Positions 1-64,000 of a DNA stretch of 64,000 nucleotides are shown here, piece by piece. How positions within the stretch are numbered: the stretch's first letter is position 1; each line of letters opens with the position of its first letter. The notes beneath the pieces were generated by a model. That model was given only the letters and a program-made list of their open reading frames with translations, did not search any database and was not told the DNA's origin. Position numbers and translations under genes: made by a program. Source of the stretch: Candidatus Coprovivens sp. (GTDB lineage Bacteria; Bacillota_I; Bacilli_A; RF39; UBA660); the NCBI GenBank assembly GCA_051892935.1, contig JBJFGS010000038.1, forward strand, positions 44,477-108,476, in the 5' to 3' direction.

Positions 1-45
1 TACCACATTACGCAAGAAAAAGCCAATTTACATAAAAAAGGAGTA

Positions 46-1803
46 TTATTCTAATACTCCCTTAATTCTTCTAACACCTGCGGAACTAGCTTCTTCCTTC
101 TTAATTTTAAAATGCCCCAATTCACTAGTATTTTTAACATGTGGCCCACCACATAATTCTTTTGAAATAACACCATATTTATCATTACCAATTGAATAAA
201 CCGTAACTACATCAGGATACTTTTCAATAAACATACATTCAGCACCAGACTTAACAGCAACATCTTTTGGCATTTCTTCTACATTTACATCTAAACCAGC
301 ACTTATCCATTCATTTACCAAGTTTTCAGCAGCACTTTTTTCCTCATCAGTTAATTTATGATCACAACTAAAATCAAATCTCATTCTCTCAGAAGTTATA
401 TTAGAACCTTTTTGATGAACATCAGAACCAACCACTACCTTTAAAGCTGCGTTAAGTAAATGTGTACAAGTATGATACTTAGTTTCAACTTCTCCATCAC
501 CAGCTAATCCACCTTTAAATTTACCAGCAGAAGCCGTTCTACTCTTTTCTTGATGTTCTTTAAACTTAAGAGCAAAACCTTCAGAATCGACTTTTAATCC
601 TTGTTCTGATGCTAATTCTTCAGTAAGTTCTAAAGGAAAACCAAATGTATCAAATAATCTAAATGCTGTTGCTCCATCTAAATCTTCACCATTACGAGTT
701 ACCTTTTCAAATTCTCTCAAACCCTTTTCTAAAGTTCTATTAAATTTTATTTTCTCACTTCTAAGTACTTCTAAAACAATATCATAATTATCAACTAATT
801 CCTTATAATAACTCTTATATTTATCTAATATTAATTTAGCTATTTCTTGTTCCCAATCACCATTAATATCAATATTTAAAGTCTTAGCATGTCTAATAGC
901 TCTTCTAATTAGTCTTCTCAAAATATATCCTTGATCAGTATTACTAGGTTTAATTGAAGCTGGATCAGCACTTATAAAAACAGCAGTTCTTAAATGATCA
1001 GCAATTATTCTCATACTCTTTTTATTATCTTCATACTTAACACCAGATATTTTAGAAATAAGTTCGATAACATCTTTCCAGATAGAAGATTCATAATTAT
1101 CATTAACTCCTTCTAATATAGCAGTAGTTCTTTCAACACCCATACCAGTATCAACATTCTTCTTAGGTAATTCTGTTATACTGCCATCTTTACCTTTATT
1201 AAACTGCATAAAAACATTATTCCAGATTTCCACCCATCTATCATCTTCAGGATCAAAAATACTAGGTACCTCATCATCACTTCTAAAATAAAATATTTCC
1301 GTATCAGGTCCACAAGGTCCAGTTTCTCCAGCTATCCAGAAATTATCATCTACCGTACGAGCAATTCTTTCTTCAGGAATACCTAAACTTAACCATTTAT
1401 CATGACTTACTTGATCAAATGGAATTAACTCATTACCAGCAAAAACAGTAACAGCTAACTTTTCTATAGGTATATTTAAATACTTAGTTAAAAATTCAAA
1501 ACTCCATTCAATACTCTCATCTTTAAAGTAATCACCAAGACTCCAATTGCCTAACATTTCAAAGAACGTATGATGTGTTGTATCTCCTACTTCATCTAAG
1601 TCATTAGTTCTAATACATTTTTGATAATCACATAATCTTGTTCCATAAGGATGCTTTTGCCCCATTAAATATGGTATTAATGGCATCATTCCAGCAGTAT
1701 TAAATAATACAGATGGATCATTTTCAGGTACTACAGGAGCACTAGGTATTTGTTTATGTTCTTTACTAACAAAAAAATTAATATATAAATCTTTTAAATT
1801 CAT
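46..1803 (-). CDS. alaS: Alanine--tRNA ligase, short form (catalytic plus editing domain, no C-Ala domain)
   Basis: Motifs FNTAGM, HHTFFEMLGNWS, GPCGP, EIWNNVFMQF, DTGMGVER; editing HTCTH and ELCGGPH; 585 aa ending at GVRRI. Confidence 0.96.
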   Translation of the reverse strand: MNLKDLYINFFVSKEHKQIPSAPVVPENDPSVLFNTAGMMPLIPYLMGQKHPYGTRLCDYQKCIRTNDLDEVGDTTHHTFFEMLGNWSLGDYFKDESIEWSFEFLTKYLNIPIEKLAVTVFAGNELIPFDQVSHDKWLSLGIPEERIARTVDDNFWIAGETGPCGPDTEIFYFRSDDEVPSIFDPEDDRWVEIWNNVFMQFNKGKDGSITELPKKNVDTGMGVERTTAILEGVNDNYESSIWKDVIELISKISGVKYEDNKKSMRIIADHLRTAVFISADPASIKPSNTDQGYILRRLIRRAIRHAKTLNIDINGDWEQEIAKLILDKYKSYYKELVDNYDIVLEVLRSEKIKFNRTLEKGLREFEKVTRNGEDLDGATAFRLFDTFGFPLELTEELASEQGLKVDSEGFALKFKEHQEKSRTASAGKFKGGLAGDGEVETKYHTCTHLLNAALKVVVGSDVHQKGSNITSERMRFDFSCDHKLTDEEKSAAENLVNEWISAGLDVNVEEMPKDVAVKSGAECMFIEKYPDVVTVYSIGNDKYGVISKELCGGPHVKNTSELGHFKIKKEEASSAGVRRIKGVLE

Positions 1804-1804
1804 T

Positions 1805-2323
1805 CTACTTCATTCCTTCCAATATCTCTTTTACTTTTATTTCCAAATTAGAATCAAAATCATTCATAATAATATAATCAAAATTATTATAAGAATCTAA
1901 TTCAGTTTCAGTATGATGCATTTTTTCACTATAAGTTAAATCTCTAATACTTTTATTACAATTAACTCTAATAGTAATTGTTTCATAATCAATTAATTTC
2001 TTAAAATACTCAATTTCATTTATTAATCTAACATCACTAATTACAACATTAGAAATTCCTTCACTTTCATAAACCTTTATATCTTCTAATAAACGATTAG
2101 TTAAAAAATTCTCATCAATCGCTCGTAACTTATCCCCCATATTTTGTAGATATTCTCTAGGTTTTGTAATATCTCTTCCATCCCAATTAGTTAATTCTAA
2201 CGTAAATAATTTTATATATTTACTAAAAGAAGTAATAACAGTATTATCAAGATTATTCTTTATAATATCAGCGACTTCATTTTTACCACATCCAGCTTTA
2301 CCAGCAACTAAAAATATCTTCAT
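1805..2323 (-). CDS. P-loop nucleoside-monophosphate kinase (dNMP kinase / phosphomevalonate kinase-like)
   Basis: GKAGCGK P-loop, ISDVR and H.TE..LD...FD..I.N motifs; start moved to ATG 2323 behind RBS AAGGAG. Confidence 0.7.
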   Translation of the reverse strand: MKIFLVAGKAGCGKNEVADIIKNNLDNTVITSFSKYIKLFTLELTNWDGRDITKPREYLQNMGDKLRAIDENFLTNRLLEDIKVYESEGISNVVISDVRLINEIEYFKKLIDYETITIRVNCNKSIRDLTYSEKMHHTETELDSYNNFDYIIMNDFDSNLEIKVKEILEGMK

Positions 2324-2340
2324 AAGAACACTCCTTAAAT

Positions 2341-2525
2341 AAAAAACCACATTACTTGCCAAGGAGCAAATAATGCGGTACCATCCTTTATTTTACTTAA
2401 TTCATATAACGGTTTAATCCGGTTAATCTCAGATAGGTAGCTATTTCCTTTTTCTTTTTCTTAGTTCCCACCAACCACTAAGTCTCTATAAAATTTCCAA
2501 AGTACTTTGCCTTCTTCATAGATTA
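2341..2525 (-). promoter_or_regulatory. T-box riboswitch, Ala (GCU) specifier
   Basis: Minus strand: AGUA/GAA S-turn, AGAGA and GGUG boxes, specifier GCU at 2439-2441, T-box AAGGAUGGUACCGC at about 2375-2388, then hairpin ACCGCAUUAUUUGC/GCAAGUAAUGUGGU and a U-run; upstream of kinase-alaS. Confidence 0.9.
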
Positions 2526-2594
2526 ATAACAAAATCAATAACTAGATTATATATGAATATTTTAAATTTGTAAAGTTTAAATTATTTTTTTAAT

Positions 2595-5447
2595 TTAAAT
2601 ATGTACACCTTTCTTAGCAGAAAGAGCATAACTTGAAAGTCGCTGTTCATTTTTTAATTTTATAGCAGAACGCACAACACCGGATAAATAAGTATAATTT
2701 AAAGAATCAAAAGAATGCTTTAATATTTGTATTGCACTCTCTAAATCATCCATATCAAAAAAGTATTTTTCACCAAAACAACTATCACTAAACCATCCTT
2801 GTTCTGTTAGTTCTCTGCAAGCCTTAATAACATTAGGAGAGACAGAGTAACTATTATTAGCATCCAACACTTTCATAGGAACTCTTGCATTTGCAGATGT
2901 TTTAATATGGAATTCAAAGTTAGAATCAATACCTTTGCTCATTTTTGTTTCATTATAAGTGTCATAGAATTCTAAAATAGCATTATTCATCGAAGGTATT
3001 ATAACATTAGGAAGATGTAACATATGAACACTATGAGTAAATTCCAAATACTTATCTAACATATATAAAACTGCACAATTGGAATTACTATCATACCTAA
3101 TATCTATAAGATAACCGTATTTTTCATAAAACTGACTAGCTTCTTCTTTAGTTACTCTTAAAGAATCACTATTATCATTGTTTTCCGTTCTCATCTTCTT
3201 CAAGTCTTCATAGAATTTTATAATAATATTTTTAATAAATTCTTCTTTATAATCAAAATCATTTACACATTCGATTGCCAAATCAAAATATAATGAATAA
3301 AATTCAGAATCACTAACAAATTTATCTAAAAAAGAATCAATAAATGAAGAATTAAAATCTCCATTTTTTACATTACCTAAATATTGTATCAAAGCACTTC
3401 TTTTATCAGTAACAGAAGAATCACATAATATAGTTCTTACTTTCTTAATAACAGAAGACAATTTACTTCCATACAACAGATTATTAGGAATCAAACAATT
3501 ATCTTTTATATCAGATAAAAGCCTATCTGTTACCTTCTTCAATTCATTAAATTTAAAAGTAAAATTTTTCGCAAACAGATTAGAATAATGATCAACTACT
3601 CTTAAATAATTATATATTGTATAATCACTTACATCATGAGCCATATTATTTTCCAAATATGCAAAATATATTAAAGTATGTATTCTATCCCTTTTCCAAT
3701 TGAAAACTTTGTTTTTATATAAATCTTTCATTGCATAACTACCATCACTATTTGGAAGTGTATAATAATTATTTTTATAAAAATCATCAAGATTAATTCT
3801 AGAATGATATCGTAAAGCCATAATATCAAATAATTTAATAATATCTTTTTCACTCATACTATCTGAACTAAAATCAAAGTCTTCTAATTTAAAAGATAAA
3901 CACGTTTCAATAGAACCATAAAAACCATACTCTTTCATTTCTTCAAATCGATAAAAAGAATCACCAATTTCATCATTAATACCAGAATCCTCTATATTAA
4001 AATAATTAATTATCTGAGGATTTATTTTTAATAAATCTATAAAAGATTCACAAAACCTATTATTACTTTTACGTAAGTTTTTTAAAATGAAATCATATAT
4101 ATCTTCAAAAGAACAATTTAAATCTTTTAAAGATTTAAAATAATTTTCACAAAGTAAAAAGTAAACAGCAAAATTATTACTATTAATATCAGGAAATGAC
4201 ATTAAAGAAGCATCGCCTTTATAACAAAGAGAACCATAATCATTAATATAATAATCGGAAAATATTTCTTTTACTTTTAAAATGGCATCATCATAAGAAA
4301 TCTTACCATCTATTTCATCTTTCTTTATTTGAGCAATAGCTTTCATAGTATTAAGAGTATAAATAGAGCCACCTCTACCAATTCTAAATAAACTATTACT
4401 ATTCTTATCAAGATAATAATATAAATAAAGTTTTGAACCTAATTCATCGGCAATAATATTAGATAAATCGCAAAAATCAGCAATCTTATAGGATAAAAAA
4501 CCTGAAAAATCAATATAAGAATCTAAACTCATAACAATCTCATCAAACAATGATAGATTTTCATCCTTCATAAAATAATCAAAAATATTAAAATTTGATG
4601 AAAATAAATTTTTACTAATACTATCCAATCTATTAAATATTTCTTTAAAAGAACCAAAAATAGATTTATAGGATCTTAATTTTTCAATTTTATGTTTCAA
4701 ATCAGTATAAAATATCCCTATATTATTTAAAGGTGCATATCGTTCTTTAAAAAAAGCAATATCTTCAGACAATTTAAAAGAATAAAAAGGAAAAGCGCCA
4801 TCAACTAAAGGTATTTGACACATCTCACATATACTTAAATTATTAATAATACTTGGAATACGATTTAAAATCAACTTATCAAAACAGTAATTAGAAATAT
4901 TATATCCAATATCGTAATGTGTTGGTAAAAGTGTATAAAATAATCTAGGGATATCACTATTATGAGCAATATCATTAATTATACTACTAAAATCATCAAT
5001 GCTTCCATAAGCTTCATAAACATCTTCACTAGGAACAGAATCAACAATCAAAGAATGTTCTACTTCAAGTGTATCAAGAGAAACATGAGTAAGAGAAAAA
5101 TCTCTATAAGAAAATAAATTATATAAAAGTTTTACATCATCAATTATATTAATAGTACCATTAGTTCGTTTTTTTAAATCAATTAAATACTCAAAATTCT
5201 TATAAATACAATCAAAATTTCCTTCAAAAACAGCTTTAACAAAAAAAAATCTAAAATTTTTATCATAAAAATAGTTTTTTTTATCTAAATCCAATATCAG
5301 TCTTGAAAGATTATAATAATTAGAAAGAATAATATATAGATTTTCATTTTTCTTTTGAGAATAATCTGGTAATTCAAAATCTCTACTTACAATATTATAC
5401 AAAGATTCTAAAAAACTATCATCAAATATATTTTGTATACTACCCAT
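2595..5447 (-). CDS. Large hypothetical protein (950 aa)
   Basis: Long ORF with RBS GGTAGG; no family recognised. Confidence 0.75.
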   Translation of the reverse strand: MGSIQNIFDDSFLESLYNIVSRDFELPDYSQKKNENLYIILSNYYNLSRLILDLDKKNYFYDKNFRFFFVKAVFEGNFDCIYKNFEYLIDLKKRTNGTINIIDDVKLLYNLFSYRDFSLTHVSLDTLEVEHSLIVDSVPSEDVYEAYGSIDDFSSIINDIAHNSDIPRLFYTLLPTHYDIGYNISNYCFDKLILNRIPSIINNLSICEMCQIPLVDGAFPFYSFKLSEDIAFFKERYAPLNNIGIFYTDLKHKIEKLRSYKSIFGSFKEIFNRLDSISKNLFSSNFNIFDYFMKDENLSLFDEIVMSLDSYIDFSGFLSYKIADFCDLSNIIADELGSKLYLYYYLDKNSNSLFRIGRGGSIYTLNTMKAIAQIKKDEIDGKISYDDAILKVKEIFSDYYINDYGSLCYKGDASLMSFPDINSNNFAVYFLLCENYFKSLKDLNCSFEDIYDFILKNLRKSNNRFCESFIDLLKINPQIINYFNIEDSGINDEIGDSFYRFEEMKEYGFYGSIETCLSFKLEDFDFSSDSMSEKDIIKLFDIMALRYHSRINLDDFYKNNYYTLPNSDGSYAMKDLYKNKVFNWKRDRIHTLIYFAYLENNMAHDVSDYTIYNYLRVVDHYSNLFAKNFTFKFNELKKVTDRLLSDIKDNCLIPNNLLYGSKLSSVIKKVRTILCDSSVTDKRSALIQYLGNVKNGDFNSSFIDSFLDKFVSDSEFYSLYFDLAIECVNDFDYKEEFIKNIIIKFYEDLKKMRTENNDNSDSLRVTKEEASQFYEKYGYLIDIRYDSNSNCAVLYMLDKYLEFTHSVHMLHLPNVIIPSMNNAILEFYDTYNETKMSKGIDSNFEFHIKTSANARVPMKVLDANNSYSVSPNVIKACRELTEQGWFSDSCFGEKYFFDMDDLESAIQILKHSFDSLNYTYLSGVVRSAIKLKNEQRLSSYALSAKKGVHI

Positions 5448-5504
5448 ATCCTACCACTATCCTACATTTATTATAACAAAAAAAAGAAATGTTTTAAACA
5501 TTTC

Positions 5505-6104
5505 TTATATATTAGGTGCTTTAGGTTTAAAGTATAATTGGATTCCTTCATCTTCAGGAATTGAATAAACAAGTCCCATTAATTTTTTCTCATTAAGTTC
5601 TTTCTTCAACTCTTCTTTTCTTCCTTTATTTCCAAATATTTTCTTTAATTCTTTAGCAAATTTAATTGGACTATTATATAAAGCAATAGCACAAACATAA
5701 ACAAAAGCAGTTAAATAATCATCAGTAGATATTTCAAAAGTCATTAAACCCAACCAAAACATTGTAAGATAAACTAAACACTTACGATTTCTAAAAAAAA
5801 CTTCAAACAATTTTTTAAAAAATAATTTAAATTTACTCATTTTTAATATTTCAGCTTCTGATAAATCTCTTATTTCCATAACTTTTTGATATGTTTTTAT
5901 ACTATCATCTGGAGACTTCATCTTAACTTGTTTATCAGTTATAACACTATAATTGTCATCGATATCCAATTCTCCACTAAAACTTAAACCTGTTTCCTCG
6001 ATAGGCAACATCATAGTTAAAATTTCAAATTCAAAAACTGAATCACAATAAAAGTTTCTATTTTCACTTTCTTCTTCAAGTCCAAATTCAACATCTTCAG
6101 CCAT
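5505..6104 (-). CDS. Hypothetical membrane protein
   Basis: ATG 6104 behind GGGGAG; two hydrophobic segments. Confidence 0.7.
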   Translation of the reverse strand: MAEDVEFGLEEESENRNFYCDSVFEFEILTMMLPIEETGLSFSGELDIDDNYSVITDKQVKMKSPDDSIKTYQKVMEIRDLSEAEILKMSKFKLFFKKLFEVFFRNRKCLVYLTMFWLGLMTFEISTDDYLTAFVYVCAIALYNSPIKFAKELKKIFGNKGRKEELKKELNEKKLMGLVYSIPEDEGIQLYFKPKAPNI

Positions 6105-6263
6105 AATAAAACTCCCCTTTTTTCGTAGTGTTATTATATAAAAAACTTTTAAAAAAAGCAAATTCTCTATAACAACTTTAATTCTTTGCTAAATCTTGTC
6201 TCTATTAACATATTTATTATTTCATCTTCTAAAATACATTATATACAAAACAAAAAAATACCA

Positions 6264-6578
6264 CTATTGTGATATCTTACCCAATACCGGACCATCACCA
6301 ATTGAAGCTTGTTCTTTCATCACTTCTTGATAGCAATTCATTCCATAATGATTTAATTCATCTAACTTTTCATAATCAGTAATAACACGTAAAATTCCTT
6401 CTAGCCCAGTAGTAATACCATATAAAGCTTTAAATTCCGCAACATTAATATACTTTGCCATACAATTATTTAAATAATAATTCAAAGAAATTCTTCTGCC
6501 TTCAGTTAAATCACAATATCTTTCAAACATCATCATAACATAATCATATAAATTCATTTGATCTATTAGTTCTTCCAT
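6264..6578 (-). CDS. Hypothetical protein
   Basis: 104-aa ORF with RBS AGGGGG. Confidence 0.65.
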   Translation of the reverse strand: MEELIDQMNLYDYVMMMFERYCDLTEGRRISLNYYLNNCMAKYINVAEFKALYGITTGLEGILRVITDYEKLDELNHYGMNCYQEVMKEQASIGDGPVLGKISQ

Positions 6579-6624
6579 TTATTTCTTCCCCCTTAATAAA
6601 GACAGGAATTTCATTGTACAATTT

Positions 6625-7662
6625 TTAATATTTAAAGTCAAGTATATCTTTTTTACATTTCTTAATCACTTTATTAAAGTTATCTATTAATACTTTTAAG
6701 ATTGCAAGTACTGGAGTTGCAAAAATCATTCCAAAAATACCAAACAATCTTCCAAACACTAATAATCCTACTATAACAATTACTGGACTTATCTTAATAC
6801 TCTTACTCATTATAATAGGTTGCAAAACATAATTTTCAACACATTGAACAGCTACACAAGATATTATAGTTAAAATACCTAAAAACTTACTTTCAGTTAA
6901 ACCAACTAATACAGCTGTAATCCCACCTATATAAGGACCAATATAAGGAATTAAATCTGTAACACCACATATCATTCCTAGTAAAAAAGGCGAATCAATA
7001 CCAATAATCAAAAATGATATACTATCTAATAAAAAAACAAAGCTTGCAATTAATATAGTACCATTAACACATCTTCTAACATTATCACTAACTTCTCTTG
7101 ATAAATTAATAAAAACACACTTATATTTCATAGGAATTATTCTGTACACATAACATATTATTTTTTCATAATCCATACTAATATAAAGTCCTAATATCAA
7201 ACCCATTACAATAACACCAACATACTTAAATACACTACCAACAAAAGTAATTAATAAATTAGGAACCTTATTAACAATAAAAGAAATACCTTTATCTAAA
7301 AACTCTCTAAATCCCAATACTTCAACTTTTTCTTCAATAGTATTAAAAAATTTAGGTAACATTTCAATAATTTCAAATACTTCTTTATACAATAAAGGAA
7401 CAACAAAATAAACAAACAATCCAAATAAAACAACAATTATCAAAAATAATAATACACAAATAATATTTCTGTTAATTTTCTTACTAAATTTATTAACTAA
7501 TGGATTAATCATCCAAGCATATATGAATCCTATAAATAAAGGAATAAATACATTAAAAATAATAACTACATACTTAAAAATATTTAGATATTTAAATAAA
7601 AATACTATTAAAATAGACGAAATAAGTATTAACACTAATTCTTTCAATTTATCTATTCTCAT
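6625..7662 (-). CDS. AI-2E family exporter (YrrI-like)
   Basis: Multi-TM; LIPYIGPY, Q.VENY.LQP.IM and FGI.GM..A.P motifs. Confidence 0.9.
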   Translation of the reverse strand: MRIDKLKELVLILISSILIVFLFKYLNIFKYVVIIFNVFIPLFIGFIYAWMINPLVNKFSKKINRNIICVLLFLIIVVLFGLFVYFVVPLLYKEVFEIIEMLPKFFNTIEEKVEVLGFREFLDKGISFIVNKVPNLLITFVGSVFKYVGVIVMGLILGLYISMDYEKIICYVYRIIPMKYKCVFINLSREVSDNVRRCVNGTILIASFVFLLDSISFLIIGIDSPFLLGMICGVTDLIPYIGPYIGGITAVLVGLTESKFLGILTIISCVAVQCVENYVLQPIIMSKSIKISPVIVIVGLLVFGRLFGIFGMIFATPVLAILKVLIDNFNKVIKKCKKDILDFKY

Positions 7663-7675
7663 ATATCACCTATAT

Positions 7676-7698
7676 AAAAAAGGACCAAATAAGGTCCT
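7676..7698 (-). terminator. Intrinsic terminator after the small ORF
   Basis: AGGACC-loop-GGTCCT followed by a T-run on the minus strand. Confidence 0.7.
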
Positions 7699-7834
7699 AC
7701 ATTTCTTCAATAATACAATATGTATCATTTTTCATTTTATTCTTAATACAACTAACTACAATACCAAGAGCCATTGACATAACAGAAGCCGATACTAGTA
7801 TCATCATCTCTTTTTTACTTATTTTTTTCATCAT
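7697..7834 (-). CDS. Small single-TM protein, 45 aa (below ORF-track cutoff; YrzQ-like position)
   Basis: RBS GAGGTG; MMKKISKKEMMILVSASVMSMALGIVVSCIKNKMKNDTYCIIEEM; followed by a terminator. Confidence 0.7.
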   Translation of the reverse strand: MMKKISKKEMMILVSASVMSMALGIVVSCIKNKMKNDTYCIIEEM

Positions 7835-7852
7835 AATCACCTCTATTAGGTA

Positions 7853-10057
7853 TTATGCATCATTTTCTACAAATTTATTCAGTATTTGTTCTCTTAAATT
7901 AGTCTTTCTATTATTAGAATAATCATTATTAACAGCCATAACAAAGCTTTCTTCTTCCCCAATAATTATTAAACTCTTTTTAGCTCTAGAAACTCCTGTA
8001 TAAATAAGTTTATTATAAAGCATCTTATAATAAGCTTTACTAATAGGCATTATTACATGAGCAAACTCAGATCCCTGACTCTTATGTATCGTAATAGCAT
8101 AAGCATGCTTAATATTAATTAAATCTTCTCTAGTATATTGAACTTCATTACCATCAAAATCAATCGTAAAAACATCCTTATTCTTACTTCCTATCATAGT
8201 TCCTATACTACTAATATAGCCTATGTCACCATTAAATATATTATTATCAGGATCATTTACTAATTGTAAAACTTTATCTCCAACTCTATAAGTTAAATCA
8301 CCAACCTTAGTTTCCTTTTTATCAGGATGTTTAGGATTAAATATTTCTTGTAATAAAATATTTAAATTATCAATACCATTTTCTCCTTTATACATCGGAG
8401 CTAATACTTGAATATCTTCTTCAGTAAGACCTTTTTCCTTACTCATTACACATATTCTTCTAATCATTTCTTTAATAGTCAAACCACTTGCATGTAAAAA
8501 ATTATAATCATCAGTTTGTTTCATAAACTCATTACTTAAATTATGTTCTTTAATCTCCTTAGCAAGTATTGGTATATATGAATTATCACTTTGACGATAA
8601 ATCTGTTCTAAAGTAGTATGTGTAAACATATCAGAATCAATCAAATCATTTAATATTAAACCAGGTCCCACACTAGGCAATTGATTACTATCTCCAACCA
8701 AAACTAATGTAATATTATGACCTATACCTTGTAATAAAGATGCAAATAAATAAGTATCAATCATACTAGTTTCATCTACAATAATAAGTTTATGATAATT
8801 CTTATTATATTCATTTATTTGAAATTCATTTTTCTCTTTATTCCATTTTAAATATCTATGAATAGTCATTGCTGGCAATCCAGTAGAATCACTCATCTTT
8901 TTAGCAGCCCTACCAGTCGGTGCAAGTAACGCAATATCATTAATAATTTCCTTATAATTTAAATTATGAATTCTAACATACAGCTTAACTATACTATTTA
9001 TAATAGTTGTTTTCCCAGTCCCAGGTCCACCTGTAATAATACTTATTCTGTTAGTTAAAGCATTTTTAATAGCTTTCTTTTGATCGGCATTATATCGAAC
9101 ATCATACTCTAGTTGAACTGCCGCAATTAAATCATCAAAATTATTAACTCTTGTTTTACTATGCCTACTAATCATTTCCAAATTATCAGCAATAATTTCC
9201 TCATAATCATAATAATCTTTTAAAAAATATTTCTTTTTTTTGACAACAATATCTTTATTCTTCTTTAACTTATCTAGATATTCATCAAACTCATCTTCTT
9301 CTATAAATATCTTAAATTCATTTCTAATAGTACTAAATATTTCTTCTTTATCTAAATATGTATCTCCATTTTTAAATCCAACTCTTTTAAACGTTTCAAT
9401 TATACAAGCAAGTACCCTTTCTTCACATTCTGCATCTTTCATACTTAAAAATACTTTATCTAATTTAGTAAAATCTATAATATCTATAAGTTTATATATA
9501 TCATTTTTTACAATTTCTAAACTACTTTCTCCCCATTTATTTAAAATAGCTAAAGCTTCATTAATTGTAAAACTCAACTTCTTAAGTTCGACTATTATTT
9601 GATCAGTACTTTGATATTTAACAATCGAATTATATATTCTTTTAGCTTTAACTTCACTTATTCCAGGTACTAACATCAAATTTTCATAATTATCTTTTAT
9701 TAAAGTTAAAGCATCTTCGCCTAACGTTTCAACTATAGCAATAGCTGTTTTCTCTCCACATCCTTTTACTAAAGAACTAGATAAAAAATCTATTATAGCA
9801 TCTTTTCCTTTAGGTTCTTCTCTTTCATAACTAGATACTTGAAATTGACTACCATATCTTTCATTATATACATATTTACCAATCAACTTATAATAATCTT
9901 CGTTATTTAAATCAGCAAAATATCCCGTAAAAGTAATCGTTTTATTAATATACTCCTCCATTTCGGAAGAAGCCTCTTTAACTCTAAATAGCCCTACTTT
10001 ATATCCATTATCTGATTCAAAAATCATTTGTTTAAATTTTCCTCTAATGTAATCCAT
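7853..10057 (-). CDS. recD2: ATP-dependent RecD-like DNA helicase
   Basis: TGGPGTGKT, APTGRAA, VDE.SM, GD..QLPSVG, AITIHKSQGSE; N-terminal YrrC-type extension. Confidence 0.95.
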   Translation of the reverse strand: MDYIRGKFKQMIFESDNGYKVGLFRVKEASSEMEEYINKTITFTGYFADLNNEDYYKLIGKYVYNERYGSQFQVSSYEREEPKGKDAIIDFLSSSLVKGCGEKTAIAIVETLGEDALTLIKDNYENLMLVPGISEVKAKRIYNSIVKYQSTDQIIVELKKLSFTINEALAILNKWGESSLEIVKNDIYKLIDIIDFTKLDKVFLSMKDAECEERVLACIIETFKRVGFKNGDTYLDKEEIFSTIRNEFKIFIEEDEFDEYLDKLKKNKDIVVKKKKYFLKDYYDYEEIIADNLEMISRHSKTRVNNFDDLIAAVQLEYDVRYNADQKKAIKNALTNRISIITGGPGTGKTTIINSIVKLYVRIHNLNYKEIINDIALLAPTGRAAKKMSDSTGLPAMTIHRYLKWNKEKNEFQINEYNKNYHKLIIVDETSMIDTYLFASLLQGIGHNITLVLVGDSNQLPSVGPGLILNDLIDSDMFTHTTLEQIYRQSDNSYIPILAKEIKEHNLSNEFMKQTDDYNFLHASGLTIKEMIRRICVMSKEKGLTEEDIQVLAPMYKGENGIDNLNILLQEIFNPKHPDKKETKVGDLTYRVGDKVLQLVNDPDNNIFNGDIGYISSIGTMIGSKNKDVFTIDFDGNEVQYTREDLINIKHAYAITIHKSQGSEFAHVIMPISKAYYKMLYNKLIYTGVSRAKKSLIIIGEEESFVMAVNNDYSNNRKTNLREQILNKFVENDA

Positions 10058-10094
10058 GTAAGTATCACCTTATTAAATTTTATCACGTAGAAAC

Positions 10095-10122
10095 AAAAAA
10101 AGCGAATATATTTTCGCTTTTT
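10095..10122. terminator. Intrinsic terminator
   Basis: AAAAAGCGAA-loop-TTCGCTTTTT. Confidence 0.65.
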
Positions 10123-10133
10123 ACAAAAATGAC

Positions 10134-10367
10134 TTACAACTTATCATGATGTTTTTGATTAAATAACAACAAAGCCTTATCAAATTCATTATCACTATCT
10201 AGTCCAATTAAAAGTTCTGAATTAATTTTATTATTAACTTTTCTAATACAAAAATCTTCTTCATCAGAAACATTAGTTAAATAAACATATGTATTATAAT
10301 CACAATCAATTTCATCTAATACCATATATTCTAAACCATCTTCTAATGTAATACACTTCATTTCCAT
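10134..10367 (-). CDS. DUF1292-like small acidic protein
   Basis: ITLEDG.EY..LDE....Y.YL and L..LD.D.EF pattern. Confidence 0.6.
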   Translation of the reverse strand: MEMKCITLEDGLEYMVLDEIDCDYNTYVYLTNVSDEEDFCIRKVNNKINSELLIGLDSDNEFDKALLLFNQKHHDKL

Positions 10368-10376
10368 AAAATCACC

Positions 10377-11285
10377 CTATATTCCACCTATAGATTTATC
10401 CTCTCTAAATTCATTAACATTATTTAAAGATTCCATATATTCTTCCATAATTGAACAAAATTTGCCAGAATCAATGACTAATTTCCCATCTTTCTCTTTA
10501 CAAGCACCTTTAGAATTACAATAATCTAAAAAAGAAGCAAAATCAGTAATTCCCCTAATATTAAATTGTCTAAACAAAGACTCCATACAATCTATTCTAC
10601 TTTCTTGATTCCATCCAACATTTTTATAAGTTCCATAAACAAAAGAATCAAAGTCCATAGTATCTTCATCATATAATCTGGCAATATCTCCATAATCATA
10701 CCAATAACCACTATTATCATTGGTTCTATGAGTCTCAGAACTAACGGCTTTATAACCAGCACTAAAAGAATCATTAATATATTCAGGATTTAAAATACTA
10801 TGCATCGATGACATACTAGCAGCAAGAACAACAATAAAAGCTCCAACTGCAACTACTTCTTTAAAATTCTTTTTTACAGCATTAAGAAGCTCTTTCATAC
10901 CTTTCTTAAAAGGTTGTTCTCTCTTACGAGCCTCCTCCAATGATCTATTAACACTTTTAGCTCGTGCCCTTTCAGCCCTTTTTTTAGCAAGCATATTACG
11001 AACTTCCATAATATTATCTTCGTATACCAAAAAATCAGAGCATTTTCCATTACTTTTCCAACGAATCTCACCAAGTAATATATTATTTGGACCTAAAAAA
11101 ACATATCCAGCATCATAATTTGGATTAACTATTGGATTAAATTCTATACATGAAATATATTTAGTACTACAAGTACACTGACGAGCCAAAATATTTACTA
11201 TATCTTGGTAGTTTTTACTACTCCACATATTCATTTGTTTAACTATAATATCAGAAATATATGTAGTATTACTCATTATTACCAC
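10377..11285 (-). CDS. Hypothetical single-pass membrane protein
   Basis: N-terminal domain, basic linker, one TM, C-terminal domain; N-domain resembles that of 11349..12359. Confidence 0.7.
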   Translation of the reverse strand: MVIMSNTTYISDIIVKQMNMWSSKNYQDIVNILARQCTCSTKYISCIEFNPIVNPNYDAGYVFLGPNNILLGEIRWKSNGKCSDFLVYEDNIMEVRNMLAKKRAERARAKSVNRSLEEARKREQPFKKGMKELLNAVKKNFKEVVAVGAFIVVLAASMSSMHSILNPEYINDSFSAGYKAVSSETHRTNDNSGYWYDYGDIARLYDEDTMDFDSFVYGTYKNVGWNQESRIDCMESLFRQFNIRGITDFASFLDYCNSKGACKEKDGKLVIDSGKFCSIMEEYMESLNNVNEFREDKSIGGI

Positions 11286-11348
11286 TCCCTATTATAAATA
11301 TACTACAATAAAATAAGATAGTCAAAAAAATAAGTGAATATAATTCAC

Positions 11349-12359
11349 TTATTTCCCTTTTACATTTTCATTAATAAAATCATCTAAATGTTCTTCACTA
11401 ACATATGTTTCTCCATTAATAATTCTAGCATCCAATGGCAAATTACTAATAGAATAATCATTACCAGGAACATCAACAGCCTTAACATAAACAGTATATT
11501 TAATATCTCCACCCGGTAATAATATATTACCATTATTATCGTAAGATTCACCAAATAAACCGCTAGAAACTACTCTATTACCATTTTGATCATATACAAC
11601 AGCATCAGCATATGGAGAATCATCAAATGTCGTAAATCTAAAATAACTATCTTCTAAAGCTTCATCAAATAAATAACAATCATTTCTAAACTCATTATGA
11701 TAAGTATCTTTCAAATTACCATTTACTGAAGATGGTAATCCAGACTCAACTTGATCAATATATCCATAATACTGAATCATAGCATCATTATAAAAATTAT
11801 TTTTTAAATAATTAGCCGAATCCAAAATAGAATCATGATTAGCAATAGATGCTTCTTTCATAACTCGACCAATTGCATATCTAGCCCAAGAAGATAATAC
11901 TAAATCATTAGCACTAACTATTGTATTAGCATGTTCATTAACATATGATGTTGAAGAATCAACTGCTGAAGTTTTAATAACAAATGTTGATGCTAAAGCA
12001 AGTAATAAAGACCCACCAACAACAAAAGCACAAACTCTCCTTTTTTGTAGTTTAAACTTTTTACGACGTGGTGCTCTGTTCTTTTCTTCTTGTTCTCTTT
12101 TTAAAATGCTTTCTTTAGCTCCTTCATGATAATTAAAATTTCTATATTTACCTTGTTGATGCATAAAAGTTAAATCACCAATAGAAATACCATATTTTCC
12201 CTTAAATATATATCCATGTTCATTTTCTTCAATACGAATAACTTCAATTCCCATTGCTCTTTTTATATTTTCAGAAATTCTATTTAAAGATTCAGAAGTT
12301 AATTTATAACGATTAGTATAAACAAAATTTATATCACTATCACTCATAATTATCACCAT
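11349..12359 (-). CDS. Hypothetical single-pass membrane protein
   Basis: Same architecture as 10377..11285. Confidence 0.7.
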   Translation of the reverse strand: MVIIMSDSDINFVYTNRYKLTSESLNRISENIKRAMGIEVIRIEENEHGYIFKGKYGISIGDLTFMHQQGKYRNFNYHEGAKESILKREQEEKNRAPRRKKFKLQKRRVCAFVVGGSLLLALASTFVIKTSAVDSSTSYVNEHANTIVSANDLVLSSWARYAIGRVMKEASIANHDSILDSANYLKNNFYNDAMIQYYGYIDQVESGLPSSVNGNLKDTYHNEFRNDCYLFDEALEDSYFRFTTFDDSPYADAVVYDQNGNRVVSSGLFGESYDNNGNILLPGGDIKYTVYVKAVDVPGNDYSISNLPLDARIINGETYVSEEHLDDFINENVKGK

Positions 12360-12430
12360 TACAGTAATAAAACTGTCCTTACTATAAAATTATATAATAA
12401 AAAATATCTATTTTCAACAAAAGAAGAAAA

Positions 12431-13726
12431 TTAATTTTCTTCTTTTATCGCCTCAACATATTCAGTAAAAGCCTCCTTAATAAGAACATCATAGCAAACA
12501 TTACTTTCTAATATATTATCTACAACAACTTTTAAGAAATTTTGAGTATGACCAATAGATTTACCATTAACTATTTCTTCTATTAATACACTAACTTTTT
12601 TACCAACAAATTTTTTATTATAAGAAAGTTGTAAATCTTCATCTATTTCTATTAATTTACGAGCTCTATTTTTCTTAATTTCATTAGATATATGACCACT
12701 CATCATAGCAGCTTTTGTCCCTTCTCTTTTAGAGTAAGGGAATACATGAATCTTACTAAAACCAACTTCCTTACAATATGAAACACATTCCCTAAATTCT
12801 TCTTCTGTTTCTGTTGGGAAACCTACTATAACATCAGTAGTTAAATTTATTTCAGGACGAGCAGCTCTTAATTTATTAATTTTATCTAAATATTCCTCTT
12901 TTGTATATTTTCTATTCATAATTTTAAGTATTCTTTCACTACCAGATTGAAGCGAAACATGTAAGTGAGCACATAATTTATTATTGTTAGCCATTTCTTT
13001 AATAAACTTATCATCTATTTCAGTAATCTCAATACTTGATATTCTAATTCTTTCTAATCCATCAATTTTAGATACTTCTCTTATCAAATCTGTTAAATCA
13101 TATTTACCAGTTTCTTTACCATAAGCACCAGTATTAATACCAGTAAAAACAATTTCTTTATGACCTTTATTAACTAAAGAAATAACTTCGCTTACAACTT
13201 CATCAAAATCTTTACTTCTAATACTTCCCCTAACATAAGGAATAATACAATAAGAACAATAATTATTACAACCATCCTGAATTTTAACATAAGCTCTTGT
13301 TAAATCATTAAATTCTCTAACACTCATTTCTTCAAATGGCAAACGTCTACTATCATAGAACTTAATATATTTTTCTTTACTATTAACATAATCTTCAATC
13401 AAACTTACTATTAAAGACTTTTCTTTATTTCCAATTAGAATATCAATATCCAAATCATTTAACTCTTCACGATGATTTTCCGCAGTACAACCACATACCA
13501 TCAATATACAATCACTATTATCTCTTCTGACATTTCTAATCATTTTTTTACATTTATTATCAGCTGTATTAGTAACACTACATGTATTAACTATAACAAT
13601 ATCACTACTTTTATAATCATCATTATATACATAATGATTTCTAAGTAATTGTTCTTTCATATATTCCGATTCATAAGAATTAACTTTACATCCAAAAGTT
13701 AAAATAGTAAATTTCATATACATCAC
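12431..13726 (-). CDS. mtaB: tRNA t6A37 methylthiotransferase
   Basis: TFGCKVN.YE, NTCSVT, radical SAM CNNYCSYC, HVFPYS.REGT; position downstream of dnaJ. Confidence 0.93.
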   Translation of the reverse strand: MMYMKFTILTFGCKVNSYESEYMKEQLLRNHYVYNDDYKSSDIVIVNTCSVTNTADNKCKKMIRNVRRDNSDCILMVCGCTAENHREELNDLDIDILIGNKEKSLIVSLIEDYVNSKEKYIKFYDSRRLPFEEMSVREFNDLTRAYVKIQDGCNNYCSYCIIPYVRGSIRSKDFDEVVSEVISLVNKGHKEIVFTGINTGAYGKETGKYDLTDLIREVSKIDGLERIRISSIEITEIDDKFIKEMANNNKLCAHLHVSLQSGSERILKIMNRKYTKEEYLDKINKLRAARPEINLTTDVIVGFPTETEEEFRECVSYCKEVGFSKIHVFPYSKREGTKAAMMSGHISNEIKKNRARKLIEIDEDLQLSYNKKFVGKKVSVLIEEIVNGKSIGHTQNFLKVVVDNILESNVCYDVLIKEAFTEYVEAIKEEN

Positions 13727-13778
13727 CTAATGCTAAATTATATCACAAAAAAAAGTAATCACAAAGATTACTTATAAA

Positions 13779-14402
13779 TTATTTAATTAAAGTACTTAAT
13801 AATGACTTTAATGACTTCAAAAAATACTCTTCATGTGCATAAACTTCATTAGAGCTATTACTATCTTTACTTACTAAATTAATTTTTTCGTTAATTCCTT
13901 CAAAGTTGTTATCAACTTTAAATGATCCATCATCTACCACTTTATTAGTTTTTAAACCATCACTATGTTTAATTAATTCGTCATAACTAATAATAGCTTT
14001 TTCTTCCTGTTCAGCTTCAAAAGGTGTCATTTCTATTTTTCGTTCCCTAGGTAAAGTTTCCAACTGCTTAGTAATATCTTGTAATTCATCAGCTTCAGAA
14101 ACAGCTTTAAAAGATTGAGTCAATTCTAAATAATCAGGAATTTTTAAATCAGTAATAGGAACTATTTTTGGCTTTTCGCTTGTTAAATTCTCAACTTCTT
14201 TTATCATAGAAGAATTATCAACCTTAGAAGAACATTCTTCAAAAGATTTTCTTTCCTTTAATTGGCGAGACATTTCTTTATTTTGTGTATAAATTAGAAA
14301 CACAAGTATTACAGATATAATAGTTAACAACAACATTAATAAAGCAAATATTATATCTGAACTAGATAATTCATCAATAAAATTAACTAAATACATAAAC
14401 AA
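13779..14402 (-). CDS. Hypothetical membrane-anchored protein
   Basis: N-terminal TM; E.EQEE.AIISYDEL segment. Confidence 0.7.
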   Translation of the reverse strand: MFMYLVNFIDELSSSDIIFALLMLLLTIISVILVFLIYTQNKEMSRQLKERKSFEECSSKVDNSSMIKEVENLTSEKPKIVPITDLKIPDYLELTQSFKAVSEADELQDITKQLETLPRERKIEMTPFEAEQEEKAIISYDELIKHSDGLKTNKVVDDGSFKVDNNFEGINEKINLVSKDSNSSNEVYAHEEYFLKSLKSLLSTLIK

Positions 14403-14489
14403 TGTCTCCCTTCTACTCTACCACTATATAATAACATTATTTTACGAATTAATAAATATAGTAAATAAATTTTTAAAAATAATTTTACA

Positions 14490-15794
14490 TTAAGAAACTA
14501 TTATATAAGGATTATTCTTAGTACCATTTCCCTTTATATTAGCATCAACACTTATGTTAATCACTGGTCTTATATAAGAAGGAGTCGCAATAAGTATTCC
14601 TTCTCCAATAGCACCATTAGACATAACATTCATCATAGCAATACTATTATCTGCATTTATAAAATAACTATTAGTAGTTAAATAATTTCCCGGTATATTT
14701 TTATTATATAAATAATAACTAGTATTTGGTCTATTACCAGAAGCACCTGCAAAAACAACCTCATCAACAGATAATAGCCCAACCTTCCCTCTATAAACAT
14801 TGCCAGAACAATATAAGTCAGGAGATTCATCATAAAAAACTCTTTCATAAGCAGAAGAATACGAAATATTATTAACATTTAAAGTAAACAAAGTATCAGA
14901 ACAAAAATCTCCATCAACTATATATTTACTATAAGTTCCAAGACTTGACTTTAACCAATTTTCTAAATTTGTTCTAACACTCGAATTACCAAACAAAACT
15001 AAGGAATTAACTTTAGAACTATCATCTAATGAATTAGTATTATAAGCAAAAGTATCGTTAATAACTCCATCTAATACCAATCTAACAGTACTATCACCAT
15101 TAATTCTAACAACCCTAAACAACAGCTCTCCAATCTTAACATAATTATTATCTACATTTCCTCTAAAATAATAAGTAGTTCCCTTATTATCAATTGTACT
15201 TAATAATCCTTCATTTGAAGTAGCAATTTCAGCACCAATTCTTGTTTGCGCAACATTAATATTATTATTAAGTAAAACTAAATCAGAAAAAGTCTCTGTC
15301 ACCATAGATTCATTATCTACTTTCAATAAACCCTGAAATTTAACTTTTTTATCTCCACCAACTACTATCGTATATCTAATAGTTTCATTTCCCTCTATAC
15401 AAAATAAATTAATAAGTTTATTACTAGTAACATCTTCTTCAATAGTATTCAAAACCTTATCTGAAGAATCCTTTATTTTGACTGAGATATCATCTATATT
15501 AGCTTTCTCAAAATATACAGAATAATAAACCTTAGTAGAAGAATTATTAGTAATACTTAAAACATAACTATGTTCTTTAGAATCGTTAAATTTAATTTCT
15601 TGGCCATCAGTATAATTAATAGTTAAATCACCTTCATTTAAGATAATAGCAACAGTACCATTAACTTTTTCTTCAAACTCAATATTACTTAATACAATAG
15701 CCAAAACAGTAACAACAGCAAAAAAGCTTAATAATAAAACTAAAATTAATCTATACTTATTATTTCCTTCTAGTAATTTAGTCATAAATGTCAC
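14490..15794 (-). CDS. Hypothetical surface/secreted protein
   Basis: N-terminal TM; YYFRGNVDNNYV..FRVVRINGD, VGLLS.DE, IRPVI and G.GT..NPY motifs. Confidence 0.7.
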   Translation of the reverse strand: MTFMTKLLEGNNKYRLILVLLLSFFAVVTVLAIVLSNIEFEEKVNGTVAIILNEGDLTINYTDGQEIKFNDSKEHSYVLSITNNSSTKVYYSVYFEKANIDDISVKIKDSSDKVLNTIEEDVTSNKLINLFCIEGNETIRYTIVVGGDKKVKFQGLLKVDNESMVTETFSDLVLLNNNINVAQTRIGAEIATSNEGLLSTIDNKGTTYYFRGNVDNNYVKIGELLFRVVRINGDSTVRLVLDGVINDTFAYNTNSLDDSSKVNSLVLFGNSSVRTNLENWLKSSLGTYSKYIVDGDFCSDTLFTLNVNNISYSSAYERVFYDESPDLYCSGNVYRGKVGLLSVDEVVFAGASGNRPNTSYYLYNKNIPGNYLTTNSYFINADNSIAMMNVMSNGAIGEGILIATPSYIRPVINISVDANIKGNGTKNNPYIIVS

Positions 15795-15863
15795 CCATTC
15801 TTCTAATAAAATTATATCAAATATTAATAATTCTTCAATTAAAAAAAGCTTTTTTAAAGCTTT

Positions 15864-17003
15864 TTATAAATATTTATTATAATTTTTAAATTGACTTCCA
15901 ACCTCTAAATCTGTTTTAGATAACTCTTTAAATAATTCCTTTTGTTTTCTATCCAATTTATTTGGAATTATTACATCAAGAACAACATACATATCTCCCT
16001 TTTTACTAGATGTTGGATCTTTTATTCCTTTACCACGAAGTCTTAATTGATCACCAGGTTGACTTCCTGCATCGATATCCAAAACAACAACCCCAGTCAA
16101 TGTAGGGACTTCTTTTTTACAACCTAATACAGCTTCTGTTATTGTAATTGGAACATCAATATATATATCATTATCTTTTCTTTCAAATAAAGGGTGATCC
16201 TTTACAGTAAATTCTATATAAATATCACCATTAGGACCTCCATTATAACCAGCGGCACCTTTTCCACTTATACGTAATTGATGACCTGTATCCACTCCTT
16301 CTGGAACTGTAATTTCTATATCTTTATTCTTTACAACATGACCAGAGCCACCACATTCTCTACACACATTTCTAAATGTTTTACCTTTACCATTACATTC
16401 AGGACAAGTTGATTCTGATTGAAATACTCCAAAAGGTGTTCTTTGTTGGGTTACAACTCTTCCTCTACCGCCACAAGTAGAACATGTTTCTTCCCCAGAG
16501 CCACCTTTTCCACCACATTTAGAACATTCACTATCTAAATCAATATTTATAGTTTTTTTACAACCAAAAACAGCTTCTTCAAAAGTTAATTTAACATTAA
16601 CTAATGTATCTCTACCTTTAGTAGGTCTATTTCTAGAAGATGATCTACGACCACTTCCTCCAAACATTCCACCACCAAAAATATCATCAAAGATACTTGA
16701 TAAATCAATGTCATCAGCAGAAAAGCCTCCAAAACCTCCAAAGCCACTTCCACCAAAACCACCTTGAGCAGCACCTTGAGTAAAAGCTTCATGTCCAAAT
16801 TGATCATATTGTTTACGTTTTTCTGCATCACCTAATACTGCATAAGCTTCACCAATTTCTTTAAACTTTTCTTCTGCACCAGGCTCCTTATTAATATCAG
16901 GGTGATATTGTTTAGCTAATTTTCTAAAAGCACTCTTAATTGTTTTTTCATCAGCATTTTTATCAACGCCTAACACATCATAATAATTTCTACTGCTAGC
17001 CAT
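15864..17003 (-). CDS. dnaJ: Chaperone DnaJ
   Basis: J domain HPD, G/F-rich region, four CxxCxGxG repeats. Confidence 0.97.
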
Positions 17004-18810
17004 TTATTTTCACCTCTTCTTGAGAATCTATTCTATAATATTCATCTATTAATTCATTAAAATAATCAATAGCGTTCTGATATACTTCTGGACTTTCCAA
17101 ATCAACTCCTAATACTTTAAAAGCATCAATTGCCCATTTATCTGAACCCAATTTCATAAATTCATAATAATTATTAAGCATCTCTTTATCTCCAGAAAGT
17201 ATCTTTCTTGCCACACTAGTAGCAACACTTACACAAATAGCATAACTATATAAATAAAAATTCATATAATAATGACTTCTAGTAACCCATGAATTACAAG
17301 CATAATTATCACATTTAACAGAAGGACCATAATATTTTTTTAAAGAACTCTTACTCTTCTTATCAAGAAAATCTTTAGTAACCATTCCACCATTTTTTAG
17401 CTCTTTATACATCTCTTGCTCAATTTTACCTTCTCTTACCGCATCAAACAAATTATTAGCAATAACACTTAACATATTTGATATACCTGCTAGTTTCTCT
17501 TCTTTATCTTTTCCGTTCTGAGCTAAATAAGAAGACAACAAACATTCATTAGTTAAAGAAACAACTTCTGCTACAATACTACCAACAAAACGATATTGTT
17601 TAGGATTATTTTCCGCAATAAATTGATGATGTACATTATGACCAGACTCATGAGCAATAGTAGAAACAGAATCTAAACTATAATTATAACTCATAAGTAT
17701 TCTAGAATCTTGTAATACAGTAGAAAAAGAATATCCACCACTACATTTACCTTTATACTGACAATAATCAATATATCTATTGTTAATTATTTTATCATAC
17801 TTTTTTAAATACTCATCGCCTAAAGGTGACAAAGCATTTCTAACTAATTGTTGGGCCTCAGGTATAGAATATTCTCTATTAGATTTAATCATTTCTAAAG
17901 ATAAATCATATCTATGTAAAACATCTAATCCCAACACATTCTTTTTTAACTCATAATATCTATGCAAAGAATCTAAATTACTTTCAGTTGTCTTAACCAA
18001 TGTTTTAAATACTTTATCACTCATATTAATACTAAACAATTTACTATCCCAAGCACTTTTAAAATGTCTAATTTTAGCTATTGTTTCATTCATACTAACA
18101 TAACTATTCAAATACATTGCATTACTATCACTATATTGAGCTAGCTTTTTATTAAATAATTTATAAACTTTCTTTCTAACATTAACATCCTTATTTCTCA
18201 TTAAAGAACGATAATTATTTACAGCTATTGTAACTACTTCTCCGTTATCTAACTTTACTTTTCCATAATCATGTTGATTATTTAATAAATTAGATGACAT
18301 ATCATCAAAATGATTCATAGAATTAACTAACTCTGTAACTATTCTTTCTTCATTAGAAGTAAGTATATGTTCTTTTTCTCTATAAGTTTTATCTAAATCA
18401 TCCCTATATTCATTCAATTTAGGATTATCAATAAATAATTTTTCATACTCATTTTTCTCAAGTTTCAATAATTCAGGAGCAAAAAAACTAGTATTCCCCA
18501 TAATAATAGCTTCTAAATTTTCGGCTTTACTTTTTCTTACTAAACTTTCTGATACACCTAATTCTTGATCATTTACCAAATGAGCATATACATATAAATC
18601 TTCCCATAAAGCTATAGTTTCAATTTGTTTATTCATAAACTCATATAGTTTATCAGCATCTTTAGTACATCCAACATATTCTTTTAATTCTAAAGCCAAT
18701 TCTGATACTTTATTGTAACACTCTTCCCATTCATCATCATTTTTAAAAAACGGAGTCAAATCCCATTTAAATTCTTCAGGAACTTCACTTCTATTATTAT
18801 ACTTTTGCAT
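16996..18810 (-). CDS. pepF: Oligoendopeptidase F (M3B)
   Basis: KWDL N-terminus, HESGH zinc motif, AEV.S..NE, H.Y..FY.Y.YA; ATG 18810 behind GAGG. Confidence 0.9.
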
Positions 18811-18832
18811 AAGATTCCTCCATATATTGGCC

Positions 18833-18858
18833 AAAAGTTCTAGTCACCTAGAACTTTT
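18833..18858. terminator. Hairpin/terminator between dnaK and pepF
   Basis: AAAAGTTCTAG-TCAC-CTAGAACTTTT perfect inverted repeat. Confidence 0.7.
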
Positions 18859-18876
18859 ATACCATAATATTTAATT

Positions 18877-20706
<1,830 letters not shown>

Positions 20707-20723
20707 TCATCTCTTTCTAATTT

Positions 20724-21365
20724 TTATTTGCTTACTTTTACCATAGCATGTCTAATTACTTTACCTTTATAAGTATAACCTTTTTGTAATACATCTACTA
20801 CAATATTAGATTCCATATCAGGAACCTCTTCTACCATAACAGCTTCCATCGTATTTGGATCAAAAGGTTTATTAAGAATATCCATTGCTACTACTTCATA
20901 ACTTTGTAAAGTACTATTTAAATTACCATAAATCATTTTAAATCCACTCAAGAACTTACTTAATTCATCTTCTAAATTTGTATCATCCATAGTAATAGCT
21001 CTTTCAAAGTTATCAATAACTGGAAGTAATCTTTTTATCAAATCTTCACCTTCATATTTTAAAAGATTTGTTTTTTCTTCTTCCATTCTTCTTCTCATAT
21101 TTTGCATTTCTGCATTAACTCTTAAATATTTATCCTTTAAGAGAGCATTTTCTTCTTGTAGTTTTTTCTTTTCTGAATCTTCTTTTTTCTTAAAGAAAGA
21201 CTTTTTTTCATCTTTAGCCTCAGTAGTTTTATTATCCACTACATCATCAGCATTACTTTCTTCAACTTTCTTAGAAGACTCAACATTTTCTGAAACTACT
21301 TCATCTTTTACTTCAGTAGTTTCTTCTTTAACTTCTTCTACTGGAGTATTTTTATTATTTTCCAT
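20724..21365 (-). CDS. grpE: Nucleotide exchange factor GrpE
   Basis: AE..N.RRR, LLPV.DNFERA, FDPN, QKGY, R.A.V.V. Confidence 0.95.
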   Translation of the reverse strand: MENNKNTPVEEVKEETTEVKDEVVSENVESSKKVEESNADDVVDNKTTEAKDEKKSFFKKKEDSEKKKLQEENALLKDKYLRVNAEMQNMRRRMEEEKTNLLKYEGEDLIKRLLPVIDNFERAITMDDTNLEDELSKFLSGFKMIYGNLNSTLQSYEVVAMDILNKPFDPNTMEAVMVEEVPDMESNIVVDVLQKGYTYKGKVIRHAMVKVSK

Positions 21366-21424
21366 AGTTCATCTCTTTTCTATAATTAAAGAATTTATAG
21401 TAAACCAAAAATTGCTTACATAAA

Positions 21425-22423
21425 CTATTTGTCTTTATTTTTTAATTCTTCATTAATGTATTCTAGCAAACCAATTACTCTATCATATTCCATACGTTTA
21501 GGACCGACGATTGCAATTGTGCCCTCTTCGCCATTAATCTTATACTTACTTTTTATTATGGTAACATTTGGATCAAATTCATTCTCTTTTCCAATATAAA
21601 CATTAATACCATCGCCAGTTTCTTCGATTTTTCTAACCAAAGATTCATCCTCTAATTTATTAACTATCTTCTTTATCTCATCTATATTATCATATTCAGG
21701 TTGTTTTAAAATATTAGTTTTTCCACTAAAGAAGACATTAGAACTATTTTTTGTAAAATCATTAAAAGCATCATAGAAGATTTCATAAACAGTTTCATAT
21801 TGTTTAATTGTCTTACTAATAATTGGCTTTATATCAAACTCAAGTCTTTGACTAACTTCATCAATTGGCGTTCCAACCAACATCTTATTAATAATTTCAC
21901 AAGTTTTAACAAGTTCTTCCATATAAATAGTTTCAGGAATATTAAACTTCTTATTTTCTACAATACCTTTGTTAGTACAAACCAAGGCGATTACTTGATT
22001 ATTATCAAGTGGAATAATATTTACTTGTCTTAATGTATTATCTGCAGAATGAGTACCTAATACTACACTAGTATAATTCGTCATATCAGCAATAATCTCC
22101 ATACACTTAGCAATTGCATCACTTACTTGCAATTGTTGGTTATGAAATATTGTTTGTAATTTCAACATTTCTTCACCATTAAGTTCTTTTGGTTTCATTA
22201 AATTTTCAACATAATATTTGTATCCTTTTTCTGAAGGAATACGACCACTCGATACATGATTTTTTTCGACATAACCCAGTTTCTCTAAAGTAGCCATTTC
22301 ATTTCTAATAGTTGCAGAAGATAATTTAAACTTCTTACACAATGCTTGACTACCTACTGGTTTGACATTTTTAATATAAGACTCTACTATCTCTTTAAGT
22401 AGTTCTTTTTGTCTATTATCCAT
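21425..22423 (-). CDS. hrcA: Heat-inducible transcription repressor HrcA
   Basis: PVGS, SSATIRNEM, SSGRIPS.KGY, GP.RM.Y. Confidence 0.96.
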   Translation of the reverse strand: MDNRQKELLKEIVESYIKNVKPVGSQALCKKFKLSSATIRNEMATLEKLGYVEKNHVSSGRIPSEKGYKYYVENLMKPKELNGEEMLKLQTIFHNQQLQVSDAIAKCMEIIADMTNYTSVVLGTHSADNTLRQVNIIPLDNNQVIALVCTNKGIVENKKFNIPETIYMEELVKTCEIINKMLVGTPIDEVSQRLEFDIKPIISKTIKQYETVYEIFYDAFNDFTKNSSNVFFSGKTNILKQPEYDNIDEIKKIVNKLEDESLVRKIEETGDGINVYIGKENEFDPNVTIIKSKYKINGEEGTIAIVGPKRMEYDRVIGLLEYINEELKNKDK

Positions 22424-22436
22424 ATCGTCACCACCA

Positions 22437-22463
22437 TTAGCACTCTTTCTTTTTTAGTGCTAA
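22437..22463. promoter_or_regulatory. CIRCE operator
   Basis: TTAGCACTC-N9-TAGTGCTAA, one mismatch to consensus, just upstream of hrcA. Confidence 0.92.
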
Positions 22464-22467
22464 TAAT

Positions 22468-22495
22468 ATTATAACAATAAATTAGCAGATGTCAA
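22468..22495 (-). promoter_or_regulatory. Sigma-A promoter of the hrcA operon
   Basis: TTGACA (22490-22495), 16-nt spacer, TGnTATAAT (-10 at 22468-22473). Confidence 0.75.
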
Positions 22496-22567
22496 TACCA
22501 CTCTGCTAATTTTATTAATTTTTTACTAACTTTCAAATATGTTTGATATAATTAATTAAAGAAAGAT

Positions 22568-23572
22568 GTGATAACATTGGCACAAAAAAGAAAGAAAAAG
22601 AAAAAATATCGTTTACGATATGAATTTAAAAAATTTCTTGTATATTTTATCTTTTTTCTAGGTATGGGAATATACACTATTAAAGAATCTATTAAACTAT
22701 ATGAAGAATTTGAATATCAAAAAACATATGAATATAAAATAGAACAAATAGGATACTCTAAAGAAGAAACAACAAAACTAATTGAAATTCTTTCAGAAGA
22801 AAAACTAAACTTCATTCTCGATAATGAATACAATGAAATATATTATAACATCGTTACTCAAAAATATTATTTAGAAAAAAACTTTGATAAATACATCGAA
22901 TACAAAACATATCATGAAGATACATCATATGAAGACACTATCGCCATTGTTAATGTCCATGCCAATGTCGGTTGGTACAATGAAACATACCCTACCAATA
23001 TAGAAGATAATTATCTTATACTAGTAAACAAATTTTACTACTTACCAGAAAACTATGAAAGAGATGATATTGAATCAATCAGCCTACAATACTCATACGA
23101 TAATAATAAAGCAGCTTCTATTGTAATAGAAAACTTTAAAATAATGAAACAAGACATTGAAAATGAATTAGGAGTCCATTTAATGGTCAATTCATCATAT
23201 CGTCCATACAAAGACCAAGAAGAAATATATAACGAATACAAAAAGAAAAGTTTAAAATATGCTGATTCATATGCGGCAAGACCAGGGCACTCCGAACACC
23301 AAACAGGTTTATCAATCGATTTAACATCCTTAGAACATCCATATATAAATAACTCTGAAAACTCATTTGATAAATCAGAAGAATACGAATGGTTAAAAAA
23401 TAATTGCCACAAATATGGTTTTATATTAAGATATCCCGAAGGAAAAGACTATCTAACTGGATACAATACTGAAAGCTGGCATTTCAGATACGTAGGAGAA
23501 AAAGTTGCTACCCAAATATTTCAAGAAGGAATAACATTCGATGAATACTATGCTTATTATATAGAAAAATAA
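22568..23572 (+). CDS. M15B family carboxypeptidase (VanY/LdcB-like), membrane anchored
   Basis: LVNK, S.YR...Q, ARPGHSEHQTGL.ID, GFILRYP, E.WH.RYVG. Confidence 0.9.
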   Translation: MITLAQKRKKKKKYRLRYEFKKFLVYFIFFLGMGIYTIKESIKLYEEFEYQKTYEYKIEQIGYSKEETTKLIEILSEEKLNFILDNEYNEIYYNIVTQKYYLEKNFDKYIEYKTYHEDTSYEDTIAIVNVHANVGWYNETYPTNIEDNYLILVNKFYYLPENYERDDIESISLQYSYDNNKAASIVIENFKIMKQDIENELGVHLMVNSSYRPYKDQEEIYNEYKKKSLKYADSYAARPGHSEHQTGLSIDLTSLEHPYINNSENSFDKSEEYEWLKNNCHKYGFILRYPEGKDYLTGYNTESWHFRYVGEKVATQIFQEGITFDEYYAYYIEK

Positions 23573-23603
23573 AAGAACTATAACAGCTCTTTTATTTTTT
23601 TCT

Positions 23604-25928
23604 TTACTCTACATCTATATCTTCTTCAACTTCAGATACATTAATATCATTATATTTACTACCATCCCATAGTGAAACTATAAAATCATCACCATTCTTC
23701 TTAATAGTAAATGCCGGATTATCAGTACCATAATAACTATAATTACCAACAGTAACAACCTTTTTACTTAATACATTTCCTTCATAATCATAAATAGTTA
23801 ATTCCTTACTACTATTTACTCCAGCAAAATAATTATCATACAATTCTACATAACTATAGCTATCACTAATAGCTTTATCTCCATTCTTATCATATACATA
23901 GTACTTACCATTATCCAATATTTTAAAATACGTTTTATTAGAATTATAACCTCTTACTTTATTAGTAAAACCAACAGATTCACTACCATGATACAATACT
24001 CGCCAATGACTAGAGGTATCTAACGCTAAATAATAGTCACCCAGTTTTTCTATTGAATTATACTCAAAAGAATGAAGTTTACTTACACTCGAACCATCAA
24101 AAGATATAACACCATACTTACCAGACTTTGTTTGAACAATAGCTTCTAAATTTCCATTATAATGTGTAACCTTATTATCATTATTAGGACTCATAGTATT
24201 AACTTTCAAATAAGTTACTTCTGTATTCTTGTCAACCAAATTATATAAATTTATAGTATTATTTCCATCTTTAATAAACACATATTGATTATTGATAATA
24301 GGTATTCTACTCTTTCTTTTTAAATCAAGAGCAGATATCATATCATTATCTTCCATAATCGTATCAACAGCTACAAAACAAGAAGTATATTCATCATCAC
24401 TCTTAGTTATACTATTTTCATTATTACAACTATAAACTCCTATTAACTCTTTCTTAGAAGAATCACTATAAAAATATAACTTTTTATCAAAATAATTAAC
24501 ATAATCATATTTATTATTAGCTAAAGCTTCAACTATACTTAAATGATAATAAGTTGACTCATCACCTTTTGAAGGATAAACTACCACTTCAATATTATCA
24601 CTTTTTATATTAAGTTCAAAACTTACTTTAGTACTAGTTAATTGATCATTTTCATCATAAACATAAGTTTTTACATAATTACTATTATATAACTTAATAC
24701 CACTTTCTGTATATTTAGTACCATTAACATCCTTAATAAATAATTTCTTACTATCAATTAAAACAACATACTTATTAAGTATCGTAATAAATTCAAAACC
24801 AGTATCAACTAAATTTCCTTTATAATCATAAACACTATAATCATCACCAACTAAAGTTACTACATAATTATCATTATAATTCTTAATTTTTAATTTAGAA
24901 TCATAATAACTACTTAACACTTTATTACTCTTGCTAATAACAGCATAACCTTTTTTACTTTTAGCAATAAGATTATTTTCTCCCTCAATCATTCCCAAAT
25001 AAGAATATTGTGGCTTAATTACTTCCTTAATATCACCACTAATTTGAATCAAGCCATACTGTTCATCTTTATTCTTAACAATAACATAATTATCATTATA
25101 TGCTTTAACATCTAAATATCTAGCAATCTCCTTATTTTCTTTTATAGAATATAAAACTATCTCATTACTATTTTCATCTTTATTATCAAAAACAAAAACA
25201 TAATTTTCATCATAAATAGGTAATCTTTGACTCTTCGAACTTCCATCTGCAGCTTCTAATTTTACTATATCAAAGTCATCTCTATTTAAATTAGTATCAA
25301 CATAACAAAGCTTATCATCCTTATTAGTACATTCATAACTACCTAATTCAGAATCATCATCTTTAAGAAAATAAAGTTTCCCATCCTTATAATAAAAATT
25401 ATCCACTACTACAGGAATTTCTTCTTCCACTACATTATTACCATCATCAACAGGTTTTTCTTCTTTACTAGTTAACATTAATATTAAAAATACTATTAAT
25501 GCAATCAATAATAATAATCCAACAATAACACCAACAATAATAAGATTCTTTTTCTTCTTAGGTAATTGCCTCCATTTAACAATCAATTTACCAGTCAAAC
25601 CATCATCCTCAGTTATTTCATCATCTTCGTCATCTACTTTTGAACTTTTTTTATTTAATTCCTTACTATCTTTAGGAACTTCAGCACCTTCTACATTTTC
25701 TTGTGATAATAATTCCTCTGCTAATGCAATATTTTTTTCAGCTAGTGCTTCTTCAGCGATTTCTTCTTGTTCTTTAGCTTCTTCTTCTATTAATATATCT
25801 TCGTATTTTTCACTTCTAGTAACTTCTTGATTGACTTTATCATATCTATTTGAACGACTATCAGCTAAATCACTCAATATTTTAATTGGCTTAGTAGTTT
25901 CCAAATCTTTTTTATTCATATCATTCAC
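23604..25928 (-). CDS. Large single-pass membrane protein with repeated beta-rich extracellular units
   Basis: Acidic N-terminus, TM, repeated KYG / Y.VYD..G units. Confidence 0.7.
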   Translation of the reverse strand: MNDMNKKDLETTKPIKILSDLADSRSNRYDKVNQEVTRSEKYEDILIEEEAKEQEEIAEEALAEKNIALAEELLSQENVEGAEVPKDSKELNKKSSKVDDEDDEITEDDGLTGKLIVKWRQLPKKKKNLIIVGVIVGLLLLIALIVFLILMLTSKEEKPVDDGNNVVEEEIPVVVDNFYYKDGKLYFLKDDDSELGSYECTNKDDKLCYVDTNLNRDDFDIVKLEAADGSSKSQRLPIYDENYVFVFDNKDENSNEIVLYSIKENKEIARYLDVKAYNDNYVIVKNKDEQYGLIQISGDIKEVIKPQYSYLGMIEGENNLIAKSKKGYAVISKSNKVLSSYYDSKLKIKNYNDNYVVTLVGDDYSVYDYKGNLVDTGFEFITILNKYVVLIDSKKLFIKDVNGTKYTESGIKLYNSNYVKTYVYDENDQLTSTKVSFELNIKSDNIEVVVYPSKGDESTYYHLSIVEALANNKYDYVNYFDKKLYFYSDSSKKELIGVYSCNNENSITKSDDEYTSCFVAVDTIMEDNDMISALDLKRKSRIPIINNQYVFIKDGNNTINLYNLVDKNTEVTYLKVNTMSPNNDNKVTHYNGNLEAIVQTKSGKYGVISFDGSSVSKLHSFEYNSIEKLGDYYLALDTSSHWRVLYHGSESVGFTNKVRGYNSNKTYFKILDNGKYYVYDKNGDKAISDSYSYVELYDNYFAGVNSSKELTIYDYEGNVLSKKVVTVGNYSYYGTDNPAFTIKKNGDDFIVSLWDGSKYNDINVSEVEEDIDVE

Positions 25929-26023
25929 CTTTCTAGATTAACTAAATTATATCATACTTTTATATATACAAATAAAAAAAGATAATTTATTATTATCTTT
26001 CAATTAATTACTTCTTCACCTAT

Positions 26024-27106
26024 CTATAATATCTTAATCAATATCTCATTCATCACATAAATATAATCAGGATTTATATAAATATATTCTCCATCAACAA
26101 TTAACTCTTTTTCTTTAAGTAAAGAAGATAAATCAAATACTTCTTGCATATTAACTTCGTACTTCTTATAAAATTCTCTTAAATTAATACCTTTCATCTT
26201 TCTAAAACCTAACATAAGTTCATTATACATTTTATCATCTTTACTCAGTATCTCTTCACTCTTTAAATACTCTCCCTTAAAATACTTTGTAATACTTCTT
26301 GTATTTTCATATCTAACTCCATGAATATACCCAGAAGCACCTAACCCAAATCCATAGTATTCTTCATTATTCCAATAAGTTAAATTATGTTTACTCATTT
26401 TACCTTCTTTAGCAAAATTAGATACTTCATAATGTTCATAACCATTATCATCTAATACATTACATATTTCTTCATACATTGAAGCATCTAACTCTTCCGG
26501 AATAGGAATAACCCCAGCATTTCCAACTTTAGTATTATCTTCAACAATCAAAGAATAAGTACTTATGTGATCAGGATTTAATTTTAAAATTAAATCCAAG
26601 TCTTTCTTTAAATCTTTTAAACTTTCACCAGGTATTCCATACATCAAATCTAAATTAATATTATTAAATCCATACAAACGTGCTAATTTAATTACTTCTT
26701 GAGCTTGTGTAAAAGTATGATTTCTTTCCATAAATTCGAGCTTATCCTGATTAAAAGATTCTACTCCTATACTTAACCTATTAACCCCATTTGATTTTAA
26801 TATATCAAGTAATTCTTCATTAATATCATTTAAATTACACTCAAACGAAAATTCATAATCAGAAGCTAATTTAAACTTACTAATAATTTCAAACAAATAC
26901 TTTAAATCTTTGGTACTTAAAGAAGAAGGTGTACCTCCCCCAATATAAATAGTTTTAATCTCTTCATCCATATACTTATCTTGAATTTCAAGCAACAAAG
27001 CATTTAAATATTGTGTAACCCAAGGACCATGTAACAATACCTTACAAAAATCACAATAACTACAAATACTTTTACAAAAAGGAATATGTATATAAACACT
27101 CTCCAT
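26024..27106 (-). CDS. hemW: Radical SAM heme chaperone HemW (HemN-like)
   Basis: YIHIPFC...CSYCDF, GGGTPS, YEVSNF, HN..YW. Confidence 0.92.
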   Translation of the reverse strand: MESVYIHIPFCKSICSYCDFCKVLLHGPWVTQYLNALLLEIQDKYMDEEIKTIYIGGGTPSSLSTKDLKYLFEIISKFKLASDYEFSFECNLNDINEELLDILKSNGVNRLSIGVESFNQDKLEFMERNHTFTQAQEVIKLARLYGFNNINLDLMYGIPGESLKDLKKDLDLILKLNPDHISTYSLIVEDNTKVGNAGVIPIPEELDASMYEEICNVLDDNGYEHYEVSNFAKEGKMSKHNLTYWNNEEYYGFGLGASGYIHGVRYENTRSITKYFKGEYLKSEEILSKDDKMYNELMLGFRKMKGINLREFYKKYEVNMQEVFDLSSLLKEKELIVDGEYIYINPDYIYVMNEILIKIL

Positions 27107-27159
27107 ATAATCACTACCTTACAAATCTAATTATATCAATATTAAATATCAAAATATAC

Positions 27160-28695
27160 TTAATTGACTTCAACTATACAATCAATATTTATTCCATTTT
27201 TCAAAACAATATCTTTTAATTTATTTTCAATATCAACTCTTAATTCATCAGTATATCCCTTATTAGCTTCTATACACTCCTTATAATAATAAATCTTTTT
27301 CTTATCATATTCATCTTTTTTAATTAAATATTCATCACAATAATAATAAAATAGCTCCATTGTAGCCATCAAAACACCATTAGAACTAGCTAATTCTAAA
27401 TAATTAATATATTTATTTAAATCTCTATTAATAGTGTCATAACCATTTTTATAAAAATAAATAGCTAAATTATAATAAGCATAATAACATACAACACGGC
27501 AATTACTATCTAAAGATCTATTATAATAATAATATGCTTTTTTCATATCCCTATTAATTACTCTATAGTATTCTCCCATTTTATTACAAGCCCAGCTTTC
27601 TCCTAAATCAGCAGACATCTTATAATAATCATAAGCTTCCTTTAATAAACCCTGTTCTTCTTTTATTTTCCCCATATTATTCATTGCATAAGCATAATTA
27701 TTATCTAAAGCAATTTTATAATACTCTATAGCTTTATCAATATTTTTTTCTAATGGATAAATTCCTTCATAATACATATTTCCAATTAAATTAGAAGCCG
27801 CAACATTGCCTAATTGAAAAGACTTTTCTAAATATTTATAGCCTTTCTCTAATTCTTCTTTACTACCACTTCCTAATAACTTTCTAATATACATATTTCC
27901 AATCATATAATTAGCACTTGCATGATCTAAAGAAGCAGCTCTATCTAAATAAGAAAAAGCAACACTATATCTAGGATATCCCGCAAAAAAGCCGTAATAC
28001 TCATTACTACCAATTTCAAAATTAGCATAAGCATTTCCTTTATCAGCTAATTTCTTCATAGAATAATCATAATTGATACCTTCTCTTAATTTCAAAGATA
28101 AATATTCTTGTAAATCAATAGAACTAATACTAGTATCATTCAAAACATTTTCAAATACTTCTACTTTCAATTCATCTTCATAAACAGGCTGTTTCTTATA
28201 TAAAACAATAAATAACAATTCCTCAACTAAACACTCATATATACTATTATTATTAATTAATATATATAATTTATTAGAAAACTCCTTTAATATTTGTTTA
28301 TCATTTTTCGCTAAATTATATAACTTACTAGCAATACTTTTAGCACTATCATTATTATTAATAAAATTTATCTTATCATTAATAGAAGTATATACAATAC
28401 CATCCACTATACTAAGTAATCCTATTATGTTACCTGCAAACTCTAAATCATTTTTATTATATCGTTTTTCTTTGTTTAAAAATATTTGTTTATATTCAGA
28501 ACCTATACTCCTACAACCAACACAATAATTATTAACTGTAGTATCATTAATACTCTCTAAATCAAACAAAATACAAAATAATTCACTTTGTAAAGCAGAA
28601 GTTTTATTCTTAGAACTATCTTTAATAATTCTAAATAAATTCCCTAAACTTAAATGTTCATCATTATTATTCATCTTTATATAATTTTTCTTCAT
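27160..28695 (-). CDS. Sel1/TPR repeat protein with possible N-terminal HTH
   Basis: Repeated A...(I/M)G..Y..G......A..YY..A units. Confidence 0.8.
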   Translation of the reverse strand: MKKNYIKMNNNDEHLSLGNLFRIIKDSSKNKTSALQSELFCILFDLESINDTTVNNYCVGCRSIGSEYKQIFLNKEKRYNKNDLEFAGNIIGLLSIVDGIVYTSINDKINFINNNDSAKSIASKLYNLAKNDKQILKEFSNKLYILINNNSIYECLVEELLFIVLYKKQPVYEDELKVEVFENVLNDTSISSIDLQEYLSLKLREGINYDYSMKKLADKGNAYANFEIGSNEYYGFFAGYPRYSVAFSYLDRAASLDHASANYMIGNMYIRKLLGSGSKEELEKGYKYLEKSFQLGNVAASNLIGNMYYEGIYPLEKNIDKAIEYYKIALDNNYAYAMNNMGKIKEEQGLLKEAYDYYKMSADLGESWACNKMGEYYRVINRDMKKAYYYYNRSLDSNCRVVCYYAYYNLAIYFYKNGYDTINRDLNKYINYLELASSNGVLMATMELFYYYCDEYLIKKDEYDKKKIYYYKECIEANKGYTDELRVDIENKLKDIVLKNGINIDCIVEVN

Positions 28696-28815
28696 AAAAT
28701 CACCACTTAATAATATTATATGTGGATTATACTCATATGTAAATCAACAAGTGTGGATTATTGTCGCTTTATATTTACACAAATTAAGAATAATATTTTA
28801 TTAAGGAGGCAGACT

Positions 28816-30096
28816 ATGAAAAAAATTTGGTCTAATTATAAACAGACAATAATCCTTCTAATAGCTCTAATAATAGGAGCCATAGTTGGATTAGTATATG
28901 GCGAAAAAACCGCTATATTAAGTCCATTCGGTGACTTATTTATGAACTTAATGTTCGTAATCATTGTTCCATTAATATTCTTGACAATAACAACATCAAT
29001 TGCCAAAATAAAACAACCTAAAAGATTAGGTAAAGTAATAACTACTATATTTGGAGTATTTATAATAACTACTCTAGTATCAGTAATTATTGGATTAGTA
29101 ACTACCTTTACTTTTGAATTAGTAAATACCGAAGATTCAAAAGCAATAGTAGAAACACTATCTACAAGTGAAGAAGCAGAAAAAGTAGAACTAAATATAT
29201 TAGAAAGAACAGTCCAAGCAATTAGTACCGGTGACTTCGTAAACATCCTTTCGAAAGATAACATAATTCCACTAGTAATCATTTCTATTCTAGTTGGATT
29301 AGCAATATCAAAAATTGGAACCGAAGCTGAACCAGTATTAAAAGTATTAGAATCAGCTAACAAAGTTGTTCTAAAATTAGTAGATTTTATCTTCTTATAT
29401 GCTCCAATTGGATTAGGATGCTACTTTGCATCATTAATAGGAACATTTGGAGCTAGTATTGCAACAGGATATCTAAAAACATTTATAATATATACTATTG
29501 TAGCGATATTATTCTACTTCATTATTTATACACTATATGCATTTATTGCTGCTGGAAAAGATGGAGTTAAGACTTTTTGGAAAAATGTACTACCTGCAAC
29601 AGCAACATCAATCTCAACATGTTCATCAGCAGCATCAATACCAGTAAATATAAAATGTACTAAAGCAATTGGAGTATCTGATGATATAGCAGAAACAACT
29701 ATACCATTAGGAACAAGTTTTCATAAAGATGGATCAGTTATAGGTTCAGTATTTAAAATAATGTTCTTAGTATATCTATTCGGTGCAGATGTTACATCTA
29801 TTAGCGGTATTGCCAAAGTAATTGGAGTTGCTCTAATAGCTAACTTATTAGTAACGGCTGTTCCTGTAGGTGGCGGAACAATATCAGAAATGATGATTAT
29901 TACAATGATGGGCTTCCCTGCTGGAGCACTTCCTATATTAACAATAATCGCAACAATAATAGATCCACCCGCTACAATGTTAAATGTTGTAGGAGATACA
30001 TCATCTTCTATGCTAGTATCAAGAATAGTTGATGGTAAAAATTGGCTAAAAGAAAAAACAAAATTAAAAGGAACAAAAAAAACAAAAGAAGCTTAA
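28816..30096 (+). CDS. Dicarboxylate/amino acid:cation symporter (DAACS)
   Basis: APIG, T.SSAA.IP, IPLG...HKDG, T.LNV.GD; ATG 28816 behind AAGGAGG. Confidence 0.92.
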   Translation: MKKIWSNYKQTIILLIALIIGAIVGLVYGEKTAILSPFGDLFMNLMFVIIVPLIFLTITTSIAKIKQPKRLGKVITTIFGVFIITTLVSVIIGLVTTFTFELVNTEDSKAIVETLSTSEEAEKVELNILERTVQAISTGDFVNILSKDNIIPLVIISILVGLAISKIGTEAEPVLKVLESANKVVLKLVDFIFLYAPIGLGCYFASLIGTFGASIATGYLKTFIIYTIVAILFYFIIYTLYAFIAAGKDGVKTFWKNVLPATATSISTCSSAASIPVNIKCTKAIGVSDDIAETTIPLGTSFHKDGSVIGSVFKIMFLVYLFGADVTSISGIAKVIGVALIANLLVTAVPVGGGTISEMMIITMMGFPAGALPILTIIATIIDPPATMLNVVGDTSSSMLVSRIVDGKNWLKEKTKLKGTKKTKEA

Positions 30097-30110
30097 AAAA
30101 GCTTCTTTTT
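30084..30110. terminator. Bidirectional terminator between convergent genes
   Basis: AAAAGAAGCTT-loop-AAGCTTCTTTT. Confidence 0.7.
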
Positions 30111-30855
30111 AATTTATCTTATAACTAACTAAAACATAATTATCATTTTTCAAAACAAACTTATAAGTATACTCAACCAAACTATCCTTATATAAAGAAA
30201 ATTTATTTACATCTACCATACTAGCTTTAAACAATTCATTCCTATAATTAAAAGCATCTCCATACGTTGCATAATACTTCTTTTCTCTTCCCGAAGTATC
30301 TCCTAATACCTCAGAAAAAATTTTATTAACAACAATAGTATATATACCATCACTTTCATATCCAGAAACAAAATTATTATAAACTTCCGTTCGAAGTCCC
30401 CCACTTCCGTGACCTAAATGTTTATCATTATTAGTATAAATTCCAGTATCTATATTATAAATCATTATATCTGAACCACTACCATCTTGAATATTATAAT
30501 GTGTGTCACAAATTAAATTTTCAGGTTCCAAACTAAAATCAAAATAACTAAATGCTACCTTCTCAAGTTCATCAAATGATAATTTACCAGAAACAGTATT
30601 TCCATCTAAAGCTAAAATCTCATAAGAAAGTCTTAAGATTTCTTGATTAGTCAAATCCCTAATAACAATATCTTTATTATAGTAATCCATATATTTTATT
30701 TTTTCTATAATGCTAAGTAAATAGTCCTTTTCATTTAAAGTTAATTCTCTAGTACTAACATCATTATCGCTTATTTTTTTATCTTCTCCATCGCATCCAA
30801 CTATAAATAAAAGAGAAAAAAAGATAAGAATACCCAAAACAACCTTTTTCTTCAC
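30109..30855 (-). CDS. Putative lipoprotein
   Basis: GTG behind GAGGTG; basic N-terminus, hydrophobic core, lipobox IVGC. Confidence 0.75.
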   Translation of the reverse strand: MKKKVVLGILIFFSLLFIVGCDGEDKKISDNDVSTRELTLNEKDYLLSIIEKIKYMDYYNKDIVIRDLTNQEILRLSYEILALDGNTVSGKLSFDELEKVAFSYFDFSLEPENLICDTHYNIQDGSGSDIMIYNIDTGIYTNNDKHLGHGSGGLRTEVYNNFVSGYESDGIYTIVVNKIFSEVLGDTSGREKKYYATYGDAFNYRNELFKASMVDVNKFSLYKDSLVEYTYKFVLKNDNYVLVSYKIN

Positions 30856-30941
30856 ATCTTCACCTCTATCATTATCATTATACATTATTTAAAATAAAAA
30901 CAAAAGAACTAGAATAAAGTGAACCCTAATTCTTCTAGTTC

Positions 30942-31424
30942 TTATTTTATTCTATTATTTTCTTTTCTTAAGACTTTTACAAATCTCGCTATTTCAACAT
31001 CAACTTCATCAGTAACAAATTCTTCTGTTTCAAATTGAACATTATCTGAAATAACCAAGCATTTATCAATTACATTTTTATTCAATAATAAATAAGTTTT
31101 ACCATCAATTCCCTTAATATTACCACTAATACCATTATATGAAATAACCTTATTTTCATTTATATATATCTTTATAGATTCTAAAGCTTGTTGAACTTCT
31201 TCTAAAGCTTTTTCTTTATTATTAGAATTATTCATTATATACTTTTTAATCTTACCATCACAGCAAACAGCAACATACCAATCTTCTCCTACTTTATCAA
31301 TATATTTTATTCTAATTTCCTTAGGAAAAAAGCTTAAACATCTCGCTATATAGTATCCATCTTTAATTTCTTCAAGTATTGATATAGATTTTTCTAGAGA
31401 AATATTATCAACATTTTTAGCCAA
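30942..31424 (-). CDS. Hypothetical protein, 5' end possibly disrupted
   Basis: 160-aa ORF; an upstream in-frame ATG (31466) with RBS is cut off by two stops. Confidence 0.55.
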   Translation of the reverse strand: MAKNVDNISLEKSISILEEIKDGYYIARCLSFFPKEIRIKYIDKVGEDWYVAVCCDGKIKKYIMNNSNNKEKALEEVQQALESIKIYINENKVISYNGISGNIKGIDGKTYLLLNKNVIDKCLVISDNVQFETEEFVTDEVDVEIARFVKVLRKENNRIK

Positions 31425-31542
31425 AATTCTACAATTTTATCATGAAGTTTTTTCTTTATCATCCATAGAACCACCTATTATCTTACTATAAATAAATTAT
31501 ACAATTTTTTTTAATAAAAAAAAGAAATAAAAATATTTCCTT

Positions 31543-32625
31543 TTATTTAGCATTCACATAAGTTCTAAGTAAACTATAAATAATAGACACAACAGGAACC
31601 CCTAATAACATACCAAATACACCACCAACAGAACCACCTATCATAACTGCTACTAAAACCCAAATGCTAGGTAAACCAATTTTTCCTCCAACTACTTTAG
31701 GATAAATTAAATTACCTTCTATTTGCTGTAATATCAAAAAGAACACAACGAATATTAGAGCTTTAAAAGGACTGATCATAAATATTAAAAATGCCCCAAT
31801 AATACATCCAATAAATGCTCCAAAAATTGGAATTAACGCTGTAAACCCAACCATAACTCCTATAGTAGCTGCATACGGTAACCTTAACAAAAGCATACCT
31901 AATACACATAACAATCCCAATATGCAAGCTTCTAGCCCTTGTACCTTAACAAAATTAAAAAATGTTACATTAGAAAGCCTAACTATTTCCAAAGTTTTTT
32001 CATAAACCTTCTTACTACAAACTTTATTCAATAATTTTTTTAATTGCCTACATAAATTTTCTTTGTCAATTAAAACATAAATAGCAAATACTAAACCGAC
32101 AAAGAAATTACATATAACAGTGACAACAGAATTTACAAAACCAAATGAAATATTTATCAACAATTCTGAATTATCTTTGACTAAATTAGATATTTCTTCC
32201 ATAAATCTATTATCTTCTAAATCAATAATAGCAAGTTGTTCTTCAGAAAGACCAATCTTCTCACCTAATCTAACCACATTTTCTTGATATTCTGGAATAT
32301 TATCTACAAATATCATACCCGCATTTTTTAATTGCGGAATCAAAATAAACAATAAAATTATAATAAAGCCAAACACAGCCACCAAAGATAAAACAACACT
32401 AATAGGTCTTTTTCCTTTTTTTACTTTCACTAATAACTTTTCTTCTATTTCTTTCATAATTACATTAAGTATAAAAGCAATAATAGCACCGATAATAAAA
32501 GGAAGTAATATTTTACCAAGTAAACTTAAAAAACCTATAACCCATTGGTAATTCATAAGTAAAACAAATAAAACAACAGCATAAGTTATAAGAACTATTT
32601 TATTTTTAAATTCATCATTTCTCAT
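31543..32625 (-). CDS. AI-2E family exporter
   Basis: LIPIFGAFIG, LQQIEGNLIYPKVVG, G..GMLLGVP. Confidence 0.92.
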   Translation of the reverse strand: MRNDEFKNKIVLITYAVVLFVLLMNYQWVIGFLSLLGKILLPFIIGAIIAFILNVIMKEIEEKLLVKVKKGKRPISVVLSLVAVFGFIIILLFILIPQLKNAGMIFVDNIPEYQENVVRLGEKIGLSEEQLAIIDLEDNRFMEEISNLVKDNSELLINISFGFVNSVVTVICNFFVGLVFAIYVLIDKENLCRQLKKLLNKVCSKKVYEKTLEIVRLSNVTFFNFVKVQGLEACILGLLCVLGMLLLRLPYAATIGVMVGFTALIPIFGAFIGCIIGAFLIFMISPFKALIFVVFFLILQQIEGNLIYPKVVGGKIGLPSIWVLVAVMIGGSVGGVFGMLLGVPVVSIIYSLLRTYVNAK

Positions 32626-32654
32626 ATATCCATCTCCTAAATAATTATATCATA

Positions 32655-33341
32655 TTAATTAGATATATTTAAAATATTATCCAAAAACTTCTTTATACAT
32701 TTAATTTTCAAAATAAAATAAAAAATCATACTCCCTAGAATATTTAAAATATAGTCATCAACATCAAAAGAACCAATTAAAGCTAGAAACTGTATCATTT
32801 CAATAATCAATATTATTATACTAACACTAATAAAATAATTGTACCATTTTTCATCAGTAGACTTAAAAATTCTAGGTAAGAATAAAGCAAAAGGACAAAA
32901 AGCTAACACATTACCAAAAATATTGTAAATAAAATCACCAACAGCTAAATTACCATTTCTCAAAGCTAGCAAATAATTATTTATCGTAGAAAAAGGAATA
33001 ATATTAAAAGAACTCTTAAAATATTCTTCAAAATAATTCAAATTAATTAAATATATAGATACACCTTCCCTACCAAAATATTTATCAAATAAAGTTAAAT
33101 TAAGCAACATAATAATATACAATACAAACCAAATAAGAAAATTTAATTTATAAATTTTTTTATAATTAATAAATTTACTTCCAATATACGTAAAAATAAC
33201 TATAAAAAGCAAAACAACAACTCTAATAATTGGTGAAGTTAAACTTAAAACCGAAAATTCAAAAATAAAATAAATAACAAGTAACACCAAAGAAATAACA
33301 TAACTAATAATTCCTAGTATTATATTTGTTCTATTCTTCAT
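32655..33341 (-). CDS. VanZ family membrane protein
   Basis: NIIPF.TI, GNVLAF.PF, IE..Q, G.FDVDD.ILN..G; likely ATG 33341. Confidence 0.85.
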   Translation of the reverse strand: MKNRTNIILGIISYVISLVLLVIYFIFEFSVLSLTSPIIRVVVLLFIVIFTYIGSKFINYKKIYKLNFLIWFVLYIIMLLNLTLFDKYFGREGVSIYLINLNYFEEYFKSSFNIIPFSTINNYLLALRNGNLAVGDFIYNIFGNVLAFCPFALFLPRIFKSTDEKWYNYFISVSIIILIIEMIQFLALIGSFDVDDYILNILGSMIFYFILKIKCIKKFLDNILNISN

Positions 33342-33395
33342 AATATCACCATATTCTCTAAACATTATATCAAACAACAATAGTTATTAAAACAT

Positions 33396-33432
33396 AAAAA
33401 AAGCACAAAGGCTGTCACCAAAGTGCTTTTTT
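33396..33432 (-). terminator. Terminator-like hairpin at the 3' end of the ncRNA
   Basis: AAAAAAGCAC-16 nt-GTGCTTTTTTT. Confidence 0.75.
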
Positions 33433-33887
33433 GTGAAGACCACACTATCTCGACTAAGCTGACAGGCTATGCGATAATAGCGCTCATTGAATTAAAAAAC
33501 TAATCTCCACTGTACGTACTACTTAATAGCTCAATGATTAAATCGTAGAAGTTTTAAATATGATATATCTTGAAAGAATACCACTAAGTGAACATAAGTA
33601 ACAAATAGTTAACTCAAACAAGATATATCAAAACTACTAACAAATCAAAACTGCCGAACACATTCCAAATTTCTTATTCTAAGCGCATCATACAAAGATA
33701 TCTTTCAATCATTGTATTAGCAATAATCCTATTGATCATTTTATTCAAATAACCAATAGAACTAAATAGAAAAGAAAAATTAAATATATTCACAGTAGCT
33801 CACTTACCAGCGTACTAATAAGTAAACTCCTAAACAATAAAGATAAGAAGTTGCCATATTTAGCTTCCACACTTTACTATTAAGTAA
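33396..33887 (-). ncRNA. Large structured non-coding RNA, about 490 nt (ROOL-like or new class)
   Basis: Own promoter and terminator, no long ORF, several helices of 12-18 bp rich in G-U pairs on the minus strand, two pseudoknots, CUGUCA/UGACAG kissing loops. Confidence 0.8.
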
Positions 33888-33891
33888 CTTT

Positions 33892-33920
33892 ATTATATAA
33901 CTAATAATATTATATGTCAA
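33892..33920 (-). promoter_or_regulatory. Consensus sigma-A promoter of the ncRNA
   Basis: TTGACA (33915-33920), 17-nt spacer, TATAAT (33892-33897). Confidence 0.85.
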
Positions 33921-33927
33921 TTACTTT

Positions 33928-34239
33928 TTAAAGTTTTTCTATTTCTTCCTCTCTTATTCTTTTCAATCTTTCTTTTACTAATAATATCAATTCAGTACTT
34001 GCATTAACTTTAGGTAAAACTATCAAACTATCTTGTAATTTAGTTTTCAATTCTCTATCACACATAACCCTATTAGCTTCCTCTTTATAATTAAAGTTTT
34101 TTATCGAATTTTGTTTTACAAAACTTCTTATATATTCTTCTATATCCTTTAAAACATACTCTTTTAAATCGTATTCATCCATTTCACTTATTCCATAATA
34201 AGCTCCTACTAAATACCTAAAAGTATCATCTAAAACCAT
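33928..34239 (-). CDS. Hypothetical protein
   Basis: 103-aa ORF with RBS GATGTG; no family recognised. Confidence 0.7.
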   Translation of the reverse strand: MVLDDTFRYLVGAYYGISEMDEYDLKEYVLKDIEEYIRSFVKQNSIKNFNYKEEANRVMCDRELKTKLQDSLIVLPKVNASTELILLVKERLKRIREEEIEKL

Positions 34240-34324
34240 TTAAATCACATCCAATATTATGATTATAACACATTAATATTTTTTTAATAAATATCTCTCC
34301 AAAAAACATGATATACTATTACTG

Positions 34325-35332
34325 GTGATAATAATGATAATAAGAATAATAGTTTTAATAATTCTTGTTGGTATAAACGGAATACTATCCGCTAGCGAAA
34401 TAGCTTATATATCTTTAGACAAATATAGTATTTCTAGAAAAAAAGATAAAAAATCAAAAAAAATTACAAACATGTTAGAAAATGAAAATAAGTTTTTATC
34501 AACCATTCAAATAGGTATTACATTTGCTGGATTTCTCGCTTCAGCATTTGCGGCAGATTCATTTACAGATTTATTAATAGATTATGGTTTCTTTTTAATA
34601 AATGATGCTTTTACAGAAAACTTCTTAATGATAATTATAACATTAATACTATCATATTTTACGTTAATTTTCGGTGAACTCGTACCTAAAAAAATTGGTT
34701 TAGCTTATCCATATAAACTAGCAACGATAACTATAGATTTTATTAGTGCTATTTCCATAATTGCAAATCCACTAATAATACTGCTAACAAAATCAACAGA
34801 AATAATATGCAAATTATTAAAAATAAAAGAAAGAGATGATTCTCTAACAGAAAATGATATAAAAAAAATGATTATTACAGGAAGTCGTGAAGGTATTCTT
34901 GAAGAAAAAGAGAAAGAATATATTCTAAATATATTTAAGTTTAACGATAAAACAGCCAACAAAATAATGACACCAAAAAATCAAGTAGTAACTTTAGATA
35001 CAAATGATACAATGCAAGAACTAATAAGAAAAATAAAATCTTCAAATTATACAAGATTTCCAGTCTTAAATAACAATAAAGTAATTGGTTTTATAAACAT
35101 CAAAGATTTCATTTATTTACATCAAACTCAAAAAAAAGTTTCGTTAAATGAATTAATAAGACCAGTACTAAAATTCAATAAAAATGAAAAAATTGATGAT
35201 ATATTTCGAATCATGCAAGAAAAACACGAAACTTTTTCAATTATATTAGATAAGAATGAATTTATAGGAATCCTTACAATGGAAGATGCAATTGAAGAAA
35301 TTGTAGGTAATATTGAAGATGAATACAATTAA
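34325..35332 (+). CDS. CNNM/DUF21-CBS hemolysin-family protein (no C-terminal CorC domain)
   Basis: SASEIA, FLSTIQIGIT, FGELVPK, tandem CBS domains, T.ED..EEIVG.I.DE. Confidence 0.9.
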   Translation: MIIMIIRIIVLIILVGINGILSASEIAYISLDKYSISRKKDKKSKKITNMLENENKFLSTIQIGITFAGFLASAFAADSFTDLLIDYGFFLINDAFTENFLMIIITLILSYFTLIFGELVPKKIGLAYPYKLATITIDFISAISIIANPLIILLTKSTEIICKLLKIKERDDSLTENDIKKMIITGSREGILEEKEKEYILNIFKFNDKTANKIMTPKNQVVTLDTNDTMQELIRKIKSSNYTRFPVLNNNKVIGFINIKDFIYLHQTQKKVSLNELIRPVLKFNKNEKIDDIFRIMQEKHETFSIILDKNEFIGILTMEDAIEEIVGNIEDEYN

Positions 35333-35356
35333 AAAGACTTTATCCAAAGTCTTTTT
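35331..35356. terminator. Bidirectional terminator
   Basis: AAAAAGACTTT-ATCC-AAAGTCTTTTT between convergent genes. Confidence 0.75.
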
Positions 35357-36440
35357 AACTTATAACAATATCATCATTTTTATTAGCTATATGAAATTCG
35401 ACATTATACTTTACAAAATCATTAAGTAATTTCTTAGTACTATCATCTAATCCATCAAGATTTTTTAACAAAGATAAAAACACTTTAATTCTAGTTATAT
35501 CCAACAAACTATTTACTCCCGCTTTTCTAAAGCATTTAAAAACATCTTTTACTAGTTTTTCTCTCTCAACATCATCATGTTGTTCTAACCACATAACAAT
35601 ACTTTTATCTAAATTCTTAGATATTCTACTTAATGGTTCATCTACAAAACTGCTATCATTAATAGCCCATGTAAATACAGAATGAGCTAAAATATCTTTT
35701 CTAATACTCTTTATCGATCTAATATTATCAGGATGTCTTAACAATAAACCAAATAAAGAATAATTAGGAACAATATAATGTAATTTATTCTTAATACTAT
35801 TAAATCCTCTAGATTTTATTTCATTATATCTAAATCCTGGACCATCAAGATTATAAACACCTTTTATTTTTAATTTAACATACCATCGAGAAAAAGCAGC
35901 TGCAGTCATTGCTAAATGACCACCTTTTGAATGACCTACTACAATAACACTCTTATCAAATAAACTTACATTTTCATTAATATAAGATATTGCATCTTTA
36001 TCAGCAGGTACAGGAAATTTATAAATCATTGCAAAATCTTCTTCCCAACCAACTAGATTATTATCTGTTCCTTCAAATGCTATAACTTTTTCACCTGTTG
36101 GTAGTTTAAAAGTTAAAGCAGAAAATTGTTTATCAAAAGTAACATCATAAACATAATTAGAAAGAGAAATATTACGGTATCTTATTTTATCTTTTATAAT
36201 TCGTACTAATTTAATAACATCCTTTTGAACAAGACCATTTTTAATAAATTTTTTTAAATCATTTTTAGCCAAAAATAGTTCTAATGCACTTCCAAGAGGT
36301 AATACAATATTCCCATCCTTAAAAACCAAAGTCAAATCAACATAAGCAATAGCAGATAAAACAGCAGCATCAACTTCATTAAATTTCTCTTCAAAAAAAG
36401 TTAAATCACCATTTTTCTTTACATAATCAATTAATGTCAT
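35355..36440 (-). CDS. DUF2974 (Mbeg1-like) alpha/beta hydrolase
   Basis: FNEVD, QFSA, AF.GTD..LVGW.EDF, GHSKGG, DGPGF. Confidence 0.88.
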   Translation of the reverse strand: MTLIDYVKKNGDLTFFEEKFNEVDAAVLSAIAYVDLTLVFKDGNIVLPLGSALELFLAKNDLKKFIKNGLVQKDVIKLVRIIKDKIRYRNISLSNYVYDVTFDKQFSALTFKLPTGEKVIAFEGTDNNLVGWEEDFAMIYKFPVPADKDAISYINENVSLFDKSVIVVGHSKGGHLAMTAAAFSRWYVKLKIKGVYNLDGPGFRYNEIKSRGFNSIKNKLHYIVPNYSLFGLLLRHPDNIRSIKSIRKDILAHSVFTWAINDSSFVDEPLSRISKNLDKSIVMWLEQHDDVEREKLVKDVFKCFRKAGVNSLLDITRIKVFLSLLKNLDGLDDSTKKLLNDFVKYNVEFHIANKNDDIVIS

Positions 36441-36504
36441 ATAATCACCACTATTTAATTATATCAAACAAAAAAGATTAGTTCACTAATCTTTTAATTT
36501 TATC

Positions 36505-37062
36505 TTAATAAACAAAATTTATTAAATAATATCTAACAATAAATTCATCTCTATATACAGAATACTTTACATGATAAAGATTTTCGATTTCACCATTATC
36601 AACTTCTTTTTTATAATCACTCATTATTTTTAAAGCTTCTTCTGGTGCAACCCATAAAACTTTACCAAATTCATCTAATTCTTGATTACAATAATCTATT
36701 TTACCTTTTTCTAAGACTCTACCTACAAAAACATAAGTCTTCTGTATAATATCATCTTGTCCCATATGTTCCTCAATTACACCTAATTCTCTAATAACTT
36801 CAACATCACAGCCAAATTTCCTTTTTATTTCTCTTAAAAAAGCAATTTCTGGTTTATCTCCTTCTGCAATTGCCCCACCAGGCAAACTATAATCATTCTC
36901 AACCCTCTTATTAAATAAGGCAACTGAACCACTCTTATCAATTATAATACCTTTTACTATTTTTCTTAACTTAGTATCTTTACTTTCTAATACATCAATT
37001 CCAAAATCAGAATCTCTAAATACCTTAATAACATCATTCTCCAAGACAATCAACTCCTTCAA
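36505..37062 (-). CDS. Nudix-fold protein with degenerate Nudix box
   Basis: LPGG...GD.PE.A..REIKRKFG (EE replaced by RK). Confidence 0.75.
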   Translation of the reverse strand: MKELIVLENDVIKVFRDSDFGIDVLESKDTKLRKIVKGIIIDKSGSVALFNKRVENDYSLPGGAIAEGDKPEIAFLREIKRKFGCDVEVIRELGVIEEHMGQDDIIQKTYVFVGRVLEKGKIDYCNQELDEFGKVLWVAPEEALKIMSDYKKEVDNGEIENLYHVKYSVYRDEFIVRYYLINFVY

Positions 37063-37181
37063 TGTTTATATATTAAATTTCAAATTACTATAAGTCAAAG
37101 ACTAATTTTTGATACCATACATAAATACCTTTTATAACATATATAATATCATATAAAAGAAAAAACCACAAAAAACAAGAC

Positions 37182-37655
37182 TTAATTTAAGTCTTGTACT
37201 TCATCTAAGTTATATCCTAACTTTTCTAACTCTAAAATTGCTATATTTGACAACATACTTTTATTTAATTTAGAAATCTCATAAAAATCTGCTCCTAATG
37301 AATCATCATTAACTTCATCAACATTAACATCATTCTTAATTTCATTTTTATAATCAAATACCTTATAAAAAATTCCTGTATGATGAACTTTAACTAAAAC
37401 ATCTTCTTTAAACTGCCACTCAAAAGATACAGAATCAGCATCAAACAAATCATAAGAAATAACATCTATTCCAACTTCTTCTTTAAGCTCCCTAACTAAA
37501 GCTTCATTAGGCCTTTCACAAAATTCTATTGTTCCACCAGGTAAATCAAGTTTACCATCATATGGACCACCGAACTTTTTAATTAATAAGATTTTATCGT
37601 TATCTAAAACCAAACCATAAGCTCCCAATTGTTTATATTCTTTCATAATAAACAC
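37182..37655 (-). CDS. Nudix hydrolase
   Basis: LPGG.IE..E....A..RELKEEVG intact Nudix box. Confidence 0.9.
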   Translation of the reverse strand: MFIMKEYKQLGAYGLVLDNDKILLIKKFGGPYDGKLDLPGGTIEFCERPNEALVRELKEEVGIDVISYDLFDADSVSFEWQFKEDVLVKVHHTGIFYKVFDYKNEIKNDVNVDEVNDDSLGADFYEISKLNKSMLSNIAILELEKLGYNLDEVQDLN

Positions 37656-37698
37656 TCTCTTTCTAACTTATTGTAACATAAAATATCATTAATTATCT

Positions 37699-38661
37699 TT
37701 ATTTTGTTAATTCTTTCATTCTAACATCAAGATTTTTATACATCCAATCAAATCTTCCATATTGTTTCAACTTACAATCAACAATCATTTTTAAAATAAC
37801 ATACATTCTATATATTTCAATTCTAATTTTTTCATCATAAGAAAGTGTTTTACCATAACCATCCAAAAAATATTCACTAGTAATACCATCTATTGTATGA
37901 AAATAAAATGTTAATATCTCATCGCAAAAATATACATCAGCAAAATCAACAATACCTGTTACTTTACCATTTTTTACTAAAACATTACCATCCCATATAT
38001 CTGTATGTGTCAAAGAAACACCCTCTATATTATTTAAAGATTCTTTCTTAGAATGAATAATACCAAGTATAGTTGAATAAACTTCATCACTTAAGTCTAC
38101 TCCATATGTTATAGCATCATTTAGTAATAGTTGAAACATATTTAAAACAAATTCATAATTATCTTTAAATTTCTTATTTGGCTGACTTGGAAAGAAAAAA
38201 TTATCTCCTTTTATATTAGTAATTTTTTTACTTAAAACACCTAATTCATGCTCAATATTAGAAATTTCCTCTTTACTTAATACCCCTTTTTCTTTTTCTT
38301 CCAAATAATTTCTTCCATCAACATATGACATAAAGATATATGAAGAATCACATATTAAATGAGTATCATCATAAGCTAATAATCTTGGTGCAGGGAAATT
38401 CATTTTCTCCATTTTTTCTAACATTTTTGCTTCCCACCAAAATATTCCCCTATCAGCTGAAATCATTTTCGTTTCATCTACTGGCGAAATCTTTAAAACG
38501 ATTTTTTCATCACCATTTTCCAATAAATAAACTGCATTTTTTAATCCACCACTTAGCTTTTTTATCATTAAATTAGTTGAATCTTTTTTAAAATGAAATT
38601 CATACATTTCTTTTATCTTAGATAGACTTTGATAATTCTTTGAAGAACCTTCTTTACTCAT
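37699..38661 (-). CDS. APH/choline-kinase family phosphotransferase
   Basis: L.GG..NAVY, VLK, HTDIWDGNVL, GIVDF. Confidence 0.88.
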   Translation of the reverse strand: MSKEGSSKNYQSLSKIKEMYEFHFKKDSTNLMIKKLSGGLKNAVYLLENGDEKIVLKISPVDETKMISADRGIFWWEAKMLEKMEKMNFPAPRLLAYDDTHLICDSSYIFMSYVDGRNYLEEKEKGVLSKEEISNIEHELGVLSKKITNIKGDNFFFPSQPNKKFKDNYEFVLNMFQLLLNDAITYGVDLSDEVYSTILGIIHSKKESLNNIEGVSLTHTDIWDGNVLVKNGKVTGIVDFADVYFCDEILTFYFHTIDGITSEYFLDGYGKTLSYDEKIRIEIYRMYVILKMIVDCKLKQYGRFDWMYKNLDVRMKELTK

Positions 38662-40591
38662 TACTACTACCTCTATATTCTTTTACATATTTCTTACATA
38701 TATCTTCAGTAAATTCATGTTCATCATCATCTACTGTTAAATGAAATATATTATCATATGCATAATCTCTTATTTTAGTCTTAAATGTTTTTCTAATTAA
38801 AGTCTTTAATTTAGCAATTTCTTCAAACATAAATCCCTTAGTTTTATTAAAATATATATAATTAGATACCCTTACTATCATATTTAATATCATTATAGTA
38901 TTAGAATCATATTTATCTATCAAAGAACCTGCCTTAAGAACTGGAATACCCTCAAACTCATGATTATATAAATATATTTCATTTATAAAACTTCTATATT
39001 GTTCTCCTAAATCAACAGAATACACATCTGTTACTTTGGCATATTCCTTAATAACCGACAACGCCTCTTCCATCAATTCTTGATTCAAAGAATTCCACAA
39101 TATTCCAACACATGGAATATCAATAGAAGGCATTGCACCTTTATCAAGGACATTAGCATCTAAAAGCTCATTAATAATTTCCAATACCTCACTTAATTTT
39201 CTAAACTTCCCAACATCTTTTGCATGTAATAACAAATTAATAATATCATTAACTACAGATTGTATTTCTTCCTTATACTCATCTTGTTCTAATACCCCAT
39301 TTTTATAATCTCTCATAAAATTTCTAAGTATATGAACCAAACTATTATAAAGAATTCTTTCAGCAGCATCTCTATATTCTTCTCCTCTAGATAAAACCTC
39401 ATTATAAGCTTGATACCCCCAATCCTTAAGTGTAAATAATCTTTCTGATATTTTATCACTAGTTAATGAAGAAGATTTTCTCTTAACATAATGATAAAAA
39501 GGTTGAGGAACTAAAGCAAATTTTTTACCAGCCATACAAAGCCTATATATATAGTCTGCATCTTCTTTAAAACATCCTTTATCAAATTGCATATCTAAAA
39601 TAGATGATTTACGATATATTTTATCCCATGCTGGAATAAGTATAGTTGCATCAGAATAAGCGTTTATCAAATCAAGTTGTCCAGAAACAATTGTAACTCC
39701 TTTTTGTTCACAAGTAACATCCTTTACAGAACCATTCTTCATATGAATAAAAAAGCTACATTCACAAACATCTGCATTAGATTTTTGTATATTTTTAAGC
39801 AATGTTTCAATCATCGAATTTTCAATATAATCATCAGAATCTATAAAACAAATATATTCTCCTGACGACTGCTCAATTCCAACATTTCTTGCTGCTGCTA
39901 AACCTTTATTATTTTGATTAATAACTCTTATTCTTTTATCTTGCCTAGCAATTAATTCACACATTCTTTTTGATTCATCTGTTGATCCATCATTAATTAT
40001 TAGTATTTCAATATTTTGATAAGTTTGATTTTTAATACTATTAATACATCTAGATAAATACTCTAATGTATTAAAAACAGGTATTACAACAGTCACTTTA
40101 TCTTTTCCAAAAATATTATAATCTATAAACTCTGTTAAATCTTTCTCCCAATCACTTGCTAAATCAATTGTAAAATGATAATTAGAAGAAAGATAAATAC
40201 CATCCATACTATTAGCACGATGTTTAATCATCAAACCAATATCATCATCAGTATTAGAAACAACATCTCCGGTAACTTTTAAAACCACATCAACATTATC
40301 AAACATATATGTATCTTCAAGTAACGAATAATCTATAACAACAGTTTCATCTTCAGCTATTTTAGATAATCTCTTTTTTAATTTAGCTTCTAATTCATTT
40401 TTAACTTCAATAAGTAACGTTGGATCTTTTTTCCAATCGCCACTATTAATTTTCTTCATATATTTATGTTTCTTTATAATTTCCTTAAACATACTATCTA
40501 CATCAATATAAGAAAAAGAATAATTATTTTCAAAAAATGTAGATAGTTTTTGTTTGCCAAGTTCACTATTACCAGTAATTCCAATCTTCAT
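38654..40591 (-). CDS. Fusion: CoaE-like kinase domain, GT2 glycosyltransferase, C-terminal NDP-kinase-like domain
   Basis: N-terminal IGITG....GK / IDVD; central VVIPVFN, INDGSTD, ARN.G, FIDSDD, ED; C-terminal GILWN ... IRK ... NIFHLT. Confidence 0.8.
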   Translation of the reverse strand: MKIGITGNSELGKQKLSTFFENNYSFSYIDVDSMFKEIIKKHKYMKKINSGDWKKDPTLLIEVKNELEAKLKKRLSKIAEDETVVIDYSLLEDTYMFDNVDVVLKVTGDVVSNTDDDIGLMIKHRANSMDGIYLSSNYHFTIDLASDWEKDLTEFIDYNIFGKDKVTVVIPVFNTLEYLSRCINSIKNQTYQNIEILIINDGSTDESKRMCELIARQDKRIRVINQNNKGLAAARNVGIEQSSGEYICFIDSDDYIENSMIETLLKNIQKSNADVCECSFFIHMKNGSVKDVTCEQKGVTIVSGQLDLINAYSDATILIPAWDKIYRKSSILDMQFDKGCFKEDADYIYRLCMAGKKFALVPQPFYHYVKRKSSSLTSDKISERLFTLKDWGYQAYNEVLSRGEEYRDAAERILYNSLVHILRNFMRDYKNGVLEQDEYKEEIQSVVNDIINLLLHAKDVGKFRKLSEVLEIINELLDANVLDKGAMPSIDIPCVGILWNSLNQELMEEALSVIKEYAKVTDVYSVDLGEQYRSFINEIYLYNHEFEGIPVLKAGSLIDKYDSNTIMILNMIVRVSNYIYFNKTKGFMFEEIAKLKTLIRKTFKTKIRDYAYDNIFHLTVDDDEHEFTEDICKKYVKEYRGSSNE

Positions 40592-40624
40592 AAACATTTC
40601 CCCCAAAGATTAATTAATATTTTT

Positions 40625-41527
40625 TTAAAAATCATTACTTTTACTTGTTGTCATAAATTCAATAAATTTCTTTAAAGCAGTTGTTAAAAAATCATCTACA
40701 TAAACAGCACAAACATCAACAACTGGAAGAGAATCATCAAATGTTACCATTTCAAATTCATCTTTATCTAATTGCATTTCAATAACATTTTTTACAAAAT
40801 AACCAACACCAACACCACGTCTAACCATCTCAATCATCATTTCAGTTGTCCAGCTTTCAAATACAGGATATAACTGAATATTCATAGATTCCATAAATTC
40901 ATTTAACTTACCTCGTATTGAAGAAGTAGCACTTGGTAATACTAGTGGAAATTGTTTTAAATCATCAAATTTATCAAGTTTAATATCTGAAAAATACTTT
41001 TTACTATAAGCAAAGCAATTATGTAATTTAGACAAAGTAATTTTCTTAACATTTTTTTTCGTAGTTATAATAGGTAAAGTACCAATTATCAAATCAATTT
41101 TTCTTGTTTCCAACATCTCTACCATATCAGTAGTAGGCTTACATATTATTTCAAATCTTATACCAGGATACAACTTCCTAAAATCAGCAATAAAAGAAGC
41201 CAAATAAAAGACTCCAATTTGTGATGGTGTTCCAATTTTAATACACCCTATATTAAGACTATTTAAATTTCTAATATGTTCTTCTCCAGATTTCATAATA
41301 TTAAATGCTGTCGAAACATAAGAATATAACTCTTTAGCTTCCATTGTTGGTTCTATACCTTTAGAATTTCTATAAAATAAAGTATACCCCAACTGATTTT
41401 CTAATTCCTTCAAACTATAACTAATTGCTGGTTGTGACACATAAAGTAAACTAGCAGTTTTAGAAATACTTTTTTGTTCATATAAGTATAAAAATATTTT
41501 GTATAAATTATAATCTGTATTATCCAC
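40625..41527 (-). CDS. LysR family transcriptional regulator
   Basis: SISK.A..L.VSQPAIS...K.LE..LG..LF.R. Confidence 0.93.
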   Translation of the reverse strand: MDNTDYNLYKIFLYLYEQKSISKTASLLYVSQPAISYSLKELENQLGYTLFYRNSKGIEPTMEAKELYSYVSTAFNIMKSGEEHIRNLNSLNIGCIKIGTPSQIGVFYLASFIADFRKLYPGIRFEIICKPTTDMVEMLETRKIDLIIGTLPIITTKKNVKKITLSKLHNCFAYSKKYFSDIKLDKFDDLKQFPLVLPSATSSIRGKLNEFMESMNIQLYPVFESWTTEMMIEMVRRGVGVGYFVKNVIEMQLDKDEFEMVTFDDSLPVVDVCAVYVDDFLTTALKKFIEFMTTSKSNDF

Positions 41528-41638
41528 GAATATCCCCCCATGCCGTGTATTATATTGTTTTTTTATTAATAAGTCAAATAATATAAGAGTATTTTATAAC
41601 ACTTTTATCAAAAAAACCAACAATCAGTTGGTTTTAAC

Positions 41639-42778
41639 TTAAAACAAGTTTTTCTTTCTCTTTTCTAAGGTTGCATCCATATCTTCTTTAGCTTGTAACA
41701 CATTAGGATTATCACTAACTAAAGATGCATTTTCTAACATAATATTAAATCTTTCAATCATAATTTTTTCTAAACTATGATCCGAATCACTTCTATAATC
41801 ATAATCATCTTCATAGTCTTCTAAATTAATAGAATTATCTCTATGAACTCTCCAAGCTTCATTTAAGCAATAACTAATATTATAATTTCTTATTTTATTA
41901 ACAGCTACTTCCCAATACTTTATCTTACCACTTTGAATATCTTTCATACATCTATCCAATATTATTTCAATAAATTCTTCAAACTGCTTATATTCCTCTT
42001 CAGATAAAGATAAATCATCTATTTGCATTCCGTTTTGTTTAAAGAATTCAATGTAATCATTTGGAAATGTTCTAAGAATCCATTTCTCAAATCTTTGAAA
42101 ATCAGGTACCATTTTTCTTATTGCTTTAAATATTCTTAATCTCATCATATTAGCTAACATATAAGATTGCTCTTTTTCTTCTTGAGTTGAATTTTTACCA
42201 TACTGGCTCAGTTGAGAAGAATATGAAGGAATAAAAGCGTTCTTTACTAATCTATCTATCTCATCCAAAGAATTAACATCAACATTTTTTTCATCATAAC
42301 CTAGTAAATCTATAATAGTAAAGCCTTCATTAACATCATAAAAGAAATTTTTATACTTTAACTCCAATCCCATATTATGCATCATCATTAAATCACTAAC
42401 CCAGTTTTCATAATGAATATCCGGTGCTTCTAATAATTCTTTTTGTCTAGCTAAATGCCTAATAGGTTCTAATTTACCAATATCTGCATAATAAGAAAAG
42501 CATTTTCCAGGAGCTCTCTGTTGCAAAACATAACAAATATTATCATTACCTTCAACTACTCTTTTTATAGCTAGATGCTTTGGTGTTCTTACTCCTTTTT
42601 CGTTTAATCTATTTGCTGCTTCTGCTGTTTGTTCCTCGTTAGGTCTAGCAATACCATATTTAACAGGAATACTATATTTAACTAGTACAACATCTTCAAA
42701 ATGATAAGCAGCACTCCCACCATCACTAGTATTATTCATATTTCTAGATTGCTCAATATAATAATCAATGTTTTCCAT
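41639..42778 (-). CDS. Hypothetical protein with protein-kinase-like fold motifs
   Basis: GG.AAY, VLVK, H..GLE...KNFFYD...GF.IIDL. Confidence 0.6.
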   Translation of the reverse strand: MENIDYYIEQSRNMNNTSDGGSAAYHFEDVVLVKYSIPVKYGIARPNEEQTAEAANRLNEKGVRTPKHLAIKRVVEGNDNICYVLQQRAPGKCFSYYADIGKLEPIRHLARQKELLEAPDIHYENWVSDLMMMHNMGLELKYKNFFYDVNEGFTIIDLLGYDEKNVDVNSLDEIDRLVKNAFIPSYSSQLSQYGKNSTQEEKEQSYMLANMMRLRIFKAIRKMVPDFQRFEKWILRTFPNDYIEFFKQNGMQIDDLSLSEEEYKQFEEFIEIILDRCMKDIQSGKIKYWEVAVNKIRNYNISYCLNEAWRVHRDNSINLEDYEDDYDYRSDSDHSLEKIMIERFNIMLENASLVSDNPNVLQAKEDMDATLEKRKKNLF

Positions 42779-43157
42779 CACTTGCACCTTCCTTATTATT
42801 TCTAATTATCCATTCCATTATCAAATAAACAATATAATTAATCTCATTTTCAGTTAGTTCCCTACCCTTAGGAATCTTATGCCACTTTTCTAAACATCCT
42901 CTACAACACGTGGCAGTTGCATGCTGTGCAATAAATACTGGATGATTCTTCATTGGTGTTTGTGATCCATCATTAATAGGAAAAGCAGGAGCTAACTTAA
43001 TTCTTATAAAATCATAAGCATGATCCTTAATCTTTTCCATACCATTTTTACTAATATAATCTTTTTCCTTTTTTCTTAAATAAAAACTACTTCTAAATTT
43101 ACTTTTACTTAAACTATCCAATTTAGCACATACAATTTTTTTAGCAGATTCATTCAT
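42765..43157 (-). CDS. DUF4186 family protein
   Basis: SKFRS.F, NDG.QTPM..HPVFIAQHATATCCRGCL.KWH. Confidence 0.9.
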   Translation of the reverse strand: MNESAKKIVCAKLDSLSKSKFRSSFYLRKKEKDYISKNGMEKIKDHAYDFIRIKLAPAFPINDGSQTPMKNHPVFIAQHATATCCRGCLEKWHKIPKGRELTENEINYIVYLIMEWIIRNNKEGASDGKH

Positions 43158-43563
43158 CTTTAACCCCTAAATCTTCAGAAAATCTAAGTAAATAACCATC
43201 TGGATCTTGTACTAAGAATTCTTTATTCCCTAAATATTTATCATTCTGACGGTACCAATTTTCTTCTAACTCAATCATTATCTTATATCCATTATCAACT
43301 AACGAGTTATAAATATTATCTACATTATCTACTTCAAGTTGAAAATTAATTCCTCTACCAAACGGATATTCTAACTTACCAGTCTCCCATTTATTAATAT
43401 CTTTTAATTCACAAAACATAAATTGTATTTCTCCTAAAGACATAAATACAAATTTACTTTCATTTCTTTCATACTCAATCTTAAAACCACAAGTTTCATA
43501 AAATTTAATTGTCTTATCTAAATTAGTAACATCCAATTCGGGTATCGTCTTATTAAAATACAT
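43150..43563 (-). CDS. VOC (glyoxalase/bleomycin resistance) family protein
   Basis: PEL.V, YPFGRGINFQ, EFLVQDPDGYLLRF. Confidence 0.9.
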   Translation of the reverse strand: MYFNKTIPELDVTNLDKTIKFYETCGFKIEYERNESKFVFMSLGEIQFMFCELKDINKWETGKLEYPFGRGINFQLEVDNVDNIYNSLVDNGYKIMIELEENWYRQNDKYLGNKEFLVQDPDGYLLRFSEDLGVKDE

Positions 43564-43564
43564 C

Positions 43565-43930
43565 TTATAATTCCTTTTTCCACAACCCATGTAAATTACA
43601 ATAAGAATATATTACCATTCCCTCTTCATAATCAAAAACAGCTTCTGGTACTTCACCGGGTTTAAAATTATACTTAAGTACTGAATCATCATAAACAGCT
43701 TCAACCCATTCGATATAATGCTCATCAGTCATAGGATGATCAACCTCTCCTATTTTTACATATACTACATCATCTTCTATATCAGTAAAAGGAACATGCT
43801 TTTCTAAAGAAGCATCAACAGTATTAGGAACAAGTTCAATCATATCTTGACCACAACAAGTAATAATACCTTTATTATCTCTTACAACTTCAACTATATT
43901 TCCACATTTTTCACATTTTAAATATTTCAT
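43565..43930 (-). CDS. Desulfoferrodoxin (class I superoxide reductase)
   Basis: C..CGN, CCG, EKHVP, HPM..EH.IEW, CNLHGLW. Confidence 0.93.
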   Translation of the reverse strand: MKYLKCEKCGNIVEVVRDNKGIITCCGQDMIELVPNTVDASLEKHVPFTDIEDDVVYVKIGEVDHPMTDEHYIEWVEAVYDDSVLKYNFKPGEVPEAVFDYEEGMVIYSYCNLHGLWKKEL

Positions 43931-43976
43931 AATTATTCCTCCTACAATTAATTTTACCACATATAAAAAGATACAA

Positions 43977-44879
43977 TTACTTTTTTGTATCCCTTTTTAC
44001 AAAATCTTTCTTATTTATATCAATTGGATTAACATGAATAACTGTTAAATATATTTCTGGAACTTTTTCTCCTATTTCTTTCTCTAAATGATTAGCAATT
44101 TCATGACTATCAAAAGTACTCAAATTACCATCAACAAATATAGAAAAACTAACCTGAAATCTATATCCTACAGGAGTTGCATTAAAATGTTGAATTTTAT
44201 ATACCTCACTATGTTCATCAACTATTTTCAAAACTTTATCTTTTGTTTCTTTGCTAATTGATTTATCCATTAACACATCATAACTCTCTTGAAAAATTTT
44301 AAAACCAGTATAAATAATCCATAAAGATATTCCAATACCAACAATTCCATCTAACAAATAAAAACCATACAAAGAAGCAAAAGCAGCAATCAAATTGAAA
44401 GCAGTTATAACAACATCATTTCGATGGTCTTTACTATTAGCATCAACTAATAAATTATTATATTTTTTTCCAATACTATGTGTATATATAAATAAAATAA
44501 ACTTAGTACCAATAGTAATCAAACATACTATAACTAACCAAATAGTAAAATGATAATCATTTGGATTAAGTATTGCTTTAAACGAATCAATTAATAAAGT
44601 TAAACCTAATATCATCATAGTAATACTTATTAACATTGAATAAATATACTCAGCTTTACCATGTCCCAAATTATGATCATCATCTGCTTCTTTAGAAGCA
44701 ATTCTATTACCAACATAAGTCATAATAGAATTCAAAATATCAGAAGCACTATTCATAGCATCAGCTATCATAGCTTGACTTTTTGAAATAATACCTACAA
44801 TTATTTTAATAATAAATAAAAAAATATTTCCTACCATTCCCCATATACTAGCTCTATTTGCCGCTTTAAATCTATCCAT
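43977..44879 (-). CDS. Cation diffusion facilitator transporter
   Basis: S.A.IAD...S..D, D.DH..GHG.AE, DH..D, H.NP. Confidence 0.92.
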   Translation of the reverse strand: MDRFKAANRASIWGMVGNIFLFIIKIIVGIISKSQAMIADAMNSASDILNSIMTYVGNRIASKEADDDHNLGHGKAEYIYSMLISITMMILGLTLLIDSFKAILNPNDYHFTIWLVIVCLITIGTKFILFIYTHSIGKKYNNLLVDANSKDHRNDVVITAFNLIAAFASLYGFYLLDGIVGIGISLWIIYTGFKIFQESYDVLMDKSISKETKDKVLKIVDEHSEVYKIQHFNATPVGYRFQVSFSIFVDGNLSTFDSHEIANHLEKEIGEKVPEIYLTVIHVNPIDINKKDFVKRDTKK

Positions 44880-44921
44880 AATATCACCTTAACATTTTTA
44901 TGCCTATTAATTATATCACAT

Positions 44922-45650
44922 TTATCCTAAAGTAACATCAAGAATCATCATCAATAAAAAACCTATTAAAAACCCCAATATATTTTTTTTATCCTCAGAA
45001 TTAGATTCCGGAATCAATTCAATAACAACTACATAAAACATAGCTCCCGCCGCTAATGCTAATAAATAAGGTAAAATAATACTAACAATATTAGTAAATA
45101 TTAAAGTTACAATTGCTCCCACCAACTCAAATAAAGCAGAAACGAAACCATATAAAAAGGCCTTGTTCTTACTATATCCCCTTTTATATAACGGAAAAGA
45201 TACAATCGTTCCTTCTGGAAAATTTTGTATAGCAATACCGATTGATAAAGCATAAGCTCCAGCTAAAGAAAGACCACCAGCAATATAAGATGCAAAAGCA
45301 ATTCCAACTGCCATTCCCTCAGGTATATTATGCAAAGTAATTGCTAACATTAAATTATTGATTTTATCATCTTTTTTAATATCTCTTCTCTTTAATAAAA
45401 TATCTATAAAATAAAATAGAAAAATACCTAAAGTCATCCCAACCACAACTGGTATCCAGCATATTCCATTAGCCATTTCTAAAGAAGGAATAATTAAAGA
45501 CCATACGGAAGCAGCTACCATAACTCCAGCCGCAAATCCTAAAATTATATTCTCAAGTTTCTTATTTAAACTATTTTTTAAAAAATATACCATTACAGAA
45601 CCTAACAAAGTTCCAATAAATGGTATCAAAATACCAATTACTATTTTCAT
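44922..45650 (-). CDS. ZIP family metal transporter
   Basis: GFAAGVM.AAS, HNIPEG.A.G, QNFPEG, AAGAM..V...ELIPE. Confidence 0.93.
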   Translation of the reverse strand: MKIVIGILIPFIGTLLGSVMVYFLKNSLNKKLENIILGFAAGVMVAASVWSLIIPSLEMANGICWIPVVVGMTLGIFLFYFIDILLKRRDIKKDDKINNLMLAITLHNIPEGMAVGIAFASYIAGGLSLAGAYALSIGIAIQNFPEGTIVSFPLYKRGYSKNKAFLYGFVSALFELVGAIVTLIFTNIVSIILPYLLALAAGAMFYVVVIELIPESNSEDKKNILGFLIGFLLMMILDVTLG

Positions 45651-45708
45651 AAAAATCTCCTATCAATAATAGTCTATTCTTATTATAGTAAATGGAAACA
45701 ATTAACTT

Positions 45709-48122
<2,414 letters not shown>

Positions 48123-48123
48123 T

Positions 48124-48510
48124 CTATATTTCTCTCCTATCCTTAGAATCACACAATCGACAATGATTATGAATAACAACATTTATAGAATAGTTATCTT
48201 TTAACTCACTAACTATAAAGTCAAAATCAGTCGATAATAAAGCTAATTGACATCCATACATCAAAGTAAAATCCTTTGTATTCCTTTCTTCACTTAATTC
48301 AACTATAGCATCAACTATCTGCTTAAGATATCGTCCTGTAGAAAAATCAGAAGAAGAAGGACATAAAAAAGCTAACCTTCCCTCTTTCATTAACTGAACC
48401 ATTTGCGTACCTCTATGCCTTATACAATTCAAAGCACCAACAAACAACAACTGTGAATTTGGTGATGATATTAATAAATCCCTAATATCAAATTTATTTT
48501 TTCTATTCAT
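48124..48510 (-). CDS. Small Cys/His protein resembling the N-terminal domain of a component-1 subunit
   Basis: VG...C.RH, D...G, GCQ..LL.TD, H..C..C; stop abuts the next start. Confidence 0.6.
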   Translation of the reverse strand: MNRKNKFDIRDLLISSPNSQLLFVGALNCIRHRGTQMVQLMKEGRLAFLCPSSSDFSTGRYLKQIVDAIVELSEERNTKDFTLMYGCQLALLSTDFDFIVSELKDNYSINVVIHNHCRLCDSKDRREI

Positions 48511-48526
48511 TATTATTCCCCTTTAC

Positions 48527-48552
48527 AAATATCTAACATTTGTTAGATATTT
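48527..48552. promoter_or_regulatory. Palindromic operator, likely for the operon-encoded MarR
   Basis: AAATATCTAACA-TT-TGTTAGATATTT perfect 12-bp arms overlapping the -10 box. Confidence 0.7.
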
Positions 48553-48577
48553 TAAAATAAAAAAAACAATTTGTCAA
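48549..48577 (-). promoter_or_regulatory. Sigma-A promoter of the nifH-like operon
   Basis: TTGACA (48572-48577), 17-nt spacer, TAAAAT (48549-48554). Confidence 0.7.
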
Positions 48578-48605
48578 TAAAAAAAATATCATAAAAATGA
48601 TATTT

Positions 48606-49190
48606 CTATTCATCAATTATATTATTATCATCATCAAAAGAAATATTAATAACTTTACGACTAGCTAAAAAATCACACATATGAACAAACTTCTGTTCAG
48701 GAGTTTTAGGTAAAGGTAAAATAACATCGCTATACTCAGATGTATTAAACCTTCCCATATGACTAGCTATTGCAGAACATAAAAAATCCAAATCATCATC
48801 AGTTAATTTTAACTCATTTCTATATTTTCTAATAAACTCTCCTGCTACTAAAGGATGATCAAACAACGTATACTTACTTTCTATTTCACCTTTTTTTACA
48901 CTATCATGTAATACTAAAGCCATAATAATCAAGTCTTTTACTCTTTGAGGAAACTTATATATACCAAATAATTCATAAGCCATTCTAACTGCAGCTTTAG
49001 TATGTCTAACTAAACCACCATCACCTTGAGCATATTTAGGATGATATTTACCAGTAGATGCTGCAGGTATTGTAAAAAAATAATCTGGAATTTTCTCTAT
49101 CATTATCCTCAAAGAATCCCTTATATCTTCATCTTTTATATATACTAGCTCATTTTCAAAAACTTCCACTTTATTAATCATTTTTACCAC
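48606..49190 (-). CDS. HD-domain phosphohydrolase
   Basis: PA.STGKYHP, GGL.RHT, LHD..K, HP, SHMG, VH..D...SR. Confidence 0.85.
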   Translation of the reverse strand: MVKMINKVEVFENELVYIKDEDIRDSLRIMIEKIPDYFFTIPAASTGKYHPKYAQGDGGLVRHTKAAVRMAYELFGIYKFPQRVKDLIIMALVLHDSVKKGEIESKYTLFDHPLVAGEFIRKYRNELKLTDDDLDFLCSAIASHMGRFNTSEYSDVILPLPKTPEQKFVHMCDFLASRKVINISFDDDNNIIDE

Positions 49191-49198
49191 CGAAATAA

Positions 49199-49831
49199 TT
49201 ATACCATATTTTTACCATTTCCAGTTTGTCTTTTATAAGTCATAGACATCTCACTCGGTTCAAACCCCTGTTTCTTATAATCATTAATAACTTGTAATAT
49301 TTGTTCTAACATATCCCTAGAAAGACAATACTTTCCTATATCTTCAGGAGGAACTATAAAACCATCTGTATAATTATCATTATCAAAATATTTAAAATCA
49401 CTCAAATTCTTAAGATAATATTCAGTAGCTAAACATTCTAACACTTCATTACCCAAAACAACTAAATATAATTTATTATATATATAATAACCAAATTCAG
49501 CAATTAGTACTAACAAAGTAATTATAATTTTCATAATAATGTGAATATCAAGATTATAAAGAAAAAACAATCCTACTATTCCACCAATAAAAGCACTATA
49601 CTTTTTTACAAAAGTAAAAAAACTATCTTTTGATAAGTCATCCATATAAGGTCCAATATTATCACTCGCATTTTCAATCATTCGATTACGATAAAAACCT
49701 AAATTATGCAATGAAAAAGGTTCAGTAGTAATAGAACCATCCGCCCTAGTTACTCTAATTTCTTTATCATCATAATCAATATCAGTAATAAAATATTGTT
49801 TATCATTTTCTTCCATTGTTAAATCTATCAT
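49199..49831 (-). CDS. Orphan two-TM protein, paralog 3
   Basis: MIDLT...FSLHN motif shared with both neighbours. Confidence 0.75.
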   Translation of the reverse strand: MIDLTMEENDKQYFITDIDYDDKEIRVTRADGSITTEPFSLHNLGFYRNRMIENASDNIGPYMDDLSKDSFFTFVKKYSAFIGGIVGLFFLYNLDIHIIMKIIITLLVLIAEFGYYIYNKLYLVVLGNEVLECLATEYYLKNLSDFKYFDNDNYTDGFIVPPEDIGKYCLSRDMLEQILQVINDYKKQGFEPSEMSMTYKRQTGNGKNMV

Positions 49832-49842
49832 ACAAACTCTCC

Positions 49843-50472
49843 TTACATAGACATAACTTTTCTTAAAACATTTTCAGTTATTTCTCTTTCTGAATTCTTT
49901 ACATCATCGGTCATATATTCAGAAAGAAAATTTAATTCTTCAATTCCATATAATTGTTCAATACCAGATAAACTAAATAAATACCAATCCTCCTCTTGTC
50001 CCGATTTAGGATCAGTAATACTAATTCTAAATTTATCTTTCATTTCTAAAAATCTATCAGCAATACGTATAACTTCAACATTAGTACGACTATAATTAAT
50101 AATCTTACTATATGCTACTTGATACAAAAAAGTATATATAGACAATAAACAAACAATAATACCTTGAATAATTTCAGGTAAAGGTAAATTAACAGTTAAA
50201 AAAACTCCTAAAATTGCAATTAATGCTTCTATTAATTTACTTGCTTGAACTTTCCCTTGAAGTTTCAAATTATTTTTAACATATTCTTCTCTAAATTGTA
50301 AATATTGCTCTTCCATTTTATATAAGCTTTGATTAAAATTATGGATTGAAAAATCTTCCTCTACAATTCGTCCACTCGCATATTTTACAACATACTTACT
50401 ATCTCTGTCTTTTAAATATAAATTTGTAATAAATTCATCTCTGTCTTTTTCATTTAAAGTTAAATCTATCAT
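49843..50472 (-). CDS. Orphan two-TM protein, paralog 2
   Basis: MIDLTL...ASGR...FSIHNF...MEEQ. Confidence 0.75.
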   Translation of the reverse strand: MIDLTLNEKDRDEFITNLYLKDRDSKYVVKYASGRIVEEDFSIHNFNQSLYKMEEQYLQFREEYVKNNLKLQGKVQASKLIEALIAILGVFLTVNLPLPEIIQGIIVCLLSIYTFLYQVAYSKIINYSRTNVEVIRIADRFLEMKDKFRISITDPKSGQEEDWYLFSLSGIEQLYGIEELNFLSEYMTDDVKNSEREITENVLRKVMSM

Positions 50473-51104
50473 TTAACAAAACCACCTTCAACACATTTAT
50501 TTAATTTCAATGTTATTTCTTCTGATTTTTGCAATTTCACTTCATCAGTTAAATCAACTAAATAATTATTTAATTCATCTTCATCTTTAAAATTATCAAT
50601 ACTAGCCATATCAACTAAATACCATTCATCTAAATCACCAGTATGTGGATTTATAACATCTACCTTAAACTGATCTTTATTTTCTAAATACAATTTAATT
50701 AATGCAATTTTTCTCTTAGCATCAACATATAGTTTTCTAGACTTTAAATGTGGAACTAATCTAGTAACTAACATATAAATCGCATATCCTAAACACCAAC
50801 CTCTAGCAAAATTTAAACCCTCATCCAAAATAAATTTTAAATAAGCAACATCAGCAACCAACATCATTGCAAGCAAACCACTTCTTATTCCTCCATTAGG
50901 ATAAATTTTTTCCAGATAATCTTTACCATATAATTCAAATTGTTCTTCCATTCTATAAAGTTCAACTTGAAAATTATGAATACTAAAAGGATATGTCTCA
51001 TTTCTCCCACTAGCAAAGAAAACTGTATAAGTACCATTATCATTCATAACAACATCTACTATATAAGAATCCTTATCATCCTGTTTTAATGTTAAATCAA
51101 ACAT
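50469..51104 (-). CDS. Orphan two-TM protein, paralog 1
   Basis: MFDLTL...ASGR...FSIHNF...MEEQ. Confidence 0.75.
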   Translation of the reverse strand: MFDLTLKQDDKDSYIVDVVMNDNGTYTVFFASGRNETYPFSIHNFQVELYRMEEQFELYGKDYLEKIYPNGGIRSGLLAMMLVADVAYLKFILDEGLNFARGWCLGYAIYMLVTRLVPHLKSRKLYVDAKRKIALIKLYLENKDQFKVDVINPHTGDLDEWYLVDMASIDNFKDEDELNNYLVDLTDEVKLQKSEEITLKLNKCVEGGFVK

Positions 51105-51175
51105 TCAAAACACCCCTTTAAAATAGTAAAAATTATTTTACATTCAAAAAATAAAAAAAGCAAGAAATTTCTTCC

Positions 51176-52972
51176 TTACTTATCAGCTTTTAAAACAGCT
51201 AAGAATGCTTCTTGTGGTACTTCTACTTTACCAACCATTTTCATTCTCTTCTTACCTTCTTTTTGTTTTTCAAGTAATTTCTTTTTACGTGAAATATCTC
51301 CACCATAACATTTAGCTAAAACATTTTTTCTTAATGCAGCAATATTTTCTCTTGCAATAACTTTACTGCCAATACTAGCTTGAAGTGGCACTTGAAACAT
51401 TTGTCTAGGAATAATAGTACGTAAGTTTTCAACAATCTTCTTACCTCTTTCATAAGCAAAATCCTTATGAACAATAACACTTAAAGCATCAACAGTATCT
51501 CCATTAATTAAAATATCCATTTTAACCAAATCAGATACTTTATAACCACATAATTCATAATCAAATGATGCGTATCCTTTAGTCATACTCTTTAATCTAT
51601 CAAAGAAATCATAAACTATTTCTGCAAGAGGTATTTCGTAATGAATATTAACTCTTGTAGGATCAATATATTCCATACCTACATAATTACCTCTTTTATC
51701 CTGACATAATTCCATAATAGGTCCAATATAATCACTAGGAACAAATATATTAGTTCTAACATATGGTTCTTTAATACTATTAATTCTTCCCCTATCAGGT
51801 AATTTCGATGGACAATCAACTTCTATAATCTCTCCATTAGTAAGTTCAACTTCATAAATAACAGATGGACTGGTTGCAATAACATCTAAATCAAATTCTC
51901 TTTCTAATCTAGTCATTATTATATCCATATGTAAAAGTCCTAAAAAACCTGTTCTAAAGCCAAAACCTAAAGCCTCAGAAGTCTCTGGTTCAAAAGATAA
52001 ACTTGCATCATTAAGCTGTAGTTTTTCTAGTGCTTCTCTAAGCGCAGGAAATTTATTTGGTTCCACAGGAAATATACCACTATACACCATTGGTTTCATA
52101 GGTTTATAGCCAGGTAATTGTTCCTTCGCTTCATTTCTTATAACAGTAAGAGTATCTCCCACTCTAACACTTTTTATGTCTTTAATAGAAGCACTTATCC
52201 ATCCTACTTCACCAGAAACTAATTCATTTCTTAATTCTTCTTTAGGATGACTAACACCCAACTCAACAATTCCATAACTATCTCCAGTAGCTAGCATTTT
52301 CATCGTATCTTTAGAAGAAATTTTTCCATCAAAAACTCTAACCAAAGCTATAACTCCTCTATAAGCATCAAAATGACTATCAAATACTAACGCTCTAGTA
52401 GGAGAATCATTATTAATCTTTGGAGCTGGAACTCTTTCTATAATAGCTTGTATAAGCTCTTCAACACCTTGGCCAGTTTTACCACTACAGAGAATTACTT
52501 CATCCTCATTAAAACCCAAAACATCCTTTAATTCTTTTAATACTTTAGGAATATCAGCATTAGGTAAATCAATCTTATTTATAACAGGAATAATAACCAA
52601 ATCATTACTCATTGCCAAATATAGATTCGCTAAAGTTTGTGCCTCTATTCCTTGAGCAGCATCTACTACTAAAACTGCACCTTCACAAGCAGCTAAACTT
52701 CTTGATACCTCATAACTAAAATCAACATGACCTGGAGTATCTATTAAATGCAATGTATAATCTTCATTTTTATAATTATATTTTAATTGTACAGCATTTA
52801 ACTTAATAGTAATTCCTCTTTCTCTTTCTAATTCCATACTATCAAGTATTTGTGATTTCATATCATGCTTATCTACTCCACCTGTAATTTCAAGAATTCT
52901 ATCAGCTAAAGTACTCTTACCATGATCAATATGTGCTATTATACTAAAATTTCTAATATTCTCCTGTTTCAT
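51176..52972 (-). CDS. lepA: Translation elongation factor 4
   Basis: [38 protein letters not shown]. Confidence 0.97.
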
Positions 52973-53072
52973 AAAATCACCTATCAACGATTATAACAAA
53001 AAAATATAAAACTTACCATAGTTATTAAAAATCAAAAAAAGAATTCACTATTTTAGTAAATTCTCCTATCAT

Positions 53073-53360
53073 TTATTTTACTTTATTAGTAGTTTGAACT
53101 TCAATACTTTTTTCTTTATATCCATCAATAAAAGAATAAGGATAAGTTCTATTTAAGTATGAAGCTGCTTCTTCACTATGATTTCTCATATTATCATTTA
53201 ACGGAGTAGTTCCATATTGTTCTAAGAAATTCTTTTCAAAATTAAATATTCTCATTCCAACATTCATTGACATATCCAAAGGATATTCTTCTCCTTCTAA
53301 ATAAGCTACTATATATTTTTTAGCCAATAAATTTTGCATTTCAATAACGTTTACCATCAT
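53073..53360 (-). CDS. Hypothetical protein
   Basis: 95-aa ORF with RBS GGGGGA. Confidence 0.65.
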   Translation of the reverse strand: MMVNVIEMQNLLAKKYIVAYLEGEEYPLDMSMNVGMRIFNFEKNFLEQYGTTPLNDNMRNHSEEAASYLNRTYPYSFIDGYKEKSIEVQTTNKVK

Positions 53361-53447
53361 AATCCCCCTAATTCACTGATAGTATACAACATTTTCTAAA
53401 AATTTCAAATTCTTCCTAAAAAAATTAAGTAACTCTTATTACTTAAT

Positions 53448-54992
53448 TTATTTTTCTTCATGATATTCTTTTTCTACATTAACATTCCATATAACATTCT
53501 TATCACTTTTATTACCTAAAATAACATCTACAGTCTCAAAAGCAGTCATCATCGAATGATCCATATTATTATACCTATGTTGACCATTTCGACCAATACA
53601 ATATAAATTATCAAATTTATTTAAATAAGAAATTACTTTATCAATTTCACTATATGTATCAAAATAAGCAGGATATGCTTTCTTAACCTGTTCTCTATGT
53701 GAATCTAAAACATCATCTTTATCTATAATTCCCATCGATACCAATTCATTAACTGCAAATTTTACAGTATCCTTCTCTGATAAATTCCAAAAATCATCAT
53801 TTTCATTACAAAAATACTCTAAGCCAATCCAAACAGTATCCATTGGATTTTTCACCATATAAGGACTCCAATTATTAAATACTTGTATTCTTCCCATTTT
53901 TACATCATTTTCTTGTACATATATCCAACAATCAGGAACAATATTATTTAGTGTCTTTTTATCTGTCTCATTTTTTAAATTTAACTTTTTAACAAGTAAT
54001 CCAACCGTAACAAAATCCCTATATGGTAATCCATTAGCTATTTTAGAAATATTTAGCGGAACCTTATTCATTCCATTGATTAAATCTTTTATAGGCATAG
54101 AAGATATAAATATATCCCCTTCAACAATCTCCTCCTTATCTCCAACTACACAAGTTAAAGATTCAACTTTATTTTTTTCTATCTTAATTTTCTCAACTCT
54201 ATAATTTAAAAGAACTTTACCACCCATTTTCTCAATTTCTTTCGCAACCTGTTCCCACAATTGACCTGGTCCAAATTTAGGATAATAATATTCCTCAATT
54301 AATGAAGTTTCCTGTTTTTTAGACTTAATATGAAAAAGTTTATTAAAAGCATCTTTTAATACAGCAATAATAGAAATTCCTTTAACTCTTTGTGCTCCCC
54401 AATCAGCTGATATTTCCTTAGGATGTCTCCCCCATAGTTTTTCTGTATATCCTTCAAAAAACATACTATATAGTTTTTTCCCAAATCTATTAATATAAAA
54501 GTTTTCTAATGAATCTTCTCTTTTCTTTATTAATAAACTTTTTAAATAACTAAAACCACTTTGCATCGTTCTAACAAAGCCCATATTTTTTAAAGTTTCT
54601 AACTTTAAACTAATTGGATAATCAAAAAATTTCTTTAGGTAATATATTCTAGATACTCTTTCCCTAATAAGCATTACATTATTTTCTTTTTCAGGATCTG
54701 GTCCATTTTTACTTAGTTTTTTCTTCCTTTTTAATTTTTTATCATCAAAAGATGGCTTTCCTTGAAGAGGCATTATTTCATTCCAAAAATCATTCACTTT
54801 TTCGCTTTTAGAAAAAAATCTATGACCTCCTAAATCCATCCTATTACCCTTATACTTAATTGTTTTAGAAATACCACCAACTTGTTTTTGTTCCTCTAAA
54901 ATAACAACCTCGAAATCTTTAGAACTTTTTAACAATTCATACGCAGCAGTTAAACCAGCTGGTCCTCCACCAATAATAACAACTTTTTTCAC
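53448..54992 (-). CDS. FAD-dependent oxidoreductase (protoporphyrinogen oxidase / UDP-galactopyranose mutase-like)
   Basis: [35 protein letters not shown]. Confidence 0.88.
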
Positions 54993-56512
54993 TCCAAAAC
55001 CTCCATATTTTTTCTAGTATATAACATCCATTTCAACTCAACATCATATCCAATATTATCACTATATACCAAATCATATTGATCACAATCTTCTAAATAT
55101 CTATTAAAATTAGAAAAATCATAAACCATAATATGAGTAAACTTATATTTATCAATAAATTTATCAAAATCAAAGTTTACATCTGATTCAATAGCAACTG
55201 CCTCATCAAAAATATCATCTTTACCATTAAATCTTTTAAAGAACAACTCTGCCCTACCATCAATATAAGATTTTAATCCTAAATATTCAGCATAACCACC
55301 TGTATTAAAAGAAATATATAAAGAAACATCATCCTTATTATAATTCTCTAATAAATAATTCAATGTATCAGTTGTCTTATACTTTTCTGTAAATGAATAC
55401 GTACTATAAGAATAATAAATAGTATATATTAACGTTCCAAATAGAAAGATTCCAAAACCAATAGAAAGTCCATTAATTAACGATCTAATAATTTTATTAT
55501 TAACAAAACTAAAAGTAAATCCTATACCTCTTATAGAATACATAAAAACATAAGAAAAAATTAAAACAAATAATGGATAACATTTACAATGCATAAATCC
55601 AAGTAAAGTTAAACCACATACAAATAAAATATGTCTAATATCAATTTTTAAATCTCTTTTTACAGATATTAATAACATAAAAAATATAATAAAACAAAAA
55701 ACAACCTTACCTTGGTAATAATCCCAAGAAATCGAATACATCTCTCCAACAACATTATTAATAGAAGCAATTCCATAAGATTTAAATATATAAGTTAATG
55801 CCTCATAACCATAGGGATTTAAAAAACCAACCAAAAACATTAGTAATGCAACAATTAAAATTGGTTTTAATTCGTATCTATCAACTTTTAGTTTTTCTAT
55901 AAATCTAAGTTTCTTCCATTTTATACCATTTAGTATAAACGGTAATAAAAAAACAAATTGAAAATACCACATTGCAGTATGCATATTTATAATTAATAAA
56001 GATAAAAAAGGCAACGGATATAAATATTTATTATTCTTCTTTTTTATAAATAACTCAACCAATAAGATTTCTAAAATTAAAATAGTATAAGAAATTATTT
56101 GTGGTCTTAAAACAATATATTGATATATTAAACAAAAAACTAAAGATGAAACAATTACAGAAATTTTTTTCTTTTCAGAAACAACATAACATAATTTATA
56201 AAATATATACATAAATAAAAAAGAAAAAATATATACAAATACTAATAAAGATTTATAACCAAAATAATGAAATACCCCCCAAAACAATGCTGATGTCCCC
56301 CATTGTTGCATAACATACTTTAATCCTTCATGTATAGTAAATGGATCGATATGAGGAATTCCATATTCAAATATATATCTACCATTATTTAATATAAACC
56401 ATATATCATTATCAGGTTGCTTATTATAAAAACATATTAATACAAAAGGTATAACAAAAAAAACAAAAATCCAATTATCTTTTATAAAACTCTTAAACTT
56501 ATTCACTACCAT
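54989..56512 (-). CDS. Multi-pass membrane protein, GT-C-like glycosyltransferase candidate
   Basis: D.D.W....G..I...IP..DPF, RPQ, N.H, NPYG, YIDGRAE. Confidence 0.65.
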
Positions 56513-56556
56513 ACACCTCTAATTTATTATAGCATAAAAAAAGAAGAGTTAAAATT

Positions 56557-58578
56557 TTATTGCTCTTCTTCATAATCACAAGAACTACAAACAATCTTGT
56601 TATTTTTTTCAATTAACATTTCTTCACATTTAGGGCAACTCTTATTTATTGGTTTATACCAATATGCAGTCTTACATTTAGGATATTTATCGCATCCATA
56701 GAATATTTTTCCTTTTCTACTTTTCTTTTCAACAATTTTACCAGAACATTTTGGACAATCACATATTTCAACAGATTTTATTTCTTCTTTTTTTATGTAT
56801 TTACAATCTGGATAATTTGAACAAGCAACAAATTCCCCATATTTACCTGTTCTAACTACTAAAGGATTCCCACATTCAGGACAAATCTCCCCAGTCGGTT
56901 CGGCCTCCTTTTTCTCCATATTCTTAAATGCATCTTGAACCATCGGTTCAAATTTACCATAAAAATCTTTTAATACTTTAATGTTATCCAATTTATCAAG
57001 AGCTATTTCATCTAAGTCACTTTCCATTTTTGCCGTATATTCAACATTAATTATGTCACTAAAACCTTCTTGTAATTTATCAGTTGTTTCAATACCAATC
57101 TTAGTAGGAACAAATTTTTTATCCTCAACTTTAACATAATCTCTAGCTTTTATTGTTTCCATAATAGTAGCATATGTAGAAGGTCTACCAATACCAAGGC
57201 TTTCTAACTCTTTTATAAGTGTACTTTCAGTATATCTAGAAGCAGGTTTAGTAAAATGTTGCTCTTTTACAACCTCATCTGCCTTTAATGTAGTAATCCC
57301 AGCCAAATCAGGTAATACAACATCAGTTGAAGCTTCATAAGAACCATATATCTTTAAATAACCATCAAATACTAAAACACTACCAGTTGCTTTAAACTCA
57401 TAATCATTATTTAATAAAGTTACAGCAGTAGCTTTAACTCTAGCATCAGCCATTAAACAAGCCAAACTTCTAGCATAAATTAAACTATATAATTTATATT
57501 CATCTGAAGATAAATACTTTTTCAAAGATTCAGGTGTTCGATATGGACTAGTAACACGAATACCTTCATGAGCATCCTGCATATTATCATTCTTTTTTTG
57601 TTGTTTAACATATCCTACATATTTATCTCCATACACATCTTTTATATAAGAAAAAGCTTCACTAATAAATTGAGGAGACAATCTCTCACTATCTGTACGC
57701 ATATAAGTAATAAGACCTACTGTTTCACTACCAATGTCAATACCTTCATATAGTTTTTGTGCAACTCTCATTGTCTTACTACTAGAAAATGATAATTTAT
57801 TTGCAGCAGTTTGTTGCATAGTACTAGTTTTAAAAGGCATAACTCCTTTTTTATTTTTTTCTTTACATTCAACATTAATAATTTTAAATATTTCATCAAG
57901 TGAATCTAACACAAATTGTGCTTCTTCTTCACTATGTAATTCTAACTTCTCACCTTTATACTTCTCAGCATCAGCTTTCATTTCGCCAAAATTAGCTGTA
58001 ATTGACCAATACTCTTCTGGAATAAATGCCTCTATTTCTCTTTCACGATCAACAATTAATTTAAGAGCGACACTCTGAACTCTTCCTGCACTTTTTCCAC
58101 CAGTTTTAGATTGCATCAATTTAGACAATCTAAAACCTATTATTCTATCCAAAATTCTCCTAGTTTCTTGACTCTTTACTAAATTAATATCAATATCTCT
58201 AGTATTTTTAAATGCTTCTATAATAACATCCTTAGTTATTTCATTAAATGTTACTCTCTCGTAGTTTTTTTTCAAACCTAAAGTTTCTTTTAAATGCCAA
58301 CTTATAGCTTCACCTTCACGATCTGGGTCGGTTGCCAAATAAACTTCATCAGATTCCTTAGCTAGTTTTTTCAAATTAGAAATAACTTTACTTTTCCCTT
58401 TCATAGTAACATATGAAGGTGCAAAATCATTTTCAACATCAACACCTAATCCAAATTTACCAGTAGTAGATAAATCCCTAATATGTCCCATACTAGCAAC
58501 TACGGTATAATCACTACCTAAATATTTTTCAATGGTTTTACTTTTACTTGGAGACTCAACTATAACTAATTTTTTCAT
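56557..58578 (-). CDS. topA: DNA topoisomerase I
   Basis: IVESP.K, ATDPDREGE, SAGRVQ, ITYMRTDS, C-terminal zinc ribbons. Confidence 0.97.
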   Translation of the reverse strand: MKKLVIVESPSKSKTIEKYLGSDYTVVASMGHIRDLSTTGKFGLGVDVENDFAPSYVTMKGKSKVISNLKKLAKESDEVYLATDPDREGEAISWHLKETLGLKKNYERVTFNEITKDVIIEAFKNTRDIDINLVKSQETRRILDRIIGFRLSKLMQSKTGGKSAGRVQSVALKLIVDREREIEAFIPEEYWSITANFGEMKADAEKYKGEKLELHSEEEAQFVLDSLDEIFKIINVECKEKNKKGVMPFKTSTMQQTAANKLSFSSSKTMRVAQKLYEGIDIGSETVGLITYMRTDSERLSPQFISEAFSYIKDVYGDKYVGYVKQQKKNDNMQDAHEGIRVTSPYRTPESLKKYLSSDEYKLYSLIYARSLACLMADARVKATAVTLLNNDYEFKATGSVLVFDGYLKIYGSYEASTDVVLPDLAGITTLKADEVVKEQHFTKPASRYTESTLIKELESLGIGRPSTYATIMETIKARDYVKVEDKKFVPTKIGIETTDKLQEGFSDIINVEYTAKMESDLDEIALDKLDNIKVLKDFYGKFEPMVQDAFKNMEKKEAEPTGEICPECGNPLVVRTGKYGEFVACSNYPDCKYIKKEEIKSVEICDCPKCSGKIVEKKSRKGKIFYGCDKYPKCKTAYWYKPINKSCPKCEEMLIEKNNKIVCSSCDYEEEQ

Positions 58579-58616
58579 ATTTTTTTCCTTTCTTGTTGTA
58601 AGAATAACCAGCTCTA

Positions 58617-60740
58617 CTAAGAGCTGGCTATTTCTTCTTCTGAACTAGTAATATTATATTCCTCTTTAGCTTCATAAAGATAATTAAAATAATTAACTTT
58701 TATAGCTAAATTAGACATAGAAATTCTATTTTTTATTGTCTCATTAATTTGCTTTATTTGTTCAGTAGTATAAGTTTTATTCTTATCATTATAAGTAATT
58801 TTACCAGAAGTAGCATTATAATAAGCAATATCATCTTTCCATGAACCATCAGCAAATATTACTCTATTCTCATAAGTATCAGACAATAAATCTTTACCAG
58901 CATATAATCTAGGATCATAATCTAAACCAAAAAGATTTGCAACTGTTGGAACAATATTCATATATGATGTATACTCACTATACTTTTGAGGATGAATATT
59001 AGAATTATAAATAATAAAAGGAGTTCTATCAACATTATTTTGAACAGAAACATCATAATCAAAATATGAATTTAAAGTTGAATTAGTTAAACCATATGGA
59101 TAATGATCAGAATATAAAACTAAAACAGTATCTTCTAATTTGCCTTGTTCCTCTAATCCTTTTAATAATTCACCAATAGCTAAATCAAACTCTTTCAATT
59201 TAGACATATACCTCTTAAGTGAAGTATTATAATTTGTATCTTTAAATAAATCAACATGTTTATCACCAAGTTCACTACTTTGTGTATATGGTTGATGTGC
59301 AGATACAGTAGTCATCCAAACCATAAATTGCTCTTGATCCTCCGTTTTTTCTAATACCTTATTTACTAATTCAACATCACTAGGCCACTCTTGATATACA
59401 TTAACATATGGTATTCCAAGTTCTTTAACACCATAATAAGCCCCACTCCCCATATTTGGATGGATAGTTTTTCTAGCATAATATTGTTCTGTATAATTAT
59501 GATAACTTGAGGTTGTATACCCTGCATTATTAAATAAATTAAAAATTGCTTCAGGATAATAATTATTCTTAAAATTATTAGCAGTACAAGAATTATTAAT
59601 AGTATATAAAGAAACCATTCCACTCATTTCATTATTTCCAGTAGAACAAGAATTTCTAGGACTATAAGCATTATCCCATGCCCATCCTTCATTATATAAT
59701 TTATATAAATTAGGAAAATATTCTTCATTAATTGCTATAGTATTAGTTGATTCCATCATAATAACAATTAAGTTCTTACCTTTAAAGAAACCTGTAAAAT
59801 CATTTTTATCAGTTATTTCCTGACTAATATAGTAATTATGAAGCTTTCTGTAATTTGAATTGCTTTCTTCTTTTATTATTTTCTCCCAAATAGTATCATC
59901 AATATACCTCGTATAATCACTAATTATCTGCTCTGGTTTTTCATATCCTTCATCAAACTTAGTTCCTTCAACTTCTTTAGGAGGATTTATAACACTCATT
60001 AAATCAGAAACAATATAACCAGAATAGCCAAACTGTCCAATTGCAATATTAGGCATATCAGGATTCATAAATAAATCAAAATTATTTTTTAATAACAATT
60101 CATTTTGCATAATATCCGTCTTTAAAGTCCAAACATATGCACCAAAAAAGACTCCACAAAAAATAATAGAAAATGCAATGCTAGTCAATTTACTAGATCT
60201 CTTTTTATTTTTTAGTATTATAGCATTATCAATTTTTCTCTCTTCACTATCAAATTTATCGGCAAAATCAATTGTATCATTTCTCTCCATTATCTTAATT
60301 TTTCTATCGATAAATAAATAAAACAAAGCTAGTATAGCTAGAGGAATGGTAAGCAACCAAAAACGCCACGAAAAACTTGCAAAATAATCAGCTATATAAT
60401 CTTTAACTGCCCCAGCTTGAGAACTAGTTCCTATAGACATAAAAACTCCCAAATAGTTAACAAATCCAGCTTGAGCAATAGCATAAACAGTTGCAGCCAA
60501 AACAACTACAAAAGACAATATATTACCAGCAACTCTTCCACAAAAAGAAAATAAAAATCCAAACAATAAACTAATAAAATTAATACCAATAAATATTCTA
60601 AGTAAAGCCCAGTCTAATAATGGTAATTCTACAGTAGGTACAACAATTGGTACAATTATTCTAAACAATACCTCAATTGCAAACAAAAAAATCATCATTA
60701 AAAAATAATTCTTAAACGCATTGTTATAAAATATTTTCAT
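58617..60740 (-). CDS. LTA synthase family protein
   Basis: N-terminal TMs; NLIVI.MES, T...E, H.PY, SDH.P sulfatase-like domain. Confidence 0.88.
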   Translation of the reverse strand: MKIFYNNAFKNYFLMMIFLFAIEVLFRIIVPIVVPTVELPLLDWALLRIFIGINFISLLFGFLFSFCGRVAGNILSFVVVLAATVYAIAQAGFVNYLGVFMSIGTSSQAGAVKDYIADYFASFSWRFWLLTIPLAILALFYLFIDRKIKIMERNDTIDFADKFDSEERKIDNAIILKNKKRSSKLTSIAFSIIFCGVFFGAYVWTLKTDIMQNELLLKNNFDLFMNPDMPNIAIGQFGYSGYIVSDLMSVINPPKEVEGTKFDEGYEKPEQIISDYTRYIDDTIWEKIIKEESNSNYRKLHNYYISQEITDKNDFTGFFKGKNLIVIMMESTNTIAINEEYFPNLYKLYNEGWAWDNAYSPRNSCSTGNNEMSGMVSLYTINNSCTANNFKNNYYPEAIFNLFNNAGYTTSSYHNYTEQYYARKTIHPNMGSGAYYGVKELGIPYVNVYQEWPSDVELVNKVLEKTEDQEQFMVWMTTVSAHQPYTQSSELGDKHVDLFKDTNYNTSLKRYMSKLKEFDLAIGELLKGLEEQGKLEDTVLVLYSDHYPYGLTNSTLNSYFDYDVSVQNNVDRTPFIIYNSNIHPQKYSEYTSYMNIVPTVANLFGLDYDPRLYAGKDLLSDTYENRVIFADGSWKDDIAYYNATSGKITYNDKNKTYTTEQIKQINETIKNRISMSNLAIKVNYFNYLYEAKEEYNITSSEEEIASS

Positions 60741-61387
60741 TTTCTTATCACTACCTTCATCATATTAATTAAATCACTAACAGGTTTGTATGTAAACCTA
60801 TAGTTTTCCAAAACTCCATATTTTGCAATATTTTCAAGATGAGCCTTAGTAGGATAACCTTTATGGCTAGCAAATCCATATTCAGGATATTTTTTATCTA
60901 ATTCATACATCATTCTATCTCTTGTAACTTTAGCAATAACCGAACCAGCAGCAATACTCAAAGACAAAGCATCACCATGAATTATATCCTTATATGGAAT
61001 ATCAATATTGTTTAGTTTCATAGCATCACTTAAAACAAATTCTGGTTTAACATCCATATTCTCAATTGCTAATTTCATTGCTAATCTAGATGCTTCTAAT
61101 ATATTAATCTCATCTATTTTCTCCGGACCAACTATTCCAATCCCCACACTAATAGCTTCCTTCATTATTATATCATAAAATAGCTCTCTTTTCTTCTCGG
61201 AAATTTTCTTGCTATCTGTCAAACCAGGTAAAGAATAATTAACAGGCAATATAACACAAGCTGCAACAACAGGACCTACCAAAGGACCTCTTCCAACCTC
61301 ATCTACACCGCCTATTAAAGTAATACCTTGATTATATAACTCTTTCTCATACTTTAATAAATCAATATTTTCTTCCTTTTTTTTCAT
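60737..61387 (-). CDS. rnhB: Ribonuclease HII
   Basis: GVDEVGRGPL.GPV, DSKK, AKVTRD, HKGY.T. Confidence 0.96.
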   Translation of the reverse strand: MKKKEENIDLLKYEKELYNQGITLIGGVDEVGRGPLVGPVVAACVILPVNYSLPGLTDSKKISEKKRELFYDIIMKEAISVGIGIVGPEKIDEINILEASRLAMKLAIENMDVKPEFVLSDAMKLNNIDIPYKDIIHGDALSLSIAAGSVIAKVTRDRMMYELDKKYPEYGFASHKGYPTKAHLENIAKYGVLENYRFTYKPVSDLINMMKVVIRK

Positions 61388-61976
61388 ATTTTTCTACTAA
61401 CTCCTTATTTACAGGCAACTCTTTAAACTCTTCAATATCTACTTCTTCCATACTGACAGCACCTAACCATTCAATTACTTCCTCACAAGAATTAAAAACT
61501 TGATAAGGTTTCCTATAAGTTCCCATAACAAATCTCTGAGCAAACTCTTTATCAGAAGAATGAACTAAAATATTCCAATTAATATCAGGATAACCAGCTT
61601 TTAAACATAATTTATATCTAGCATACAATTTATTTATACTTACTCTAAAATCCTTTGTCTTACTGAATAATTTATGATATCTATATGTATTATCTTCATT
61701 TTCAAGTATACCTAAGAATACATACTTTTGATACAATTCATCAGGAATATTAAGTAAAGAAGGATCATTTGCTAATATAATTGTACTTTCAACATTTCCA
61801 ATACCAATTATAGAAAAAAAATCAAGTAATTTATTTAAATTAGCATAAACATATTCATCAGTTCTCCCATGAGACATATAATCAGTCATAACTTTAAAAA
61901 AATATTGTCGACTCTGTTCACTTAAAGAATCTAAACACAATTCTTTATTAAGAAAATCTTTTAAATTATCTGTCAT
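61362..61976 (-). CDS. Hypothetical protein inserted between rbgA and rnhB
   Basis: 204-aa ORF tightly coupled on both sides. Confidence 0.7.
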   Translation of the reverse strand: MTDNLKDFLNKELCLDSLSEQSRQYFFKVMTDYMSHGRTDEYVYANLNKLLDFFSIIGIGNVESTIILANDPSLLNIPDELYQKYVFLGILENEDNTYRYHKLFSKTKDFRVSINKLYARYKLCLKAGYPDINWNILVHSSDKEFAQRFVMGTYRKPYQVFNSCEEVIEWLGAVSMEEVDIEEFKELPVNKELVEKYEKKGRKY

Positions 61977-61982
61977 TATAAA

Positions 61983-62846
61983 TCAATCCATCCTATCAAA
62001 TGTAATACCTTTTATTCTTTCATTTTTTATATCTTCCAATATGGTTTTACTAACTCTGTCATAATCTATTTCCCCACCAGATATAATAGCTCCAATTTTT
62101 CTACCAATAGTTTCATAAACAGTTACTAAATCATCAATATCAAGACAATCTAAATTATATCTAGACTTCAAAATTCCAGGATAATATTTATCTAATTTTT
62201 CAAGTATATGAATAGCTACTTTATCTACTGGCAAAATATCTCTAGGTATCGCAGTAAATGCAGCTAAATTAAGAGCACCTTCTGAATCATCTAACTTAGG
62301 CCATAGTATTCCAGGACTATCTAATAACAAAATACCACTATTAGTTTTTAACCATGATAAATTCTTAGTTACACCAGGATTATTCCCAATAACAGCAACT
62401 TTTTTACCTGCTAACCTATTAATTAAAGTGCTTTTCCCCACGTTAGGAATACCTATTACCAAAGCTCTTACCTCTTTTTTAGCTAATCCCTTAGATAACC
62501 TTTTTTCTTGAATTTCATTAGTAATCTTATGAGTTAAATCAACTATTTCATTAACAGAATTATTTTGTGATAAATCTACCATAATTACATTATAACCCTG
62601 ATTCTCATAATATTTTACCCATTTTTTTGTTTCATTTATATCACACAAATCTTTTTTAGTCATAATAAGTATTCTAGGTTTATCTTTTAATAATTCATCA
62701 ATATCCTTAATCTTAGAAGACTTAGGTATTCTCGAATCAATTACTTCATAAACTATATCAATAAGATTATATTTTTCTTTAATAAGTCTCTTAGTTTTAG
62801 CCATATGACCAGGATACCAGTTGATATTTGTTTTATTTTCATTCAT
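61983..62846 (-). CDS. rbgA: Ribosome biogenesis GTPase RbgA/YlqF
   Basis: WYPGHMAK, D.RIP.SS, GIPNVGKSTLIN, PGVT, D.PGILWPK. Confidence 0.96.
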   Translation of the reverse strand: MNENKTNINWYPGHMAKTKRLIKEKYNLIDIVYEVIDSRIPKSSKIKDIDELLKDKPRILIMTKKDLCDINETKKWVKYYENQGYNVIMVDLSQNNSVNEIVDLTHKITNEIQEKRLSKGLAKKEVRALVIGIPNVGKSTLINRLAGKKVAVIGNNPGVTKNLSWLKTNSGILLLDSPGILWPKLDDSEGALNLAAFTAIPRDILPVDKVAIHILEKLDKYYPGILKSRYNLDCLDIDDLVTVYETIGRKIGAIISGGEIDYDRVSKTILEDIKNERIKGITFDRMD

Positions 62847-63010
62847 ATTATCACTCCATTTCGTGCAAATTTATATAAATATACCATAAATTTCTTATAT
62901 TTTTCTTTAAAAATTAAGGGGTAATTAAATCGTAATCAAGTTTTACTATATACCACTATGGTCACATGGCAAATAATATACTTTTATAATTACTTAAGTT
63001 TTAATAAGTA

Positions 63011-63766
63011 TTAAATATGTCTACTAATTGAATTAGAAATTACAAGTTTCTGATTATTATCACAAATTTTTTCAATATTTCCATTTGTTATTAAGTATGT
63101 CTCCCCATATATTGTTGCAATATTATTATCATCTATAAATACATGGCTACCATTACATTGTCCATATATTGATCTATTATATGATTCATTAATTATTGCA
63201 TTTCTTTGATACTTATCATTTTCATTAAAATTTGTAACGTCATACACAAAATGTGGCTCAATATTTATATTTGTTAAACCCAATCCATCAAAAAACACAG
63301 GTTCTGATTCATCTAATTCTTCTGGACTATTAAAACAATGTTCAGCCATATTTATAGCCCCAGCACTTTGTCCCATTACAACTCCAGAATAGGTAGATAA
63401 TAATAATTTTAAATCCATTTTTTCAAACAATAAATGTTGATTATAAGTGTCACCACCACATAAGAAAACTAAATCGGCATTTTCAATATATTCTCTTGCT
63501 TTATCAACTTTTGTTCCATCTAATATGTAATATTCATCAAATGTAATACCAACCATCTTCATACTATCAAAAAATATTCTAGCATAACTTTCAACTGAAT
63601 CTGGTGTACTATTAATATCAGAAGCAACAAATACTACTTTTTTAGTTTCTTTTAAAACTTTTTTTAATTGATCAACTATACCATTTTCATTACTCATTGG
63701 ATGCGTTATTTTTACTCCATCTTTTTTTTCATAATTTTTAAAATCACTTGTAAGTATTCTTATCAT
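63011..63766 (-). CDS. Peptidase S51 (peptidase E / class I glutamine amidotransferase-like)
   Basis: FL.GG.T, G.SAGA nucleophile elbow, GLGL....I.PH. Confidence 0.85.
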   Translation of the reverse strand: MIRILTSDFKNYEKKDGVKITHPMSNENGIVDQLKKVLKETKKVVFVASDINSTPDSVESYARIFFDSMKMVGITFDEYYILDGTKVDKAREYIENADLVFLCGGDTYNQHLLFEKMDLKLLLSTYSGVVMGQSAGAINMAEHCFNSPEELDESEPVFFDGLGLTNINIEPHFVYDVTNFNENDKYQRNAIINESYNRSIYGQCNGSHVFIDDNNIATIYGETYLITNGNIEKICDNNQKLVISNSISRHI

Positions 63767-63812
63767 GTTTAATCACTCCTTAACTACATTATAATACTTT
63801 TTTTATTATTTT

Positions 63813-64000
63813 TTATCTATATAAATTTTCTAACATATTTGTCAAACATTCATCTGCTGTTGGACCATTTTCAGAAAATCTCATTCTTACCAATCTACCA
63901 TTAACTTTAAATATATAAGGATTTTTTACTTTTGTTAAAAAATCCAAAATTCTCTCATTACTTGATTTTCTTCTATCAATTTTTATAGAACTTAATTCAT
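63813..64000 (-). CDS. Partial small protein, DUF6870-like (5' end outside window)
   Basis: Hand translation ...ELSSIKIDRRKSSNERILDFLTKVKNPYIFKVNGRLVRMRFSENGPTADECLTNMLENLYR-stop; I.ID......ERI..F....KNPY.F pattern. Confidence 0.6.
   Translation of the reverse strand, partial: ELSSIKIDRRKSSNERILDFLTKVKNPYIFKVNGRLVRMRFSENGPTADECLTNMLENLYR

Follow-up and report, generated by a model that had tools for sequence, protein, structure and literature searches.

A stand-alone structured RNA gene family of uncultured gut Bacilli, with sequence signs of dimer formation

The 64,000-nucleotide stretch of Candidatus Coprovivens DNA analysed here ('the window') carries on its minus strand, from position 33396 to about 33886, a real, stand-alone, transcribed gene for a structured non-coding RNA of approximately 490 nt. 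Its relatives (265-623 nt, likewise stand-alone) are restricted to a single family of uncultured gut Bacilli. It is probable that this RNA acts as a symmetric dimer, and that the 'PGK RNA' of Rfam represents part of genes of the same kind from a sister branch.

To our knowledge, large structured bacterial RNAs without an assigned function are rare. Recent cryo-EM studies have described several large structured bacterial RNAs as RNA-only oligomers (PMC12286853). Very few RNAs are known from this large group of uncultured gut Bacilli with small genomes, and the present family adds an abundant one; it also offers a compact system in which nature has already supplied the compensatory mutations, at two separate elements in paralogues. 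If the bolder reading set out below, of an RNA-only assembly system, is true, it would provide the first natural case of paralogous non-coding RNAs that co-evolve a heteromeric RNA-RNA interface, and the Rfam PGK motif would have to be re-classed as part of a self-assembling RNA and no longer as a cis-regulator.

The gene, its transcript and its fold

The promoter, scored at 12 of 12 consensus positions, is the sole perfect TTGACA-17-TATAAT site in 32500-34500 (33920-33892, minus strand), an interval where promoter-like sites as a class show no enrichment (14 found, against 16.2 +/- 4.8 in shuffles); transcription would start at about 33884-33888. Equivalent -35 and -10 elements lie directly before the first helix (P1) in 44 of 47 family copies. 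At the other end, the terminator hairpin (A6GCAC...GUGCU7, 33432-33396) is present in the minimum-energy fold, and its stem covaries (94.7% paired in 88 sequences, with both sides changing in six of eight pairs, in an alignment that had been fitted to that stem). A simple terminator scan reported no sites, since the loop length it allows is smaller than the interior of this hairpin. Both signals had been pointed out in a preliminary description made from the letters alone, and both hold.

Transcription is indicated by contigs from three metatranscriptome runs (two studies), all of which fall wholly within the predicted transcript (Table 1). Their ends lie at 33858-33868, inside the predicted 5' end, and at 33418-33480 on the other side, the RNA runs being assembled contigs from which strand, exact ends and level are not readable. 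The flanks are covered by a DNA run and by none of the RNA-run contigs, a gap that is only a weak hint because the contigs were filtered, which may hide flanking contigs and cannot prove absence.

Folding of the minus strand gave -144.6 kcal/mol (z -7.91, with none of 100 shuffles as good), against -80.0 (z -3.10) for the plus strand; the weaker plus-strand fold therefore confirms the asymmetry in G-U pairs from which selection on RNA structure had first been proposed. Full-length homologues were found at 83% and 71% identity, and when the whole structure was examined across 88 distinct sequences, 93.5% of the cells were paired, a level reached by none of 500 shuffles (79.8%) and far from the 42-52% obtained when the partners were slid. 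Covariation supports P1, P2, helix A, helix B, the kissing hairpin and the palindrome, as named in Table 1.

Table 1. Features of the RNA gene and its surroundings (window coordinates)
Feature	Position	Strand	Evidence or remark
Sigma-70 promoter, TTGACA-17-TATAAT	33892..33920	-	12/12 match
P1, 5' strand, UUACUUAAUAGU	33876..33887	-	Pairs with 33519-33530; extreme 5' end of the RNA
P2, 5' strand, GUGGAAG	33864..33870	-	Pairs with 33545-33551; covariation
Variable middle domain, several hairpins	33552..33863	-	Whole-RNA fold z -7.9; hairpins kept in relatives
13-bp hairpin with UACG loop	33798-33827	-	Kept in 83% and 71% relatives
18-bp hairpin	33724-33764	-	Kept in 83% and 71% relatives
Hairpin with loop UGAAAGAU	about 33690-33717	-	Within middle domain
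12-bp stem	33619-33630 with 33561-33572	-	Kept in 83% and 71% relatives
P2, 3' strand, CUUCUAC	33545..33551	-	Covariation
Helix A, 5' strand, UCAUUGA	33531..33537	-	In P2-P1 internal loop; pairs with 33484-33490
P1, 3' strand, GCUAUUAAGUAG	33519..33530	-	Partner of 33876-33887
Palindrome, GUACGUAC	33512..33519	-	Proposed two-molecule duplex; unpaired in monomer fold
Helix B, 5' strand, GUGGAGAUU	33502..33510	-	Pairs with 33433-33441
Helix A, 3' strand, UCAAUGA	33484..33490	-	Partner of 33531-33537
Hairpin C/D, CUGUCA (33460-33465) in loop	33443..33482	-	Stem predicted; helix C covaries
Helix B, 3' strand, GGUCUUCAC	33433..33441	-	Covariation
Intrinsic terminator hairpin and U7 tail	33396..33432	-	Fold; A6GCAC...GUGCU7
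UGACAG in terminator interior	33412-33417	-	Complementary to C/D hairpin loop
RNA-run contig, 451 nt	33418-33868		Word depth 10.9
RNA-run contig, 456 nt (425 nt aligned)	33440-33864		Word depth 72.5; 30-nt loose end at 33864
RNA-run contig, 380 nt	33480-33858		Word depth 443.9
orf103	33928-34239		No Pfam match, no usable Atlas match

Most of the helices that had been folded by hand survived comparison with these homologues. P1, the long-range 12-bp stem, is paired in 402 of 414 cells (97.1%) across 46 copies, with compensatory double changes in 10 of them; P2, drawn as its continuation, covaries among eight long forms (for example, GC:4 with UA:2 and AU:4 with GC:3). A further extension (UAAAUAUG/CAUAUUUA) is missing in the 83% relative and is not supported. 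Within the middle domain, both relatives keep the hairpin with the UACG loop, the one of 18 bp and the 12-bp stem, with compensatory changes read by eye; the domain itself is not alignable family-wide, and the distance from one P1 strand to the other ranges from 137 to 451 nt.

Two pairings had been proposed to cross the first stem. One of these, helix A, is 93.7% paired in the 88 distinct sequences, with both sides changing in six of its seven pairs in an alignment not fitted to it, and it crosses helix B as well as P1. The other (33791-33797 with 33508-33514) is not supported: a U-to-C change at 33509 in G004 is compensated in helix B (at 33434) instead. The case for helix B is drawn from its covariation among eight long forms (UA:6 with CG:2; GC:6 with AU:2) and from duplex energies over the 47 copies (-7.7 for cognate strands versus -4.5 for non-cognate ones), with no family-wide count given because realignment with covariance model R2 across all 47 was noisy (about 59-61% paired as aligned). 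Finally, covariation supports a kiss between the loop of the C/D hairpin and the terminator loop: the two are 95.3% paired, and compensatory variants (CUGACA/UGUCAG, CUGAUA/UAUCAG and CUAUCA/UGAUAG) are found.

Pairing between molecules and between paralogues

In the fold drawn from these helices, P1 and P2 clamp the 5' end to the 3' part of the RNA and close off a domain of several hairpins that evolves fast. After P1 comes the conserved 3' core, with the palindrome, helix B, the kissing hairpin and terminator loops, and helix A, which connects the internal loop between P1 and P2 with a strand that lies within helix B. In the mode of action proposed here as the most likely, two molecules would form a symmetric dimer in which the palindromes pair with one another and helix A is exchanged; stacked with P1 and B, these elements might build long helices across both molecules, with the variable arms directed outward, and the paired 5' end and kissed terminator loop would leave a compact, long-lived RNA.

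The palindrome provides the first line of evidence. It stays palindromic while its sequence changes (88.6% of cells complementary in 88 sequences; variants include GUACGUAC, UACCGGUA, GGAUAUCC, UGCGCA and others), with a calculated self-duplex energy of -12.7 kcal/mol for the window's own version and of -6 kcal/mol or better in 82 of the 88. Its central adjacent pair is CG in 48 sequences, UA in 22, UG in 7, AU in 3, GU in 1 and some other combination in 7, so that 81 of the 88 sequences have two complementary bases there, with switches between CG, UA and AU. Covariation of adjacent bases has been argued to be a sign of intermolecular pairs (Kretsch et al. 2025; PMC12286853), and because the adjacent central bases covary, the pairing of the palindrome is therefore not within one chain.

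The second line of evidence comes from tandem paralogues. Copies a and b of G007 (located, without their 5' parts, at L031:4869-5009 and 4451-4595) have poor palindrome duplexes with themselves (a:a -3.4, b:b -2.6) and a strong one with each other (a:b -12.7), and are mutual best palindrome partners among the 88; their helix A behaves in the same manner, with cis energies of -2.4 and +1.2 and energies between the copies of -6.7 and -9.5. An independent contig, L114, displays the same swapped pattern as this pair. In a second lineage (L108 and L131) helix A fits poorly in cis (-2.3 and -2.4) and well in trans (-10.2 and -8.1). The count of tandem lineages in which helix A fits only the neighbouring copy is thus two, with the palindrome doing likewise in one, from about twelve tandem-copy lineages whose kin are not independent. 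Other tandem pairs carry orthogonal palindromes (L128, L137 and the a/b pairs of G011, G016, G021 and G026), and b-type copies lack the terminator partner for their loop, which matches the a-type terminator loop over 7 bp. From the palindrome and the swapped helix A, we infer RNA dimers with exchanged strands.

The principal alternative is a monomeric RNA, in which helix A forms an intramolecular pseudoknot, the palindrome serves as a protein-binding or tertiary-contact site, and the swapped complementarity of tandem copies arises from repeat recombination or from pairing in read-through transcripts. This reading is unlikely, although it has real points in its favour. The cis energy of helix A is better than -3 in 77 of 88 sequences, with a family mean of -6.7, and in many copies where cis pairing is possible helix A could indeed be an intramolecular pseudoknot, since the cis and trans forms are indistinguishable in a homodimer, whose partners are identical; long-loop pseudoknots are also common in large RNAs, and the argument for a dimer is taken from sequence. 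Against it stand the adjacent central bases of the palindrome, whose covariation is impossible within one chain, and the paralogues of G007 (and likewise L114), which lose self-fit and gain mutual fit at helix A and at the palindrome, with helix A swapped in a second lineage too. In principle the palindrome might serve as a site in the DNA or for a protein, but a protein site would be unlikely to vary so freely and yet stay palindromic.

Under the dimer reading, gene duplication would allow paralogues to diverge either to orthogonal homodimers or to matched heterodimers. A bolder proposal, to be held tentatively, is that the family constitutes a natural RNA-only assembly system whose specificity resides in the palindrome and the exchanged helix, with duplicates becoming orthogonal homodimers or obligate heterodimers (the latter exemplified by G007 a:b and by L108/L131). 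The kiss between hairpin loop and terminator loop may also form between molecules, giving higher-order assemblies. Since the paralogues lose self-fit and gain mutual fit, dimerisation, the specificity code and the switch between hetero- and homodimers are testable with transcripts made in vitro.

Complementary or palindromic loops also specify RNA-RNA assembly in the prohead RNA of phi29 and at the dimerisation initiation site of HIV-1, where covariation and compensatory mutants supplied the first arguments. Both belong to viral RNAs that serve in packaging, whereas the present family consists of chromosomal genes of uncultured gut Bacilli. Closer in kind are the large ornate RNAs of Bacillota, among which OLE is a dimer and ROOL and GOLLD are nanocages; their homo-oligomers are described as forming via kissing loops and palindromic loop pairs with adjacent-base covariation, and OLE as containing long co-axial helices that run across its two monomers (PMC12286853). 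The window's RNA resembles all three in being large, ornate, highly structured, of Bacillota and unexplained in biochemical function, and differs from them in showing no sequence or model similarity. Its family is further set apart by a linear palindrome of 8-16 nt beside P1 and an apparently exchanged helix (both known at the level of sequence), by tandem paralogues with matched or orthogonal interfaces, and by the lack of any phage link found. The group-II-derived ribozymes HYER1 and HYER5 are reported to be homodimers formed partly via palindromic pairing, and to be monomers when the palindrome is absent (PMC12990946); the window's RNA, in contrast, matches no group II intron model and has no domain V-like element that could be seen. 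By analogy with OLE, ROOL and GOLLD, our guess for the cellular role is an architectural or scaffold RNA, possibly one that holds a protein.

The Rfam 'PGK RNA' and the cis-regulatory reading

The Rfam model RF03040 ('PGK RNA') is 92 nt long, is typed as Cis-reg and has a gathering score of 50.8 bits. The motif reportedly originates from a 2017 survey of 224 candidate RNAs. The name 'PGK' is absent from the main text of that survey (PMC5737381), and its supplement may describe the motif. The model does not match the window at the gathering score, nor the interval 33250-34050 at E <= 10, and it has no match at E <= 0.01 anywhere in genome G000. Locus L077 scores 61.7 bits, above the cut-off, and is also matched by both models built from the window's family, R1 and R2 (E about 1e-8 to 1e-7).

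RF03040 exceeds its cut-off in 15 of 151 genomes sampled, from the same bacterial family as the window's RNA, and 13 PGK loci display a promoter, P1, palindrome and kissing terminator loop as in the window's family. The consensus promoter lies about 300 nt upstream of the motif, with the P1 5' strand directly after it; both the 3' strand of P1 and the palindrome (ACAAUUGU) lie within the equivalent of helix A; and after that helix stands a hairpin with the loop CUGAUA, complementary to the downstream terminator loop UAUCAG, the same order of elements as in the window, where the kissing pair reads CUGUCA/UGACAG. The outer 6-bp helix of the Rfam model (CUuauC/GauaAG, with ~25 nt of conserved sequence enclosed) corresponds to helix A of the window's RNA, a positional match seen in the L077 alignment. 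Where the model has a 3' hairpin with loop ACUGAUAA, the window's RNA has a hairpin with a different loop, CUGUCA, the terminator loop being changed to match. The internal hairpin of the model (GAGAAAGaAAACUC) is absent: the window's RNA is without the GAGAAAGAAAACUC hairpin of the PGK loci and uses the long-range helix B (33502-33510 with 33433-33441) instead.

Only 2 of 21 PGK loci were matched by R2, and one model therefore does not span both branches, their homology being argued from two bridging sequences together with the shared architecture. Because L077 satisfies both models and the PGK loci share the architecture, the window's RNA is not a wholly new class; the novelty allowed for in the preliminary description holds for the window's copy, which matches no Rfam family, and gives way where L077 links it to RF03040. 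The window's RNA appears to represent a divergent branch, so far unrecognised, of a superfamily that Rfam includes only as a 92-nt fragment of the sister branch, typed as cis-regulatory, in contrast to self-contained genes of 265-623 nt. That would correct the reading of RF03040, with the PGK motif apparently a fragment of a stand-alone gene and not a pgk leader.

A cis-regulatory leader, or a riboswitch-like attenuator of the downstream gene, would suit both the 'Cis-reg' typing of RF03040 and the position of the terminator just upstream of a co-oriented VanZ-like gene, but it is highly improbable here. The VanZ gene has its own extended -10 element (TGaTATAAT, 33372-33364) after the terminator; the genes downstream of family loci vary (VanZ, AI-2E transporter, P-type ATPase, VWA protein, rpsL), and pgk itself (PF00162) lies downstream in only one of 10 PGK-motif loci examined; tandem copies each have their own promoter and terminator; and the RNA contigs stop at the ends of the RNA.

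Distribution, neighbouring genes and other known RNAs

Model R1 located 47 copies within the genus, where 25 of the 27 genomes have the RNA (1-5 copies each, often in tandem), and recovered the family in 11 further genera of 149 sampled (about 8% of sister genera) and in none of 137 genomes that represent 25 further families of the class. Frequent tandem duplication, and dispersal in some genomes (up to five copies on four contigs), might suggest a repeat at the level of DNA or a small mobile element with incidental structure, a reading that also has very little probability: the G-U pairing is strand-specific, six helices show compensatory changes, no transposase or recombinase flanks the loci examined, and the window's genome has a single copy. 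A phage or plasmid origin was considered and rejected, as blastn of phage and plasmid collections gave no match and a pattern scan of IMG/VR gave 11 pattern matches with none confirmed by R2 (the pattern being of limited sensitivity, finding only 22 of 47 known copies). The window was correctly described at the outset as having neither phage nor tRNA context near the RNA. At two loci in other genera, and only there, tRNA genes are neighbours.

Among the neighbouring genes, orf103 was considered as a partner protein. It is present in 23 genomes of the genus, always upstream of an RNA copy and at no more than 2.5 kb from it; 12 other genera with orf103 have no RNA within about 2 kb (filters off, E <= 1), and where another genus does have the RNA, orf103 is at least 30 kb distant or on a separate contig. 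The association is lost outside the genus and was read as genus-level synteny. A search for antisense targets (blastn-short against its own genome) returned only AT-rich matches of <=22 nt (best E 0.011), and no partner protein, ligand or target was found for the window's RNA. In four species the upstream gene belongs to a family of 151-157-aa proteins that has no Pfam match and shows no relation to orf103 in BLASTP.

None of 4227 Rfam families matched any part of the window at gathering score, with ROOL, GOLLD, OLE and raiA among the models; at E <= 10, the interval 33250-34050 yielded only two chance matches, to CRISPR-DR46 (E 0.57) and to a viral pseudoknot (E 3). The original proposal of an independent, ornate RNA of ~490 nt, with structure selected on the minus strand, is retained, and its likeness to ROOL, for which there is no Rfam match, is not. 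In 20 homologous loci the only overlapping Rfam matches, both on L077, were PGK and a sub-threshold ncr1015 (38.8 bits against 60), which was treated as chance in the same way as CRISPR-DR46. Literature searches found no description of the RNA family, which supplementary candidate-RNA lists from gut metagenomes could include.

A small protein gene or a divergent housekeeping RNA (RNase P, tmRNA, SRP or 6S) is scarcely credible: short ORFs exist (the longest in the sense direction has 39 codons and a GTG start), but the longest ORFs of 10 long homologues (15-40 codons) are conserved in neither position nor length, and, although the large SRP model has no match in the genome, the housekeeping RNAs are found elsewhere in it, three of them scoring over the respective cut-off (RNase P type B on contig C14 with 265 bits, tmRNA on C24 with 133 bits and small SRP RNA on C27 with 50.9 bits) and a 6S-like match on C25 falling short of it (41.3 bits, where 46.4 are required).

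Transcription signals and expression of the RNA gene

The RNA gene lies among ordinary neighbours: upstream stands a 103-aa ORF without a Pfam family (orf103), downstream a gene for a VanZ-like membrane protein, and a CNNM/CBS gene flanks it on the other strand. The consensus promoter TTGACA-17-TATAAT named in the preliminary description matches at 12 of 12 positions and is the sole perfect site in 32500-34500, a region with no general excess of promoter-like sites (14 found vs 16.2 +/- 4.8 in shuffles). The predicted transcript ends, as had also been described, in a terminal hairpin plus U7 (A6GCAC...GUGCU7), which a simple terminator scan did not list because the hairpin's interior exceeds that scan's loop limit. 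The statement that no long ORF is present likewise stood: the longest in the sense direction has 39 codons and a GTG start, and the longest ORFs of ten long homologues (15-40 codons) occupy unrelated positions. The VanZ-like gene has an extended -10 of its own (TGaTATAAT), located after the RNA's terminator; a mechanical ORF list placed the start of this gene at a TTG, and an ATG with a GGTGA ribosome-binding site was judged likelier.

Part of the stretch was present in 20 of the 24 sequencing runs listed, six of those 20 being recorded as RNA. When contigs were placed on 32900-34400, each of three metatranscriptome runs, which come from two studies, yielded one contig wholly within the predicted transcript, with 4-14 differences from the window and word depths of 10.9, 72.5 and 443.9; a second contig of run X6 (128 nt) had only 44 nt on the stretch (33508-33551). 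No RNA-run contig fell on either flank within 32900-34400, which is a weak hint only, and one DNA run covers both flanks. These are assembled contigs, one with a loose end, from which strand, exact ends and level are not readable; still, their pattern is the one expected from a discrete, abundant RNA of this size.

Coordinates of the RNA gene, its elements and associated features (positions are those of the window unless a contig or locus is named)
Feature	Position	Strand	Detail
RNA gene	33396-33920	-	
Promoter	33920-33892	-	
Predicted transcript	~33886 to 33396	-	
P1	33876-33887 with 33519-33530		12 bp
Helix A	33531-33537 with 33484-33490		
Helix B	33502-33510 with 33433-33441		
Palindrome	33512-33519		
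Hairpin loop	33461-33465		CUGUC
Terminator loop	33412-33416		GACAG
RNA-run contig 1	33418-33868		451 nt
RNA-run contig 2	33440-33864		456 nt, 425 nt aligned to stretch
RNA-run contig 3	33480-33858		380 nt
VanZ-like gene, extended -10	33372-33364	-	
VanZ-like gene, ribosome-binding site	33350-33346	-	
VanZ-like gene, probable start	33341-33339	-	ATG
VanZ-like gene, start in ORF list	33380	-	TTG
orf103	33928-34239	-	
b-type paralogue	L034:3449-3584		
b-type paralogue	L036:2926-3065		
b-type paralogue	L033:3251-3385		
b-type paralogue	L035:2580-2717		
151-157-aa family gene	L031:5237-5701	-	
151-157-aa family gene	L047:1895-2350	-	
151-157-aa family gene	L054:760-1233	+	
151-157-aa family gene	L056:719-1189	+	
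6S RNA-like match	G000:C25:101383-101564	-	

A gene family with a conserved, strand-specific and covarying structure

BLAST recovered full-length homologues in two relatives, at 83% (genome G004) and 71% (G006), and many partial matches to the RNA's 5' 60 nt and 3' 170 nt. Homologous loci share a layout of consensus promoter, conserved 5' end (ACUUAAUAGUA), a middle varying in both sequence and length, conserved 3' core and terminator, with RNA lengths of 265-623 nt (median 357). A covariance model built on the 3' core, R1, found one copy in the window's own genome, 47 copies spread over 25 of 27 genus genomes (1-5 each, often adjacent, five in a row in G007), and the RNA in 11 other genera among 149 sampled from the same bacterial family. 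In an order-level sample, 9 of 149 other genomes from that family contained a match to a second model, R2, which had no match among 137 genomes spanning 25 other families of the class. An exact promoter-plus-P1 pattern matched 36 metagenome contigs, on which R2 confirmed 44 3' cores at E <= 1e-4, 43 of them within the limit of 1e-5 used for the core alignment A7; the E-values of both models are rough. The -35/-10 elements stand directly before P1 in 44 of the 47 genome copies.

The transcript folds at -144.6 kcal/mol (z -7.91; equalled by 0 of 100 shuffles) and the opposite strand at only -80.0 (z -3.10), which confirms the observation from the sequence that many pairs are G-U on the minus strand. 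The long-range stem recognised earlier, P1, is paired in 402 of 414 cells over 46 copies, with compensatory double changes in ten (for example ACCUGAUAGU with ACUAUCAGGU), and the GUGGAAG/CUUCUAC pairing (P2) covaries among eight long forms. The mid-domain hairpins of the same description, read by eye as were part of the helix assignments, persist, along with compensatory changes, in both full-length relatives (83% and 71%). Helix B and the C/D hairpin also covary among long forms; family-wide, helix B does not align cleanly (59% paired as aligned), and its cognate strands pair at -7.7 vs -4.5 kcal/mol for non-cognate ones.

Across 88 distinct 3' cores the whole structure is 93.5% paired, vs 79.8% in column shuffles (0 of 500 reach 93.5%) and 42-52% with slid partners. 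Because the aligning model omits helix A, the kissing pair and the palindrome, the counts for these elements are not fitted; the terminator stem (94.7% paired) was fitted by that model. Two pairings had been proposed to cross P1. One, helix A, is 93.7% paired with six of seven pairs varying on both sides, and crosses helix B as well; the other, 33791-33797 with 33508-33514, found no support, a U-to-C change at 33509 in G004 being compensated at 33434, in helix B. The hairpin and terminator loops are complementary in turn (95.3% paired), with compensatory variants CUGACA/UGUCAG, CUGAUA/UAUCAG and CUAUCA/UGAUAG.

Palindromes and proposed pairing between copies

Computation reveals both a covarying palindrome and complementarity between paralogues. 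The palindrome, GUACGUAC, lies directly 3' of P1 and has no partner in the monomer fold; family members vary freely in its sequence and keep it self-complementary (GUGUACAC, UACCGGUA, UAUGCGCAUA, AUUCCGGAAU, GGAUAUCC, GGAAUUCC, UGUAAUUACA). A self-duplex of -6 kcal/mol or lower is predicted for 82 of 88 sequences, and in 81 the two neighbouring bases at its centre complement each other (CG 48, UA 22, UG 7, AU 3, GU 1). Adjacent bases cannot pair within one chain. The same adjacent-base pattern backs intermolecular bridges of OLE and GOLLD in the account of those RNAs by Kretsch et al. (Nature 2025, PMC12286853).

The exceptions to self-fit are the most informative cases. The palindromes of the neighbouring tandem copies a and b in G007 fit themselves poorly (-3.4, -2.6) and each other over 11 bp (-12.7), each being the other's best partner among the 88, and their helix A fails in cis (-2.4, +1.2) and forms between copies (-6.7, -9.5). 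An independent metagenome contig with sequence differences (L114) repeats this swapped pattern, and a second lineage (contigs L108 and L131) gives helix A at -2.3 and -2.4 in cis vs -10.2 and -8.1 in trans; the swapped-helix cases represent two lineages, and kin are not independent. Other tandem pairs have orthogonal palindromes (L128, self -11.6 and -15.9, cross -7.2; also L137 and the a/b pairs of G011, G016, G021 and G026), and those of G013 and G019 favour the hetero-duplex (-16.4 vs -9.4 to -12.0). In four b-type paralogues the terminator loop lacks GACAG, a local UGACAA standing just after the hairpin instead, and the hairpin loop matches the adjacent a-type terminator loop over 7 bp; the a-type's own loop does so over only 5 bp.

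From these sequence patterns we infer that two molecules may form a symmetric dimer, pairing through their palindromes and exchanging helix A. The order of elements on the continuous 3'-side strand (helix A, P1, palindrome, helix B), with 0-1 nt between successive elements, suggests long stacked helices spanning the two molecules. The loop-loop kiss could form within one molecule or between molecules, and a paired 5' end together with a kissed terminator loop would confer stability on the RNA. A scaffold-like role is our guess.

The PGK motif and alternative readings

The window matches nothing in Rfam, which leaves the earlier suggestion of a ROOL-like RNA without a match; the other suggestion, a new class, does not wholly hold either, the models linking the window RNA to a locus that matches a known motif. 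A scan of 20 homologous loci put this locus, L077 (genus g169), over the cut-off of RF03040 ('PGK RNA', typed Cis-reg), with 61.7 bits vs 50.8; the match takes up the leading 90 nt of the 3' core that both R1 and R2 detect. In the PGK consensus, helix A encloses the P1 3' strand and a palindrome (ACAAUUGU), the other elements being a small hairpin (GAGAAAGAAAACUC) and a hairpin whose loop is ACUGAUAA. Of 151 genomes sampled from the same bacterial family, 15 score above the RF03040 cut-off, all of them in genera other than the window's; neither the one other genome of the window's genus in that sample nor the window's own does so.

Tandem copies occur among PGK loci too. At 12 of 13 a consensus promoter stands immediately before a strand able to pair with the motif's CUAAG (the 330 nt inspected at L166 stop short of any such promoter or P1 strand), and a palindrome follows CUAAG in 13 of 13. 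In all 11 whose inspected stretch extends to the downstream terminator, the loop of that terminator (UAUCAG) is complementary to the loop of the hairpin (CUGAUA). R2 matches only two of 21 PGK loci, and the window-type and PGK branches are therefore distant; two bridging sequences and the shared architecture connect them. We conclude that Rfam contains a fragment of a superfamily to which the window RNA belongs as an unrecognised branch. At RF03040 loci L156-L170 the motif forms part of a longer gene, which carries a promoter of its own ~300 nt before the motif and a terminator of its own after it. The Rfam motif looks mis-delimited and mis-typed, and its cis-regulatory typing is probably wrong; phosphoglycerate kinase lies downstream at only one of ten PGK loci. 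A search of the main texts of papers returned no account of the motif.

That the window RNA itself is a cis-regulatory leader is unlikely, because neighbours vary between loci, tandem copies each carry their own promoter and terminator, and the VanZ-like gene has a promoter of its own. A mobile or phage element finds no support. At two loci in other genera the RNA gene is adjacent to tRNA genes, one beside ten tRNAs within 3 kb (L075, G138:C5:5339-8478) and one with a single tRNA gene directly downstream (L093, G272:C10); these recall the tRNA neighbourhoods reported for ROOL and GOLLD, unlike the window. No antisense target was found in the window's genome, and a housekeeping identity is excluded. 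The 6S RNA-like match in that genome (G000), at 41.3 bits just under the gathering score of 46.4, is probably its 6S RNA; the small-SRP model matches on C27, and the large-SRP model has no match.

The upstream orf103, which drew no usable Atlas hit, shows good conservation (50-81% identity) and is linked to an RNA copy in all 23 of the 27 genus genomes that have it, either directly upstream or within 2.5 kb with two genes inserted. It occurs without the RNA nearby in 12 other genera, and the association is treated as synteny. Four species of the genus have a further small protein family in the interval from orf103 to the RNA, its genes immediately preceding the RNA or RNA array; these proteins (151-157 aa) lack a Pfam hit and share 28-46% identity. 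One window protein has its nearest public relative (80% identity over 650 aa; L086, CAZJHG010000013.1) in a record titled 'uncultured Muribaculaceae bacterium', a label that is probably wrong: the titles of the other relatives read Bacilli or Bacillota, and a type B RNase P RNA is present in the window's genome.
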